Below are positions 1-64,000 of a stretch of DNA of 64,000 nt, in pieces. Both the position numbers and the translations under genes were made by a program. The notes below the pieces were generated by a model. The model had not been told where the DNA came from, searched no databases, and saw nothing but the letters and a program-made list of their open reading frames with translations. Position 1 is the stretch's first letter, and every line of letters starts with the position of its first letter. This DNA is from Bigelowiella natans CCMP2755 (taxonomy: Eukaryota; Protista; Cercozoa): the NCBI GenBank assembly GCA_000320545.1, contig ADNK01000108.1:1-64000 (forward strand), in the 5' to 3' direction.

Positions 1-257
1 TCGTCAGCTTATGGCGGGCAGTGCAGCCCCCCCCCCCCCCCCCTGGGGAAGGCCCATGATATTTGAGGGCTATGCGTGCCGTAGGCACATAGATAGGTTG
101 AATCGTACCCTCCCGAGTGCGCGTAGTCCCCCCCAGGAGGGACTGTCTTCAGGCCACACAGGGGGGGGGGAGGGGGGTCCTGTATCGTTGTGGTGAAATA
201 TGCAACTACCGTCATGCATCAACCCTCCCTCCCCTCCCCCCTTCCTTTCTCTCTTAG

Positions 258-1351
258 CACTGCAAGCACACCGGGCGGTGTGTGGCACGGTTTGACCACT
301 TCTGCCCGTGGGTTGATAATGTCGTGGCGGAGAACAACCGAAGGCAGTTTGTGCTCCTAGCGGTACGTGCGTCGATGATGAGATGCATGGTGGCTCTATT
401 GCCGGTGGAGGTGGAGGAGGAAAAGGAGAAGGGAATGACGAATGTCGCAGTAGTAGTATAGTAGTAGCAGCAGCAGCAGCAGCAGCAGAGGAGCAGCCCT
501 CGCTTCCTTTCTTCGGCCCCTTCCCCCCCCCCTTGATGAATCTGTAGCCATTTATATCCAAGATCGCGAGTCGTCCTTAGATGTGACTGTTTCATATGCT
601 GCCGCAGGTGGTGCAGACGACTACGACGTGGTTCTACGCAGTGCTGGTTGGCATCCACCTCAACCACCACTCGTGCTCCGACGCGCTCGCCTTCACCATC
701 GGTAAGCAAGAGCGGCGAGCGGGCGGGCGGGGGGCAGTGGGGGGGTAGAGACATTGAAGAGCAACAATGCTTTTAACGACTGTGCTCATGGAGACTGCTT
801 ACATAATATATATATATATGCTATGATTCTTCCCTCCGCCGTTAGGGCTGCCGATGATGATACACGCGTGTTTGGTCGCTACCTGGGGCCTCGCGCTAGC
901 TCAGGAGCATATTAACCTCGCCGCCAGCAACATCACTACCAACGAGAAGATGAACCAGCACAGGTATAGCTACATGCGGAGAGAGGACGGATCGCCTCAT
1001 AACCCCTTCGACAAGGGGGTCAAGGCCAACTGCCTCTACTTCTTCGGCTGCCGCCCCCAGGACGACTGGCGTGACCTTGATATCAACACCAAGTTCATCG
1101 CACCTGGGAGGAAGGGCGCCTGCTGCGCTGCCCATGCTCCCCATGGCCACGGCGGTGGAGGGGACCAGAAGAAGAAGTGCCAGAAGACGACGCAGAGTGC
1201 ACGCGGAGAAGGGGAAAGTGGCGACGAGCTTGTTGTGGATGGTGAGGTGCTGGTTGAGAACAAGCTGGATGACCCCGATCTTGAATCCGCCGTCATCGAG
1301 CAGCAAGGCCTCCTTCGAGATGACGAGCAGGGTGAAGAAGGTGGGTTGTGA
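258..1351 (+). CDS. DHHC-family palmitoyltransferase, 3' part (5' end upstream of or unresolved in the window); exons 258-362, 608-701, 846-1351
   Basis: Spliced translation HCKHTGRCVARFDHFCPWVDNVVAENNRRQF, hydrophobic segments, TTxE motif (NITTNEKMN) and PaCCT motif (NPFDKG); GT-AG introns keep frame. Confidence 0.92.
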
Positions 1352-1514
1352 TGATGGGGCTGTCGCTATTGTTGTTGTCGGTGGTGGTTGTTGTCGATAG
1401 TGGTTGGTTGTTGTGCCTGTGTGTGGTGGTGGGCGGGGGAGGTCTTAGAGACACTAACTAGCTATCCGCATCGCACGCTAGCTAGGCATGCACAACGGTG
1501 ATGATGATGATGAT

Positions 1515-1550
<36 letters not shown>

Positions 1551-1927
1551 TGTGCCAGTCTTCTTGCGGTTGGAAGGGGGGCGGGGGAGCGAGGGGGCGG
1601 AATCTCGTGCATGCTTCAATTCTATCCCCGTCTCCCCTCGATGTGAGAAATCCACACTCGAATGCCCTTCGCCTCCCTGCTCACCACATGCACCTGCAGC
1701 AGACCTCGGGGCCGGTGTGGGGTTGTAAGACCGCACGTCGCTACTGGGAACGTGGCAAAGCAAGCTCCAAAGCTACTCCGATAATCCCAGAAGCCCTTTT
1801 GTTGAAGAATGACCAGTCTTTCTTGTGGATAGGGAATCCTCTGCGAACATGCGACATACAACTCGCCTTCGCATATCGTTGAAAACCCCGTCTCCAGATC
1901 ATCAATATATGTGTGTATATATGCATA

Positions 1928-1928
<1 letters not shown>

Positions 1929-1992
<64 letters not shown>
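1929..1992. repeat. (TA)n microsatellite, representative of the many (TA)n, (GA)n, (CA)n, (CAT)n, (CTA)n, (GGA)n and poly-C tracts in introns and UTRs
   Basis: Direct reading; similar tracts at 7443, 10981, 15715, 38176, 44131 and 59384. Confidence 0.95.
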
Positions 1993-1996
<4 letters not shown>

Positions 1997-3275
1997 TATA
2001 TATTCTTCACTTTATACTCTTTTGTGTTTTTTATTTGCGTTGGTTGAGCAATGCGAAAGTTTGGTGCATTGTGCAGTTTTTCGTCATTTTAAAGACCATG
2101 CGAGCAGCCATGGAACGGTTATTTAAATGGGTCATGCGTGCGCGTCCTGCATAGTTCCCTGTCATTTAAGCAGATAGTAATAAAATCGTTCTAGTCCTAT
2201 GTGGACATGATGCTATGCTGCGGAAATAAGACCGTTTACGAGCGACGCATGCATACCTAGATACGTGCGTATTACGACATGAATTGTAGGCATTCTTTTG
2301 TATGTGCTGCATGGCTCGCTGCTAGTATGTGTGAAACGAAGCTAGCTAGCACGCTGACACGCAAGATAGTAGCACCGATACATATGCTTGCCAACATAGC
2401 TGGATAGATAGCACAGCATGATCTAAGAGAAGCTGCTAACAGTCAAAAAGAACGCACGAGAAGCAGTCTTAATGTAGTTCTAACGACTTTTGTTTACTAC
2501 TTGCCGCCATGCACAAAAGTAATTGCTATTAATGGAAATGCTACGATCGACATTGCGCTAGTTTAGGTATCTAGGCATGCCTGGCAATCTATAAGCAATG
2601 GTATGTGCTAGGCCCACCAGTTGGCGAATTGCATGTGGAACTATGCGTCCATGACCGAATTGCTGGTACAATCCTAGGAGGTACATGGCATGGGCACGTA
2701 TCGTAAATAATAGAAACGTACAAGAAGCACAATGCATACAATATCGCAGGCATTTGTAGTCCTAAGTAGTCCATCTGCTTTACGATGTTGGAGAAATGTC
2801 ATAGCTGGCTTGCTAATTGTATATCTGTATAGCAGCCATAAATCTAGAAATAGCCACGCACGTAGCTCATCATAGAACACACAGACACTATGTCCATACT
2901 TGCTAGATGTCTGTTTCCAGCAGCGCGTGCGATGCGATTACGTGGGGGCTTGGTACGCTAATTCAAGCATAGGTTTATTAGCAAGGTGGGCCCTACTAGC
3001 CTAGTTACGTTGCATCGCGCAGTTAGGTCACGATTTCAGCAGCAACCAACGAAGGGACATCCAATTGAACAGTCGAAACGAATTATGCAGCATTCTTAAG
3101 TGGTGTATTAGGTCTACAAGAAGGTACAATGAACATCTTGTTGTGGTAGTGTGTATATCCCCTCGTAAACGATTCAGTCTTGCAGAAGGCCTTGTTTCGG
3201 TTCATAGGATGAAGTGCAAAAGTGTGATATTTGCTCTCTTCACTGCCCAAACGGGACATTTGATCTTGTCAAGTG

Positions 3276-4460
3276 TCACCAAAGACCGGAGACAAGTTTC
3301 AATAATGCCTCTACCCGGTCTTCCTCCAGCATGCCCTCACCAATTCCTCCCCTCCGAGCAGCCGTAGCGATAGTCCTTTTGCTGAAATTTATGCCGGTGT
3401 GCTCCTGAAATGCAGCGAGGGTTCGGACCGTGCCCAAGCCTACAGACTCCGTCATTCCCTTTGGCGGCGCCTTCCGCCTCCCAAGGACGAAATCAACTCG
3501 CGCGTAGGCAGCCTGCTCGACGCACGGGTTCTGCTTAAGCTCGCGGAAGGTAGGACGATGCGCGCGCGACCAGAGGTGGAAGATAGCTGGCGACGAAGGG
3601 CAGAAGAAGTCCCAACCGCTCGTCCACAGCCGAACAGCCATAGAAGCCTCCTCCCCGAAGAACACATCTACTAGCCCCGCGTCGTAGGGAACCTCGCGTA
3701 TCACCTCGGCGCATGAGAATGCAAAGCCCGCTGCCCAGAAGAATGAAGGCAGCGGCTCTTTTGGCTGTCGCTGGAGCGACCGTGCGGCGATGCGGAAACG
3801 GCCAGCTGCGTCGAAGTTCTTCGCGCACAAGATCGAGGGTTTGGCTGAGGTCGGTATCCGTCCGGGGGGCTCATAGTCAGCTGGGTAGGTTGTTAGAATA
3901 GGTTTGTCGCTATGCTTCTTGCAGCTGGCTAGCATACTCAAGAGTTTGATGTCCCAGCTCCTCACAAATCTCATGTGGCTGTCGATCTGCAGGTAGAACT
4001 CCTCCCCTCTCCACAGTTTCTGAGCAAGAGCGCGGGCGTAGCACGGGCCTGGTTGTTAAGATGGTCGACACGGGATATTATAGCATGTTAAAGAATAGCA
4101 CTGATCTTTAGGTGAGTTAGGGTGGTGGAAATGGACAAGCCAGAGGTTGCAGCGATATGAACATGCAATAATGTAACAACCTTTGGCATCACTGTGATCA
4201 AGAACGACGGTTCGAATCTGCTCGGTTCGGCCTTTTGGTATATGCTCAAAGCAGTGTGCATCCTGACTAGCATGAATCTGCCAGCACACACCGGCGAAGA
4301 TGCGCTCGGGGCGCGCCGCCTTGTCGAACAGGTCTTTCAGCGTCCATTGGCACTCAGGGTCGCGGTAGCTCGGAATGGATACGAAAATTCGCGGGTGACG
4401 TTCGCCCGCTTTCTTCTCTCGTGTCCGTCCTTCCATCGCTCCCTCTTCCAGTCCCTCCAT
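3276..4460 (-). CDS. gnt1: GT60 glycosyltransferase, Skp1-hydroxyproline GlcNAc-transferase (Gnt1)-like; exons 4460-4181 and 4048-3276
   Basis: IFVSIPSYRDPEC...AKG|PCYAR...YLQIDSHMRF...WD...FWAAGFAF...FFGEE...RLWTSGWD are hallmark GT60 motifs; no signal peptide or TM segment. Confidence 0.9.
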
Positions 4461-4736
4461 CACGCGAAATGAGGAGGCGGAGGAGGCGGCGGAAAGTCTG
4501 CTTTGATCAACGCCAGAACTCGTACGAGGCTTTTGTTCCGAGCGATGCTGACGAAATGGCAAGCAAATATATGTGGTTTTGTTGGATGCGACAATGATTT
4601 TCCACCAAAAAACGGATTTAAACGCCCATAGAAACGTGGTGAGAACAGAAAATATTTTTGCTACACTTCCTTCCCTCTCTCCCGTCTCTGTCTCTCCCTC
4701 CCTCTCTTCTTCCTTCTCGTTGGGTCACTCAGCACC

Positions 4737-6676
4737 ATGGCCTCCTCCCCGATGCAATTCAAGCTGAAGGATCGCGTCCAGTACTTCTCCGTGAACCAGA
4801 GGGAGTGGTACAAAGCCACCGTGGAGGACTTCGACGCCACAAAGCACACGTAGCAACCAATGCTGAGCAGATTCCTCAACCCCTAGTTTCTGAGTGATTG
4901 CTCTGATGCCACTTACATCAGGTACACGGTAAGACTCGACGGATCCAATTACATTAAGAAGGCCACCACTGAGAAGCTCCGCCCCCTTTACGAGAAAGGT
5001 GATGCGGTTGAATACTACTCAGCTTCGCAGCTTGGCTGGTATCCAGCGACCGTAATCTCATCCACATACACAAAAAGCGGACAGTTAGAGGTTAAGGTCG
5101 ACGGCGTCGTTAAGAAGGCTAAGAATGACCAGCTTCGAAAGCCTCAAGGCCCTAAAACCAATGATATCGGACCATACTTATCCCGGGCAAATCGCCGCCG
5201 GCAAAAATACACACGCCTGACCGAGGAAGAAATGAAGGAAATGCGGTAACCGCACTGACCTCGCACAGCATTTTCCATTTGCCCGCTAAAAACGGTTTTT
5301 GTGTTTTTCCCGGCAGAAATAAAAAGGGGCAGGGGGCTTCGGTAAATGGGGGAGAGCCTGCAAGCATGTACGACAACTTCGACTGCGACGACGTTCTCGC
5401 ATCAAACGACGAGCCCCGAAAACCTACAAAGCAGCCCCAACTCACTGCAGTAGACAGCAACCAAAGTTCGGGCGGACAGTCCTGTATTTCTGCAGGCATT
5501 TCTGCTGTGGGCGGCGGTGATGATCCCGCGAGCAATTATTCTTCCATGCCGGATGATGATGCAGCAAACAACTACAATGCCATGCCTACTGAAAACATGT
5601 ACTCCTCCATGGGTGCTTCGGATGTAGGTAAAGTTCTTTCTAAAATCAGGCTAATGCTTGGTCGCGGTGATGGTGGTGATGTGGTGGTGGTAGTGATGTG
5701 GTGGTGGTGGTGGTGGTGGTGGTGGTGGTGGTTCGTCGCTTCACTGGAATAACTTCTTCATCATCCCAGATCCGAGCTCCTCGAGCAGCAAGTCGGCTGC
5801 AAAAAATTTGCGCAAAGAAGCTATCATGCGGTCTGCTGCCCCAAGCGGCGGCGTCAGAAAGGACCCCTACCTTAAAGCGAAGGCCAATGCCGCTTCGGGG
5901 CCTAGGTTGGAGACAAAGTTCATGCACACTGCAAAGTAAGATTCATCTTCTCGGTTTCCAAAGTAGAGAATATAGCTCACCTTATTCGACCTCCTGCCCT
6001 TTTCCGAAACATTCAAATCAGAGTGTGCTGTATCCCCCTGAACCCAGGAAGAGACCTTTTGGAATCGCTCAAAGAATATGTGAGCATTTTAGATGAGACC
6101 TTCATTTTTCCCCCCCCCCCCCCCCCCCTCCGTCTCTATCACGTATTCACGGACGTGTGTTTGTTTCGTCATATAAGATAGCGACATTATCACGTATGCA
6201 GGTGACAAGGATGGACATTCGCGCGGGGTATATTCAAGCATGTGTTGGAAGTACATCGACTACAGTACTCCGCCCTGCTGGAGTGTCAAAACCAAAGTCA
6301 GCACACAACCCACACACACGTACATTTTCGTAAGTCTCAAGTCTCAAGAAAATACTTCTCCAGGGTGTTCGAGGGTAAATTCGAAATAGTCTCGATGTCC
6401 GGAACAATATCCAAGGATAGCTGCCACATACACCTCTCCATATCGTACGTCTGAAGTTGCTATCAGTGCATCGTATCGTAGTAAAACAATGCTGATTGAC
6501 GAAGTATGTTTGTTAACAGAGATAGCGAATGCAAGACTTTTGGCGGGCATCTTATGAAAGGGACTATCGTGCGGACGTGCGCAGAAGTCGTGATAGGAAA
6601 CGTGCAAGGCTTGTGGTTTGCACGAGAATTAGACGAAGATTCTGGGTACGACGAGTTAGTGGTCATTGAGCATTGA
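4737..6676 (+). CDS. Protein with two N-terminal Tudor/Agenet-like repeats and a C-terminal PPC (DUF296) domain; multi-exon
   Basis: Repeats FKLKDRVQYFS..EWYKATV and YEKGDAVEYYS..GWYPATV; C-terminal LNPGRDLLESL...CVGS...FEIVSMSGTI...HIHLSISD...FGGHLMKGTIVRTCAEVVIG...RELDEDSGYDEL, stop 6674-6676. Confidence 0.8.
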
Positions 6677-6704
6677 GCGCACTTGCAATGCAAGTAGAGC
6701 AGAC

Positions 6705-6893
6705 TAAGACGGATGTAATCAATTGTCAAATTAAATTTGTTCAAATAATGGTCATCCTCATGTAGCTGTGTAATGCAGCAGTGTGTGTAGCGATGTACAT
6801 GTGAGCACACGTTTCCATGGTCAATGCTGTAAGACGGATGCAATGAATCAATTAAATTTGTTCAATGGTCATCCTCATGTAGCTGTGCAATGC
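6705..6893. repeat. Degenerate ~70-bp direct duplication (6705-6776 vs 6830-6893)
   Basis: Shared blocks taagacggatg, aattaaatttgttcaa and aatggtcatcctcatgtagctgtg. Confidence 0.85.
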
Positions 6894-7282
6894 TATGTCG
6901 CAGCTATTAGCGTTGTAATAACACATCTGCGCCAACATGTAGAACTACAACGCCAAAGCGTGCATATTGCCAGATTGCATGTGTAAAAACTAATATGTAG
7001 ATAATATAATCAATGCGTACATATGCGGGGGTCAATCCAATAAAGGCGTGGCTTATTGGGCGTGTTGATCATGATACGACAGGCTGCTCATAATCTAATG
7101 CTAGGATGCCGTGCACAGGAGCCTAGCTATGGTGCAAGCGACGCGACGACACGAATTGCTCCGAAATTCTGACGACAAGTGATGTGTAGCACGTGTCCAC
7201 CACGTAGTTATCAAGTCAAAAACTCTATTAACAAGCCATCGCTACACAATCTGGAGCCTCAATCTAACTAGGTGCAAAACTT

Positions 7283-7433
7283 TCATTCCGCTTCATTCTT
7301 AGCCTTAAGAGTGTCGTGTATCTTCTCCAATGTTGTTCCAAAGGACTTTAGGCGAACTAATGTCTTTTCGGTCTCAAGACTCAAGCCTTGTGCGGAGTAA
7401 TCCTAAAATACATTGCGAAAATATTAAAATATA

Positions 7434-7484
<51 letters not shown>

Positions 7485-7914
7485 TAAATACAAATGTGTC
7501 TATTTGTGCGATGCCCAATGATGTAGCTTAAGCCCCACAGCTTGAGAATAAAACTATTACATTTCCCTGCAGCCATTTGGCTAGCCATAGCGAGAAGTTT
7601 TCTGGGTGAGAAGATGAAGGCGCGATCCCTAGCTGTGTTTCTATCCTCACTCTGTGGGGATTATGGTGATGAGAAGGAATATCAGACGAATCATTTTGAT
7701 TGCTATCTGCCCGGTCTTCCCTGCCGCTGCTACTGCGCACTCGCACACACACACGCACACACTGCACGTACCGTGGAATATATCGGTAAATTTCATGAAC
7801 CAGGTACTCGTAGTGACGTGCGGTTTCCGCAATCTGAGGATGATATAACAATGATGAAATTCTATTTCTTTTTTACGCTAACTATCTTATTAAAAAAAAA
7901 TATGTGTGTGCTAG

Positions 7915-7952
<38 letters not shown>

Positions 7953-10397
7953 CTTGCGTGTGCGTGTCCACATGTTCTCCAAACTTCTGGTTTCTATTTT
8001 TTTCTGCATGCCACATGCAGGAAGTAGCACCTCTTTTCTGTCTTCATCGTTGGTTGGCGGAGTATCCGTGATCGTCTCGTAGCTTAGTTCCGATAGCGGA
8101 GAGCCTTCGAACACACGCTGCTCTACCTGGGTAGGCGCGTACAAGTAGGAAATGAACACAACACCCACCTTGTATCTCATACACATTGGCGCATACACTC
8201 ATGCATGGGCCGATGGAACGGTGGTCTTAATTCATGCGTTTGTAAATACGCGCATATACTTCTAATCATCATGCCGGAGGGGATATGCTATTTCTCTCTC
8301 CCTTACGATGTCTGTGACTCGGATCCTGGGCCCACAGATAGCCCTTATGTTCGCCCTTCCGTCGTCTTCAAAGAGGCACTCCTCGACACTGAGCACCACG
8401 CCGCATTGCCCGATGAGGCTCTCACCCTCCTCCGACCCTAGCTGCTGCTCAGCTGCAGCAGGCCGTGTGTACCTGTATCATCGTTACACCGAGGGGTTAC
8501 TACTCGTGTTGATCTGCGTCGCTTATCGTATTCTCTTCTTTTATGAGTACTACTCCTTCCTCCTCCTCCTCCTCCTCCTCCTCCTCCTCCTTCCACTACT
8601 ACAACTACTATGGGTGGTGGCTTATGGGCGGTTCGTGTTGATCAGAACCAAAACAACTATTGTCGTGGCTGATCTTGCTGCTGCTGTTGTACCGCCAGTA
8701 CCACAACTATTATGTCGCGGTGAGCTTTGTTTCATGTTGTTGCTGCAGTGTTTTTAAGTGTTGATGCTGCAGCTGCATTGTCATACAGATACAAGAAGCG
8801 TTTCTCCCTTTCCTCCATTGCCTAAGAGGCGGCGATCATCGAAGTAAGAAGATGATGATAATGATATCGACTGCGACGACTCTGTTGCCCCCCCCCCGCC
8901 CCCCCCTGCCCCGTGCATCACAAATGGCAGATACGTGTTTAATACATTGCTTCCCACCTCCTTAATCATGACTTTGTAGCGAGGTTCAAAGAAGTGGAAA
9001 TGGACCAATGATCCTGGTAGCTCCGGTTTGCCGTATCTGAGAAGAGTCAGTGAGGAGGAGGAGGAGGAGGATGATGATGAAAGGGCGAAGTGAATGCTTC
9101 GCACCACACTGTGCTTCATTTAGATAGTATACGCATATACCATGTTTCAATAACAATATTGTATGTGTGCTGTGGTGTAGCATTATAGTGGTATATCACT
9201 ACTTGATGACTAACTAACGTAGTATCATTACATAAAGGCTGCGAGTGTTTCCGGGAGAGAATCAGGCTGGAGAAAAGCCGACCGCTCAGAGCAAAACCTT
9301 ACTACGGAGAACGCCTGCGATGTTCGCTCGGAGCTTCCTTCGCCCTCCACGTCCTCATCGACGTCCTATACACCAGACATGCATAAACAATCAAATCGCT
9401 GGGAAGAACACGCAAAGAAATTTGTATTATTCCCGCTCTCTCTGAGTGCGACAGACAACAAAAAAAAGTTGCTAGGATTGCATTTATGTGATTGCTTGCA
9501 TCAGGTGCCAATCGACTCAGCAGCCAAGACCAAGATGATCACTACTAATTCACCACCCAACGAAAAACAAACTGGAGATGGACGACAGAACTACCTGCTT
9601 AAACTCGTCGCGTATAATATCCCGTAACTTGTTCGTATTAAGGATTGTATGCTGTGGTGACGATAAGACGACGGGGATGAGCAGACACAGGGTGAGTGTG
9701 CAAGTAAGATGGGGACGTGAGGAAGAAGATTAATGAAATTAATAATAAAAAACAGATGCTCGAGGTAAAATGTGAGGATGCGGACTCCTTTATCTGATAT
9801 TTTGCCGGATTGACGTTAATATAAACGCAAAACGGTATTTGGGCAATTTTCTGACCTGGGGAAGTTCGTATTTACTGAGAATAGGTTCCACCATATCGGG
9901 AGGAAACACTTCCGGATGCCTGCAAAAAAAAAGGGCCACAGATTCACTACTAACGCGAAATTGAGCCGAAACAAACACACAACGCGCTGCCTCTCCACGC
10001 AGCAAAAATGCATTTGCGTTCCCACTAATGCGTAAATATCAAACAACATGCTTTAGGATTTCAGTGCGAAAGAGATAGCTGCCCGAATTCGGTAGGGCTC
10101 ACTGGTTAGGGAAAGGCATCCCCGGAAGTAAGTAGTACAAGGTTGCAGGGCCGACCGCGTGTGCAAAGAACGGCGAGGTGACGATCTACCATGGTGACAG
10201 AAAAACCTCTTCAACCTTGAATATCGAAGAAGCGATCTATATAAGGACCGCACGATCGACATTTTCCCCTTCGGATCAAGTTCGCTGCTGGAGAAGTAGG
10301 GGCGTAGCTGCCATTCGTTGGAATTCGTTCGTCGAATGGTCAAGCCGTCGCTTAGCTCGCCGCCGTACAGAGAGGTTGCATTTCTGCCCTGCGACAT
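7283..10397 (-). CDS. LYR-motif plus LON-protease substrate-binding (LON N-terminal) domain protein; multi-exon; start at 10397 or 10262
   Basis: MSIVRSLYRSLLRYSR...RDIIRDEFKQ (LYR-like); LPGSLVHFHFFEPRYKVMIKE and EDDGRANIRAICGPRIRV (LON N-domain); last exon ends ...LKAKNEAE* at 7283. Confidence 0.7.
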
Positions 10398-10657
10398 GGG
10401 AATCCAACCATGTTTAGCCGCTTGCAGCTCTTTTTTTTTCTAGAAGATGAAAATGACCTCCGTTTAGGAGCTTTCTTTACTCGTCTGTGATGGCGTCGCC
10501 GTGCATTCCCCTGCGTTTTGTTGCTGGTTGTTGTAAAAGTAAGTTCTAAAAGTACCGGTAATAAGTTAGTTGCCAGTTTCCGCTTCCGTTTTCGTGTCAA
10601 AACAGCTCTGCAGGGGAGGGATGGGAAACAAGTGAGGAGCAAGAACCATATTGGAGT

Positions 10658-10974
10658 ATGAGTCAAGGTGTGAAGCGAAACCAGGCAGGAGGGATCCACG
10701 TTAGCCGGTCGATGGTGAAGGAGATCTTTGCGGTTCTGGACACGGCGCGGAAGGGTTTTATCAATGCGCGCGACCTCCGATCAACCCTCGGACACTTTAA
10801 CGGGGACTTTGATTGCAAGTTTTTAATGAATGGTAAAAAGCAGATGACAGAGGAAGAGTTATACCAAATGTTGGTAAATAATTCAATTACTGGCTTTGAC
10901 CCTGTCTTTCAATCGTTCAAGGTGGTCTCTATTTCGCAGCCACAAATGAAGGCTTCATTTATATAAATATAAAA

Positions 10975-11021
<47 letters not shown>

Positions 11022-11544
11022 TATTCAGTACAAAGATGAATTGGCTTTATTTATATATCGGCAAAAATGATGTTTATAAGATATAGATTACGCTTTGGCA
11101 ATATCCCTACAACCCTTTCACTTGCCGTAATCTTCTTCAGCCGTATGCTATGAAGACTACGAAGAGTCTGATGGATCTCAAGCGGCTGAAAGTTCTGCTA
11201 TCGAAGATGGGAGTGAAGGATGTGTCCGAAGATGATATAAATGTACCCTCATTCAATATTGGCGCAGGCTTCATATTAATTATTCTTTTTTATTTTATCA
11301 GTCTCTCAGAGAAGTGCTTGACAATGATTCGGACGGCGACCTGTCTTACCATGAATATAAAGAGTTATTATTTAATATCGATCCAAACAAGGCTGGGCAG
11401 AACTCAATTGTCAAAATGGCACTAAAGTCTGTTTCCACGGAAAAATCACATGAAAATACGAAATCATCCCGTGAATCATCAACTGGTGGGAAAAAGCAAC
11501 CTCGTGATTCATCTAGATCTCTGAACCACAAGAAGAAATCATAA
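10658..11544 (+). CDS. EF-hand (calmodulin/centrin-like) protein, 3 exons
   Basis: KEIFAVLDTARKGFINARDL and LDNDSDGDLSYHEY EF-hand loops; GT-AG introns near 10922 and 11242. Confidence 0.8.
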
Positions 11545-12193
11545 CATTAGTAGGGAGAAGGAATTCCAGTCTGAGTTTATTATGCTGTAAATTAATATCA
11601 AGGATATCTTTTTGCGATTCACGCAAATAATGTGAACTATGTTCGCCAGTGCTCGCTGCGTACAATCAATATATTTTTCACACATCGACACATATTGTGG
11701 TAAGTAGATAGAAGTAATTAGTTCTTCATGCATGTGGCGATCGCATTGTGATGAGGGTGAGCCTTGCACAGCTATGAATTCAGTGCACCACTCCACGCAC
11801 ATCTCGAGCGAATTAATTGCCTTCTCGAGCTAGGCTCCTTTCAATGCACTTGTCATGCTAATAGTAGAACTTGTGAATGAAGATGCGATCTTTACATTTA
11901 GCACTTTGTTTGCGCTGTCTAGCCGTGCATTCGTTGTTACCTTGATCAAAAGAACCACGTAATACACATGCATAGACTTTCGCCACGCATGCAAATGTTA
12001 TTGTCCTAATAAACTCATACTGTGATGTGTGCGTACGCATCGTTTCGATCACAGATCGATATGAACACATGCGCACAGTTGCACTTTAGCGTGTGCGTGT
12101 GTGCGCACGCATCATGATGAATCATCGTGAAGTCTGACAGGCTGGCAGGCACATCGCGATGTCATTGCTCCATGTGTAGTAGTTTGTGGTCGG

Positions 12194-12715
12194 TCACATT
12201 GGTGACACGTTCTGCGCATTGATTGCGTCACACGTCACAATTAAGGGAAAACGCAACGGAGTGCACACAAAAGCAAGTGCCACATTGATCCTGTCTCCAC
12301 CACTGCACAAATCGGTGTCGTGTAGTCGCACGTCATTGGACGAAGACGAGCGAATGAACAATGGCACCGACTCGAGCGTCACGCGATTTTCGACAGTCAT
12401 TTTGTGCACAAGTTTGTCTCAGCGCCCTCGCACTTGCCAGAGGTCATCACTTGCTTCACAACCAACAGCAGACTTGGCACCCAGCGTGCTGAAATCAGCG
12501 CTGCTAGCCCTCTCAAGTCCGGCGAAATCACGTCCAAAGTGCACCTTCTGCAGCACGTGTGCAGCATGCACCTTGCCTGTTGTTGCATTGTCACGCACGT
12601 GCGCAATCCGGAGAACAGGCAAGTAGCCGACGATGATTGTCGAGCTTCTTGTCGAGGACACGTCGGCTGGGCTGCTCCGTCAAGAGAAAGTTTCGGATGG
12701 ATGGATTGATTTCAT
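12194..12715 (-). pseudogene. Putative relic coding sequence eroded by TA->TG/CA mutation
   Basis: One protein-like minus frame from ATG ~12715, broken by TGA stops, His/Cys-rich and nearly Tyr-free; lies head-to-head with the 13002 gene like other gene pairs. Confidence 0.35.
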
Positions 12716-13001
12716 CACGTACGCCTAAGACGTATGTGGAGAATATCCTGTGTTTCCTTCCAAAAAAACGGATCTAAATCGGATCACGGAATCTTTTAAT
12801 TTTACATAAGCGACATAAAATCGGAAGACTCTCTACGATAAAATCGCATGTTTTTTTTGTATGTTGGCCCCATAAAAACCAGAAGAAAATAAATGACGTG
12901 CTGCCCCCCTCCTCCGGAAGTTTGTTGATCACCACTTGGTAAAGAATAGCCTAGCAAGCTCATCCTCGACGCTGGTACTGGATCATAGATTGGGATTTAG
13001 T

Positions 13002-15287
13002 ATGGCCGAGGAACGACAGGAAGATGAAGGCGAATCTTTGACATTCTTGGCTGCTTCCAGAGGAGACGATGGGAGGAGGGAAAACGTTCCCGAGGCAGTG
13101 GAGGACTCTAAGTGCGTCATCACCCTTGATGTTGAGGTCTTCAATCATGTAGATATCCCCTATCCCAATTAGGAACGAGAGCTCCAAACGACAGGAGAGG
13201 AACTACGCTTATTGCGGGATCATCATACTCGCATCCCTCTTTTTTTATGGTAGTTTTGCTTGCTCCTCCCCTTCATTTGTCTGCACTCCTTCCTTCGATT
13301 ATTTTGGAACTAGTTTCCCCCCTTTCGAGAAAACAGTAAACCCCCCCCCCCTTACAGGCAGTGGTCTCATTCACCCTAGCATCATCTACCAGCCATTAAT
13401 CATAACTAAAACTCCTCTCTCTCTCTCTCTCTCCGTAGAGTTGCAAAGGCCACTGATCGCTGACACCAGTGGCGGCAGTGATCTAGAAGTCTTCGGGCCG
13501 GGGAAGACAATGGATAATATCAGGTATCAATGCAGACACAGAGACAAATACAGCCTTTTATGTCAAAAACAGAGGGTATTATTATTGTTGACGAAGCATT
13601 TTTGGCTGAAATCTTCCTACTGGTGCTTGTTACTACGATAAGTACGGGAACCCATAGCGTCGGAGGAAAACCATTCTTTTCAACGAGGCATCATGGCCAC
13701 ACCTTCAATTCTTCATTCTCCTTCTGCAACGATATGGTGATAAATACGTTGGTCGTCTTCCCATAATAGCAAGTACTAAGCATGCACTCTTTTCTATCCT
13801 TCTCCTTCCCGTACCTCTTTTCTTGCAAGTATTCCCCCTCGAAGAAGCTGAAAGACTGGCACATGCAGACTGCAGGTAGTGAGTACCACTCCACTAGTTG
13901 CAGCAGCAGCAGCAGTAGATCTGCTGTTATTATCATGATTCGTGATCTCTTGAAGAGAATACTAGCATAGAGAATACTAGCATCACCATCATTCGCAAAC
14001 GGCCTCTCTCCCTCCCCCCTCCCGCCCCGCCCCCCCATCTCTTCCAGAGCAACTGCCATCGCATTGCCCTCGCGACAAGTTTGTCGTCCCCATTGGGGAG
14101 GGCGGGCTCAACAACGTGATATTGCGGATTTGGCACACAATCATGAAGTTTAACGGAACGCGCACGGTGCTTGTCCCCTACCTGCGCAACCATCCCAGCA
14201 GGTCTGATGTCCTGGAGAAGGAGGGGGGAGGGGGAGAGGGAAAATGAAGGGGGACTCGCCGTGCTGGCAAATGCAATATTGTTCGAACATACATGCACAC
14301 ATACATGCATGCATGTACGCCGAGTTGCTCCTATTTCTCTCGATGCGAGCGTCGCACTTACTCCCCCCCCCCCCCTCTCCTCTTCTCCTCGGAACAACCT
14401 CTCGACGTCAATCGTTGGTGTCTTGGCAGGTTCAAGCCTGATCCACGTCTTGGACCTTCACTTTTGGTGCCATTTGCCACGGTAGTGCCACCACTTACAC
14501 GCAAAAGACAAGAGCGTGTATAGGAAGGCAAAGAAAGCGGGGGAATGGGGGGGGGATGAGAACAAATTCGTAGGAAACCAACCAAGGGGATGGGGGGGGA
14601 TGAGAACAAATTAGTAGGAAACCAACCAACATTTTGGGGGAAACAGTACAGTTACCGAAGCTGGGTTTTTAATTCTGATGTTTTGCTATTAGGCAGAGCG
14701 AAGTACGATTATTGTTTTCTTTCGTACAGATTTATTCCTTGTTGTCGTATGTCTTCCTTATTCTCCTCCTCCTCCTCCTCCTCCTCCTCCTCCTCCTCCT
14801 CCTCCTCCTCCTCCTTCCCGTCAGATTTACGATGTACCATCGTTTTGCGAGACTTTGATTGAAATGGGCGTTTGCATGCTGTGCAGGTGAGGAGGAGAGA
14901 CACATGTATGCATTGATATTTTCATACCATTTTTGCTAAATACAGATAATACACACACACACACACACACACACACATATGTATATATGTGTGATGGCAC
15001 ACACGCAGGCATAGTCCACCGAACCACGCTACTGCTGAAGATGAATGGGAGAAGGGCCTTGACCATGTCATTAGAGACAGGCCACCTTTCTTCCAACCGA
15101 GGCTCGATATGGCCAAAGTGAAAACGGTACGGACAACGCGCACACGTTTTGCGTGCGCGCGCGTGTGTATGTGTGTGTTTATCACAATGAGCGAATTGTA
15201 TATGCCCCATTGAAACGGTCTCCGGGCAGATTTTGGCATCTGGCGACGTGAATCTGGAGAAGGATCACAAGTTCTACTGGTTAGTAA

Positions 15288-15322
<35 letters not shown>

Positions 15323-15712
15323 ATAGAAGGAGGAGGAGCATGCACCACGCACACACGCGCGCACTGAAGGCTGAATCTCTGCTGCTGCTGCTGCTGTTGT
15401 TGCAAGGTTTCTCAGAGGTCTGAAGCCCAACGCCAAGGTTTGTTGTTCGTTCATCTCTTCACATAGCTACTATCTTGTGCTTGGGAATAGAAGAAGAAGA
15501 AGAAGAAGCGTGGGTGCGATCCGAGCTTATCTCTACTCGCCTTCCCCCTCATTTGCCTCCCCCCCCCCTCCTACCAAGGCTGCCGAGGAGGTCGCACGCC
15601 TTCGCAAGGAGATAGGGTCCAGCTCGTACCTGGCAATGCATATGCGGATCGAGGTGGTGATGGTGGTGGGGAGGGGTGGCTACTAAAGGCAAGGAGGAAG
15701 GGGAGAGAGGGA

Positions 15713-15748
<36 letters not shown>

Positions 15749-15773
15749 CTGAATTGCAGATCCATAGAGAGGA

Positions 15774-15810
<37 letters not shown>

Positions 15811-15951
15811 GAGAGAGGCGGTGTAATACATATTTGTATTATTTATAGCTCCTCCTCCTCCTCCTCCTCCTCCTCCTCCTCTCAAATGCAGAACGACTGG
15901 AGAGCCTTCAAGCGTGGGAAGTACTACGTCAATGCATCCGAAATTGTAATA

Positions 15952-15983
<32 letters not shown>

Positions 15984-16367
15984 TACGTCAAATCACTGTA
16001 CCTTCGATCACATTTCATGCTACCACCACCTGCCTATCTTCCCCCTCCCCTTTCCCATCCCTCCAACTCACTGCCATCTTCACCATGGCGTGCAGGTGAG
16101 AATGACAACAGCGCAGCCGTTCTTTCGAAAGCTGGTAAAGCAGGATCATGGAGGCAAGTTGCTGCCTGTATTCGTAGCTACCGGCTACAAGGAGGAAGCT
16201 CGAGAGGAATGGAAGAAGGTGGTGGTCTAAGTAGTAATGAATAGAGGGTGCAAACACATAGCAGGCTGCTTAGTGCTAGCTGCTATTCGTGACGATCGTC
16301 GTTATTCCTAGTGAGCGCCGAGTCGGCGATTGCACATTCAGCTAGTAGCACCTTGCAATGTGGCCCC

Positions 16368-16407
<40 letters not shown>

Positions 16408-17849
16408 TGTATACACCGGCCATATGATATCATCATCTTGGCTCTGCTTGGGTATCATCACCATCATCATCATCACCATCATCATCAACATCATCGTCGC
16501 CATCATCGTCTTTCATAAGTAGGTCGTACCTCACGTGCGTGTTATCATGAACGAGCCTACTTACGATGACGGGCTCTCCTTCAATGCACGGGTAAGTAAC
16601 GTACAGCAGCCTATCATGCACACACACACCTACACACACACAAAGACACATTCTTGATCTGGAAACCATCAAATGCATACTAGCTGTGCGTATTCCTCCT
16701 TTTATTGATCAAGGTACTCTCCACTACCTCGGGGGGGGGGGATGGGGGATGGTGTGGTGCGTGCTGTCGTTCCGATGTTTGGTTGCATTTGCATCATAGC
16801 AAGCGAAGCAATATTAGCAGGCCGACACTCGACGATGATGATAAGGTGATATGATTATTAGTGTATTGTGTTTGTGTGTGTGTGTGTGTGTGTGTGCTGA
16901 AATAGGCTCTGGTAGATCACGAAATCGCTCGCGAGGCAGAAGTGTTTGTCGGAACGGTTGATGAACATCTACTACACTTTGCCTTGCACGTGCATATACC
17001 ATGGATAAGGCTACACGTACAATCACGACATGGCGCATAGCAGCACAAAACCACACGATCGATCTTGCGCTTTGACACCGAGGATTCTGTGGCGCTGCAG
17101 GAACAAAGCTACAGTTTTTCTTTTCTTCTCTTTTAAAGGAAGGCATCGTAGTAATTTTGCGCCACAATTTCTGTATGTGCCCTCCACAGGCTATGTTCTC
17201 CACCTTCACTTCAAATACGATATTCTTTCGCGGCCATGAGGCTCTCTGTGAGGCGGCGATTGGGGCTAAAGACGCAGGTTTTTCTCTCTGTGAATGCTTT
17301 TTAACACCCACACAGTCGCACATACGTCGAAGTGTATTGGAATATCTACGTGTGCGTATGTGCATATGTGGAATGTATATAATTATTTTATCGTACCAAT
17401 TTAATGATGCCGTGTCTTTGGAGCAGTAAACACAGTTTCATCGGTGCGATTAATGAGTAAACCATCAAACACTTGTGTTGCTACATGCTACAAAATTGAT
17501 ATCGAAGGTGCTCTGGCTGCTGCCGCTGTTGATCTTAGAGTGCGTTCTTTCGCTTATCATCGGGTCTCAAAGTGGGGGTCATCGCTTCTTTTCAAAATTT
17601 ATTATTTTTAATACTTTACGTGCGCGCGCGCGCGTGTGTGTATGTTTGTTTGTGAGTTTATATTTTGATATATATGTGCCAACATTCATTGTCGTGTTGT
17701 ATTTATATATCCTCCTCCACTCTCCTCCTTCTCATCCTCCTTCTCTTCCTTCTTCTTCTTAAACTCGAAGGCCAACTGACAAACTCCTTGAATGTCACCA
17801 ATATTGCTGGGGTCTGGACTACGACGAATCCGGTCCTGATGAGATATAA
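13002..17849 (+). CDS. GDP-fucose protein O-fucosyltransferase (O-FucT) family protein; many exons; 3' end approximate
   Basis: GEGGLNNVILRIWHTIMKFNGTRTVLVP, YLAMHMRIE|NDW, VFVATG, ALVDHEIAREAEVFVGT|AMFSTF. Confidence 0.8.
14546..14628. repeat. ~45-bp tandem duplication in an intron
   Basis: ggggggatgagaacaaatt(c/a)gtaggaaaccaaccaa present twice. Confidence 0.8.
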
Positions 17850-17984
17850 GCTTTCGATATGACCTTTTTTGTTTCCAGCCCGCCCCTCCTCCCTTTTCTT
17901 CATACCCTTTTTCTTCGCAATTGAGGATAGTGATGGCCTCATACTTAAGGATTTGAATATTATTATCAATAACATCGCGTCGTC

Positions 17985-18030
<46 letters not shown>

Positions 18031-19059
18031 TCTCTCTCCCCACCCCTCCCTCCTCTCTTCCCCTGTCTCCTCACTTTTGCTCTCCAAACACTAAGGATAA
18101 TCTTAAAACGCATAATGGAGCCGTAGTATTGGGCTAGGCTCATCCACGCCAGATTAGACCAGACGCCGATTGGTTGTTTGCCTGTGTACGTACCCATACT
18201 GTTGCACTGCCGGAAAATAAACATCAATGAATAATTAAAGCGGTACAACAAAGAGTAACCCCATGTGTGTTCAGCGGTGCTTGCTCTATGATGTGACGAA
18301 GCGCCTAGAAAAAGGACATATGTGTGTGTGTGTGTGTGTGTGTGCGTGTGCATAGAAGGAGATGAGAAGCTATCTGTGCTCATCCGAGCAGTGCTATGCA
18401 TGCATACACGTGTGAAATGACCAATCCGCATTGTGGATTTGGATGAGGTGTGCTCATTCTTCCTTGCGCAATTGATGAGATTTTCCAATGCTAGAATGCA
18501 AGAGAATGACGATTGCATCAGGGTGTGTGAGCTCAATGCGGCAAATGTGTTTTGCACACACAGCGCAATGGCTAGCTGGCCATTAGTACGCGCGTGCTTC
18601 ATGCCTCACGCCGCATGGTCATGCACGACTAGATGTGCCATTAGACCATTCACACGTTGCATGCCAATGTTCATATTAGTTGGCTAACTAGCTGACGCAC
18701 TTAACAACAAGGTGGCATGAGCAAACGCTAGTTTCTGCGAAGCACACGTATGCATTTTTACTCAGGCCTAATGTGCTGAATGCGCACTTCCTTTAGGCAT
18801 ATTTCCTTACGCATGAGGTAATCTATGGGCTGGACATGTGAAGTGAAAGAGTGTGCATACGTTAACCGTCCAGGGATACTACTTTACAATCAGAGAAACA
18901 TCTACCATGTCTCTCACAACTATATAGAAAATTTGGAGTGGATGTAGGCAATACAAAGTGCATGCGCAGATAATTCTAGCAAGCACTCTCTCAGTCTTAT
19001 TCTCAATATCTTATTCGCCTATCCCTAGTCTCTGCTCCGCCTTAACCTTATGCGATGTT

Positions 19060-22000
19060 GTTACGATTGTGCAGCTATATGAGTTCTGGCATGTTTATAC
19101 GGCACATGTAATAGTCGTCCTATGGTATCTTTTGCTGTCTTCAACAACGTCAAATCGGCTGCTGGAGTTATCAGCAAATTCTCTGAAATCTGAAAATTTG
19201 CAAAACTTGTGAAGTATTAAAGACGAAGGCATTTCTCTGTGTAGAAGGAACCTGCTCCGAAGCAGGGCAGTTTCCTAAGTCTCCTTCGATGATTTCTTGA
19301 TGAAGGGAAAAATCTTTAGCCCATCCTACCCCCGTTGTCTGTTATAAAATTTAGATCCTTATAAAATTTTATCCGTTAGATCTACAGATGTAAGTGGGTA
19401 CTCCGTTGGCACACCTCGTAGTTTGCACCATAATTGGAGACTTTGGCCTTTTTTAAAAAATCACCAGGTTTCGGGAAAGGAACGCACGCCCCGAGGACAC
19501 GACCTTCTTGCCGTGTGCAAGCCTCTTCCCAGAATGCGAAGTGTCTACAATATGATAATATGTTGGAAAAACATGGCTATCAAGCGTCAAACTATTGCAC
19601 CGTCTAGAATATCGTTACATTGCTCTCGAAAGTTTATTTTGAGATCTGCTAAGGATTGGGAGGACTCCATAGTTTATTCCAGCATCAAACAATACGAATT
19701 TATTCGCTTTAGGATAGACCAGCTAAAGCAGGATGAGTAGAATATTAGTTCAATGGAAAGGTTGCCGACATTGCCGACTAACGATAGAATTGGAAAACCT
19801 GTGCTTGAGATGGATGCTCTTTGACCAAAAGCGTTGGTCCACAGTCATCGTCCAAATAGAGAATTCTTCCACAATTATTGTGAAAATAGGAACGTAACCA
19901 TTGCACAGATATCAATACTTTGAAAATAGGACTTAAAGATACACCAGTGTATATTTTTGAACATATTGGGTATCTACCCTGTAGCTATGGGAAGCCTTGG
20001 AACCCGACCATCAGCAGGACTTGCTCCCTGGAAAAATAGAAAGTATTAGATCTTCATATGTGTCCATAAATTTCTCAATACCCGATCATAGTCCTTCTGA
20101 AGACGGTATCCTTGATAGGCTTCCTTCTTCCGTGAAACAATTTTCTTATGTCCATGCACCCACCACTCGAAACCTTACATTTATGGTACACTTGAAAATT
20201 ACTAGGATTGTTTAGGAAAGATTATTCTACCTGCAATGTCCTTTTTCTCAAGCTCTAGATGTTGGCTAATGATGCAGCGCCAAAGATTCAAAGCCACGGC
20301 ATCAACAATATTTGTTGCTACGGAAGGATTTTCATCGATAAAATATCTGACAGCACAATTCGCGTAAGGTACACAGATTGAGCGTACGAACTGTTTCTCT
20401 ACCTGAAGAATGAAATAAATCCTATTTGGCCATATTCGGCTACCTTCCAATAATTGGATGAATGCCGAATGGATTTGCTTAGTAGACCAAGTAGGTTACG
20501 TGGGAGGGCATTTTCTGTAACAATGCCAATGGGTGTTGATTCGGAAGAGAGGAATCTTTGTCGCTCCCCAAGGTAAACAGCGCGAGCAATATCGTAGGAG
20601 AGCAGAGAAACCTTTACATTCTCGGAGTAATCTGCTAAACCCACGGAGTAGATGTAAAGGCTCATGTCGTATTTCTCATCTAAAACAAGAATGTCTGCGG
20701 CCAACGATGGATCACGGAGTCCTCCAAGTATAGTTGAAAATGCTCCCTTGAGATCGCCAGTGAATCGCATAATTCCCACAATTGCCTCTGCAGCAACACG
20801 TTTCTCTAATTCTGACTGCCAAATCAATACTAGAGTGAGATTACATCATAGATCAAACTAGGCTTGGTGTCTCTATTCAATAATGTTTTTAATCAAAACA
20901 ACCAACTTATTATTTGTGTAAACCTGTTCTTCGAAACGGCTGTGTGTCTTCTGTAATGACTCCATTCCTAACGATATATGTACAAAATCGAATAAAATGC
21001 CATGATGTCATCGAAGAAATATCATTTGACCCCTTATAAAATCTCCTGCTTTGACATAAAGCCTTGCTAAGTGAGCCTCAGAGACCCACCAATCCGCTTT
21101 TTTAATTACACTGAGTTCCTCCCTTTCAGGCTATTTTTTTCAACAAATTATTCTCATTCCTCGCAAAGATATTTCAAAAAATATTCACCGATGGGACATC
21201 TTCCTTAATAATTCGAAGGTTTGGTACATTGCCTAAAATAAACCTCCTGCACATGTTATCATTCCTGTTCACAGTCATCTCGACTCAGCGATTTGAAAGT
21301 CAGAAATCGGTTGCAGGGTACCCGACAGCCATGGAATAATTTCCTAGCTCTTCATAAAGGATTCCTAGCTTGCATAGGACTTCACCGTCAGTTCGAAGCC
21401 CTTGGATATCATTTGCGAATATATAGCTGGTCAGATACTGCTGCATGATTCATAAAATATGACATATACATTTGTGTGCCTCGAGTAACATTTTGATTCC
21501 CATTTCGGTGAGTCCAATTGGATCTGCTGAGCGGCCTGTGCAAATTCAAATATGTTATCTGATGTGCAGATTACATTGAAAGCTATAACCTGTTTTTGCA
21601 AGTTGGTACAAGCTCCAAGCCTTTCGTTTGAGTACTTCACCGTGTGGCTGCCCTCTATCGGCATCGAATTCCATACTGCTGTCGCGATGACTCTGATTTT
21701 GAGTTAATGAAGGATCCTTCTTCGAGACTGAAGCTAGATTTGTACCAAAATCTTGGAATGCCATCAGGATACATCCAATACTGATTCCCAATACGAGGCA
21801 CAAAATTGCACCGACCCAATAGTAATGCAAGCCTAGTAACCCTTGATCATTGCTTCTATTTTGAGCAGCCACCTGGGACTAGCATTGAGTAATTTGGTCA
21901 GCATTGTGAATGAAAATGGACTTTTATATCTCCAAAACTGGTTATGGAATTACGGTTTTAGTCCAGCCACAACTGCTACCTTCGCACTTTGAGACTGAGA

Positions 22001-22276
22001 GGATTTTTGGTCGACGAGAACCTCCTCCGCTGCTGCATTGCTATTCTCGGAGCTCTCGCTGGGGAGCCCTTTCACTGAATCAGCCATTTGAAATTTGGGA
22101 GTACAGAATGAAAAAATAGCCTAGATTCTGGACGTGCGTCTGTGAAACTTTGGCCGCGTTCACGATGTTGGGTGGACACAATTTGTCCGTTGGGAGTTTT
22201 TGACTGAATTGGTTGATGAAGGTTGTCGTAAGTGACGTTTGCCACGGATTCATTCATTTTCCCGACGTTTTGCATG
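19060..22276 (-). CDS. Membrane-anchored TPR protein with C-terminal degenerate 2OG-Fe(II)-oxygenase-like region; ends approximate
   Basis: TM segment YYWVGAILCLVLGISIGCILMAF; TPR-like EVLCKLGILYEELGNYSMAV and SEAHLARLYVKAGDF; FEWWVH, ILYLDDDCGPTLLV and VYPKANKFVLFDAGINYGVLP. Confidence 0.5.
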
Positions 22277-22688
22277 TGCACCGGATGAATTCTGTTCACT
22301 GAAGCACCATGCTTGGTTGGTTCCAATCGAAGAGGTAGAAGGAGAAGGAACATGGGGGGAAAAGGAAGAGAGAAAAAGAAAAGAAAAAAGGCACGTCAAG
22401 AGACGTGTCTCTTGATGCTCCACAAGAAGAGTGCGTGCCATTGCGTGCGCATTGCAGGCAACCAAGCTGGCAACGCTGCGAGCTGCAACACACACACACA
22501 CACGCCAGAACGTGTGATGATTGTTGTGCGCGTTGTGGATTTGTTTGGTGCACGTGCAGTTGTGAAAGAGCACACGTGTGTTCAAGTGGACACGCTAGCA
22601 CGTGTGAATGCGTTGGCACGTGTGTGTCATGCGCGTGCACACACGTCAAGATGATCAAGCTAGCAAGAGACGTGTCTTTCGGCGTGTT

Positions 22689-23014
22689 TGTTGCGCGTAA
22701 GGTGTTCACAGGCCGAGGCGCTACGTGCACAAGTAGGCAGGGGGGGGGAAAGGCACGTTTGCTTCCTTTTGAAGAGTTGTGTTTATTTTTATTAAAGATT
22801 ATATTTTTATTAAATCGTGCACTGCGTAATCATTCGCGAAGCTTTCGCGAATGCCGCCGCACGTGGGGCAGCACACTTCCGGTGTGCTGCCATGAGTCCC
22901 GCCGGAACCCACGTGCCTATGCTGTATTAATATCTACGTTATCTATATTCTATATCCGCGACAACCCCTTTGTTGTCGCACGTGACTTGTGCCCGCGTAG
23001 TGGTACGCGCTACA
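22689..23014 (-). repeat. 3' LTR (326 bp)
   Basis: Identical to 28079-28404; termini TGTAGCGCGTA...TACGCGCAACA form a 10/11 inverted repeat. Confidence 0.97.
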
Positions 23015-23022
23015 CCTCCCCC
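23015..23022 (-). other. Polypurine tract
   Basis: GGGGGAGG directly before the 3' LTR on the minus strand, with a further AGGA-repeat run at ~23035-23050. Confidence 0.8.
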
Positions 23023-23065
23023 AAGTCACGTTGCTCCTTCCTTCCTTCCTTATTCCCTTAGACCT

Positions 23066-26000
23066 TCATCGCTTTCGGAACTTCACCAACCACCAGGTAA
23101 TAGATTCCTCTCTAACCTTATCTCCTTTGTCGCTTACCCAGAACTCACCTTCGTCCTTAGGTTCGTGTCCATACCAGCCCTCTGCATCAAGGTCCCCCAG
23201 GACCTTATACCAGTGCTCAAAGGGTAAGTCGGGAACAGCTAGGTAGAGTAGCTGATATTTTCCGTCCTTTATTTTCATAGCTACCCTCTCCATATTTCGT
23301 AATCCAGGGTAGCCTAGATAGACAATCTTCATGCGCCAATCGTCGTTCACCCTGACCTTATTGTTTCCATATTCCACATCGAACTTAGGTCGGGGTCCTA
23401 AACAAGGCATTGCTCGCTCCCACACAGTAGGGTTTACTTTAACATCCTCTAGGAGCTTCTCACCGATATCATAATTCTTTAGGTGACTGATGTGGCGCAA
23501 GGTGACCCTGTTCCCATCATAGATGTAGTACTGCTTCCTCCCCTTCCTCTCGGTAACCTTTGCAACGCCACCCCAGAAGGGGTCTTGTTTATTTCTCGAT
23601 CTCAGATTTACCTTGGCCCTAACATACTGTCCTTCCTTTAGAACTCGGCCATCGTACGGGACCTTCTCGTCTTCGCTCTCGGTATCGTCGTCGTTGTCGT
23701 CGCCTTCTTCCCTCTCCTTATCCTTGATACCTCCCCCAGACGTGAAGGTGTCGTTTACTAACCCTTGTATCTTGTCTGGTGTGGTGCTATTTATCCTGCT
23801 TAGGTTGGCCAAGGTGCGGTGGAGTCGCTCTACCTTGGAGTTGGACTGGGCATAGTATACAGGTGAGGCATCAATATTAGGGTGTGGTAGCTGTAGAAGA
23901 GAGGTCTCATTATCCACATGTAACTTCTTTGGTATCTTGTTTATGCTAACTTCATCAGGGATAGCCTGGAGCTCAGACTCCCAGGTACGGTAGCAGTTAG
24001 TAAGCCTCTGCTTATATAAGCCTTTGTTCTTCTTAGCAACGTTGACCTTGATAATCTTTTTAACCCAGCACTTTCCAGTGGCCACATCAACGAAGGTAAG
24101 GTAGTGATAGCCATCGTACTTATAAACATCAATTTGCACGATATCTAAGAAGTTCCTTGCTTTGATTTTCTTAGATGCACGGCTCTTGCTGGACTCCTTG
24201 GTGGCGACGCCTGCCGCCTTCAAGCTGGAGCACCTGCAGCCACGCAGGTATGTCCTTATCTCTTTTAGCTTGTAGGGCCAGTAGTAATGGTAGAGTAGAG
24301 CAGTGATATGGTTTTCTCCTACGTGTGCAGGTCCATGGGCGGTAAAGAGAAGGGCTCCCCTGGTCCGCCGTGGCACGTAGGTACGCCTAACATTATTAGT
24401 GTATACATATATCCTATCACTAAGTACCTCATGCTTGTGTTTGTATTTATCCAGGTGTTCTTGAAGGTGCTGGAGCTCCTCTGGCTCAGGCAGGAAGTCG
24501 CCGTCCTCGAAGGTAATCGCGTTAACCATAGGGGTGACCTGGGTAGGGACTTTCTTTTCGAACAGCCTGCTGAAATAGTCAGCAAGCTGCTTGTCTCCTG
24601 GTGCGTAGACCACTGTCCTCTTGTCCCTAAACTCTTCCGTGTCCGCCCTCATAGCTGCATACTCATCGTTAGGCGCTTCGAGCTTGCGGTCGATGCCTAG
24701 GAGGGGCTTGTGGTCAGTCATTAAGGTGAAGCTGGGCACCGACAGCAGGTAGTATCTTAGTTTCCTCTGCGCCTCAGTCATGGCTTTATACTCTCCTTTT
24801 GTAGGGCTGTACTTGGCCTCAGCTGCTGTGCAGGCCCTGCCCCACACCCGTATGATCTGCTGGTCTTGGGTAAGTACAGCAGCCATACCTAGCTTAGACC
24901 AGTCTGTCCATAGGGTAGCTGGTCTAGTAGTGTCTAGCTTAGCATTCAATAGGGTGTTGCTGCATAACTTTATTAGGTTATCGAAGTGGGCATCAAGGCC
25001 AGCCTTGGCCCACACCTTAGCGAAGCTGAGGCCTACAGAGTTCTCCTTCCGGTAAGCAGTAGTAAAAGCAGCTGCAGTCCTAGCGTAGGTAGGGGAGAAC
25101 CTACGTAGTATCCAAGCTGCAGTCTGCAAGAATGACTTTAACTCCTTTGCATTCTTAGGTTTAGGGGCTTGCTGTAGTGCTGCTACTTTCTCGGGGTTTG
25201 GGGTGATGCGGCCTTGCTCCAGGTAATATCCACACCACTTGATTCTTGTAGCTAGGAATGTACACTTCTGCAGTCTAATAGTAAAACCGAAGTGTGCAAA
25301 CCTAATAAATATATTTTCCAGGAGGAAGATCTGAGCGACGACTGTGTTGGTACATATTATGTCATCATCCACATACACAAACACAAACACCCACAACACA
25401 GACGCCATCCCATCATGTGTGTATGCCCTGTAGTTCTGACTACTGAACGCATCCCCTGATATGCTTAGGCCGTAAGGGAATACGACGAAGTGCCACTTCC
25501 TGTGCCTGCTGGAGAACGCGGTAATGGGGCGGGAGGTTTTGTGGATGGGTGTCTGCATGTATGATTCATTTTTATCTAGGGAAGAGTAGTATTTGTATCC
25601 TATGACGTGTTCAATAACGTCATCTATCCTTGGTGTAGGTGTCTGGATCCTCTTTATTACTCGGTTGTGGCGGATGAAGTTGTGCGCCAGGCGGAAGAAA
25701 GGGTAAGTAGGTTTCTTAGCTAGCACATGTCTCACGTTCCATGGTGAGTTGCTTGGCTCTATCTTCCCTTCCTTTGCCCATTCATTGATCTGCCACTCTA
25801 TCTTTTCCCAGTCCGCTTCCGGTCGCCTATGTTCTGGGTCATTGATGATGCACTCTTCGTATCCCTTCTTTAGCTCGATCTTTACTGGGGTAAGCTTGCT
25901 GGAGGGCTTCGTCGTCGGCTTGGTGATGTCAGAGTACTTCTCGTTTAATATTTTATTAATGTACTTTTTGCCTTTGTCGATATCCCAATCATCAGCTGGG

Positions 26001-28039
26001 GGGGTCTTGTCCAGTAGCTCCGTTATCTGTCGGATGGTCTTGCCGGGGTTCTTCTTCCGTAGCTCGGTAGGTGTAGGTAGCTTGTTGTCCGCTAGGTCCA
26101 TAAACTCTAACGCATTAACGCTTGACTCAGAGGTCCACTCGTCAAGCCGTATCATGTTCTGGCTGATGGTCCTGCCTGACTTCTTTGGCAACTTAGCAAA
26201 GTATATCTTGTGATTGTAGAATGATATGATCCCCCCTAATTTTTCTAGGGCATCCTGTCCGAGGAGTAGTTCCATGGATAAAGTCATGGCTACTCGGGTC
26301 TTGATTTGGGTCTCCGCGTCGCTGCCAGGTATCTGTAGCTTTAGCATTAGCTCACCGACGGTCTTCATGGAAGAGCTTCCGTCTGCTTGAGCATATTTAC
26401 GTTCTTTCTTAGTCACTTGATCCAATAGTCCTAACCTTCTTACTGTGCTTAGGCTTATGAAGGACTTCGGCATGCTGCCACTATCCCAAAGGGCAGGTAG
26501 TTTCTTGTAGTCTCCGTAGCTGTCTTTAACTTTAACCTTGGTCATAGCAACTTTGATAGTCCTGTTAGCGTCTTCGTCATTAATGTTGCATACTCCTAAG
26601 TTCTTTATGTCGTCTAGGGTCATGGGCTTGTCTTGGTCCTGCGTTGCTGGTACTGCTGTCTTCGTCGGCGCCTGCTTAAGGTGATCTAATATTCCGTTTA
26701 TCTGCTGCTGTATAGCATTGATACTGTTCTGCTTTTTGTTCTTATATTTATTGTTCTTCCCGTTGTTGCTGCCTTGCCATTTGCTGTTGTTATATCCTTG
26801 TCCTCTGCCTTTCTTTCTCTTTAACTTCTCGTAGTGTTCGTTGAGCTGCCTGATCGTCATCCTGGGTCGTCCTTCTTTCCTGTCTCTGCAGTCTTTAGCG
26901 GTGTGTTTCCCTTTACGTGAGCAGTATCCGCAACGTCGGTTACCTTCCCTGTCCTTGTACCAGTCTCGCTGCGGCTTAATAGCGTTAATGTTTCCTATGC
27001 CAGGTACCTTAGGGCTGGTAAACTTGCGGTCCTGCTCCTGCTCGCGTAGGGATATAGCCTGCACTGCTGCCTCCATCGTGGTGTAGCCTTTCTCCGTAAC
27101 GTAAGTGGATTCCTTTATCTTTAACTTGAACTCTTCAAACCTTGCCTGATCATCACCTGTGTTGTAATTAAAATCATGTAGTTCGTCGATCATATCCTGG
27201 AAGCGCGTGGCAAAGTCTCTAACAGGTTCTCTCTCATGCTGCATCATTGCTCTGTATTTTCTAATAGCCTGGGGTAGGGAGTTAGCATCCTGTTCATTTA
27301 CAAAAGCCTTCATTATCGCCTCAACGTCTCGTAGCCCACTAACTGTAGTGTGTATTTTCTCTAGCTGCCTGATCCGGGTCCTGCCTGTCTCGTAAAGGTC
27401 CATGGCTTGCTTTATTATAGCTAGCCATTTGAGCTTGTCGTTTTCGGTGGGGTTAGGGGTAAAGTCGCAGAGTATACTCCTAGCGTTCTTCCACCACCTC
27501 CTTGCCTCACCTCTTTTCCCGTTGTATTTCGTTATCATAACCGGTGCTGTTTTAACAGACATGAACTGGGTGTTCCGCTGTACCGGCTGCTGCTGCTTGA
27601 CGGTGCTCTGGGTCGTCCCCCGCGAGGCGCCCAGACCCCCGTCGTTCCTAAACAAAGCTGCCCACTCTGGAGGTAAGTCTGCTTCGTAATCCATGATGTC
27701 CTGCATGATAGCTGCCCAAACATCATGTGTCTGATACTTGTATTCTATCGATACTTTCAGTTTGGCGTAGTTGCTCGCCCTGGGTCGCAAGGCTCGTAAT
27801 GCCATTACGACCTTCTTGCTTTCGGCGGCCACGTCCTCGTCGTCCGCCTCGTAGAAGTTCTCCAGTGCCTCTGCTGCTGCATCTGCTTTCTTAATCCCGG
27901 GTGCTGGTCCCGGCGGTGCCTGTGGAGGTGTTCCTCCTCCTTCCTTAGCGTCCGTATCGCCCTTCCTTTCCTGTTTCTGCTCGTGCCCTTGCACGGCCTG
28001 CGAGCCAAAGTCCTGCTGTTCTTCTAGCTGCTGTGACAT
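23066..28039 (-). CDS. Gag-Pol polyprotein, 1657 aa, with an extra C-terminal methyltransferase-like domain
   Basis: Zinc knuckle CGYCSRKGKHTAKDC (~26890-26932), protease LWDSGS (DSG 26477-26485), RT YVDD (25364-25375), RNase H TDWS/TDHKPL/ADYFSR, integrase HHCC plus D-D-E. Confidence 0.97.
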   Translation of the reverse strand: MSQQLEEQQDFGSQAVQGHEQKQERKGDTDAKEGGGTPPQAPPGPAPGIKKADAAAEALENFYEADDEDVAAESKKVVMALRALRPRASNYAKLKVSIEYKYQTHDVWAAIMQDIMDYEADLPPEWAALFRNDGGLGASRGTTQSTVKQQQPVQRNTQFMSVKTAPVMITKYNGKRGEARRWWKNARSILCDFTPNPTENDKLKWLAIIKQAMDLYETGRTRIRQLEKIHTTVSGLRDVEAIMKAFVNEQDANSLPQAIRKYRAMMQHEREPVRDFATRFQDMIDELHDFNYNTGDDQARFEEFKLKIKESTYVTEKGYTTMEAAVQAISLREQEQDRKFTSPKVPGIGNINAIKPQRDWYKDREGNRRCGYCSRKGKHTAKDCRDRKEGRPRMTIRQLNEHYEKLKRKKGRGQGYNNSKWQGSNNGKNNKYKNKKQNSINAIQQQINGILDHLKQAPTKTAVPATQDQDKPMTLDDIKNLGVCNINDEDANRTIKVAMTKVKVKDSYGDYKKLPALWDSGSMPKSFISLSTVRRLGLLDQVTKKERKYAQADGSSSMKTVGELMLKLQIPGSDAETQIKTRVAMTLSMELLLGQDALEKLGGIISFYNHKIYFAKLPKKSGRTISQNMIRLDEWTSESSVNALEFMDLADNKLPTPTELRKKNPGKTIRQITELLDKTPPADDWDIDKGKKYINKILNEKYSDITKPTTKPSSKLTPVKIELKKGYEECIINDPEHRRPEADWEKIEWQINEWAKEGKIEPSNSPWNVRHVLAKKPTYPFFRLAHNFIRHNRVIKRIQTPTPRIDDVIEHVIGYKYYSSLDKNESYMQTPIHKTSRPITAFSSRHRKWHFVVFPYGLSISGDAFSSQNYRAYTHDGMASVLWVFVFVYVDDDIICTNTVVAQIFLLENIFIRFAHFGFTIRLQKCTFLATRIKWCGYYLEQGRITPNPEKVAALQQAPKPKNAKELKSFLQTAAWILRRFSPTYARTAAAFTTAYRKENSVGLSFAKVWAKAGLDAHFDNLIKLCSNTLLNAKLDTTRPATLWTDWSKLGMAAVLTQDQQIIRVWGRACTAAEAKYSPTKGEYKAMTEAQRKLRYYLLSVPSFTLMTDHKPLLGIDRKLEAPNDEYAAMRADTEEFRDKRTVVYAPGDKQLADYFSRLFEKKVPTQVTPMVNAITFEDGDFLPEPEELQHLQEHLDKYKHKHEVLSDRIYVYTNNVRRTYVPRRTRGALLFTAHGPAHVGENHITALLYHYYWPYKLKEIRTYLRGCRCSSLKAAGVATKESSKSRASKKIKARNFLDIVQIDVYKYDGYHYLTFVDVATGKCWVKKIIKVNVAKKNKGLYKQRLTNCYRTWESELQAIPDEVSINKIPKKLHVDNETSLLQLPHPNIDASPVYYAQSNSKVERLHRTLANLSRINSTTPDKIQGLVNDTFTSGGGIKDKEREEGDDNDDDTESEDEKVPYDGRVLKEGQYVRAKVNLRSRNKQDPFWGGVAKVTERKGRKQYYIYDGNRVTLRHISHLKNYDIGEKLLEDVKVNPTVWERAMPCLGPRPKFDVEYGNNKVRVNDDWRMKIVYLGYPGLRNMERVAMKIKDGKYQLLYLAVPDLPFEHWYKVLGDLDAEGWYGHEPKDEGEFWVSDKGDKVREESITWWLVKFRKR

Positions 28040-28055
28040 TGTTAGTCAAATCGTT

Positions 28056-28073
28056 TCCCGTGTGTGGAAGCCA
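28056..28073 (-). other. Primer-binding site, probably tRNA-Glu/Asp type
   Basis: TGGCTTCCACACACGGGA, 5 nt after the 5' LTR; complement ...CCCGTGTGTGGAAGCCA resembles a tRNA 3' end. Confidence 0.65.
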
Positions 28074-28078
28074 AAGGT

Positions 28079-28404
28079 TGTTGCGCGTAAGGTGTTCACA
28101 GGCCGAGGCGCTACGTGCACAAGTAGGCAGGGGGGGGGAAAGGCACGTTTGCTTCCTTTTGAAGAGTTGTGTTTATTTTTATTAAAGATTATATTTTTAT
28201 TAAATCGTGCACTGCGTAATCATTCGCGAAGCTTTCGCGAATGCCGCCGCACGTGGGGCAGCACACTTCCGGTGTGCTGCCATGAGTCCCGCCGGAACCC
28301 ACGTGCCTATGCTGTATTAATATCTACGTTATCTATATTCTATATCCGCGACAACCCCTTTGTTGTCGCACGTGACTTGTGCCCGCGTAGTGGTACGCGC
28401 TACA
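28079..28404 (-). repeat. 5' LTR (326 bp)
   Basis: Identical to 22689-23014. Confidence 0.97.
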
Positions 28405-28964
28405 TGTTTGACCAACAAGGTTGTCTCAAGGCTCTTGAAAAATGACTTGCTGTTGTGGGCAAGTGCAGTTGGTGCATTGTGCTCAAAGCCAGAAAGGCTG
28501 CAATGCTCGACAAGTGATTGCCCGGAGTGTTTTGGCGATTTTGCAATTTGCTGCCCAAACTGACTAGCTGATTGAGTTGACAAGTTGACAACAAGCATGA
28601 GCACGTGCAGTGGAAACAAAATGAAAATAGTCCGGTGGTGCATGATGTTGCACATCCAGCCTGCCAGTGCACATCGCAGTGGTTATGCACGCAATGATTT
28701 GTGCGCAGTCTCTGTCCGCCTGCTGCGCCATTGTTTTTTTGAAGCAAGAGACATTGACTTGCTGCCAACGTGCAGATGAGATGCAATCGATGCTTGCACA
28801 GCTAGACAGTCGCGTGAGTGTGAGCGTCGAGCACGAAATGCACTGCATCTTCAAACGAACAATGAAACCACAAATGCCTGTAGATGCATTTGAAATGATT
28901 CAATTGATGGTTGTGATATTGTGGAATTCAAGGCCAGAGTCGACACATCAATTTGGAGTCAGAA

Positions 28965-29425
28965 CTAAAATCGAAGTTTTCGCGGCCGACGCGTGTGCAA
29001 AACACTTCCTAAGGACACCGGAGCGATTCCAAGAGGATCAGCATCCTGGACTTTCGGCGCTGTTCGTTCTCTTTGACCATTGATGCTCCCTCCATCTGAG
29101 GGAAGAGCTACTTGTGGTTCTCTCGGCTCAAATCTTCGCCCATCACCCTCTTTCTTGTTAATTCCATTGCCACCTGCCACCTCGTCCTCACATTCTCCGT
29201 CCTGCTTTTGATGTAGCCATTCAGTGTCATTCGCCGTAATGGCCGTAGTCAAGACAGAATCGACGCCATTGTCAGAAATCTCGATGTTTTCGACGGAGTC
29301 GACGCTACTGCCCGAGTTTTTGGGATTTTCACCGTCATTGCTCTTTACCTCCCGCCTTGTGTGGAAGAAACAAATTACACATATGAATGTATGTTGTCAC
29401 GTCCACACAAACGTACACACACAAA

Positions 29426-29467
<42 letters not shown>

Positions 29468-30206
29468 CACACACATATATGTGCCTGACGTGTCTATTTG
29501 CGTATTGTGAATTTGTGTTTCATATATTCTCAAATTATCGTTTTTTCATTTGAGATCTGCTTGCTAAGGAAAATGGTTACAAATGAGGCAACGAAAGGGT
29601 CAGCAATGTCAAACCTTCTCCTCTGATATACTAAGTCCTCTTTGGTCCCATCGACCACCTTCATCCTTGTTTGCATCCTAGACCCAACTCTTTTCCTTTG
29701 GAGTGCGATGCAACGATGATGACGGCCTGCCTGGCCTCGTATTCTACCATTGTCTGATCTCTTACCCCCAGCGACCGTATCAAAGGCAGAGACAGATTTC
29801 CTAGTCTGATGCGTGAGCATCAACTTCCTCGTCTTTTTTCTTTTCTCAGCATTTTTTCGACACAACTTGGCCCAATAATCTATTCGGCTACCTCTATCTA
29901 ACGCCTCCACCTTCCTATGCCGTTCCATTCACCGTCTGTCAGTTAGCGGGAGTGTGTGAATGGCAACAGGTGCGACAAAAATATTTGAGAACTATGACAT
30001 GCATGAGCGTGACTTTATCACTTCAATGTACATACGTGCTCTTGGATGCTTCTCCGCTTCTCCAATTGCTTCCTCAGTTTCTCTGCTGGCCAAAGCCCAC
30101 CGCTTCGCCGTCCGATGGCAGGAAGATTCACAGACCCATCTCCAACCTGCTCAGTAGTCTTTGGGTTGGCCTTGAATTTTGTCGTTCCCTGATGCTGGTT
30201 CGACAT
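28965..30206 (-). CDS. Hypothetical low-complexity protein; exon structure unresolved
   Basis: Open frames MSNQHQGTTK...IQEH followed by a GTATGT donor, 29530-29928 and 28965-29360 (acidic/Gly-rich); splicing could not be fully reconciled. Confidence 0.35.
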
Positions 30207-31165
30207 ACACAAACAAAAAATCCTCGTTCAAGGAGTGATTCCGCGCTCAATTGAATTCTAGAAACCCTACCGGCTTGGCCGTCCTCTTCGCGGAGACTGT
30301 CGGCACGATGGATGCGGCGAGGACGAGAGCGAGCGTGAAGACCTGAAACGGTGAGGTCCCCTGTCCAAAATCGCTACCCATTACAGCCCCGACCGACCGC
30401 TGCAGCCGACAATCGGGGCCGTACTAAATGTGTGAGGAAGGGGATAGCGCAAGATGATAGATGGCTATCTACGAAGTTGTCAGCTTAATAACGTTCCTAA
30501 ATCGGTAATATTTCCATATTGATCCTTGTCATGAAGGTTTCGGGCTCGAGGAACATTCCTATGCGACTCACTATCCCGATAACTACCTGTGATCTCACCT
30601 CGTTTTGCATGCTGCAGAATCGACGATCACCGAAAAGTAGAACAAAGTTCCTGCTTGAAACATCTGGGTCGTGATGTGAACTTACCTCTCACAGGGAGAC
30701 AATAATCGCACAACATCCGTTTACAGAAAATCATATATTCTGATACACTATGGTAATATTCGGGTGTAAAACTGTCCTGTCGGCATCAGTCTTCTTCTTC
30801 GTCTTCCTCTTCTTGCTTCCGTCACGAGTGATGCTGCTTCGAGCCACCAGAAGGGCAAGCATGCGCGGTGGGAGCGTCCTCCCCACCCACTTTCCTATTT
30901 CGCTGCAGATTTTTGTGTCCACATTCCTTTTAATGGCAAGAGCATTGCCTATGACCGACGTGAAATCGCAAACTCTCTCCCTTGCAAGTTGAAAGAGTCG
31001 TCTTTTGATGACATCATCAACCAATCTCGGTTGTGAGGCAAGAGAAGGATGTCGACCCTTCCGACCGATCTTTCCCTATTCATGAACTTAACCGGTTATA
31101 AATGGAACGATGAAGGGGTTTCACTTCTAGTACGTAAAGTATCGTCCTGCACGCTCCTCGCAAAG

Positions 31166-32023
31166 ATGCATGGTGCTTTAATATCAGGTTTCTTCAGTCG
31201 TGGGCTTGCAGTTTCAGCTGCCCAGGCGGCTACAGGTACGGGTGGGCGCAGGAAAATGTCGGCTCTTGAGCTCATATCGAAGAGGCGTCGCGGCGAGCGG
31301 ATCACGATGGTCACAGCTTATGACTGTAAGACTAACACGTAGATAGCACATCGAATTCATCGATTTACGTCTGACAAAAATAATGAGGATTCTCTTCCAA
31401 GCAAGCCATTATGGGGATCACAATGAAAAAAGTTGGCATTTATTTTTGGCAGACCCGTCGGCGTTACACTGCGATCTTGCAGGAATCGACGTCGTACTTG
31501 TGGGCGACTCTTGCGGTAGAAATATGCATTATGAAAGGAAGCTGTTGCCATTTGTCATCGTTCATGCTAGCAATACCACCGTAGTCACAATAATCGCAAT
31601 TGCCGTCACCAAAACCCGATCAATCGAAAGGAATGGTGGAGCTGGGCTATGAGAACACGCAACCGGTTACAATGGACGAGATGCTACACCATGCGAAGGC
31701 TGTTTGCAGGGGTAAGTGAATGGTTGATGATGTCGGTAGTGGTGCTTTTACGAGGACAAATCTGAGAACTACAGACAAAAAAGGATGAAGAGTGAGGGAA
31801 AGGGAGAGAGAGAGAGAGAGAGAGCACAGCACTTATCCGCTAAGATTTATCGTATTGAGGCAATATCCAAATTGACGTAATATCAGGCGCAAAGCATCCA
31901 TTAGTGGTAGCAGATCTCCCCTTCGGAACCTACGAAATTAGCTCAGAACAGGCGCAGGTGATAACTTGTTTCTATGTTCTTGCTGCATAGAATCATCATT
32001 ATCATCGTCATTGTCATTATCAC

Positions 32024-32056
<33 letters not shown>

Positions 32057-32734
32057 TATCGTCAAAAAAGAGAAAGACGATAAATTGCGATGCTGAAGTG
32101 TCTTGATGTAACGGAGTCCATAAGTAGCAGCAGCCGATCAAGACGTTATATATAAAAGGAAAAATCAAATCTACATAGGAGGCAGCGTATCGATTTGTGA
32201 AGGAGGCGGGTGCAGATTGTGTCAAGATGGAGGTAGCAATGTAGTCGGCAGCGGTTGAAGTAGAAATAGTAAGGAGGTGTAGGGAGGGCGGGGGGGGGGG
32301 GCGGGAGAGAAACGTTTGATTACAGATTGTGTCCAAGGATGATAGTCAGGCTTATTTCCCAAAAATTGTCTAAGATAATGTATTAAATTTTCATTTGCAA
32401 GGATATTTTTCTCATCCTTGTTCCTTCCGAACCCTCCATGTTCCTCCCTACCTTCCCTTCGATCCTCCCCCGCACAATCAGGGTGGTCGTATCCGCGCAA
32501 AAACTGCAAAAAAAGTCGTGGACGGGGGTGTAGCTGTTATGGGCCACATTGGCCTCACGCCACAACATATCAGGTGTGCGTTGAAAAGCATGCCGAGGAT
32601 AGCGATATGCGTAATGCGCGAGGTAGTTCCGCCATCAAACTGATCTTATTATTGTGGTATTTCTCGATAGTGTGCTGGGAGGTTTTCGTGCCCAGGGAAG
32701 AACGGCCAAGAAGGCGCGGGAGCTCTTGGACGAT

Positions 32735-32780
<46 letters not shown>

Positions 32781-33683
32781 CACACACACACATGCACACA
32801 TACTTGCAGATAATGTTCTCGCATGTCTTTTCACCATCGCGTATGAATGGAGTATTGATGAAATCGTACGCTTTCCACTTTAATACTGTCGACTCACAGG
32901 CGCTGGCCCTTGAAGATGCTGGCTGCTTTGCCATTGTAATAGAGTGCGTGCCTCCACAGGTCACCCATCGCAAATAGACGGGAGAGGGGGAGAGAATAGA
33001 TAGGTGAGGAAGGAAAGAATAGTATTTGGAAAAGGTCCACAGAATACGATCAGTGTCAACGTCTACTTCTCACGAAGACGTCGATGGATGGTTGTGGATG
33101 ACGAGGAAGAATAGAAGGAGGACGATGCTAGTTAGACTCAAAATAACGAACATCACGATGAGCGTTATGACTGCTGAACATGGTGGCCAGGTTGGGAAAG
33201 CAATAACGGAGGCATTGGAAATCCCTACTATAGGTCTTTCACTCTCCCCCCCCCCCTTTCCCTCTTTATTCTACAAAACGTTATTCACCCTTCTTTCGCT
33301 CTCTAATCCCTGATTGTACCATGCTCAGGAATCGGCGCAGGACCAGGGACGACAGGGCAGGTTTTGCTTGCACAGTACTAGACAACGACAGCAATGACAG
33401 CAGTGATGGCGTTAATAGTGATACATTAGCTACGCCTGATTTCCCTTAATATTATTTCGAACAAATTGACCCGCTACTGCTGCTGCTTTTCCTGCTTCTT
33501 CTTCTTCTTCTTTTGCTTCTTTTTATTCATATAGGTTTTAGTTTATCACGACATGCTCGGAATGACGACCCATCCACACTACAAGGCAGAAATAGATGGA
33601 TAAATTATGATTAGATATAATAATGAAGCTGGTGGTGAGGATGGTAGTATTTGCATATGCGTGTGGTACGTGTGTGTGTGAGT

Positions 33684-33727
<44 letters not shown>

Positions 33728-34339
33728 TGACAGAAATGAGAAAAGCAAATCTTTCATATTTCTTTCCCGTGCATACAGGCGTTTACACCAAAGTTTTGCA
33801 AGAAGTTTGCCGATCTCGGCGAATCCATTCGGGAAGGGCTAGAAAGCTTCAAGCACGAGGTGGAGAGCGGCGGATTTCCAAGTCTGGAGCAGCATTCCCC
33901 ATACAAAATGACGAAATCGGAGGAGGTGAACACATGATTTACTGGCTGATGCTGTTGCTACCACCAGCAATGCTATTACCATAACTACTCAGCTACTACT
34001 TTATATTCACGTGATCGAATACGCAGGATCTCTTCATGAAAATGCTAGCGACAGACGCCGATGAACGAAGGCTCATCCACGATTCAAAGGCAAAAAAGGT
34101 TGGTAACCATCTAATGAAGACCGCAAAGTCCTCTGTGTTGCAAAATTTGTCAAACTCACCGAGCCTGTGTATGCACACCTGCATGATGATGGCATGCCAT
34201 TGAGGCTCTACATCGCACATTCTGACACTTTCTTTCTCGGTCACTACTAACCCCCTAGCTCAAAGAAACGGACGAATATGATGTTTTAAACCTGTACGGG
34301 GGTGGATACGTCACTCCAGACAAGTCACAAGAGGAATGA
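31166..34339 (+). CDS. panB: 3-methyl-2-oxobutanoate hydroxymethyltransferase (ketopantoate hydroxymethyltransferase), probably mitochondrial; ~14 exons
   Basis: ITMVTAYD|YPSA...DVVLVGDS...VTMDEMLHH...VADLPFGTY...VKME|GG...MGHIGLTPQ...IPTIG|IGAG...GQ|VLVYHDMLG. Confidence 0.96.
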
Positions 34340-35047
34340 CCGACCACATGTATGCCAATGCAGCGAGCTCGGGAGGCTAATATGTCTTAGTGCATATATA
34401 GGGCAGTTTTGCATGCGCCAAGGACGAATTTATACGAGCATGCCCATGAATAAAATCATCAAAAAAACTAGTATGTTGTACATTCACTGACTGAATACAT
34501 GGCAGCAGCGGTTTTGTGTGAAGGCTTTGTGGGTGTCATTTTTGCCGTACGCACTTAACGAGCATGCATGGCTAGATGGCATCACACTTTTGCGCTAGCG
34601 GTCAGCCCATTATCACAATATAATTGTAGCTAGAGCGTGCGCATCGTACGCACATGTAGCTTCAGCTAAAGGATCCTATCATGTGACCGTAACCATGTAC
34701 CACAACACACAAGAGAACACTGGACTGGATGAACATCGCATGTTGGCTTCCCGTCTTATAGCCCGATGAACAAATGCAATTCTAAATGTCGTCAAGAGGA
34801 GGGACGCCAACGATACTATCATAAAGTAAACCATAGAGAATCAATGCAAATCATTTCGAAATTCCGATTGAAAATGTGTAAAAAAGAGAATGCAATATGT
34901 CGTTTGGCAACCTGGATGAAATCTGTTTTCTTTGCGATCTAATTACATAGAAATTAGAACAATTATCATCACAATTATAATAATTAACACCACTGTCATC
35001 ATCTCTCTTATGACATTCAAAAAATGGATAATGTTTTGTGGTCATTT

Positions 35048-35941
35048 TAGCATTTTTCGGATGTATCTACGGTGGAATCGTACTCTCTTTTATCCTCGAT
35101 CTGAACTGCGTATCAATAATGACGAGTACGTGTTGTCAAAGAAAGTAAAAATTCAACCTTATCATAAAGAGTACGAGCAGTGTAATTGTCGTCTGTAGTG
35201 GCCCAGTACACACGACTCCAGCCTGAATTGAAACAAAACAACAAGAAGAACAATATTCAATTTCGGACACATAAGTACTTTCCTCATATTTACGGTCACT
35301 ATTCTGGAGAAACTATATCGTTACCCTCATCATCCGCCCGCCTATATAACTCTGAGATAAGCGCACGTCCCGTGCCATGTCCTCGCACGCTTGAGTCCAC
35401 AAACAAATCCTCCAGGTAGCAATAAGGCGTGATACTCCAAGTCGATGGGTGCAGCAAGTACGTCGCGAACCCGCCTACCATCGGCGGAGTGGACGCCGAT
35501 GAAGACTCACAACTTCTCTCGGCTATCAAGCAATGCTGCATAGTATTCTTAGGGTCAATTAATCGTGAGAAGGTTTCGGTAGAGACTTCGTCAGGGAGGG
35601 GCTCCTGATTAGCACAGTTACGTTGTTACGCATGCTGGCTATTGTGCAACCTTTCATTGGAAAGCACGAACATTTCGACGGCACAACTTCCCCCTCCCTC
35701 CCTCCCCCCCGTCCCCCTTAAAGGTTCAAACTTTGTAGAATTCGAGGTAAAGGGCCCATAGCCTGCGCCAACTTTCGTAGTCTTCTTCTCGAAGCTCCCG
35801 CACGATAAGCCTTGCCTCCGAGGCGACGCCCGAAGATTCTGCTGCAAAACCTCTAGAGAATCGACCCAGGCTATTCCATGCAGTGCATCGTCGAGCAGAA
35901 CAACGCGCCAGAGCACCAGACAGCCTCGCTGCAGTCGCCAT
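35048..35941 (-). CDS. GNAT N-acetyltransferase (Hpa2/Hpa3-like) with mitochondrial-type presequence; 3' end approximate
   Basis: DYESWRRLWALYLEFY...HPSTWSITPYCYLEDLFVDSSVRGHGTGRALI...|GWSRVYWAT..DNYTARTLYDK. Confidence 0.88.
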
Positions 35942-36177
35942 TCCGATACTCTTGGAATCGCGAGGATTGTGAGGCAATTGTGCACAGGGGAATTCTATGT
36001 GCGACATGGTGCGTATGACGTCGCAAAGCTAAAATCAAGGCGAAAACGATCAGTTTTCGAAAGTTGCGTTCCTCGTAGATATTTCCGGGGCGAAAACTCT
36101 GAGAAAAGGTCAATCTTCGCTTGCCCGTAAAACCAAGCAATCGCACCGCCCCGCCCCCCCCCCCCCGGTTGTCGTCG

Positions 36178-37012
36178 ATGCGTTCGATTCTTGCACGCTT
36201 GTCTGCGCTGGGAAGGGGTGGTTACCTCCAGTGGGGCAGAGTCGTATCTCCACATGAGCGCCGAGTGGCTGCTGCCTTTGGTGCCTGCAGCCTCCCAATC
36301 GCACTTCTAGTGCTTGCAACTCAAATCCCCTCAGCCCCGACCCAGGTTCCCCACCCCGAATTTCCTTTAGTTGCTCATAATAGAACACACGATTCCCTCT
36401 CTGACTGATTGAATCCACGTTCTATGCGCCCTCTTGACAATATGAAGCAGCCCACGTTTTGTTTGCTTGACAATAAAAAAAAGGCCACTGTGCACATACA
36501 GCCAGATAGTTTGAAGGACGGTGCCCTTTCCCCATTTCTTTCACCTAAAACTTCACTTTTCATATCTTAGCTACAATGGAGACCAACTAAGCTTGTCTCG
36601 CGGTCCCGAGGTTCGGAAGGATTATTGAAGAACATTGGCCCTTCAGTTGTTCTTTCTGTCCTCCTCATTCTCTCTTTTTGTTGTTTGTAAATTGTGTGTT
36701 AGCGTTTTTGGCGACACAACCACAAACAATGCTGGACAAGGTCGCAAATACTAAGGATAGAAGCGGGAAACTTAATTTTAATGAGGGGAGGAGATTCGTT
36801 CTTTCTGTCTTATCTTGGCCCGTTTCACAACTTTTTTTTTTTTTAAAAGATCCCATGGAGGCGGCAACGGTTCCTGCCTTCTTCATCACGATCGAGAATC
36901 CAAAGTAGCAATATTGAATCAAAAAACGAAAATACGAAAAAGAATTGCGCAAACATGTGCTCCTTCATGCGCCAAAAAAAAACCATACGAAAATGCACGT
37001 ACATTCGCACAC

Positions 37013-37092
<80 letters not shown>

Positions 37093-37255
37093 AACGACAA
37101 CAGGCGGCCGCCAAGTGAGCCACGACAAAAGGGAGGTAAATCGTGACCTATACGATAAGTTAATAACGACCTTCGAGGCCACAGAACCCGGGAAGTGGAA
37201 CAGGCTCGTATCCACTAGCAAACACTGGTCGAAGGTACTAGTAGTCCCCCAAATG

Positions 37256-37288
<33 letters not shown>

Positions 37289-37400
37289 AACTGCTACTAG
37301 CTTGCTTCTTCTCCTAGTGGTTGGAGGGAGAAGGAAGAATGGGGGGAGAAGCAATCGGGTTGTTCATGTCGGTATGCATTAACGTTCAGAGTAGAATCAC

Positions 37401-37441
<41 letters not shown>

Positions 37442-38072
37442 GTTATACCCCCACCCTCTCTCGACAGGTCGCCGATGGCCTCTTCTTGCGCATTACAGAG
37501 CGTATAACTTTCGAGGAGGACGAAAGCCGGCAAGCGGAGATGCGAGAGATGCTGAGGAAGCTGATGAGCGTGCACCACGACTGGGTCACTGAAAAAGAAA
37601 TCAAGCAGCCCGAGGAGGTGACGCTAATTTAAAATGCTTGTTGCAATCGCCGCAAGAGGAAGCTGCAAACTGTGCACAGCATCACACCGGCTCATTTCCC
37701 TTTCTCCTCCTCCTCCTCCTCCTACTACTACTCTTGTAACCAAATCAGGTTGCTTCGTATCTGGCCTCTGATGATCCGAGGAAGATGTCGACGGAGCAGG
37801 TGCTAGAGCTGGCTGAACGCACGAATGACCCTGAAACGCAGGAGAAAATCCTGATGGAACATCGCGAAACCGTGCTGGAGAAGATTCGCAACCAGACCAA
37901 AGCTGCGTATGGTGAAGAGGAAAAGGAGGAAGAATTTGTAAGTCTTGATAGGAGTTCCTGCTTGTTTGATTTTTGGATAGCTGAATTCGAAAAAAGAAGG
38001 CCTGGAAGGAAGCGGTGTATGGGGAGAGGTTGCGGGAGTCACGACATTTGAACATATGTCTGCGTACGCGCC

Positions 38073-38109
<37 letters not shown>

Positions 38110-38172
38110 CCCCTCTCTCTCCCCCCTTTCTAGTCTCCTTTTTCTTTTGCACGCGAGCGCGTGTGTGTGTGC

Positions 38173-38227
<55 letters not shown>

Positions 38228-38999
38228 AAGGAGAGGGACATAGAGGGAAAGTATTCCCATACCTGTTCCTCCTCCTCCTCCTCCTCCTTATCCTCCTTAT
38301 CCTTATTAGGACGAGTCCAAGATAAAGCCAGGAGATCTCCCCAAAGACATGTTTCCAGTGTTCCGTATCACATCGAGCGCCAAAGCACAGGAAATAGACC
38401 ATTGGATTGATACGTCCATGCTTACGCTCCCCAAACGCCAATGGAGCGACGCGCTGGCTTCGGATAAAAGGTACGATTATGGTGATGGGAGGGGGGGGTC
38501 ATCCACATCTAGACGCTCATTGAGGCATAAAGAGGGAGGGGTTGTTGATACGCACGCACCCACAAGCGCATGCAAGTTTCGGCGCACAGAATACAATACA
38601 TCTAAGAAAAATTGTATTGATGCTTTCCATGACATTCGTGTCGGCTGCGCTCCTCTAGGTTCAAGGAGGACGAGGAGTTTCAGATGATGGTGCTGGAGCG
38701 CCTCAATGAGCGGATCCAGGCCTTCGAGGAGGGGCCGCAGCAGCGGTATGGAGGAGGGGGGGGAGGAGGAGCGGAGGATGAGGAGGAACGAGACGAGGAG
38801 ATAGCTAGGAAAGCAACATGGCGGCAGCGTGACGGGGCAAGAGGGCAGCCTGCTCTATACAAAGCACTGGTAGTACGGTTTTATTGTATTTCGTAGCGTC
38901 ATCTCTGTCTCGTCGCGTCTTCGCCTTCATCATCATCTTCGGCTTGAAATTCTATGTACCGCCATCACCGCTCATATCCATATCGGCATTACCGTCGTT

Positions 39000-39033
<34 letters not shown>

Positions 39034-40176
39034 CGATGATCGTCGCACCGTTTCTCCATCTTTTCTAGTAGTGTAGTATTCGTCGCGTCTCTCTCCTGGT
39101 GGACGCGTTGTGCCTGATGAGTAGAATAGGAGTCGTCGTAGATGTATAGTTTGACCCCATTTGCTGTAAAAACACGTGTGTATCATCGCCATCCATGGAT
39201 ATCGTCGCACGGGTTAGGTCGGGCTTCGACAGAAAGTGCGAATGAACCAGTTTGTTCTGACTCGTCCACACGTTGTAAATGACATCGAGGCTATTCGGTA
39301 TTACTATCACTACTAACATCACCACTTCTACTATCACTACTGCTACTACTGCTACTACTACTACTACTACTACTACTACTATCAGTGCCTACCACAGGCA
39401 GCAAGCCTCTTCCAAAAATAAAAAGTAGAAGATTTCTGCTTATAGCTGGCTAACCACCAGCTTCTGTTGTTGTTGCTGCACTCGCTCCTCCTTTCTCCGA
39501 AATCTAAACAGTTCCAAACACGTATCATCATTAATCGTCCCTGTTTTGCCATCTTCTTGCCACCTAGGAAATTCGTCCTGGAGGAGGGCACGATGATGCA
39601 GCATGAGAGGAGCACAACAAAGGCGATCCAGGAGCTCAGAAGGCCCACGCTATCTGATTTGGCCTCGAGAATATTGGTAAGATTGCGAGGGGGCTCGGTC
39701 GGGGGGAGGGGGGGGCTATCAAGGAAAAAATACAAGAAAATTCTTCACTATACTCCTCTGCTGCTACTGCGTTTGTACGTGGCACATTACGCCTTTACCA
39801 CTCTTCCACCCTCCTCAACCTCCTGCGCCTCCTCTGCCCTTACTTCTAATACTACTACTACTACTATTACTACTTCTACTTCCACTATTACTATCACCGA
39901 AGGAAAAGCAAATCCCTATCAACGTAAGGCGACTTCAGGAGCTATGCGAGGTAGTTAGTTGTGATTGTCCCTGCGATTGAATACACACACCGCCGCAACA
40001 GTGCGCATGGCATGACCTCCTCCTCCTCCTCCTCCCCACCCCTCACCCATTAACAACAACAGAGTGTGGGAGTGGAAGTCGACGGAGAAGAACGTCGCGT
40101 GTTTGTGGAGGATTTCGTCACTGCAATCAAGGGCAGAACTCTCGGAATGCACACGCTGGCAGCTGCAGAAGGTGGA

Positions 40177-40207
<31 letters not shown>

Positions 40208-40921
40208 GAGGTGTTGGAAAAGATGGGAAAGAAGGTCCGCAACAGGCAAAGTCAACTGTAGTGAACGAGTTTCTCGAGTCCCTCGACAGCCTCATCTGCA
40301 TCACCGCCTTGTGAGTAGTAGTTTCCAGCCCCCCCCCACCGTTTGCTGCCTAGTGCATCGAATTTCCCGGCGAAGCCGTATGTTTACTCTCTTCCCTTAC
40401 TGCTGCTGCAATCGATGCATCGTATTGATCATCACGTAGGATTATTGATGTTATTGATGTTATTTATGTATGAATGTGTGTGGTGTTCTCAGAGAGCTCC
40501 ATAAGGCGCTCAACGAAGCTGGAGTTCCAATACCAGTCGAAGAAGTGGTGAGAATCACAATACGATTGCTGATGATGATGCAGCAGCAGCAGTTTATAAC
40601 TAGTTAGTGGGGGTAGTGGTAGTAGTACTTGTGGAATATCCTCTCAGCATCATCCCCCCCCCCCCCCCCTCCCTTCTCCTATATGTCACAGCGCTTACAA
40701 AACTGCCGTTTCTCCATCTTGAGATGAACAAGGACGGGGGGGTGAGTTCGTCCCTTAATGTTCTTATAGGAGCAGCAGTACGCCGATGAGGAGCGTGTGG
40801 CCTCTCTGTCAAACCTGAAGACACAGCTCCGCGCGCTTGTGACGACGTTTTCGAGTCTCATCGAGGACCAAATCGAGCTGGGATTGGCGCAGGTCGACTA
40901 TACGCTCACGCACACAACTAA

Positions 40922-40962
<41 letters not shown>

Positions 40963-41375
40963 TGTGTGTGGGGGGGAGGGGGGCAATGGATGGAGGCCAA
41001 CAATGGCCTTGGTGCCTCCATAGTCGTTCAGCAGTCAAAATATGTGCACGACGCTCTCCTTGTGTACTCACTCTCATGAAACCGCTTTGCTATTCTTGCG
41101 GAGTTTCTGACGGAGCAATTTTAACAATGATGATAATAATAACAATAATAATAATAATACACACGTTTTTGTTTCTACACACTGCTGCTGCCGCTTCTTG
41201 TAACATCATAGGATGCGCTGCAAGAGCTGCTGGATGCGGACAGCTTCCAACAAGCAGTTGAGCACATAGACCATATGGCAGGCAACGGAACTATATCGCC
41301 TACTCTCGTCATGCTTCTTGGACGTGCCCGCGCGGTTGATTATTGTGATACTCGTCGTTTGTATTTCTGCTTTCT

Positions 41376-41420
<45 letters not shown>

Positions 41421-42589
41421 AACTCGTTCAGCTCTTTGCCTCCCTCTTGCTCCAAACATTTCCGCTCATTTTTACTACAGTTTATATCATCACCACTGTC
41501 CTCACGATTATGATCATCATCATCATCGTCATCATCCTAGTCGTCGTTGTCATCGATCATTGTTTTCATCATTTCTTCTTCTCCTCTATCTCTCCCTCCT
41601 CCATCTCCTCCTCCTTCCAGGTAGTCGAGGAGCAGAATAACCCACAATTGCAGAAGCTGACGCAGTACCTTCATCTTGCGGCTAAGACTGCCCTAGACAC
41701 ACTGATGCCATCACCCGTGCACGTATTGCGCCAACTCATCGATATAGATGACCCCGAGTCTCGCCGCCTGCAGCTTGATGACCTCATGCGCCAAAAACAA
41801 GTTGAGTAGTGAGCAGTTGTAAGAGGCCATTTTAGGGTGGGAAGGAGGAGGAGGAGGAGGAGGAGGAAGAGGAGGAGGAAGCTCTTGAGTGGGCCTGATG
41901 ATGATGGTGATGGGTGATGGTGGTGGTAGTGGTGGTGGTGATTATGGATGCATGATAGATATGATAGATTTCAGAATTATTTCATCAACGATGTCTACGG
42001 TTGGTCGGCCGACACTAGTCTGCCCCTCTCCTATCACGCCGTGTGTGCAGAGGAACTAGCAGTGTATATCAGGGGTGACCCAGCCTTCCTTTGTACATAT
42101 GCGCATGGCAGCGAGGAGAAGAGTAAGTTATCTAATCTTGTCCCCCTGCCCCCTCCCCCCCACAAATAGGTGGACACGAAGAAGCTGCTGGATCTCTGCG
42201 GACGGCTCCTTGAAGAGTATGAAGCAGGGCGTGGGGCTCCCGAATCCGTACCGCGCGTCGTCCACCAGCTCCAAACGTTGCAGCGTGAGATCTACCAGTA
42301 CTGCCTGCGTAACACTAAAGAATCTGATATGGACCTGCAGCCTGAGACGCTGCGGATGATACCGGAGAGACCGGCGATGACCGAGCAGGAACGACGCCCG
42401 CAAATGGACGCTATCAAGGCACTCATCCCGGAACGGGGCGCCGATGATGATGAGGACGCTATCAGGCGGAGAGTGGTCTCCGACGAGGTGCGGCGTCGTA
42501 TTGATGCAATCGATGCAGCCGGTGGTGGGGACGACGGCTCAGACGATCTGACATTTCGGGAGAATTCGACCCCGCGGCGGAAGAGTTGA
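36178..42589 (+). CDS. Plastid protein similar to Arabidopsis At4g37920 family; multi-exon
   Basis: LYDKLITTF...WNRLVSTSKHW...LRKL; ELLDADSFQQAVEHIDHMAGNGTISPTLVMLL; YLHLAAKTALDTLMPSPVHVLRQLIDIDDPESR; PRVVHQLQTLQREI match the recalled family pattern; hydrophobic N-terminal leader. Confidence 0.65.
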
Positions 42590-43295
42590 TAGAATAGCAT
42601 CGGACACAATGCGGCGAGCAAAGACTGAAAGGGAAGGGCGCTGAAAAGCTCATGCTCGATGCATCGATGAATACTCGTTTCTGCATATGTTTTGGCAAGC
42701 TAGCAAGCACACATATATTGTCGGAACACAATCAAAACACAGCACTATACGTGGCAACGGTTTGCATTCCTAGAACGCACAGCTTGGCTAATCTAGCAAT
42801 TCGCAGCCGCCGCCATCACAATAGCTAATGCGCACGTGCAAGATATCATCACATTGTAACTTTGCATGATATAGTGCACGAGCTAGCGAGGGCAGATTCC
42901 TAGAGCTGTATTTTTTATGCATGCTTTGTCATATAGCGGCGTACTAAGCTAGCTAAGGTCATGCGGCGTCAATAAATTGAGTAAATTTCGCTGACAATCC
43001 ATGTGCAATTGTGCCGCTGCAACATGTCAATGCCTGTCGTTGGGCATGGCCGGTTATTCCATGGAAATTTCTACAGTTTAAAAAATTCTCGACATGAGTG
43101 GCAGTTGCATCGTTGCATTTTTGGTTCTTTGCCTTTATTCATCAAGCTCAGTACGTAATCGACACAATGACCATCACGTCGCGCAACTGAGGAATGATCC
43201 GCCCAGTCTTGTAACAAAAGATGCCGTGGCTGTAAACTTGTGCAGCAGTAATTAAATACTTTGGCAACCACGCACGTCAGCAACATTGAAGCACA

Positions 43296-43769
43296 TCATA
43301 GCGATGGCAGTTGCGCTGAGTCGGTTAGCAGATTAACAATAAAGCACGCCGCCTGATCGCTGGGGTTCGCGCCTTTCGTCGCAGTAGTACCTGAATAAGC
43401 CCTTTTTTGACCGTCCCCACCTACACCACTGTCTTCGTGGCCAGCATCAGAAGGAGAGAGGAAGGCCCATTCGACGACACGCTCTACGAAATCTGCGAGA
43501 AGGATCTCGAGGATGCCATGAGAATCACCCCCAATTTTTGAGAAGAGGCTGTCAAGCCTTGCTACAGTGGATCTTAGCACCGAATCTTTGTCGCGGCCAC
43601 TTTCTTCCGAGAGCGCACGCGCGACGTCAAGGCGGATCGAGCGGTCCGCTAAGTCTAATCCGGAAGCAGCAAGAGCCACACCTGAGGAGTACACAGGCAA
43701 AGTAGGGGAAAACCGACAGGGGCATAAACAAGAGCCTTGAGAGATTCACCACGGTGGTAAAAAGACACC

Positions 43770-43806
<37 letters not shown>

Positions 43807-44124
43807 GCACAGTAGTAGGAAGGTGTAGTGGAAGTTGCGGCTGCTGCTGCCGCCGTGCTCAACGTGGTAGTTTGTTTGTTCTATTATAAGCTCGCACGCC
43901 GTCTTCGTCGTAAGTGTCATTGCTATTCGCTGTGCGACTCCTACCACAGTCAAGGCCCGCACTCTTCCAGCTCTCTACAAAACTAACTGGATATCGGATG
44001 CTGATGAAGTCGGCGAGGAATGAGGCAGCAGCAGCGGTGTCTGAGGAGAACTGCTCGCGGAGAAGGGCAACAATCAGGGTTAAGCCTGTAGGTATAAAGG
44101 TTAGAATTAGCACGTAGGGACTTC

Positions 44125-44173
<49 letters not shown>

Positions 44174-45833
44174 TATCGTTTCCTGCTTACACCTCTCCTC
44201 TCCCTGCCACATGCATACTCTTTATACCGTGAATGAGTCTTGCTCGGGTAGAGAGGGTTGTGTCCACTTTTGCGAAGTAGGCCGTTGAGAATGAGGCCTT
44301 TCGGAGAACGTACCTGAAGACCACCAAGAAGAAAGTGCTTTAGCGATGATTTTCTTAGATTCACCACTGAATTAGAATAAGGAAAGAATATTATGGAAGG
44401 GCGAAGGGGCTCTAAAGTATCTTCATTGTCACCACGATATCATCACATCATCATCGTCATCATCATCATCATCATCGTCATCATCATTTCTCGACTTTCC
44501 ATAAAAGATCTCTTCCTTTGATGGCGAGACGACAGTCACGGAGAACGCTCCCTTCGATGCGGAGTTGCGTTGGTATTGCTCTGGTTCATTATGTTTGGTC
44601 TTCCCGACTCCTCTTTCTCCTCCTCCTCCTCCTCCATTCCCCCCCGCTGCTTGTGAAATCGAGGAGGGCCCCTTAGCTGTTTGAATGAGGTGAAACCAAT
44701 AGGGAGGGATATACAGCACGTCGCCTGGACGCAGCGAGAAAGATAGTGCCGCTGGATCTACGAATCACAGTAGAATCGAGAATACCGTCAGCCACGCATT
44801 GCGCTCGAGTTGTCAGGGGTGGGGTGGGAGGAAGTGTTGGCGCAGGATTGACAACGACAGAAACAGAAACGTAGTACGTCTTGGCCGATGTTTCGCGGAC
44901 TTGTGCATCTGTCGATGAGCTGAGTGGATGGACGGATAAAGAGGAATACCTAGATGCGAGAGGGGGGGGAGGGAAGAGTTATAATGGGCAATATCACTCA
45001 AAAATAAAATGCGTCCTAGCCCCATCGAAAACAAACTTACGCTCTTCTCGACTCTGCAACTGAAATTCTACGCATCATTCGGGCTTTTGACATTATTACA
45101 TATTTGCCAGGATCTAGCGATAATCTACGATACGATAGACATGCCGCACAAACGCAATATACTGCAGCATATTCTCGCTTTGTTATGAAGATAGTCATTT
45201 TGTTGTAATGAAAAGGGGCAAAGGCTGCGCTGCGTGTTGTCGTTTCAACCATTGCAAACAACACAAATCAATGAGGAAACGTATGTGCGGTGACGTACTT
45301 CGCCAGGCCCGAGGGGGGTACCTACTCAGTGCAACAATGAAAGAAGGAGGTTTTCGAGGGGGTGGGGATAATTGGTAAATAATGTTAAGTCACGACAAAA
45401 ACGACGACATCGAGCGACAACAATCCCTAGCATAAAAAAGAAGAAAGTTTGGCCATATATATCGAGGCCATGGGTGAGGAAGTACTCCTCACTCTGTCTT
45501 ATTATTTTCAGATGTAATCGGGCAAGACGAGAGGAAGGGCGGGGGACTGACAGAGTAATATCTTTCCTTCCCGACAAGAGAGTATGGAAGTTGTGCGAAG
45601 GATCATAGTGAAGCTGTGCCGTCACTGAATCTCCGCTAGCCCAGCTGCTCGATGGTTTATCATCATCATCATCATCATCAACAACAACAACATCATCATC
45701 ATCAACAACATCAACAACAACAACAAGGACAACGACGACGACGACGAGGAGGAGGAGGATGCGATAAGACAGACCAGAGAAAGGTCACTTCAATCTATAC
45801 CATTGCTTTTAATATCACCCTACAGCACCGACA

Positions 45834-45881
<48 letters not shown>

Positions 45882-45900
45882 CATGCACTACTGCTACTAT

Positions 45901-45938
<38 letters not shown>

Positions 45939-46597
45939 TTACATCGTCGGTGTCGGTTTCATTGTCTCTACGAGGTCCCGAAATCGGCGCTCACGGACGA
46001 ACAGATCCCCATAATGCTGCACCGAAAACGGAAGGAACGACAAGAGGGAATAGGAATCAAAAGCAGAGATTAGATTTTCCTTCTCACAGTACGGAGCTTT
46101 GTCCAAACATCACAGTTTTCCTTCTCTTCTTCATGTTTCTATTCGTATTGGGAAGGAAGCAGCACCGGAACATGCGCGACAATATCCTCGCAGTAGGCCT
46201 CGGCTGGGCCGAAGAGATATCTTATCAAGCACACATCATACGTCCTTGTCAGTCGTAATAACTACAGTACCATGTGTCTTTCCTCCCCCTAACCCTCCCC
46301 CCCCGCTCTTCTCCATTGTCTGTCTTTTCTGTCTCGCTCCCTCACCGATATTCACCCGGAGGTGACTCAACCTGTGGGCGTGGATGAGGGGAGAAACAAG
46401 CAATTGTCACCGCAAAGTAAGGAATGAACATGATACGGATGTAGAAGAAAAATGGTTCATGGAGAGTGTTAGTGTTGAGATCAATGTTCTCATCAGAGTA
46501 TTCGGAGTAACCCTACGACGTATATCTATAAGTGTCTACGACTCTATTTAGGTGTCTTCGAATGTATTTAAGTGTCTACGTATCTATTTCAGTAGAT

Positions 46598-46646
<49 letters not shown>

Positions 46647-47631
46647 CGCGCGCGTGCGTGTTCGCGTGTGTGTTTTGTAGTTTTTTGCAGGTTCATACGA
46701 TGGCATCAAGCCCAACGTCGTGCAACACCTGATACAATAATGGTTACAACCAATCTCATATTTTATCATCGACTTCGTCGTTTCACATGATCACTATTAT
46801 CAGCTCATATCACCCGCACAGTATCCTTCTCTCTTTGTGACATCCAATGCCGTCGTGCCCCCCCCTGTTCTCCTCCATCTCTGTATCCGCTGGCCTTCTC
46901 ACGGCGAAACATGACGAAGGTCGAGTTGTCTTCTTGTGCATACACGTAACGTGGCATCAGAGGTTTTGTGCGTTGTGTATTTCCATAGCCATGGCTGCTG
47001 AGTGTGCCTTCATCTTGGCGATCGCCGTGATTACGGCGGCGGCGGCGGCTGTTGCTGCTGCTGGTTCTGCAGCGTTGAGAGATGTTCGTGAGGGACCAAA
47101 AGCCTTCGGGCTGAGTGCGTAGCCAAGATGATGTAACCCAGCTATTGCGAAGGATCACAGGCTATGTGTGCAGCAGCAGCAGCAGCATATCATAGAGAAG
47201 ATGAGGAAGAAGAAGGACGGTGAATAAAACCATGATTGTGTGTTGCCCAATTTTGTGAATGGCGATTGCAAACAGTCTTCTTCTCTCGCTGTAAGTGGAT
47301 TTAGTTCTCCTCTCCCTCTTTTCATTCCTCTACCTGGGCCGACTTGGCGATCTCATATATATCAAATTGGGCCTCATCATTATCACTACAATCCAAAATT
47401 GTAATTCTAGGCGGCAACTCGTCTGTTTCGCTCCCCCCCTTCTCCTCGCCCCATAATCTGAGGTACGAGGCTGCCCATGCCGAGAGCAGAAGTCCTACTA
47501 TTAACGTCCTCGCAGCTGAGGTGAATATTGGAAAATTTTGCAAAATCAATGCACTGGAAAACGATTACAATCTCGTATCGTTAAATAATGGGCTATAACG
47601 AACAGAAAGGCCGAGGGCTGTCGGCAGCCAT
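43296..47631 (-). CDS. JmjC/Cupin_8 2OG-dependent oxygenase with N-terminal hydrophobic anchor; multi-exon
   Basis: PVILRN; WASGDSVTAQLHYDPSHNFHTLLSGRKDITL (HxD); LYPSIH; LRPGDVLYIPPYWFH (distal His). Confidence 0.88.
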
Positions 47632-47976
47632 GCTCGAATCTTTTTTCTGGAAGAATCACGTACAAGATCCAGTACAAATACATCTAGGTTCATTTGTTCC
47701 TAAAAACGTCGACTTCTGAATGGATTTTCGATCTACGACAACATACCTTCCATGTCGCGATTGAGCGAAGACGGGCGACTACCCTTGCCCAGTTGACGGA
47801 AACGCATTGTTGCAGTATACACATACCGGTAATGGGAATTCCTTTTAACTAGCGAGTTAGAACGAGAATTCAGGAATTTCTTTGTCGCAGCAATGAAAAT
47901 GCTAGCGTTTCTTCGAAATTTTTTTTGGGCGCAAGAGAGATTCTGATTTGCTATCCCACATCCAAGTTCCACAGCC

Positions 47977-49034
47977 ATGGGGCAGAACCACACCTCAATG
48001 GCCAAGGCCGTTGCTGGGGAGAACGGGACGATAGAGACGTGGGAATTATCGATGCTCATCTCCATGTTGAAGTGAGTTATTAGAAATCTCAGTTTATACA
48101 CATACGAAATGCTTTACGTCGCTCGCGCGATTTGATTGTGTGGGTTGTACATGTACAAAGTCTCTACCGTTCCTCCACTGGGGCTCTTCAAGAGGAGAAG
48201 ATCAAGCGCTTGATTCTTGAGGCTGATACTAACCAGGTGCACATCTTTGCGCTTGACACAAGATACTTATCGTATCACATTCGTGTCCAAAATTGATGAC
48301 GACTGACGTTTTTGGTCAAAAGCATCCAAGCCTCGGAACTCAACACTTCAACATTCTTTTGTCGCGTCAACTGATTTATAGGATGGTAAAATATCGGTAA
48401 AAGAACTTGCAAGTTGGCTGAAAAAAACCTTCGAAGGGACAACTACGTCATGGGGGGATCGAGTCCAATTGGTTGAGAATTTTCGTGCGAGGAAGAAAGC
48501 ATTACCGGCAATATTTCACCCCGTGGCACGTGAAAGTGTTCAACTGATTAAACCAGCCAGACGACACTGCTACAGTAAGAAGCAGGTGGCGTAGAATTTT
48601 TTAAATGGTGTGAGGAGAAAAAACACGAAGAGATTCACCATCAAAAGCATTCGACGGTTACCACACACACACATACATACATGTAATATGTGTGTGTGTG
48701 TGTGTGTGTGTGTGCGTGCGTGCGTGTGTATTCTCACGTCGCTTGCTTAACATTCTCCGGTTCTCCTTGTCGTCGTCTTCCTTTTCCTCAGACTTGCAGG
48801 TTTACAAATAAAGGCGATCCAGACAGAGAACCCTGTGAGAAGTGCATTGAACGTCGATGCCAGTGGTGGGTCACAAAGGCTCAGACCCGCATCGTGGATC
48901 CGAACGAAATGCTAGTGAAAAAGGTGTGGTGGGAACAATGAAGAATTGAGGATGGGGGCAAAGTTGTGGAGAGATATTCGTATTCAAGTGAAGCCTATAC
49001 ATGGGCATAAATTTTCAATACATTCAGTATGCGC

Positions 49035-49065
<31 letters not shown>

Positions 49066-49670
49066 AAGGCGACACGGTATCCGTTCGAGTATGTGTGGCG
49101 TCAGTCACGGCCCTTCCTACATCTCAAAGTGGAGGAGGGCGTCGGATTCCAGAAGGTGGTTGCAGCCGGTCTAGACGTAGGAGTACTAGCAGTAGTAGTA
49201 GGATAAGAAGAAGAAGGAAAAGGGGAAGAAGAAAGGAAAAAGAAAGATTCACAAGTTTAATAAGAGGCGGTAATTGTTGAAGCAATGCTCTGCAACGTAA
49301 TGACGAAGTAGCGGTGTTATATAACAAACCGCGAGAATTCGCTCCGAAATAAACACTTAAAACTCACATCCCTCTCATATCCCCCTGCTCTCTGTCTCCC
49401 TTTTGTGCGTTGCGTTGCTCATTTCTCAGGGTATGAACATATTCCTGGTGGTGAAGCTCTACGGCCCCTCATCCGACTCCAAAGGTGAAGACGGGAAATC
49501 AGCAAGGGGGGAGGGGGACACAAAGACGGGATCGGTTCTCAGTCAGGTCTTAAGTGGAAGGGGAACACTCCTGCACAAGGTTGTAGCAGCAGCAGTAGCT
49601 CTTTCGCACCTTTCGCACCTTTCGCACCTCCATACAAACTTTTGATGATTTGTGTGGGATGCTTGGGTGT

Positions 49671-49703
<33 letters not shown>

Positions 49704-50900
49704 GTTTTGGCTGACGCGATATCATCTACGATGATGGCGCCGCCGACGTCGTCAGCACCGCGCTGCTACGAAAATGAATACAGAGTCTCCGATATGGGAA
49801 GCGGCAGTGTTCACAGCCTGGGGAGATAAGGTTGTTGATTGAGAAGTACAAGAAGTATGCGGTGTTTATTTTCGCCGAGAACCGTCGTATCCGTACATGT
49901 ACACCCCCCTCCCCCCCTAATAATAACGGGTTGTTAGTTCTTCTACCACAAAACTGACAACAACACAGTGGACGGATACGACAGGCTTGCCGCATTCAAT
50001 GATAACGCCCAAGCCAGTATCATATTCTCACTCGACTGGCTTGCACCATTCACCATTCGTTCTTCGGAAAATAGCCAAATTTACAATCGATGGATGATAT
50101 CCTTGAGCAACAACCCGCCTTACTATTAATTACGCAGGCCGAGGGGAAGAATCTCCATGGCTACGTGCTGGCGATTGAGGCGTGGGACTTCAGATTCGAG
50201 AAAAGGGAAAACCGGCTCGTCGGGATCTCCTACGTGGAGCTCGGGTGAGAAAGGAGTAGCCAACTTAAATCCTATAAATACTTCACCGCCTAGGATGATA
50301 ATGATGATGGTGATGATAATGATGATGGGTGAGGAGGTGATGGCGGCGCTGATACAATAATTATGAGACAACATCATTGGCTGCTACGCTGAGAAGAACT
50401 CTGCTCTACCTCCTCTTCACAGGAAAGGTTGCGCTCGCTCTGGCTACGAATCGCATTGCTGGGTAGAATGTAGCAGCACCTCCAGATAGTACTGTTGATA
50501 ACTTTCTTCCTTCGATGTTCCATCTCTTTGATGACAATAGAACAACACCCCCATTACCGCTATTGTCCTTTGCGTGACGTATCTGACCCTCAACCCTCTC
50601 TTTTCACCCCCCCCCCCCCCCTCCCGGGGCATTTATTTTGACCTCTCGTGCACCGCTATCGTTCTTTATGGAAGGTGTCGGTATCCCATCCCATCACACC
50701 GACCGACAAGCAGCGTGCACGTGCCAGGAAAATAGAGCTGATGCTCAAGGCAGACCAGATTCGTCGCCTGCTCGGATCCGATCCCGACAACTCGAAGCAT
50801 CTGAGCAAAAAGGGCCTTGCAAGACTGCAACACGCCCTTGCAGCGTCACGTCATCCACTTGAATTGGGGAAGGTGTGCTGTGTTGTTGTTGTTGTTGTTG

Positions 50901-50942
<42 letters not shown>

Positions 50943-51104
50943 GCTGCAAGTTGGTAAGGCCAGTAGCATCGAATTCTACGAGGAACTCTTGCTGCTGCAT
51001 GTATGTAATTTGATTCATTTATATCACTGACGACGTTCTATTTGTTCTTCGGCACGTCATTTTAATTTTTTGCTGCCATTGGAAACCATTTGTCGTCATC
51101 CTCG

Positions 51105-51138
<34 letters not shown>

Positions 51139-51449
51139 AAGTTTCTCCTCAACCAGGCTGATCACGATGCGGACGGGGGAATCGATGTGGGGGAGCTTTG
51201 CCTCTTCTTCTATAACAGCGGTGCGGATCCCAAGCAGCTGGATGTTCTCAAAAACTTCCTAGAGGAGGAGGGGTGTGCAGGGGGAGTAAAGGGAAGGGGG
51301 GGGGGGGGAGACGGCAAGGAAACGACGGGAGGAGCGACGACGACAATCGGAGAGAGGAAGAACAAGACGATGAAGACAAAGGCAGCATTGAAAGGTAGGT
51401 GTCAAAGGAAATGAGTTACTACATCGATATTCAAAAATGTGTAGTGCTT

Positions 51450-51488
<39 letters not shown>

Positions 51489-51621
51489 AACTCTTCTTAC
51501 GATGGAATTAGCTGCTGCTAGCATACTCCATTTTATCCCGATTTCTCTTCCCTGCCCACCCTCTCCTCGGACTGCTCACGACCTTCTTTCCTACTTAATT
51601 TCTGCTCCCCCCCCCCCCCTC

Positions 51622-51668
<47 letters not shown>

Positions 51669-51902
51669 GATACCCCCCTCCAGGCAGCGATAGAGACTTT
51701 GACACGAAAGCGCAGCAGGAGGTGCGAGAGGAAGGCTTGAAGAACGAGCCGTTGGAAAAGAGATACCCGAATCTTGACCTCAGGGAGGGAGATCCAAAGC
51801 TGCGGTTGCGCATTGAGTATCATGCTAATCAGCAGAAGTTATTGACGTGCTCGGCGTGCATGGACTCATTTGCGGAAGATGATAGAAGCATGTGCGTACT
51901 AT

Positions 51903-51934
<32 letters not shown>

Positions 51935-52835
51935 TTACTACTACAACTGCCTTTACTGCTATTATTACAATTGCTATAAATAAATGGAATAGAATGAAAG
52001 CGATATTACAATACGACTGCTGCTGCTGCTGCCCTTGTCCTTAAACACACACACAAACAAACAATAGCCTACGCACTTCCTCTCCCGTTCTCGCACTCTT
52101 CCTCCCCATAAAATACATTCTACATACAGACACATACACATGTTAATAAACACACCCGTGTGCATGCTACTTTATACTGTGCCTGGAACAACACACGGTA
52201 TATAGGAAGAGTCTCGCATGCTCAAAGGGGCACATGCTCTGTAAAGGATGCTCTCGGTCGTACATCGAGTTCTGCAGCAAGAACTACGCAACTGGAAACA
52301 TCCCGATAAAGTGCCAGATCTGCAAAGAAGTGTACGTCGTTGGAGAGCGTAGAAATGCTACTGAAAAGAAGAAGGAGGAGGAGGAGAAGAAGAAGTTTGT
52401 TTACAATGACCACAATGATAGTGACGATGGTGATGGAGATGCTGCGGTGCGGCTCATAAGTGATATTTGAAACTTGCCATATTTGCGCACATAAATGGTG
52501 CCTAGATTTCCGTTCCTAAAATTGAGTTTTCAAATGAGAGAGGTGAAAGTATAGAAAATGTCAAAACCTTCAAATAAGAAATAATTGGTTCTCCACCATT
52601 ATTGAACGTAGCTATCATCGTTGCCATCTTCATTTTATGGTAGTCTTTATCGGGTGCGTGTTTCGTATAATGGCTTCCACTTAATGCTGCTTTAGATATG
52701 AAGATCGACTCATTTGCTACCTATGCGACGACGGTAAGAAAAACAGAAGTAATGTGTTGAAATGGGAAAGTATCATGCACCAATTTAAACTGCTTTCTTA
52801 CTTCAAACACTCCATTCTCCAGCCAATTCGTAAAC

Positions 52836-52871
<36 letters not shown>

Positions 52872-54872
52872 AACAAGAAAGATGGTCAATACTGCTGCTA
52901 CGCGAGACTGGTGATTATGCATCTTCTCATTGCGACTCGTATTACCCCTTACAGGCCCCCCGGGCCAAGTCCACCAGACTCAACACCCGTTTCCGCTTAA
53001 GCACAACGCGGATAAGGAAAAAGATTCTGGAAAGAAAATCTGGGAAATGTACCTCAAGGCGTCGCTGGACGCAGGGATTCTTAATTCTACGGAGAAGTCT
53101 CTACCCGTCGAATGCAAGCGTTGTGTCAGTTTCATGCGGCCGGGACTGCCATACTTCGAGCTTTACCAGCCATCTGTGCAGGAAGATACCAAACGGTACT
53201 TCCAGGACATTCTCACAATGGAAGAAACCCCCCTTCTTGAGAAGTACGGAAAGGTATTCGAGTAGTGGTAATAGAAGTTGTTCTCAAGATAGTAATGGTG
53301 CCTATACTTGAACCCCCTTCCGATTCTCCCTTGCCATATGATACGAACACTGGATCATGTACCAGGCCGGCGCGGACTTTTATCCATATATTCAACGGCG
53401 AAATTGGAGCATATATGGGCAGTTTGAGGATGATGAGAAACGGAAGGCGCTCATGAAGGGTATGCGCCTTCACACACGCGCGCGCACGTGTATGCATGCA
53501 TTTACAGCTCGTCACCCAATAGGTAGTGGTACACGCCGCATAAGCCTCCCATAGCTGAAAATGGCGACCAGTATTATTGCAGACTGTACATATAATAGGC
53601 CCCCCCTTTCTTTTAACTAGGGAAAGATGTAGAATCATCAATCGAAAAAGCTGCTGCAACCGTTGCCCGCACCTTGGCCGAGGAACCCATAGGCCTTTAC
53701 ATGCACTGCAAGCGGAAGATCGATGAGGGAGACGGAAAGAGCATCGCTTGTGGCGGTTCGACGTGTCTGCGCTGCTTCCGCGAGGTGAAACGGGACAAAC
53801 TCTTTGACCACGACTGCGAGGCCAACCTCAATCTTGACAAGATGTAATAGTACAACCAAACTACGTCCGTACGTACTGTTTTTCTGCCCCACTTAAAAGA
53901 AATAGATAGGTTTTTGGTAAGTGTAGGGAGAACCTAGGTTTTTACACGAATCTGGTCTGCCTTGAGCATCAGCTCTATTTTCCTGGCACGTGCACGCTGC
54001 TTGTCGGTCGGTGTGATGGGATGGGATAGTGGCTTTTGCTTATTATTTATGTTGTGAAGGTACAACGAAATCATAGAGGTGTTGGATTCTGCATCATTTC
54101 AAACTTGCCCACATTGCTTGACAAAGGGAGTAAAGGTTTGTATGTGATGTATGCTTGTTGATATAAGAAGAAGAACGTTAGCCAAAAGTCGATGCTTTAG
54201 TTGGTATCTCTTTAGGGATGTAACGTTCGATAAGTATTGCTCATAACACCGCTATTCAACCATTGATGTTCATAGTTGATGCGCGAAGTTGGTGTTGTAC
54301 GCTGGCATTCCCTTTCTGACAATTTCCTATTCTTCCCTCTCCCTCTTCTCAGGACCTCGCCTGCACGCATATTACGTGCAATAAGTGCAAAAAAAAATGG
54401 TGCTATCTCTGTCGTTCTTTGAAAGAGGATCTTCCAGGGAAAACCTTTACGAATCACAACAAGTAAGAGAAATTCGGTGATGGTGGCGAAATTTGTGTAG
54501 TTGCAACAATGGTTGCGGAATCCCATCAGTCTCACCATTTCTTCTCATAATCATAGGTGGAAGGGTCTGGACACGAGGGTCAAGTGGGGCCATTGTCCCA
54601 TGTACCTCCACTATGTGTACAAAGGATCCGCCAAGAACTCCCTCACACTCTTCCACCTGCACAAGCAAAAGCTTGCCCTTGAGGCCTACAAGGAGGGATT
54701 TTCTGAGAAACAAAAAATAACTTTCGATATGGTAATAAATGATCGATTTCGTGGCCAAATCTTTGATAAATCAGATCTGCAAAAGCTTGAGGTAATAATC
54801 AAGCGTGCATTCCCGATCGGTTTTAAAGGCTTTGAAGCTGCTGCTCGCGAGAAGAAAAGTAGTGTTCGGTGA
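47977..54872 (+). CDS. RBR (RING1-IBR-RING2) E3 ubiquitin ligase with N-terminal myristoylation-like motif, EF-hands and a C2-like domain; multi-exon
   Basis: MGQNHTS; ADTNQ|DGKISVKE; LAIEAWDF...VGISYVEL; ADHDADGGIDVGE; CSAC..CSKGHMLCKGC..CQIC; CKRC..CLRC..HDC; CPHC..K|DLACTHITCNKCKKKWCYLC. Confidence 0.8.
53946..54028 (-). repeat. 83-bp perfect inverted copy of exon sequence 50682-50764
   Basis: acgaatctgg...gggatgggata is the exact reverse complement of tatcccatcc...ccagattcgt. Confidence 0.95.
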
Positions 54873-55410
54873 ATTTTGACTAGGAATGTGTGCTCGAAAA
54901 TCATTGTAGATAATTATAGACACAGTATATATTATATATATGGCATTATATGTCTATTATGATATGTGGCTTGGCTTAGCTTGCAGGCTGTCTAGATCGC
55001 TGTGGCATTGCATAAACTTGCAGCTTGTGTGCACACATGATGGCACAGTGCTAGAGTGGTGCTGAGGACATTTTAGATGCTATCACTTTGGTTTCGCCAT
55101 GATGTAACTAGTGTCATCATATCAGTGTAATGCTAGCTAGCTAGTTGTTGGAAGTCAGCTACGTGCTAGTTGAACTTCCCCAAAATTGACATATTGGCAG
55201 CATGCTAGCTAGCTAGCATGAATCACAGAGAATTGCACAGCATTATCGCGCAGAATGACTTCGGCATGAAGTGACAGCTTTTTAGTCAAGTGTTAAGTGC
55301 AGGTCTTTGGTTGCGAATTGGATGTGGTAGTCGCATCATCATGATGCGCAAAATCTAAAAATGCTGTGTGTGCATGTGTGTGTTCATGTGTGTGTGTGCA
55401 TGTGTGTGTT

Positions 55411-55449
<39 letters not shown>

Positions 55450-56151
55450 ACCAGTGTGCACGTGTGTTCGCATGAAGCCCGTGCACACTCTCATTGTGTG
55501 GTCCAACACAATGAGGCATGATCACAGCAGCACGCTTTCGGCTGCAAAAGAAGGCCGAAAAGAATGAGAGTGTCGCGCGCACGGTGTCGCTCGTGTGTCA
55601 CTGAAGAAACTGCGGAGCACCTGCACGTTGTTCATTGCTGGCTAGCCAGGTTGGGATGAGTGTCACGATGCACATCACAACATCACGTCAACAGCATCAA
55701 TGCGTTGAGTCCGTTGCAACGCAGAGAAATGAAATTGTCATCTGCTTTCCTTGTCCCAACACGATCGATCAATTGATTGATTGACACATCTAGTCGTGTT
55801 CACTTCGACACCACTCCATGTCAAGACGCACACAAACCCTGCTAGCCTGCCAACAAGCTGGACGCGCCTCAAGCGGCTCGGAAAGCGGAGCGGCTAGGCA
55901 CTCAACGCAAACCGGACCGCAGAGTTGCACTTGGGCTGACGTTGGAAGTTGGAAGCTCGATCCTTGCTGCATGGGTCAAAGGCTCACAGGTGAGGATGAC
56001 CCGAACGGCAGCACCAAGTCAACTTCTGAGGCCGAAGAATGGATCTAATAATAGCAGAATGCAGGAATGCCCTGCATTTCGACTCTGCGACTTATAATGA
56101 TCACCTCATAGATAAGTGCGAAAATGAGCCAATTCACAGCATCCGTTAGGC

Positions 56152-58588
56152 ATGGGCAACCTGTGTTACGGTGGTAGACAACCGCCGCCGGTCAAGATAA
56201 GTAGAGATGGGGAAAGTGATCGGATTCACCACTCTCCGATGCGGTTATCGAGTGGTATTAATGGTGGAGATGGAGCTTCGGATGGTGGCAATAGGGTAGT
56301 TCTCAAATGTGCATAGCCGCGTAGACGTTGCCCAAATTTCGTCCTTGCATAGGATGATTCATACTCGGATGGATACGACTTTTTCCCCTTCCCGGAGCAG
56401 CCAGTTGGTGTAGTGGCTTCGTCTGCAATTCCTGATGAGAAAATTCAGATTGAAGGCAATGTGTTCATCAAAGAGCAAAAATTCCACCCCTGACTCATGC
56501 CACTCGTGGACTCGTGGATTGCATTCTTATTTTTGAATTTTGTAATTTAATGTCGTAGACGTTCACCAAGAAAATAGAAAACCCATTGCACAAGCTGTTC
56601 AAAGAAATGAAGTGAAGCCTACTGATAAATCAGATGAGGGTGCATAGCAAGAACATTTTGAAGACATCGTACATGAAAATAGATTCATTGAATTGCGTTA
56701 TTTTCGTCATAAACATACATGTATTTGAATTATATCTGCAAGCAATCGACACTAATACGGGAAACGAGAATCTTTCAATTCAGAATCATGGCACAGCGAC
56801 TCCGCAAGGGAAAAAACCTGAAAACTCTGAGTGGAATGAAAGTAAAGAGAATGAACAGAAACCTGTAGCAGTTCCAGGAAATAACCATGTATTGAGTCAC
56901 CAAGAGATAAAAGTGACTGTTACAAGTCCGAAAGACGATTCCAACCCACAGAATCATGGAACAGCGGTTACGAACAGAGACCCTTTGCCGGACGAAACCA
57001 ATGACAAAAAACAGACATATAACGGGAAGTCATCAACCTCTCAACCTACACATGAGCAAGGCCTAAGAAGGTAAAATTAAAAGAGTACGGTTTCAAAAAC
57101 ATTAGACAATACAAATGCAGGGAGATTACCCGTACAATTCCTGTGGAGCCTCCGAAGGGAACTCTTGAAGAAAGTAAAATTGTTGAAGAATCGCTTTGTT
57201 AATTTGTTAATCTCCTTATTGTATAGAGTAAACGTTCCTTTTCAAATTAGTCGAGGCCTGGGAAAAAGGAGACCTGGTGTATATTTTATTTTCAAAGCTT
57301 GGCTGGAGGAAAGGGTCAACTAGCTGCGACCATTTACCAATTTTATTTATTATTCGTTTCTCTTAATGCAGTGTTTCTTCAGAGAAATACGAAGTATTAA
57401 TCATGATGAGCACGGAGAATGGTTACTGGTTCATGATCTTGAAAAAAAGGTACAAATTGGAAGTTTTCATATGGAAAACTGCGGAGTCTTATTGAGTGTA
57501 TTCGTTGCACAAATCCTAATAATTAGACAATAAAGAAGCAAGTGCAACGGTAAACCGAGAGGCTCAGCGTCTGTGTAGATAGTGTAGATGTGTAGATGTC
57601 AACCAAAATATTTTGTTGGTTTAGGCATGACAATGATCATATTCGACCTTTCATCGAAGATTCGATTCTTGAAAACATTAGAGTAGAAAATCATCGAAAA
57701 GCAACTATTCAAGGAGAAGCCAATATGGAAGAGAAGGTTGGTTGTCTTTCAAGCAAAGATTCTCGTCACGTTGTTACTTTGGTTGAGCCGCAGGTAGAAG
57801 GAGAAACGCCAATCCAAATGAAAATTCGATACATGGGAAAGCTTCAAAGATTATCCATGTTTCAAGCCAAAACAGTATTACATTAAACTATCAACTGAAA
57901 TTTGAATGGTTCCATTGACATGGTCACATTGTAGCGATGGTGCACAGTCACAGACGAAGGATTTTTTTTCTCCAAAGATGAAGTAAGGCAGATGTAAATG
58001 TATTGAATATAGTTTTATAACCAAGATCCAAACATAAGGGGAAAGTGAGAGACATCCACAGGATGTCCGAATGGTTAAAAAGCGTGCTCGCAAGAGAAAA
58101 TCTCAAAGAGGTTTCGTACCTGTTTGTGTTTGAGTTTTAAACTTTGACACCTAATTTTGGATCCTTAATATCAGGGGAACATGAAAATAAAGGTATGGAA
58201 ATGCTGTATCGAAATATATATGAATCGAGTTCATGTGAAACAGGGCGTCACAATAATACCTCTTAAACATGTGACTAGAGTCAAGCAGCAGGTGGAAGAA
58301 AATTTTTGTCCTTTTCTACACATTGTTTCATATTGTACGTCGCTGCCTTAATATTTTGGAAAACGTAACAGGATCAAAAAATTAAAATTATGACTAGAAA
58401 AGCTGCCCTAGGAATTTCAAGCTTTACTTTTAAGGTTTCTCAGAGGTGTTAACATCGGTCATAGCATATGTAATTTTCTTTTCCTTGCTTAAATTACTAC
58501 ATTCAAGGCCTCAAGTAAAGAGCATGCCGCAGCATGGGTAGATGCTTTTGCTACAGCCTTAGAAGGTAATTTAATGCTGGGGCACTGA
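56152..58588 (+). CDS. N-acylated (MGNLC) protein with a C-terminal PH-like domain; short AT-rich introns
   Basis: MGNLCYGG start; KGVTIIPLKHVTRVKQQ...KIKIMT...SFTFK|ASSKEHAAAWVDAFATAL fits the PH C-terminal helix with its invariant Trp. Confidence 0.6.
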
Positions 58589-59095
58589 TCTATGCGCTTA
58601 CGTAGGCATTCATTTCATGATGCTATAAGCATTACAACTTCATGACTGAGATTTGTTGTCATGCCTACTAGCCTGCATGATCGTTACGGGACTAGAAGTG
58701 ACTAGCTCATTCATGTCTGGTGACGATCAAATGCGCCAGCGCTTGCGTGCAATGATGCAATTACTATTTCCACTATTTTACCTAATGCGCGTGCGCAAGC
58801 AGGAAATCGCATTTGCCGCGGCTGACAATACGTTCATTTGTGGTTGTTAGTAATTGTTGCCATGTGCATGAATGCGCACGCAGGGTTGCGGTGCACAGTA
58901 GCAGCGCAGTGATCATGATCTAGGCAGCTGTCGCATCACATCTATCAGCTGAGGTGCTTCACATTTGTGCTAAAACTTTCTACAAAGATTAAATGGACAT
59001 GCAAGCACCGATCTAGAAATTCATCCACCACGTGGGTATCGGTTTATCGTCGTCCCTATTTTCTGCAATGAAGTTGTTTAGCCAATATCAATGCT

Positions 59096-59381
59096 CTAGA
59101 ACACGTTAGCAGGTTTTGTAAGAAGTTGATTTATTTCCGATTTGGCTGCATAATTGGCTGTGCAACGGCTCAACGTGTAATACCTGCACATCACACACAA
59201 AGAGAGAGGGAGGGAGAGAGAGAGAGAACAATGTACTCATTGAGAAGAGATGCGAGCATGTTGCAATGCATGTACCCATCATTGCGCATTGTGTCGATAA
59301 TTTTGTTTGCATGTGTGTGCGTACACGCTATTAATTTACAATGTCTGTGTACATGTACACATGTGCATGTGTACATACATG

Positions 59382-59425
<44 letters not shown>

Positions 59426-62400
59426 GTACATATGTGTGTGTGTGTGTGTGTGTGAAACTACATACGTAGTGTCTACAGTATTTAGATTATCTAAACATGT
59501 ATGGCAGATTAGTCAGAGTTCCTCCACAAACCAAATCGTGCAAATCTATATGACGCAATGGCATTGCAGCCTCCCTGTCGCATCCCCCAACCCTTTATCG
59601 TTCGTATTACGCATGGATGATTTCCTTGACTTTGACGTAGGCCTTAAGATTGATTTGTACTTCGCATACCATTGACACTCCGTCGTACTCGAAAAGAATC
59701 TACGGGGCGGACGGATACCATGTCAAGAGAAATAATTATTGAACTGATATGAGAAAGATGGCAATATTAGCTAGGAATCATAAGATTTAAGTTGCATCGA
59801 AATGAAAATGAAATGAACTGAAGAGGAGAGGGGAGAAAGATAGAGATGTAGAGAATAGAAGCAAGAACAAAGGCAGGACTGTCGGACGTTGGCAAGAATC
59901 TGGCGGTATGAGAAGGCAGGGTCTTTCTCCAAAAATCCATTCTTTATCCGAAGAACCGTCGCTTTCTCCTTAAGGATCTGCATCGCCTTCACAACGTCGT
60001 CGGGGGTTGGGCACTCCACCAAGCACCGGACTGTATCGCCTAATAATGCTCCTATCGGCGCTTTTTCATCCTTTAATTCCTGATCGAGCATATAGTCCAT
60101 CTTGACCTTCTCTCGGCAGCGAGCGAGCTTCTTGACAGAGTCGCAGCGATGGAACCACGGCCCAAATAGTGCGCTCATTTCATCTTGGAATGCCCCATTT
60201 ATCTTGCGAGACTCGGAGAGTAGGAAGAAGATGAAAGGATCCGTGAACGAACACCGATCGGACGATGACTCGCCCATCATCTTGATCTCTGACTGGAATG
60301 CTGAGAAATACTCTGGGTGGATGACTGTCCCGATGAGCTTCTCGTCCTCCTCCTCGACATCGTAGTAGGAATAATCCACACTATTTGCCTTAGAATCTTT
60401 CTTGTTGGGCCGACAGAACAGCCGGTGAAGCTTTTTAAACTCCGGATGACCACCTAGAGCCCTCTCATCGTCCTGGCGTAAGCGTTCGCCGCCTGAGCCT
60501 GCCAACCCTAGCTTCTTGTACTCGCCGGTAGATTTGAGGTCGCTCTCAACACTCTTCAGCTCCTTTGTCACTGTCATTACGTGGCCCTTGACGATGCTCT
60601 GGAGTCTTTCATATGCCTTTTGGTGCGCTTCGTGGTCTTGGTGGGCATACGTGAGACAAGCAGCAAGGATAAAAGCTACGTCTTTCGTCCTTTTGGTCAT
60701 CGCCTTCCTCCGGCCTGCTGAGGTATTGTTGTCACTGTTGTCATCTCCACCACCATTGTCACCATCGCCGTGTGAACGGGGGTCCAGGCACTCGTTTAAG
60801 CCCTTCCAGAACAACTCTTCCAGATTCTTGGGGGATTTGATGAAAGGCGATTCCTGCAGGGTCTGGATGAACGTGCGCTCATGCCGACAAGTCATGTTCC
60901 CGAGGTATACCGCGCTGTCGTCCCCGCCAAATATAGCGCGCATCGCCTCTACCACAGCCGGATCTTTGAACTTGTACTCTGCACACATCTCTCTCTGCAA
61001 TATGTAGGCCTCATGCAGACGTTTACCCTGCCCAAGTATCGCGTCAGCCACCCGCCTCTCATCCTCGGACTCTGTCTCACCTGCAACACCTTCTGCTTTA
61101 AGCTCGTCGTCGTCGGAAAGTTTTTTCCGAAGCTTCGCCAAGGTTTCATTGGTGTACTCTTTGGTAGATTCCCACTGTTCTTCGTCGTACATCAGCTTCA
61201 AGCTTGTTTGGTATCTAATATCCCGTTCGACTTTCTGCCTTTCCAACCTACTCAATCGTTTTCTGGTCGCTCCTGTCCCCGCTGTTGCTGCCATTGATGA
61301 AGCAGTAGGGTACACAGGCATCGTTGGGTCTGATCTCTGCTCTCCACTTCTCAGAAAGTGTATTCTGTTTGCAAGCATTTCTTGGTAGTAGGCCACCATA
61401 GCCCTGCAGTATGTCCTCATTGCAGGTATCGTAAACTTGTTCTCGATAGCTGCCTCCATGCCATTGATGCTCTCTCGGTATAGAGAGGCCATTTGGTCAT
61501 CGGCGAACTGCCCCTCTTCGCCGATATCCGCCGTATCCTTACCAATACTAAACGGGTCGCTCTCACACAGAATCCTATTGTATCTGTCGACATACCTCAG
61601 GACCCAACGGCCATCTTTCTTGAAGGTGATGCGCGCTTCGCCAGAATTAAGCTCGAATTTGTTCGATACGTACGATAATCTACCCGCAATGCCACTGCCA
61701 CTCTTAAAAATACACAAGCTGTCGCTCCCGGAGGCTGTGTATCCAGGCAGATTCCACTTCACATTGAGGCCACTCGAGTCTATTCCCTTCAGTTCAATGG
61801 TGTACTCCGCCTTTGCATAGTCGACTAGAATGAACGGCTCACTCTCCAGCACAATCTTGTAATCTGCGTCCAAATACCGTGCGACGTATCTGAAAAGTAT
61901 GGAGAAACAACGCTTCTATTAAACGAGGATGAATGCCATACGGACAAGTCTTAGTTCAATTCTAATTGGATTAAAAGAGTGATTTAATTGGCCTACTTTT
62001 TGCTGACATCGTCCACATTCAGCTCGACACTGCCGGTCTGCACCTTTTTCGAGTTCGATTGGAACATCACAAAGTTGGAAGACTTAGCGTTGGAGCCATG
62101 AATAAGTACAGCCACATAGTCCGTCTCCTTGACAGTGAATCCGGGCAGGTTCCACTTGACAATGACTTTCCCTCTCGCAGGGTCAGAAATTTTTAAGAAA
62201 CACTCGCTTGAAGTTTGGAAATCGGGTTTCACCGGCTGCAAACTTCCGTCTAGATGGAAGGGTGTCGACTCTGCTATTATCCTCATGGTTGCACCAGAAT
62301 AATATCGAATTACGTAATTAGCTCCTTTCACGAAAGAGTACTGGAGCTTCACTTCACCTTGCCTTGTTCCCGTCGCGCACTTGTATGTCTCTGTGACGGA

Positions 62401-62967
62401 AGGCCCCGAGCCGAGAAGTGAGATAGCAACGTAGTCTGATTTTGAAACATCCTTCGCGTCATTGATGCAGAAACTTGCCGTTGCCCCCTTTTCGTCAAAA
62501 TGAACGCATTGAACGGTGTTTTCAATTGTATCTATTTTCGTTGGTGCCTTCGCAGACGGGTCTTGCAGTTTCAACGGAATCGACTTCGGAATGGGAGGGG
62601 AATCATCACCAGCAACTTCTTTTTCTGCAGAGCCATCGTCATTTTTTTCATTAGTAATATTTCTTGTTCCAGGCTTGGAATCGTTGTCGTTAGAATCAGT
62701 GCTGGTGCGAATGGCGGGCTCCTGCTTCGTTGAATGTTCAGGCGCTCCCGGTGTGTTGTTCTTTTCGTCTCTTTTCTTGTTTGGTTCGGCCACGGATGCT
62801 GCTGCACAGGGATCTTTGCTGCCATCATCACCTTCCTTCTTCTTCTCAACAACCGTTCCCAGTCCTCCCTCTCCTCCTCCTCCTTCTCCTATTTCCTCTC
62901 CTTCGTCCCTGTTGGCCTGCATGAGGGGCGTGGATATCCTTTCTCTTTGAATGGCCCCACACCCCAT
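59096..62967 (-). CDS. MGC-acylated protein with three SKICH-like domains and a C-terminal RelA/SpoT-like nucleotidyltransferase domain; 4 exons
   Basis: Three repeats ending Y.IRY...AESTPF, RY...LESEPF and LRY...CESDPF; VKKLARCREKVKMDY...LGDTVR...LRIKNGF...SYRQILAN|...VCEVQ...IHA|YYTLSR. Confidence 0.75.
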
Positions 62968-63307
62968 CGAACGTTTCTACGGTAGTCCTAGTAGCTTCCG
63001 AAACCGATGCGAGTAGTAACTGCCCTTTTTTTCTCCTGTGGGTTAGTCTCTCGCTTTGATATCCTGATTTGGCTCGGATTTTATACTGGATACTACCAAT
63101 TATTTTCGTCATTTATCCTTCACCATTACAACAATAACAACAACCATACCGATGCTCGCCATCTAGGCGACGAGTAGCCTACTACGTGTACATCCGAAAG
63201 GGGGGGGTAAGTGTGATGATGAGTTGGGGGCGCTACTGAATTCCCTCTTCGACGGCTGGTGCAAAGCTCCATACTCCATCAAAGAACCCACTACAATCTC
63301 TGGTCCA

Positions 63308-64000
63308 ATGGTCGCTGTACTATTCGAGCTTTGGTTGTTGGCGCTATGTTTCATCCATTCGTTTGCACGATTGCCAACCACTTCCACAAGAAAAACCGGA
63401 CGTCATATCGTTGGTAGAAGCGAAGCTATTTCAAGGATCTCGTTGTATCCTGTGTCAAGTCAACCGCGCACGCTGCTTCATCACTTGCGCTCAGCAAGAT
63501 TAGAGCATGGGCAGAACTCACAAGAACCGTCACAGGATGAAGAATACAAGGATGTCATCAGGAAGTACGAACACTTCTTCTGCTCTTCTCAACCTATCAT
63601 TATTTTTCGATTGGGTTGTGTATGGAATTGAGATGCGTGAACTCTGAAAGGTACTGGAGATATCGAAGCCGTGGCGAAATGTTCGAAGAACTGGGCAAAA
63701 TGGGTGAGATTGGTCTGCCCTATTGCAAGACCACATACTCATGCCACATATACTCGTAGGAATCGACATCACAACTGAAGAAGTGAACGCGCGCTTTAAG
63801 GACGACCAGACCAAGCTGCTAAATTGGCTAGTTGATGAGATTGCGGCCAGGGTCAGGAAATATTCTCCACGGGATCAGAAAGAAGGAGAGATAGACCAGG
63901 AGCTTCCAAGCGAACGGGAAGGTTGATCACCTTTGCAAATATTTCGAATTCGACTGTCTCCTACATAAAGAGATTACGAGCAAGAAACGCTACCGCGAAG
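63308..64000 (+). CDS. 5' part of a hypothetical protein with signal peptide plus transit-like leader; runs off the window
   Basis: MVAVLFELWLLALCFIHSFA followed by a Ser/Arg-rich stretch, then short exons (63652-63703, 63760-63921). Confidence 0.4.

What the first reader, a model, noticed from the sequence alone, without database searches (positions are those of the whole stretch)
22381..28860. The young retrotransposon landed inside a TpA-erased island: possible targeting of the modified DNA
Seen (manual counts): left flank 22381-22688 has 2 TA (both CTAG) and right flank 28405-28860 has 4 TA (2 CTAG, ATAG, TTAT). Each 326-bp LTR has about 24 TA, and the change is abrupt at the TSD. Erosion therefore predates the insertion or spares the element. 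Inference: the islands are gene-free safe havens, and the inactive methyltransferase-like domain could act as a reader that steers integration to the marked TpA DNA. That would make a host mark plus transposon reader system. One insertion cannot prove targeting.
Basis: inference. Interest (0 to 1): 0.8.

Follow-up and report, generated by a model that had tools for sequence, protein, structure and literature searches.

The report
Young retrotransposon lands in TA-erased islands
In the alga Bigelowiella natans, a very young jumping gene with about 300 near-identical copies sits mostly inside short DNA patches where an already published mutation process had erased nearly every TA, so it seems to choose (or survive only in) this dead DNA, and it carries a conserved but catalytically dead DNA-methylase-like tail that might do the choosing.

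Summary
The flanks hold 2 and 4 TA against 17 and 30 expected. Each identical 326-bp LTR holds 24. The switch falls at a 4-bp TSD (TGTT).

The genome is Bigelowiella natans. The island carries the TpA->CpA/TpG footprint published by Mettrop et al. (2026 preprint).

Of 20 further insertions taken in contig order, 15 lie in TA-erased DNA, against 7.4% of background windows (P about 1e-13). The depletion peaks at the insertion point.

The copies are pristine. Seven of 11 full-length copies are identical, and only 2 of 38 substitutions are TpA-type. Yet one old copy (a Bigna1 gene model) is clearly hypermutated. So the family is not immune, only young.

The polyprotein's last 132 residues fold as a phage/DIRS-type Dam adenine methyltransferase. 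The catalytic Asn-Pro-Pro-Tyr is replaced by G-Y-P-G in all of about 50 relatives.

Targeting is strongly supported as an association. A tether by the dead Dam-like domain, or any 'marked TpA', is untested. Survival of insertions only in junk DNA remains a rival.

This scan reached the same conclusion twice before on other DNA of this genome (s1-710577, s1-730550). I found no paper that reports it.

The parts
22001..22688 (.). Left half of the TA-erased island (core 22231-22688). Single-copy, with no recognisable coding relic.
   Evidence: rho_TA 0.11 and rho_CA+TG 1.70 in the core. Sliding-window island 22001-22725. Single copy in the genome. No Pfam hit in its ORFs.
22685..22688 (.). Target-site duplication TGTT, left copy
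   Evidence: A perfect 4-bp TSD is also seen in 7 of 10 other full-length copies.
22689..23014 (-). 3' LTR in element sense (326 bp, TG...CA), 24 TA
   Evidence: Identical to 28079-28404. 100% identical to 40 scored genomic copies. TA count.
23015..23029 (-). Polypurine tract next to the 3' LTR (...CTTGGGGGAGG in element sense). Inferred.
   Evidence: Sequence read.
23066..28039 (-). Single 1657-aa gag-PR-RT-RNaseH-integrase ORF, intact
   Evidence: ORF. Pfam domains in order: gag-asp_proteas 513-599, RVT_1 798-939, RT_RNaseH 1036-1118, Integrase_H2C2 1222-1269. Weak match to PFV integrase, E 0.0016.
23465..23665 (-). Integrase C-terminal SH3-like barrel (polyprotein residues about 1459-1525)
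   Evidence: AF2 model with pLDDT 92.7. Matches PFV integrase 4bac (Z 7.9) and the MLV IN CTD 7jyz (Z 7.3).
23069..23464 (-). Terminal 132-aa Dam-type adenine-methyltransferase-like domain. G-Y-P-G stands where Dam enzymes have N-P-P-Y.
   Evidence: AF2 pLDDT 96.2. All 50 top PDB matches are class-I methyltransferases, led by N6-adenine enzymes. Phage DNA N6-adenine methyltransferases match at E 4.6e-6, TM 0.61-0.69. ESM Atlas clusters that carry PF05869/RVT_1 match at TM 0.65-0.75. Motif survey.
28058..28078 (-). Primer-binding-site region just inside the 5' LTR (ACCTT TGGCTTCCACAC... in element sense). Inferred.
   Evidence: Sequence read.
28079..28404 (-). 5' LTR in element sense, identical to the 3' LTR
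28405..28408 (.). Target-site duplication TGTT, right copy
28405..29225 (.). Right half of the TA-erased island (core 28405-28880)
   Evidence: rho_TA 0.13 and rho_CA+TG 1.87 in the core. Sliding-window island up to 29225. Single copy in the genome. No Pfam hit.

Best explanation
The 1-1.5 kb island is a pre-existing product of the TpA->CpA/TpG hypermutation already shown experimentally in Bigelowiella natans. The element at 22689-28404 is one of about 300 almost identical copies of a very young Ty3/gypsy-like LTR retrotransposon. Its integrase places new copies, with a 4-bp duplication, preferentially into such erased and probably silenced islands. So the abrupt TA step at the TSD is simply new DNA set into old DNA. 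The family is not exempt from the mutator: an old copy has been hypermutated. The young copies are pristine because they are young, or because the mutator acts episodically. Shown here: the association, the age contrast, and the vulnerability of old copies. Inferred: that integration itself is directed rather than filtered by selection, and that the direction comes from a tether to island chromatin or DNA. The conserved, catalytically dead Dam-like domain at the very end of the integrase is the obvious but untested candidate, in the position where chromoviruses carry a chromodomain.
For: Family size and youth:
- The exact 27-mer of the LTR end occurs 627 times.
- All 40 scored LTR matches are 100% identical.
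- Seven of 11 full-length copies are identical over 5716 bp.

Association with islands:
- Of the first 20 insertions in contig order (not chosen by composition), 15 have rho_TA <=0.43 in the adjacent 250 bp, against 7.4% of background windows. The binomial P is 1.2e-13.
- Pooled rho_TA is 0.23 at 0-100 bp and rises to 0.74 at 1.5-2.1 kb. Near the junction 52% of surviving TA are CTAG, against 5% in background.
- TA-poor runs reach a median of 371 bp from the junction, against 17 bp at random positions.
- Counted by eye on the 100 junction flanks printed: 31 TA in 1500 dinucleotide steps (2.1% against 5.6% in the window), 17 of them in CTAG.

Erosion is older than the insertion:
- Only 2 of 38 substitutions, over about 5,600 surveyed TpA sites in element DNA, are TpA->CpA/TpG, while the flanks have lost about 72% of their TA.
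- The outermost TAs of the LTR, 4 and 10 bp from its ends, are intact.
- Islands are often lopsided around the insertion, for example L012 with 280 bp on the left and >2100 bp on the right.
- The older copy L019 sits in normal DNA and its flanks are normal.
- Islands without this element exist in the same window, at 12076-12725 and 55226-56025.
- A paralogous empty site for the L018 insertion is also TA-poor and shows only 3 discordant CA/TG sites.

Not homology-driven: the flanks show no similarity to the element as DNA, as transition-collapsed DNA, or as protein, and TSDs are present.

Not a simple sequence preference: TGCA is only 2.5-fold and TG/CA only 1.4-fold denser in the islands.

The family is not immune: the gene model Bigna1/137107 (P0013) is 84% identical to the element's tail, and 17 of its 21 amino-acid differences are what single TpA->CpA/TpG changes would give.

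Candidate tether: the Dam-like fold is conserved at the C-terminus of about 40 RT-RH-IN proteins, with invariant residues.
Against: - Many of them lie on short contigs.
- The background comes from one 64-kb window plus the published 5% quantiles.
- No de novo insertions were seen, so purifying selection in a compact genome could produce part of the bias.
- Measured hypermutation is fast: about 1e-5 per TpA per generation by my arithmetic on the numbers. An island could therefore be erased within the time a copy stays free of ordinary mutations, and timing alone does not prove precedence.
- The paralogue argument depends on an assumed ancestral TA content.
- About a quarter of insertions (L001, L004, L007, L010, L019) are not in clear islands.
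- Nothing tests binding by the Dam-like domain.
- The chromatin state of the islands is unknown.
Confidence: 0.6

Rival explanations
1. Integration is random and selection does the rest. In this compact genome a 5.7-kb insertion survives only in dead DNA, and the TA-erased islands are that dead DNA.
For: The island ORFs have no recognisable domains. The islands are small and set among normal DNA. Only surviving insertions of one clone were looked at.
Against: The copies are extremely young: 7 of 11 are identical. Islands are only about 3-7% of positions yet hold 66-80% of flanks. This would require nearly all other DNA, introns and TA-normal spacers included, to be intolerant. Among the 100 junction flanks I saw by eye only one that lies in the element's own sequence, although existing copies (about 1.9% of the genome) should be neutral landing sites. 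The caveat is that nested identical repeats assemble badly.
Confidence: 0.2
2. The insertion came first. The element triggers hypermutation that spreads into its flanks while the element itself is spared.
For: The depletion peaks at the insertion point and decays over about 1 kb. Earlier notes of this scan report spill-over of the mutator from LINE relics into unique DNA (s1-706840, s1-721122; not checked here). The measured rate is high enough to erase an island quickly.
Against: The boundary would have to hold to within 4 bp at about 600 LTR ends. The family is not spared in principle. The older copy L019 has normal flanks, while identical young copies have fully erased flanks. Islands are asymmetric around insertions. 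Islands also exist without the element.
Confidence: 0.05
3. One reading: the dead methyltransferase-like domain reads a DNA mark on TpA (or on the surviving CTAG) and steers the integrase to it.
For: The domain has a Dam-type fold, lacks the catalytic motif and is conserved. It sits at the very C-terminus after the integrase SH3-like domain. CTAG is 2.3-fold and GCTAGC 5.2-fold denser next to insertions than in background.
Against: The islands hold almost no TpA to be marked. No DNA modification of these islands is known. CTAG lies within 16 nt of only about 15 of 100 junctions (by eye).
Confidence: 0.12
4. Young cDNA replaced old, hypermutated copies of the same family by homologous recombination. 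On this reading the eroded flanks are old spill-over and no targeting is needed.
For: Old hypermutated copies of the family exist. Two of 11 copies lack a TSD (L005, L011).
Against: The LTRs are pristine to their last bases, including the TAs 4 and 10 bp from the ends, and a crossover inside the LTR would not restore those. At most 25 of 652 LTR ends are variant. Eight of 11 copies have perfect TSDs.
Confidence: 0.03

Closest known systems
TpA->CpA/TpG hypermutation of foreign DNA in Bigelowiella natans (Mettrop et al., bioRxiv 10.64898/2026.01.13.699255)
   Same: [quoted passage not shown] The 1 kb around this site passes both published cut-offs.
   Different: The paper deals with a 186-kb giant-virus insert, a 25-kb virophage insert and 124 clusters of >=3 kb. 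It does not mention LTR elements, integration sites or CTAG. The islands here are about 0.5-1.5 kb.
DAM-LTR retrotransposons (Fernandez-Moreno et al., bioRxiv 10.64898/2026.05.21.726589)
   Same: A Ty3/gypsy-like element carrying a small phage/DIRS-type Dam-fold domain: a five-strand sheet with flanking helices.
   Different: That family keeps the Asn-Pro-Pro catalytic triplet. This clade has G-[YFHC]-P-G instead, in all relatives. The PF05869 model does not recognise it. Rhizaria and Bigelowiella are not among the reported lineages. The paper links DAM-LTRs to 6mA and active chromatin, not to insertion into mutated islands.
Chromoviruses (Ty3/gypsy elements with a chromodomain after the integrase) and other tethered integrations such as Ty5-Sir4. 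From established knowledge, and as summarised.
   Same: An extra module sits at the integrase C-terminus, and insertions concentrate in silent, gene-poor DNA.
   Different: The module here has a methyltransferase fold, not a chromodomain. The target is defined by a mutational footprint, and no histone mark is known.
RIP-degraded, transposon-rich compartments of fungal genomes (established knowledge; compared)
   Same: A dinucleotide-specific mutator creates degraded compartments where mobile DNA accumulates.
   Different: RIP turns CpA into TpA in repeats. Here TpA is destroyed, the erased DNA at this site is single-copy, and a still-pristine family accumulates in it.

Membership tests
Ty3/gypsy-type LTR retrotransposon | Two direct LTRs ending TG...CA, flanked by a short target-site duplication | tested here: met
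   Identical 326-bp LTRs. TGTT duplication here, and perfect 4-bp TSDs in 8 of 11 full-length copies.
Ty3/gypsy-type LTR retrotransposon | Domain order protease - RT - RNase H - integrase | tested here: met
   Pfam hits in that order. Integrase zinc domain found. SH3-like CTD matches PFV and MLV integrase. Weak PFV integrase sequence match, E 0.0016.
Ty3/gypsy-type LTR retrotransposon | Integrase catalytic core recognised by the rve model | tested here: inconclusive
   No rve hit for this protein. rve_3 is only faint (E 0.07) in 2 relatives. Candidate D, D, E residues can be read in the translation.
Eukaryotic DAM family / DAM-LTR (PF05869-type) | Dam-type fold (five-strand sheet with flanking helices) | tested here: met
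   Phage DNA N6-adenine methyltransferases match at E 4.6e-6, and a PF05869 Atlas cluster matches at TM 0.67/0.58.
Eukaryotic DAM family / DAM-LTR (PF05869-type) | Sequence match to the Pfam Dam model above its cut-off | tested here: not met
   No hit for the domain. One of 27 relatives reaches E 0.032. No PF05869 hit anywhere in the genome.
Eukaryotic DAM family / DAM-LTR (PF05869-type) | Conserved Asn-Pro-Pro(-aromatic) catalytic triplet | tested here: not met
   G-[YFHC]-P-G at the loop after the corresponding strand in all relatives. No [DNS]PP[YFWH] in the domain of any relative. That this loop corresponds to motif IV rests on fold topology and on my memory of the family, not on a residue-level superposition.
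Chromovirus | Chromodomain after the integrase | tested here: not met
   No chromodomain in Pfam. The terminal domain has a methyltransferase fold.
TpA-hypermutated region of B. natans (Mettrop criteria) | [quoted passage not shown] | tested here: met
   0.14 and 1.76 for the reconstructed empty site +-500 bp. Cut-offs.
TpA-hypermutated region of B. natans (Mettrop criteria) | Cluster of at least three consecutive such 1-kb windows | tested here: not met
   The island is about 0.9-1.5 kb. At +-1000 bp rho_TA is 0.33 but rho_CA+TG is 1.46.
TpA-hypermutated region of B. natans (Mettrop criteria) | Ongoing A/T->G/C mutation at TpA seen in mutation-accumulation lines | not testable with these tools
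   This needs the read data of the mutation-accumulation lines.

The most novel reading that the evidence does not exclude
A host mutator and a transposon module form a matched pair. The integrase's conserved, catalytically dead Dam-type domain would be a new kind of integration-targeting reader. It would bind the DNA or chromatin of TpA-erased, CTAG-rich islands and park new copies in DNA that the genome-defence mutator has already destroyed. The element would thereby exploit the footprint of the host's own defence as a safe haven.
Probability: 0.15. Interest if true: 0.8.

Novelty: new variant of a known kind. Interest (0 to 1): 0.6.

Why it matters
Targeted integration into silent DNA is known for chromoviruses and yeast Ty elements. 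The TpA mutator and Dam-carrying LTR elements were each described in 2026. Neither preprint reports what follows, and my searches of the held library for Bigelowiella or chlorarachniophyte retrotransposons found no paper on it either.

A highly active family concentrates 10-fold or more in the small islands left by that mutator. It carries a conserved, dead version of the Dam domain in the place where other elements carry their targeting module. If integration is truly directed, this would link a genome-defence mutator to transposon site choice. It would also give the widespread retrotransposon Dam domains a testable non-catalytic role.

On the practical side, several gene models in the public B. 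natans annotation are copies or chimeras of this element.

Tried and rejected
1. I planned to read the flanks of 100 insertions. I did not try to obtain them by another route.
That step was left out. The counts (TA, CTAG, TG or TGCA at the TSD, one nested case) were made by eye and are marked as such.
3. Are the islands old copies of the same element? No. Plain blastn, transition-collapsed local alignment against shuffles and tblastn with the polyprotein all found nothing.
4. Are the islands one repeat family? No. Only L005 and L018 share an older repeat, and this window's island is single-copy.
5. Is a sequence preference alone enough? No. TGCA is only 2.5-fold enriched in the islands.
6. Pfam, the feature search of the ESM Atlas and the PDB sequence search gave nothing for the terminal domain.
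7. I looked for flanks of a distant relative, P0033. Its contig holds the element only.
8. A link between the giant-virus TGCA 6mA motif and the frequent TGCA duplications was noted but not pursued.
9. cDNA recombination with old copies was rejected because the LTR termini are pristine.
Full report
**What is there**

The stretch holds a complete LTR retrotransposon on the minus strand.
- It has two identical 326-bp LTRs, at 22689-23014 and 28079-28404.
- It has a 4-bp target-site duplication, TGTT.
- It has one intact 1657-aa ORF (28039..23066). Pfam finds an aspartic protease, reverse transcriptase, RNase H and the integrase zinc domain in that order. There is a weak sequence match to foamy-virus integrase.

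Gene models of Bigelowiella natans (jgi/Bigna1) are 100% identical to its C-terminus, so the genome is that chlorarachniophyte alga.

**The observation**

- Left flank 22381-22688: 2 TA, both CTAG, against 17.2 expected.
- Right flank 28405-28860: 4 TA (2 CTAG, ATAG, TTAT) against 30 expected.
- Each LTR: 24 TA (rho 1.23). Whole element: 397 TA (rho 1.13).

With the element taken out, the 1 kb around the site has rho_TA 0.14 and rho_CA+TG 1.76. In the rest of the window, 7.4% of 250-bp windows and 0.9% of 1-kb windows reach rho_TA <=0.43. Two more such islands lie at 12076-12725 and 55226-56025, and neither contains this element.

**What the island is**

A 2026 preprint (Mettrop et al., 10.64898/2026.01.13.699255) showed by mutation accumulation that B. 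natans hypermutates certain regions. The changes are almost exclusively TpA->TpG/CpA. [quoted passage not shown]

The island here passes both cut-offs, but it is shorter than their 3-kb clusters. The paper says nothing about LTR elements, integration or CTAG, and its discussion leaves the guiding signal open.

At this site the erased DNA is single-copy. Its ORFs, which are long because TAA and TAG stop codons are gone, carry no Pfam domain.

The LTR end occurs 627 times exactly in the 91-Mb assembly. All 40 scored LTR matches are 100% identical. A junction pattern lists 224 outer junctions. The family therefore has roughly 300 copies.

I asked for the first 100 junctions in contig order with 2.1 kb on each side. 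I did not look for another way round.

These 20 were not chosen by composition. The results were as follows.
- Fifteen of the 20 have rho_TA <=0.43 in the 250 bp next to the element, against a 7.4% background. The binomial P is 1.2e-13.
- Of the 1-kb flank windows, 48% pass the published 5% cut-off.
- Pooled rho_TA is 0.23 in the first 100 bp, 0.44 at 400-500 bp and 0.74 at 1.5-2.1 kb.
- The share of surviving TA that are CTAG falls from 52% near the junction to 2% far from it.
- TA-poor runs reach a median of 371 bp from the junction, against 17 bp at random positions. The median island is about 0.9 kb, and three exceed 2 kb on one side.
- Counted by eye on the 100 sixteen-base flanks printed: 31 TA in 1500 steps (2.1%, against 5.6% in the window), 17 of them in CTAG.

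So other copies do not insert independently of the islands. Two earlier follow-ups of this scan reached the same conclusion on other DNA of this genome (s1-710577, s1-730550). My test is independent of theirs.

**Which came first**

Seven of 11 full-length copies are identical over all 5716 bp. Across about 81 kb of element DNA in the 20 loci (about 5,600 TpA sites, with some double counting of LTRs), only 2 of 38 substitutions are TpA->CpA/TpG. The adjacent 300 bp, by contrast, have 28% of the background TA density.

Several points favour an older island.
- The step is sharp to the base, and the LTR's outermost TAs, 4 and 10 bp from its ends, are intact in 627 of at most 652 LTR ends.
- Islands are often lopsided around the insertion.
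- The older copy L019 (4 substitutions) sits in normal DNA and has normal flanks, while identical young copies have erased flanks.
- L005's right flank is a paralogue of the L018 site without the insertion. It carries a single TGCA and is 89% identical over 932 bp. It is itself TA-poor (rho 0.39) and shows only 3 discordant CA/TG sites. Independent erosion of both copies would give many more. The L018 copy has 12 further private TA losses.

Timing alone is not decisive. From the paper's numbers (211 mutations, 6169 TpA, 3132 generations) I estimate about 1e-5 per TpA per generation. That rate could erase an island before a 5.7-kb copy picks up one ordinary mutation.

**The family is not immune**

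The gene model Bigna1/137107 (P0013) is 84% identical to the element's last 114 residues. Seventeen of its 21 differences are exactly what single TpA->CpA/TpG changes give: seven Tyr->His, plus Tyr->Cys, Ile->Thr and Val->Ala among others. It is an old, hypermutated copy.

So 'spares the element' is wrong as a property of the family. The young copies are simply young, or the mutator acts in episodes, as the preprint suggests. A plausible cycle, which is inferred, runs as follows. Copies land in erased DNA, are later erased themselves, and so enlarge the compartment.

**Why there**

- Homology is excluded. The flanks show no similarity to the element as DNA, as transition-collapsed DNA or as protein, and TSDs are present.
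- There is a weak palindromic target preference. By eye, 31 of 100 duplications start with TG and 8 are TGCA. But TGCA is only 2.5-fold and TG/CA only 1.4-fold denser in the islands. That is too little for an enrichment of 10-fold or more.
- Selection acting after random insertion cannot be excluded without de novo events. It would require almost all other DNA to be intolerant of very recent insertions.
- By eye, only one of 100 junction flanks lies in the element's own sequence, which should be a neutral target. This is subject to assembly bias.

I therefore favour directed integration through a tether to island chromatin or DNA.

**The terminal domain**

Residues 1440-1657 were modelled with an alignment of relatives. 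The model (pLDDT 92.7) shows the integrase SH3-like barrel, which matches PFV and MLV integrase CTDs at Z 7.3-7.9, followed by a 132-aa alpha/beta domain.

Modelled alone, this domain reaches pLDDT 96.2. Its structural matches are consistent.
- All 50 best matches in the PDB are class-I methyltransferases. The best are N6-adenine enzymes: PCIF1 at Z 7.1, KsgA at Z 6.3, and E. coli and T4 Dam at Z 5.1-5.3. These Z values are middling, but the list is uniform.
- In BFVD, phage DNA N6-adenine methyltransferases match at E 4.6e-6 to 8.6e-4, with TM 0.61-0.69.
- In the ESM Atlas, retroelement clusters that carry RVT_1 and PF05869, and a phage PF05869 cluster, match at TM 0.65-0.75.

At sequence level the Pfam Dam model does not see the domain. 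One of 27 relatives reaches E 0.032.

An exhaustive HMMER search found 53 relatives. They sit at the C-termini of RT-RNaseH-integrase proteins from B. natans (a second family, P0017), from MMETSP transcriptomes and from marine metagenomes. All have G-[YFHC]-P-G where Dam enzymes have Asn-Pro-Pro-Tyr, together with invariant Pro and Trp residues elsewhere.

A May 2026 preprint (Fernandez-Moreno et al., 10.64898/2026.05.21.726589) describes 'DAM-LTR' elements in at least four lineages. Their Asn-Pro-Pro is conserved and they are linked to 6mA-rich active chromatin. Rhizaria are not mentioned.

This clade is therefore best described as a divergent, catalytically degenerate relative of those domains. 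It is conserved, so it has some function. It sits where chromoviruses carry their targeting chromodomain. That it reads island DNA or chromatin is an inference. That it reads 'marked TpA' has no support, because the islands have almost no TpA left.

**Verdict**

The preference of this family for such islands is real, strong and, as far as I could find, unpublished. The mechanism is open.

Noticed in passing
Flanks of L001-L020 and window 22389-22688 / 28405-28704: CTAG is not only the main surviving TA context but is enriched next to insertions. It reaches 6.2 per kb against 2.7 in background; GCTAGC is 5.2-fold, GCATGC 6-fold and CACGTG 7.8-fold denser. A mutator that only destroys TA cannot create CTAG. 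CTAG may therefore be a protected, absorbing state fed by ordinary C->T changes of CCAG/CTGG, or it may be protein-bound or methylated. Unexplained.
   Followed up: partly
P0013 = jgi/Bigna1/137107 (another scaffold): A public B. natans 'gene' is a TpA-hypermutated copy of this retrotransposon's tail. All Tyr have become His or Cys, and the stop codon is read through into LTR-derived sequence.
   Followed up: yes
P0005, P0007, P0008 (Bigna1 models 86460, 86656, 72851): These gene models join 100%-identical pieces of the element's C-terminus to host-like domains (PF10520, WW PF00397, PF25427/PF18384). They are probably annotation chimeras across insertions.
   Followed up: no
L005 and L018 flanks: Two insertions lie about 360 bp apart, in homologous coordinates, in two 89%-identical copies of an older unnamed repeat. 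The L018 copy has lost 12 TA that the L005 copy keeps, which is a direct record of erosion after duplication.
   Followed up: partly
L005, L011: These two full-length copies have no matching 4-bp duplication. L005 also has 4 G->A/C->T changes in one LTR only, and a 26-bp LTR-end fragment 106 bp into its right flank. They are probably products of recombination between copies, or of older nested events.
   Followed up: no
One search list: C1247:9549-9582, and C88 / C1425: One junction flank is LTR-internal sequence, which points to a nested or rearranged copy. Two contigs carry the same junction flank, which points to duplicate contigs.
   Followed up: no
Literature versus TSDs: Giant viruses that infect B. 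natans methylate the A of TGCA (6mA). TGCA is also the commonest target-site duplication of this element (8 of 100, by eye) and is 2.5-fold enriched in the islands. This may be a coincidence.
   Followed up: no
window 12076-12725 and 55226-56025: Two further TA-erased islands (rho_TA 0.22 and 0.19; rho_CA+TG 1.63 and 1.84) contain no copy or fragment of this element.
   Followed up: partly
P0017 = jgi/Bigna1/67480: B. natans has a second, 43%-identical retroelement family with the same terminal domain (motif VFAGHPG). Its insertion sites could not be examined.
   Followed up: no
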